A stretch of 1,004 bases of DNA from Naegleria gruberi (lineage: Eukaryota): the NCBI GenBank assembly GCA_000004985.1, contig GG739625.1, one strand, 5' to 3'. The position numbers and the translations under genes were made by a program. Positions 1 through 1,004 of the stretch are shown in pieces. The notes under the pieces were generated by a model. It saw nothing but the letters and a program-made list of their open reading frames with translations. It was not told the DNA's origin and searched no databases. Numbering within the stretch: the first letter of the stretch is position 1; every line of letters starts with the position of its first letter.

Positions 1-194
1 TAAAAATGAAGGAAAAAAATAATTTAAATGACACAATGATATTGTAATGTCATACAAACAATTTCGTATTTAATTATTTCTTGAATTTTAGCTCCTCAAA
101 AAACCCGACTTGCGATCAGAGGATCTCTTAATCCAGTTTATTGTAAATAAATAATATTAGTGCAAAACCTTCGATCGAAAATTTTAGAAAAATT

Positions 195-205
195 ACTTGC
201 GAATT
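195..205. repeat. Exact 11-bp direct repeat ACTTGCGAATT, copy 1 of 2. An 8-bp partial copy ACTTGCGA also lies at 108-115.
   Basis: Directly seen: acttgcgaatt at 195-205 is identical to 382-392. Confidence 0.85.
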
Positions 206-220
206 TCGGGAAAATAAAAT
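204..220 (+). repeat. Partial copy of the TTTCGGGAAA terminal motif of the inverted-repeat family at 473-485 / 577-589.
   Basis: Directly seen: tttcgggaaaataaaat. The reverse complement of 560-591 reads tttcgggaaattttgtaaaataaaat, which is the same terminal 10-mer plus aaaataaaat with an 8-nt indel. Confidence 0.5.
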
Positions 221-259
221 ATTGCTAGTTCCTGGGCCCCTCGAGTTTATAGTCAATCC

Positions 260-286
260 GACCCTTACTTTTGATTGGACAGGGTC
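260..286. repeat. Hairpin-forming inverted repeat GACCCT (260-265) / AGGGTC (281-286) with a 15-nt loop. It sits in the one relatively GC-rich patch of the window.
   Basis: Directly seen. The weaker outer pairing ccg (258-260) / cgg (291-293) is separated from it by a bulge (aaaa, 287-290). Confidence 0.7.
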
Positions 287-360
287 AAAACGGCTTCTAG
301 GACTCCTGGAGCGATTATAGATATCAAAACACAGTCAAATAGTCGATATTTTGATTTGTC

Positions 361-374
361 AAAAAAAAAAAAAA
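361..374. repeat. Homopolymer A14 tract. Read on the + strand it could be the poly(A) tail of a retroposed element.
   Basis: Directly seen: 14 consecutive A at 361-374, preceded by c360 and followed by gcgctt. Confidence 0.95.
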
Positions 375-381
375 GCGCTTC

Positions 382-392
382 ACTTGCGAATT
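382..392. repeat. Exact 11-bp direct repeat ACTTGCGAATT, copy 2 of 2. It lies 7 nt downstream of the A14 tract.
   Basis: Directly seen: acttgcgaatt at 382-392. The spacer gcgcttc (375-381) separates it from the A-run. Confidence 0.85.
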
Positions 393-456
393 AGACGAAA
401 GTAGCCCATAGTTTATCATCACATAAAAGTTTTTAAAAGATATGGTCGGGGAGAAA

Positions 457-485
457 GTCCGAAATTGGGTGGTCGGGAAATTTTG
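457..485. repeat. Left arm of an imperfect inverted repeat. The perfect 13-bp core TCGGGAAATTTTG lies at 473-485.
   Basis: Directly seen: 473-485 tcgggaaattttg is the exact reverse complement of 577-589 caaaatttcccga. The arm also carries gtccga (457-462) and gggtg (467-471), which recur in inverted order in the right arm. Confidence 0.75.
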
Positions 486-576
486 GAAAAAAATTTTCCA
501 ACTTTTTCAAAGTATGGTGGATAATAACTAGCCTTAATAATGTAGCGGTTGTAATAAACATTTAAATTTTATTTTA

Positions 577-614
577 CAAAATTTCCCGAAACACCCCTAC
601 GAAACCCGTCGGAC
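577..614. repeat. Right arm of an imperfect inverted repeat. Its core lies at 577-589, extended by cacccc (592-597) and tcggac (609-614).
   Basis: Directly seen: the reverse complement of 577-614 reads gtccgacgggtttcgtaggggtgtttcgggaaattttg. The left arm 457-485 reads gtccgaaattgggtggtcgggaaattttg. They share gtccga, gggtg and the 13-bp core, with indels between. Confidence 0.7.
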
Positions 615-860
615 GAAATAATCGGTCTGTGAAAACTATTTTAAATTTTTCTCAAACCCCGTATTTCCCAAAAATGCCCTTACTTCCTACTTGCTCCGTT
701 TGGACTACCTCCCGAACGTTTGGCATCAAACAATGTTTATTATAGTGGATTATTTTGTCCGACAATTTGCAGTGCACCTTCGAGTTATTTAAATAATGAT
801 TTTTTTATATGACACAACACCCCCCCTCGTGACTTTAAGTTACCCTTGTTTTTCAAAAAA

Positions 861-923
861 GGTCCAAAAAGTAAAAAATTTTTTTTCGATTTTTTTTTTC
901 GCTGGTAAAATCGAGAATGGACC
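861..923. repeat. Nested inverted repeat or foldback. The outer pair is GGTCCA (861-866) / TGGACC (918-923). The inner pair is TCGATTTT (886-893) / AAAATCGA (907-914). It encloses A6, T8 and T10 runs.
   Basis: Directly seen. Both pairs are exact reverse complements. The interior is low-complexity sequence (aaaaaa 873-878, T-run 879-886, T-run 890-899). Confidence 0.7.
879..899. repeat. Low-complexity T-rich tract: T8, then cga, then T10.
   Basis: Directly seen: tttttttt (879-886), cga (887-889), tttttttttt (890-899). Confidence 0.9.
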
Positions 924-1004
924 CCGAGCGAAAACAACATAATATCTACATTACTTCGGTGTGACTTATACTGGATATTACAGAATCTCAAACCAAGAGT
1001 TCCT

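Follow-up and report, generated by a model that had tools for sequence, protein, structure and literature searches.

A foldback in A+T-rich non-coding DNA is read here, tentatively, as two old insertions of one dispersed repeat unit of about 50 nt that landed close together in opposite orientation, rather than as a single miniature inverted-repeat transposable element (MITE). This reading is placed ahead of the others and is held at somewhat under an even chance. The window, that is, the whole stretch of DNA that was analyzed, is 1004 nt long and has a G+C content of 33.8%. In it lie two imperfect inverted arms, each of which stands between the two copies of a direct repeat of its own, and the arms and the two direct repeats have diverged to an equal degree.

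The inverted repeat

The inverted repeat is made up of the following features:

473..485, + strand: exact 13-nt core of the left arm, TCGGGAAATTTTG
577..589, - strand: core of the right arm, exact reverse complement of TCGGGAAATTTTG
467..496, + strand: left arm as supported by gapped alignment and shuffles, GGGTG G TCGGGAAATTTTG G AAA AAAATTT
564..596, - strand: right arm as supported by gapped alignment and shuffles; 28/33 columns match the left arm
497..563, no strand: spacer between the arms, 67 nt, 30% G+C; would be host DNA under the favored model
457..462, + strand: outer GTCCGA word, left copy; its pairing with 609-614 requires an 8-nt indel
609..614, - strand: outer GTCCGA word, right copy

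The sequence-only reading had reported that the 13-mer at 473-485 is exactly reverse-complemented at 577-589, and a script agrees with the reading of the letters. It had also estimated, roughly, that such a match is unlikely by chance. An exact inverted match of at least 13 nt is found anywhere in 50 of 1000 dinucleotide shuffles and within 200 nt in 15 of 1000, so the match by itself is only moderately unusual. The significance of the inverted repeat comes instead from the gapped alignment. When GGGTG-GTCGGGAAATTTTGGAAA--AAAATTT (467-496) is aligned with the reverse complement of 564-596, there are 28 matches, 2 mismatches, and 3 gap columns, for a score of 38. The shuffle null for a spaced inverted repeat with non-overlapping arms gives 23-24 +/- 2.7, and a score of 38 is reached by none of 200 dinucleotide shuffles with the arms within 160 nt and by none of 60 at any distance. 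The outcome is the same with a composition-weighted score. The inverted repeat is real, statistically supported, and capable of forming a hairpin. A naive comparison of the sequence with its own reverse complement is weaker, with 24 of 300 shuffles reaching the observed score. That test was dropped, as its null is probably inflated by zero-spacer A/T palindromes; such palindromes cannot inflate the null used here because its arms are restricted to be non-overlapping.

The extent of the arms differs somewhat from what was first described. The two cores are indeed 91 nt apart (486-576), and the stretch between them has 23% G+C. However, the similarity of the arms runs inward by about 11 nt, which leaves a true spacer of 67 nt rather than a 91-bp interior. 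In the outward direction, the GGGTG/CACCC pairing is solid, whereas the GTCCGA/TCGGAC pair (457-462/609-614) needs the 8-nt indel and is missed by the local alignment, though it is paired in the minimum-energy folds. The window has 3 occurrences of GTCCGA where 0.32 would be expected (1/200 shuffles), a count that applies to a motif picked post hoc, and the outer pair is unnecessary for the significance of the inverted repeat. The segment 440-625, folded as single-stranded DNA, has an energy of -32.2 kcal/mol (z = -4.4), and none of 200 shuffles is equally stable.

Direct repeats around each arm

Each arm is bracketed by an imperfect direct repeat of its own, 427-446/500-518 on the left and 546-570/623-649 on the right:

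427..446, + strand: left direct repeat, first copy, AAGTTTTTAAAAGATATGGT
447..499, + strand: putative inserted unit, copy 1, 53 nt, between the left direct-repeat copies; holds the left arm
500..518, + strand: left direct repeat, second copy, AACTTTTTCAAAGTATGGT; 17/20 columns match
546..570, + strand: right direct repeat, first copy, CGGTTGTAATAAACATTTAAATTTT
571..622, - strand: putative inserted unit, copy 2, about 52 nt, between the right direct-repeat copies; holds the right arm
623..649, + strand: right direct repeat, second copy, CGGTCTGTGAAAACTATTTTAAATTTT; 23/28 columns match

When all blocks of the window were scanned, these proved to be the two top-scoring direct repeats with a gap of 20-200 nt. 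Their raw scores of 24 and 23 are ordinary for shuffled windows, in which the best direct repeat reaches 24 in 27 of 100 cases and the second-best reaches 23 in 11 of 100; the case for the bracketing repeats therefore rests on their placement. At all other positions in the window with the same gap, 0/821 and 0/828 flank pairs reach the observed scores. When dinucleotide shuffling was applied to the local flanks and the arms were left in place, the left repeat was matched in 10 of 400 trials, the right in 1 of 400, and both in 0 of 400. Two further scoring schemes, again with shuffled flanks, gave a joint match in 0 of 300. Such flanks would suit the target-site duplications of variable length that surround each copy of a retroposon, with a placement that is significant even though the scores alone are not. 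A longer similarity between the outer-left and outer-right flanks is at the level of chance (63/300 and 106/300 shuffles). These are the flanks in which the duplication of a MITE would be expected; apart from the two 4-5-nt candidates described below, they have nothing in common beyond chance.

The identities of the three repeats are alike, at 28/33 (85%) for the arms, 17/20 (85%) for the left direct repeat, and 23/28 (82%) for the right. Equal identity of this kind is what the copies of a single master would show if both were inserted at about the same time and everything then underwent neutral decay. It should be kept in mind that the bracketing repeats were spotted post hoc, that the whole argument is drawn from one locus, and that the boundaries are fuzzy by several bases. 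For example, a match at 748-763, described below, runs about 7-8 nt beyond one possible boundary of the right copy and takes in GATTATT, which one alignment places in the right duplication. Read in the orientation of the unit, the two flanking repeats each start in an A-run. The right copy ends in the A-rich GTAAAAT, next to a duplication starting AAAA, and the left copy ends in GGAAAAAAATTTTCC, which is not a clean A-tail.

Possible further pieces of the unit in the window

Words from the unit, GTCCGA among them, are also found elsewhere in the window. One of them, TCGGGAAA, occurs exactly 3 times, and 663-680 matches the right arm at 14 of 18 positions. Two further pieces may derive from the unit:

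204..213, + strand: exact 10-mer TTTCGGGAAA, identical to the right-arm core; possible fragment of another copy
748..763, + strand: possible third, partial copy of the outer end of the unit, GATTATTTTGTCCGAC; 15/16 complementary to 608-623

More generally, there are 19 repeated GC-containing 7-mers in the window compared to 7.9 +/- 3.2 in shuffles (0/300). The recurring words, together with the match at 748-763, suggest a unit that is present in multiple copies, with no extra piece being individually significant. The segment 748-810 was considered as a full third copy and rejected, as only the 16-mer is convincing and the comparison of the left arm with the segment is at the level of chance (59/500).

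A proposed pair of insertions in opposite orientation

Under the favored model, two copies of one unit of about 50 nt, 447-499 (+) and 571-622 (-), would have been inserted about 71 nt apart in A+T-rich, non-coding, probably eukaryotic DNA, at about the same time and in opposite orientation. Each insertion would have occurred at staggered nicks, and the fill-in would have duplicated 19-27 nt of the target. Neutral decay would then have affected the arms and the flanking repeats alike. Since the flanks of each arm are repeated just inside that arm, the stretch between the arms would be host DNA of no special kind, and the capacity for folding back would be a by-product of two inverted neighbors, as is the case with closely spaced inverted Alu pairs. 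The sequence-only reading had offered two head-to-head copies of a short repeat as its second choice; with a bracketing repeat of its own around each arm, it is this choice that fits better.

DNA transposons produce short target duplications of a fixed length. Target-primed reverse transcription yields target-site duplications of variable length (PMC4982230), and it is the process known for long ones. With a short or 5'-truncated RNA as the template of a LINE-type machinery, it is a candidate mechanism for both insertions. The direct repeats would then be target-site duplications left by retroposition, and the unit would probably be present in many copies in the genome.

Inverted pairs of Alu elements, or of the 3' ends of 5'-truncated LINEs, have much in common with this arrangement. 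They too consist of opposite copies of one repeat that lie tens of bases apart, each copy has a flanking duplication of its own and of variable length, and the two copies jointly fold into a hairpin. Such retroposed pairs differ from the present case in several respects. The unit here is only about 50 nt long and carries no recognizable tRNA, 7SL, or 5S-like head in Rfam and tRNA scans, one copy is without a clean poly-A end, and the duplications are 19-27 nt long. These features count against the model; duplications of that length are at the long end for retroposition, and a SINE of only 50 nt would be very small. The collections searched, which include no eukaryotic genomes, yielded no other copy of the unit. 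In addition, for two copies to insert independently about 70 nt apart would be a coincidence if the family were not abundant, though a scan that flags inverted repeats would select exactly such inverted pairs. Because the repeats were found post hoc at a single locus, with fuzzy boundaries and a unit of only 50 nt, confidence in the two-insertion model goes no further than a guarded preference. A bolder version of it, which we regard as highly improbable, is that the unit is a complete and extremely small mobile sequence, retroposed or otherwise nick-primed, that makes unusually long target duplications of 19-27 bp and tends to land in nearby inverted pairs, so that ordinary intergenic DNA is seeded with hairpin loci (dsRNA, small-RNA).

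Alternative explanations

In order of probability, the two insertions come first, followed by a MITE, a local inverted duplication, and a cluster of dispersed repeats, with a hairpin RNA or chance last. The short duplications that bear on the MITE are the following:

453-456/615-618: candidate short duplication GAAA
460-464/600-604: candidate short duplication CGAAA

The MITE would be a single decayed non-autonomous DNA transposon at 457-614 or 465-599, for which a transposase acting in trans would have bound the terminal inverted repeats and moved the element by cut and paste; we consider it unlikely. MITEs are 50-800 bp long and non-coding, with terminal inverted repeats, a target-site duplication, and at least 3 copies with different flanks (PMC6171319). 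The foldback fits the structural part of this definition in being small (135-158 bp), with imperfect inverted arms, an A+T-rich middle, no coding capacity (no frame is open for more than 72 codons), and a stable fold (PMC6171319). Two candidate duplications also adjoin possible termini, namely GAAA around 457-614, with its perfect GTCCG termini, and CGAAA around 465-599. However, the two candidates are mutually exclusive, and both are made from a locally recurrent CGAAA (587, 600, 614, and elsewhere). Random pairs of positions give at least 4 nt at 1.4% and at least 5 nt at 0.5%, and many boundaries were examined; neither candidate is a convincing duplication around the whole unit. Conservation is also highest inside the arms (467-496/564-596) rather than at the putative termini. 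Moreover, the interior shares its ends with the outside flanks arm by arm (500-518 with 427-446, and 546-570 with 623-649), which a single element does not predict and which speaks against an interior that belongs to the element. There is no second full copy in the window or in the collections searched, which hold no eukaryotic genomes. What holds of the original MITE or foldback proposal is a small, non-coding inverted repeat that forms a hairpin, whereas a single element with its own interior is disfavored by the flanks. An FB-type foldback transposon, which would likewise have an inverted repeat able to snap back, does not fit. The arms of FB elements are long and built of tandem sub-repeats, and the arms here are 30-50 nt with no array reported by Tandem Repeats Finder at a minimum score of 30. 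The sole hint of sub-repeats is that CGAAA recurs through the right arm at a loose spacing of 13-14 nt (587, 600, 614; CGAAACACCCCTA / CGAAACCCGTCGGA / CGAAATAATCGGT); this sub-repeat, within 587-626 in the outer part of that arm, generates both candidate short duplications.

A further explanation is a local, non-mobile inverted duplication. One arm could have been copied from the other in place, for example by template switching in replication or repair, and have decayed since. The arms are near each other and about 85% identical, as the closely spaced and decayed arms of local palindromes would be. None of the short candidate target-site duplications is convincing, and the collections searched, none of which holds eukaryotic genomes, yielded no relatives. 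Nevertheless, a local event leaves unexplained why both arms, the presumed template included, have direct repeats of their own around them, and why arm words recur at 204-213, 663-680, and 748-763; we rate it as rather improbable. Short dispersed repeats also fill the intergenic DNA of some repeat-rich organelle or protist genomes, where a cluster could be spread by recombination or gene conversion instead of transposition. Such a cluster would agree with 1 kb of non-coding DNA at 34% G+C in which CpG is not depleted (observed/expected 1.33), with short GC-containing words that recur in both orientations more than in shuffles, and with a second, weaker foldback at 608-763 that shares the middle copy. 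Repeats of this kind are not known for long direct repeats at their flanks, though, and the window has no organelle genes, tRNAs, or rRNAs; we rate this explanation as improbable. A functional hairpin RNA locus, such as a precursor of miRNA or siRNA, has very little in its favor, as does pure chance similarity. The segment 455-616 folds more stably than shuffles as RNA of either strand (-43.3 kcal/mol, z -3.6, for the + strand and -40.1 kcal/mol, z -2.6, for the - strand). Rfam gave sub-threshold matches to two long miRNA-precursor (MIR) families and none near a gathering score; MIR4208 scored 20.4 bits against a gathering score of 140 and MIR2670 scored 13.9 against 117, with E values above 2 (2.7-4.3). 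The loops of animal pre-miRNAs are also shorter than the 67-nt branched loop of this hairpin. Chance is excluded for the spaced inverted repeat, which is matched in 0/200 shuffles.

Significance

Decayed short repeats, and hairpins made by them, are a common sight in non-coding eukaryotic DNA that is rich in A+T, and the biological weight of this locus is small as it stands. Inverted pairs of this kind could give double-stranded RNA if they were transcribed. Its use is rather as a caution. The shape filters applied to MITEs, namely inverted arms, a small size, an A+T-rich middle, and a plausible short duplication, can pass two independent inverted insertions. Comparing the two flanks of each arm with one another separates the two cases, even from a single locus.

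Coding potential and database searches

The window is non-coding DNA and looks eukaryotic, or at least neither prokaryotic nor viral. Open stretches do not exceed 72 codons in any reading frame of either strand, a tRNA scan of the window found no tRNA genes, and sites resembling bacterial promoters and terminators are no more frequent than expected. The observed/expected ratios over 1-1004 are 1.33 for CpG, which is over-represented, 1.54 for GG/CC, and 0.72 for TpA. Among the 10 longest stop-to-stop segments, no Pfam domain scored above its curated cut-off. The 72-codon open stretch at 788-1003 (-) gave DAAF9_N at 16.8 bits against a cut-off of 27 (E 0.004), which is treated as noise because a dedicated homologue search found nothing; part of the match is a low-complexity, lysine-rich run translated from A/T tracts. 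On the same stretch, Histone_H2A_C was weaker still, at 12.2 bits against a cut-off of 20. An exact look-up of the 68-aa ORF among predicted proteins returned no record, and the 22 stop-to-stop segments, concatenated to 998 aa, had no match at E <=0.01 among 5.8 billion predicted proteins.

At the nucleotide level, the whole window had no match by BLASTN in distant mode among 50,697 phage records and 72,556 plasmids. The collections searched with patterns from the unit include no eukaryotic genomes. The arm pattern had 0 matches in 185,579 prokaryote species genomes, 2 in IMG/VR viral contigs, and 2 in JGI metagenome contigs:

L001, 4056-4075: arm-pattern match
L002, 2326-2345: arm-pattern match
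L003, 87-109: arm-pattern match
L004, 5914-5936: arm-pattern match

All four were set aside as chance matches, as they lie in G+C-rich DNA with no likeness to the window beyond the 20-23-nt pattern; L001 and L002 share one stretch of an apparent phage structural gene. The paired-core pattern with its gap had 0 matches in the prokaryote genomes and 0 in the IMG/VR viral contigs, and two other motifs from the window also had 0 in the latter. Full-text literature searches for substrings of the arms found no papers.

Other repeats in the window

The window has several other repeats of lesser weight. The 16-nt inverted repeat formed by GTCGGACGAAATAATC (608-623) and GATTATTTTGTCCGAC (748-763), 15/16 complementary with 124 nt between its arms, makes up the second foldback, whose left arm is shared with the right end of the main foldback. 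Folded as DNA, 600-770 reaches z = -2.2 (5/200 shuffles). The repeat aligns with a score of 27, close to the most that chance gives over the whole window. A third foldback at 195-370 was tried and rejected (z = +1.0).

GC-containing 8-mers, like the 7-mers, recur more often than in shuffles. Examples of recurring GC-containing words are ACCTTCGA at 167 and 776, ACACCCC at 591 and 817, AAACCCG at 101 and 602, and GGTCGGG (the reverse complement of CCCGACC) at 444 and 471.

An exact 11-nt direct repeat, ACTTGCGAATT, is found at 195-205 and 382-392 and can be extended to 22 nt at 77%; with a score of 22, it ranks third among the closely spaced direct repeats of the window. The word ACTTGCGA has a third occurrence at 108-115. 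The block between its copies (206-381) is 176 nt long and richer in G+C (about 40-43%), and it holds a run of 14 A at 361-374 that ends 7 nt before the second copy. The block looks like another retroposon-style insertion.

Two longer-range pairs both have chance-level scores. The first is a direct repeat of TTTAAATGACACAA and TTTATATGACACAA (23-36 / 804-817), 781 nt apart, and the other is a 34-nt inverted repeat (43-76 / 786-819) that is 74% complementary and joins the two ends of the window. Taken together, the two pairs might mark the ends of something larger.
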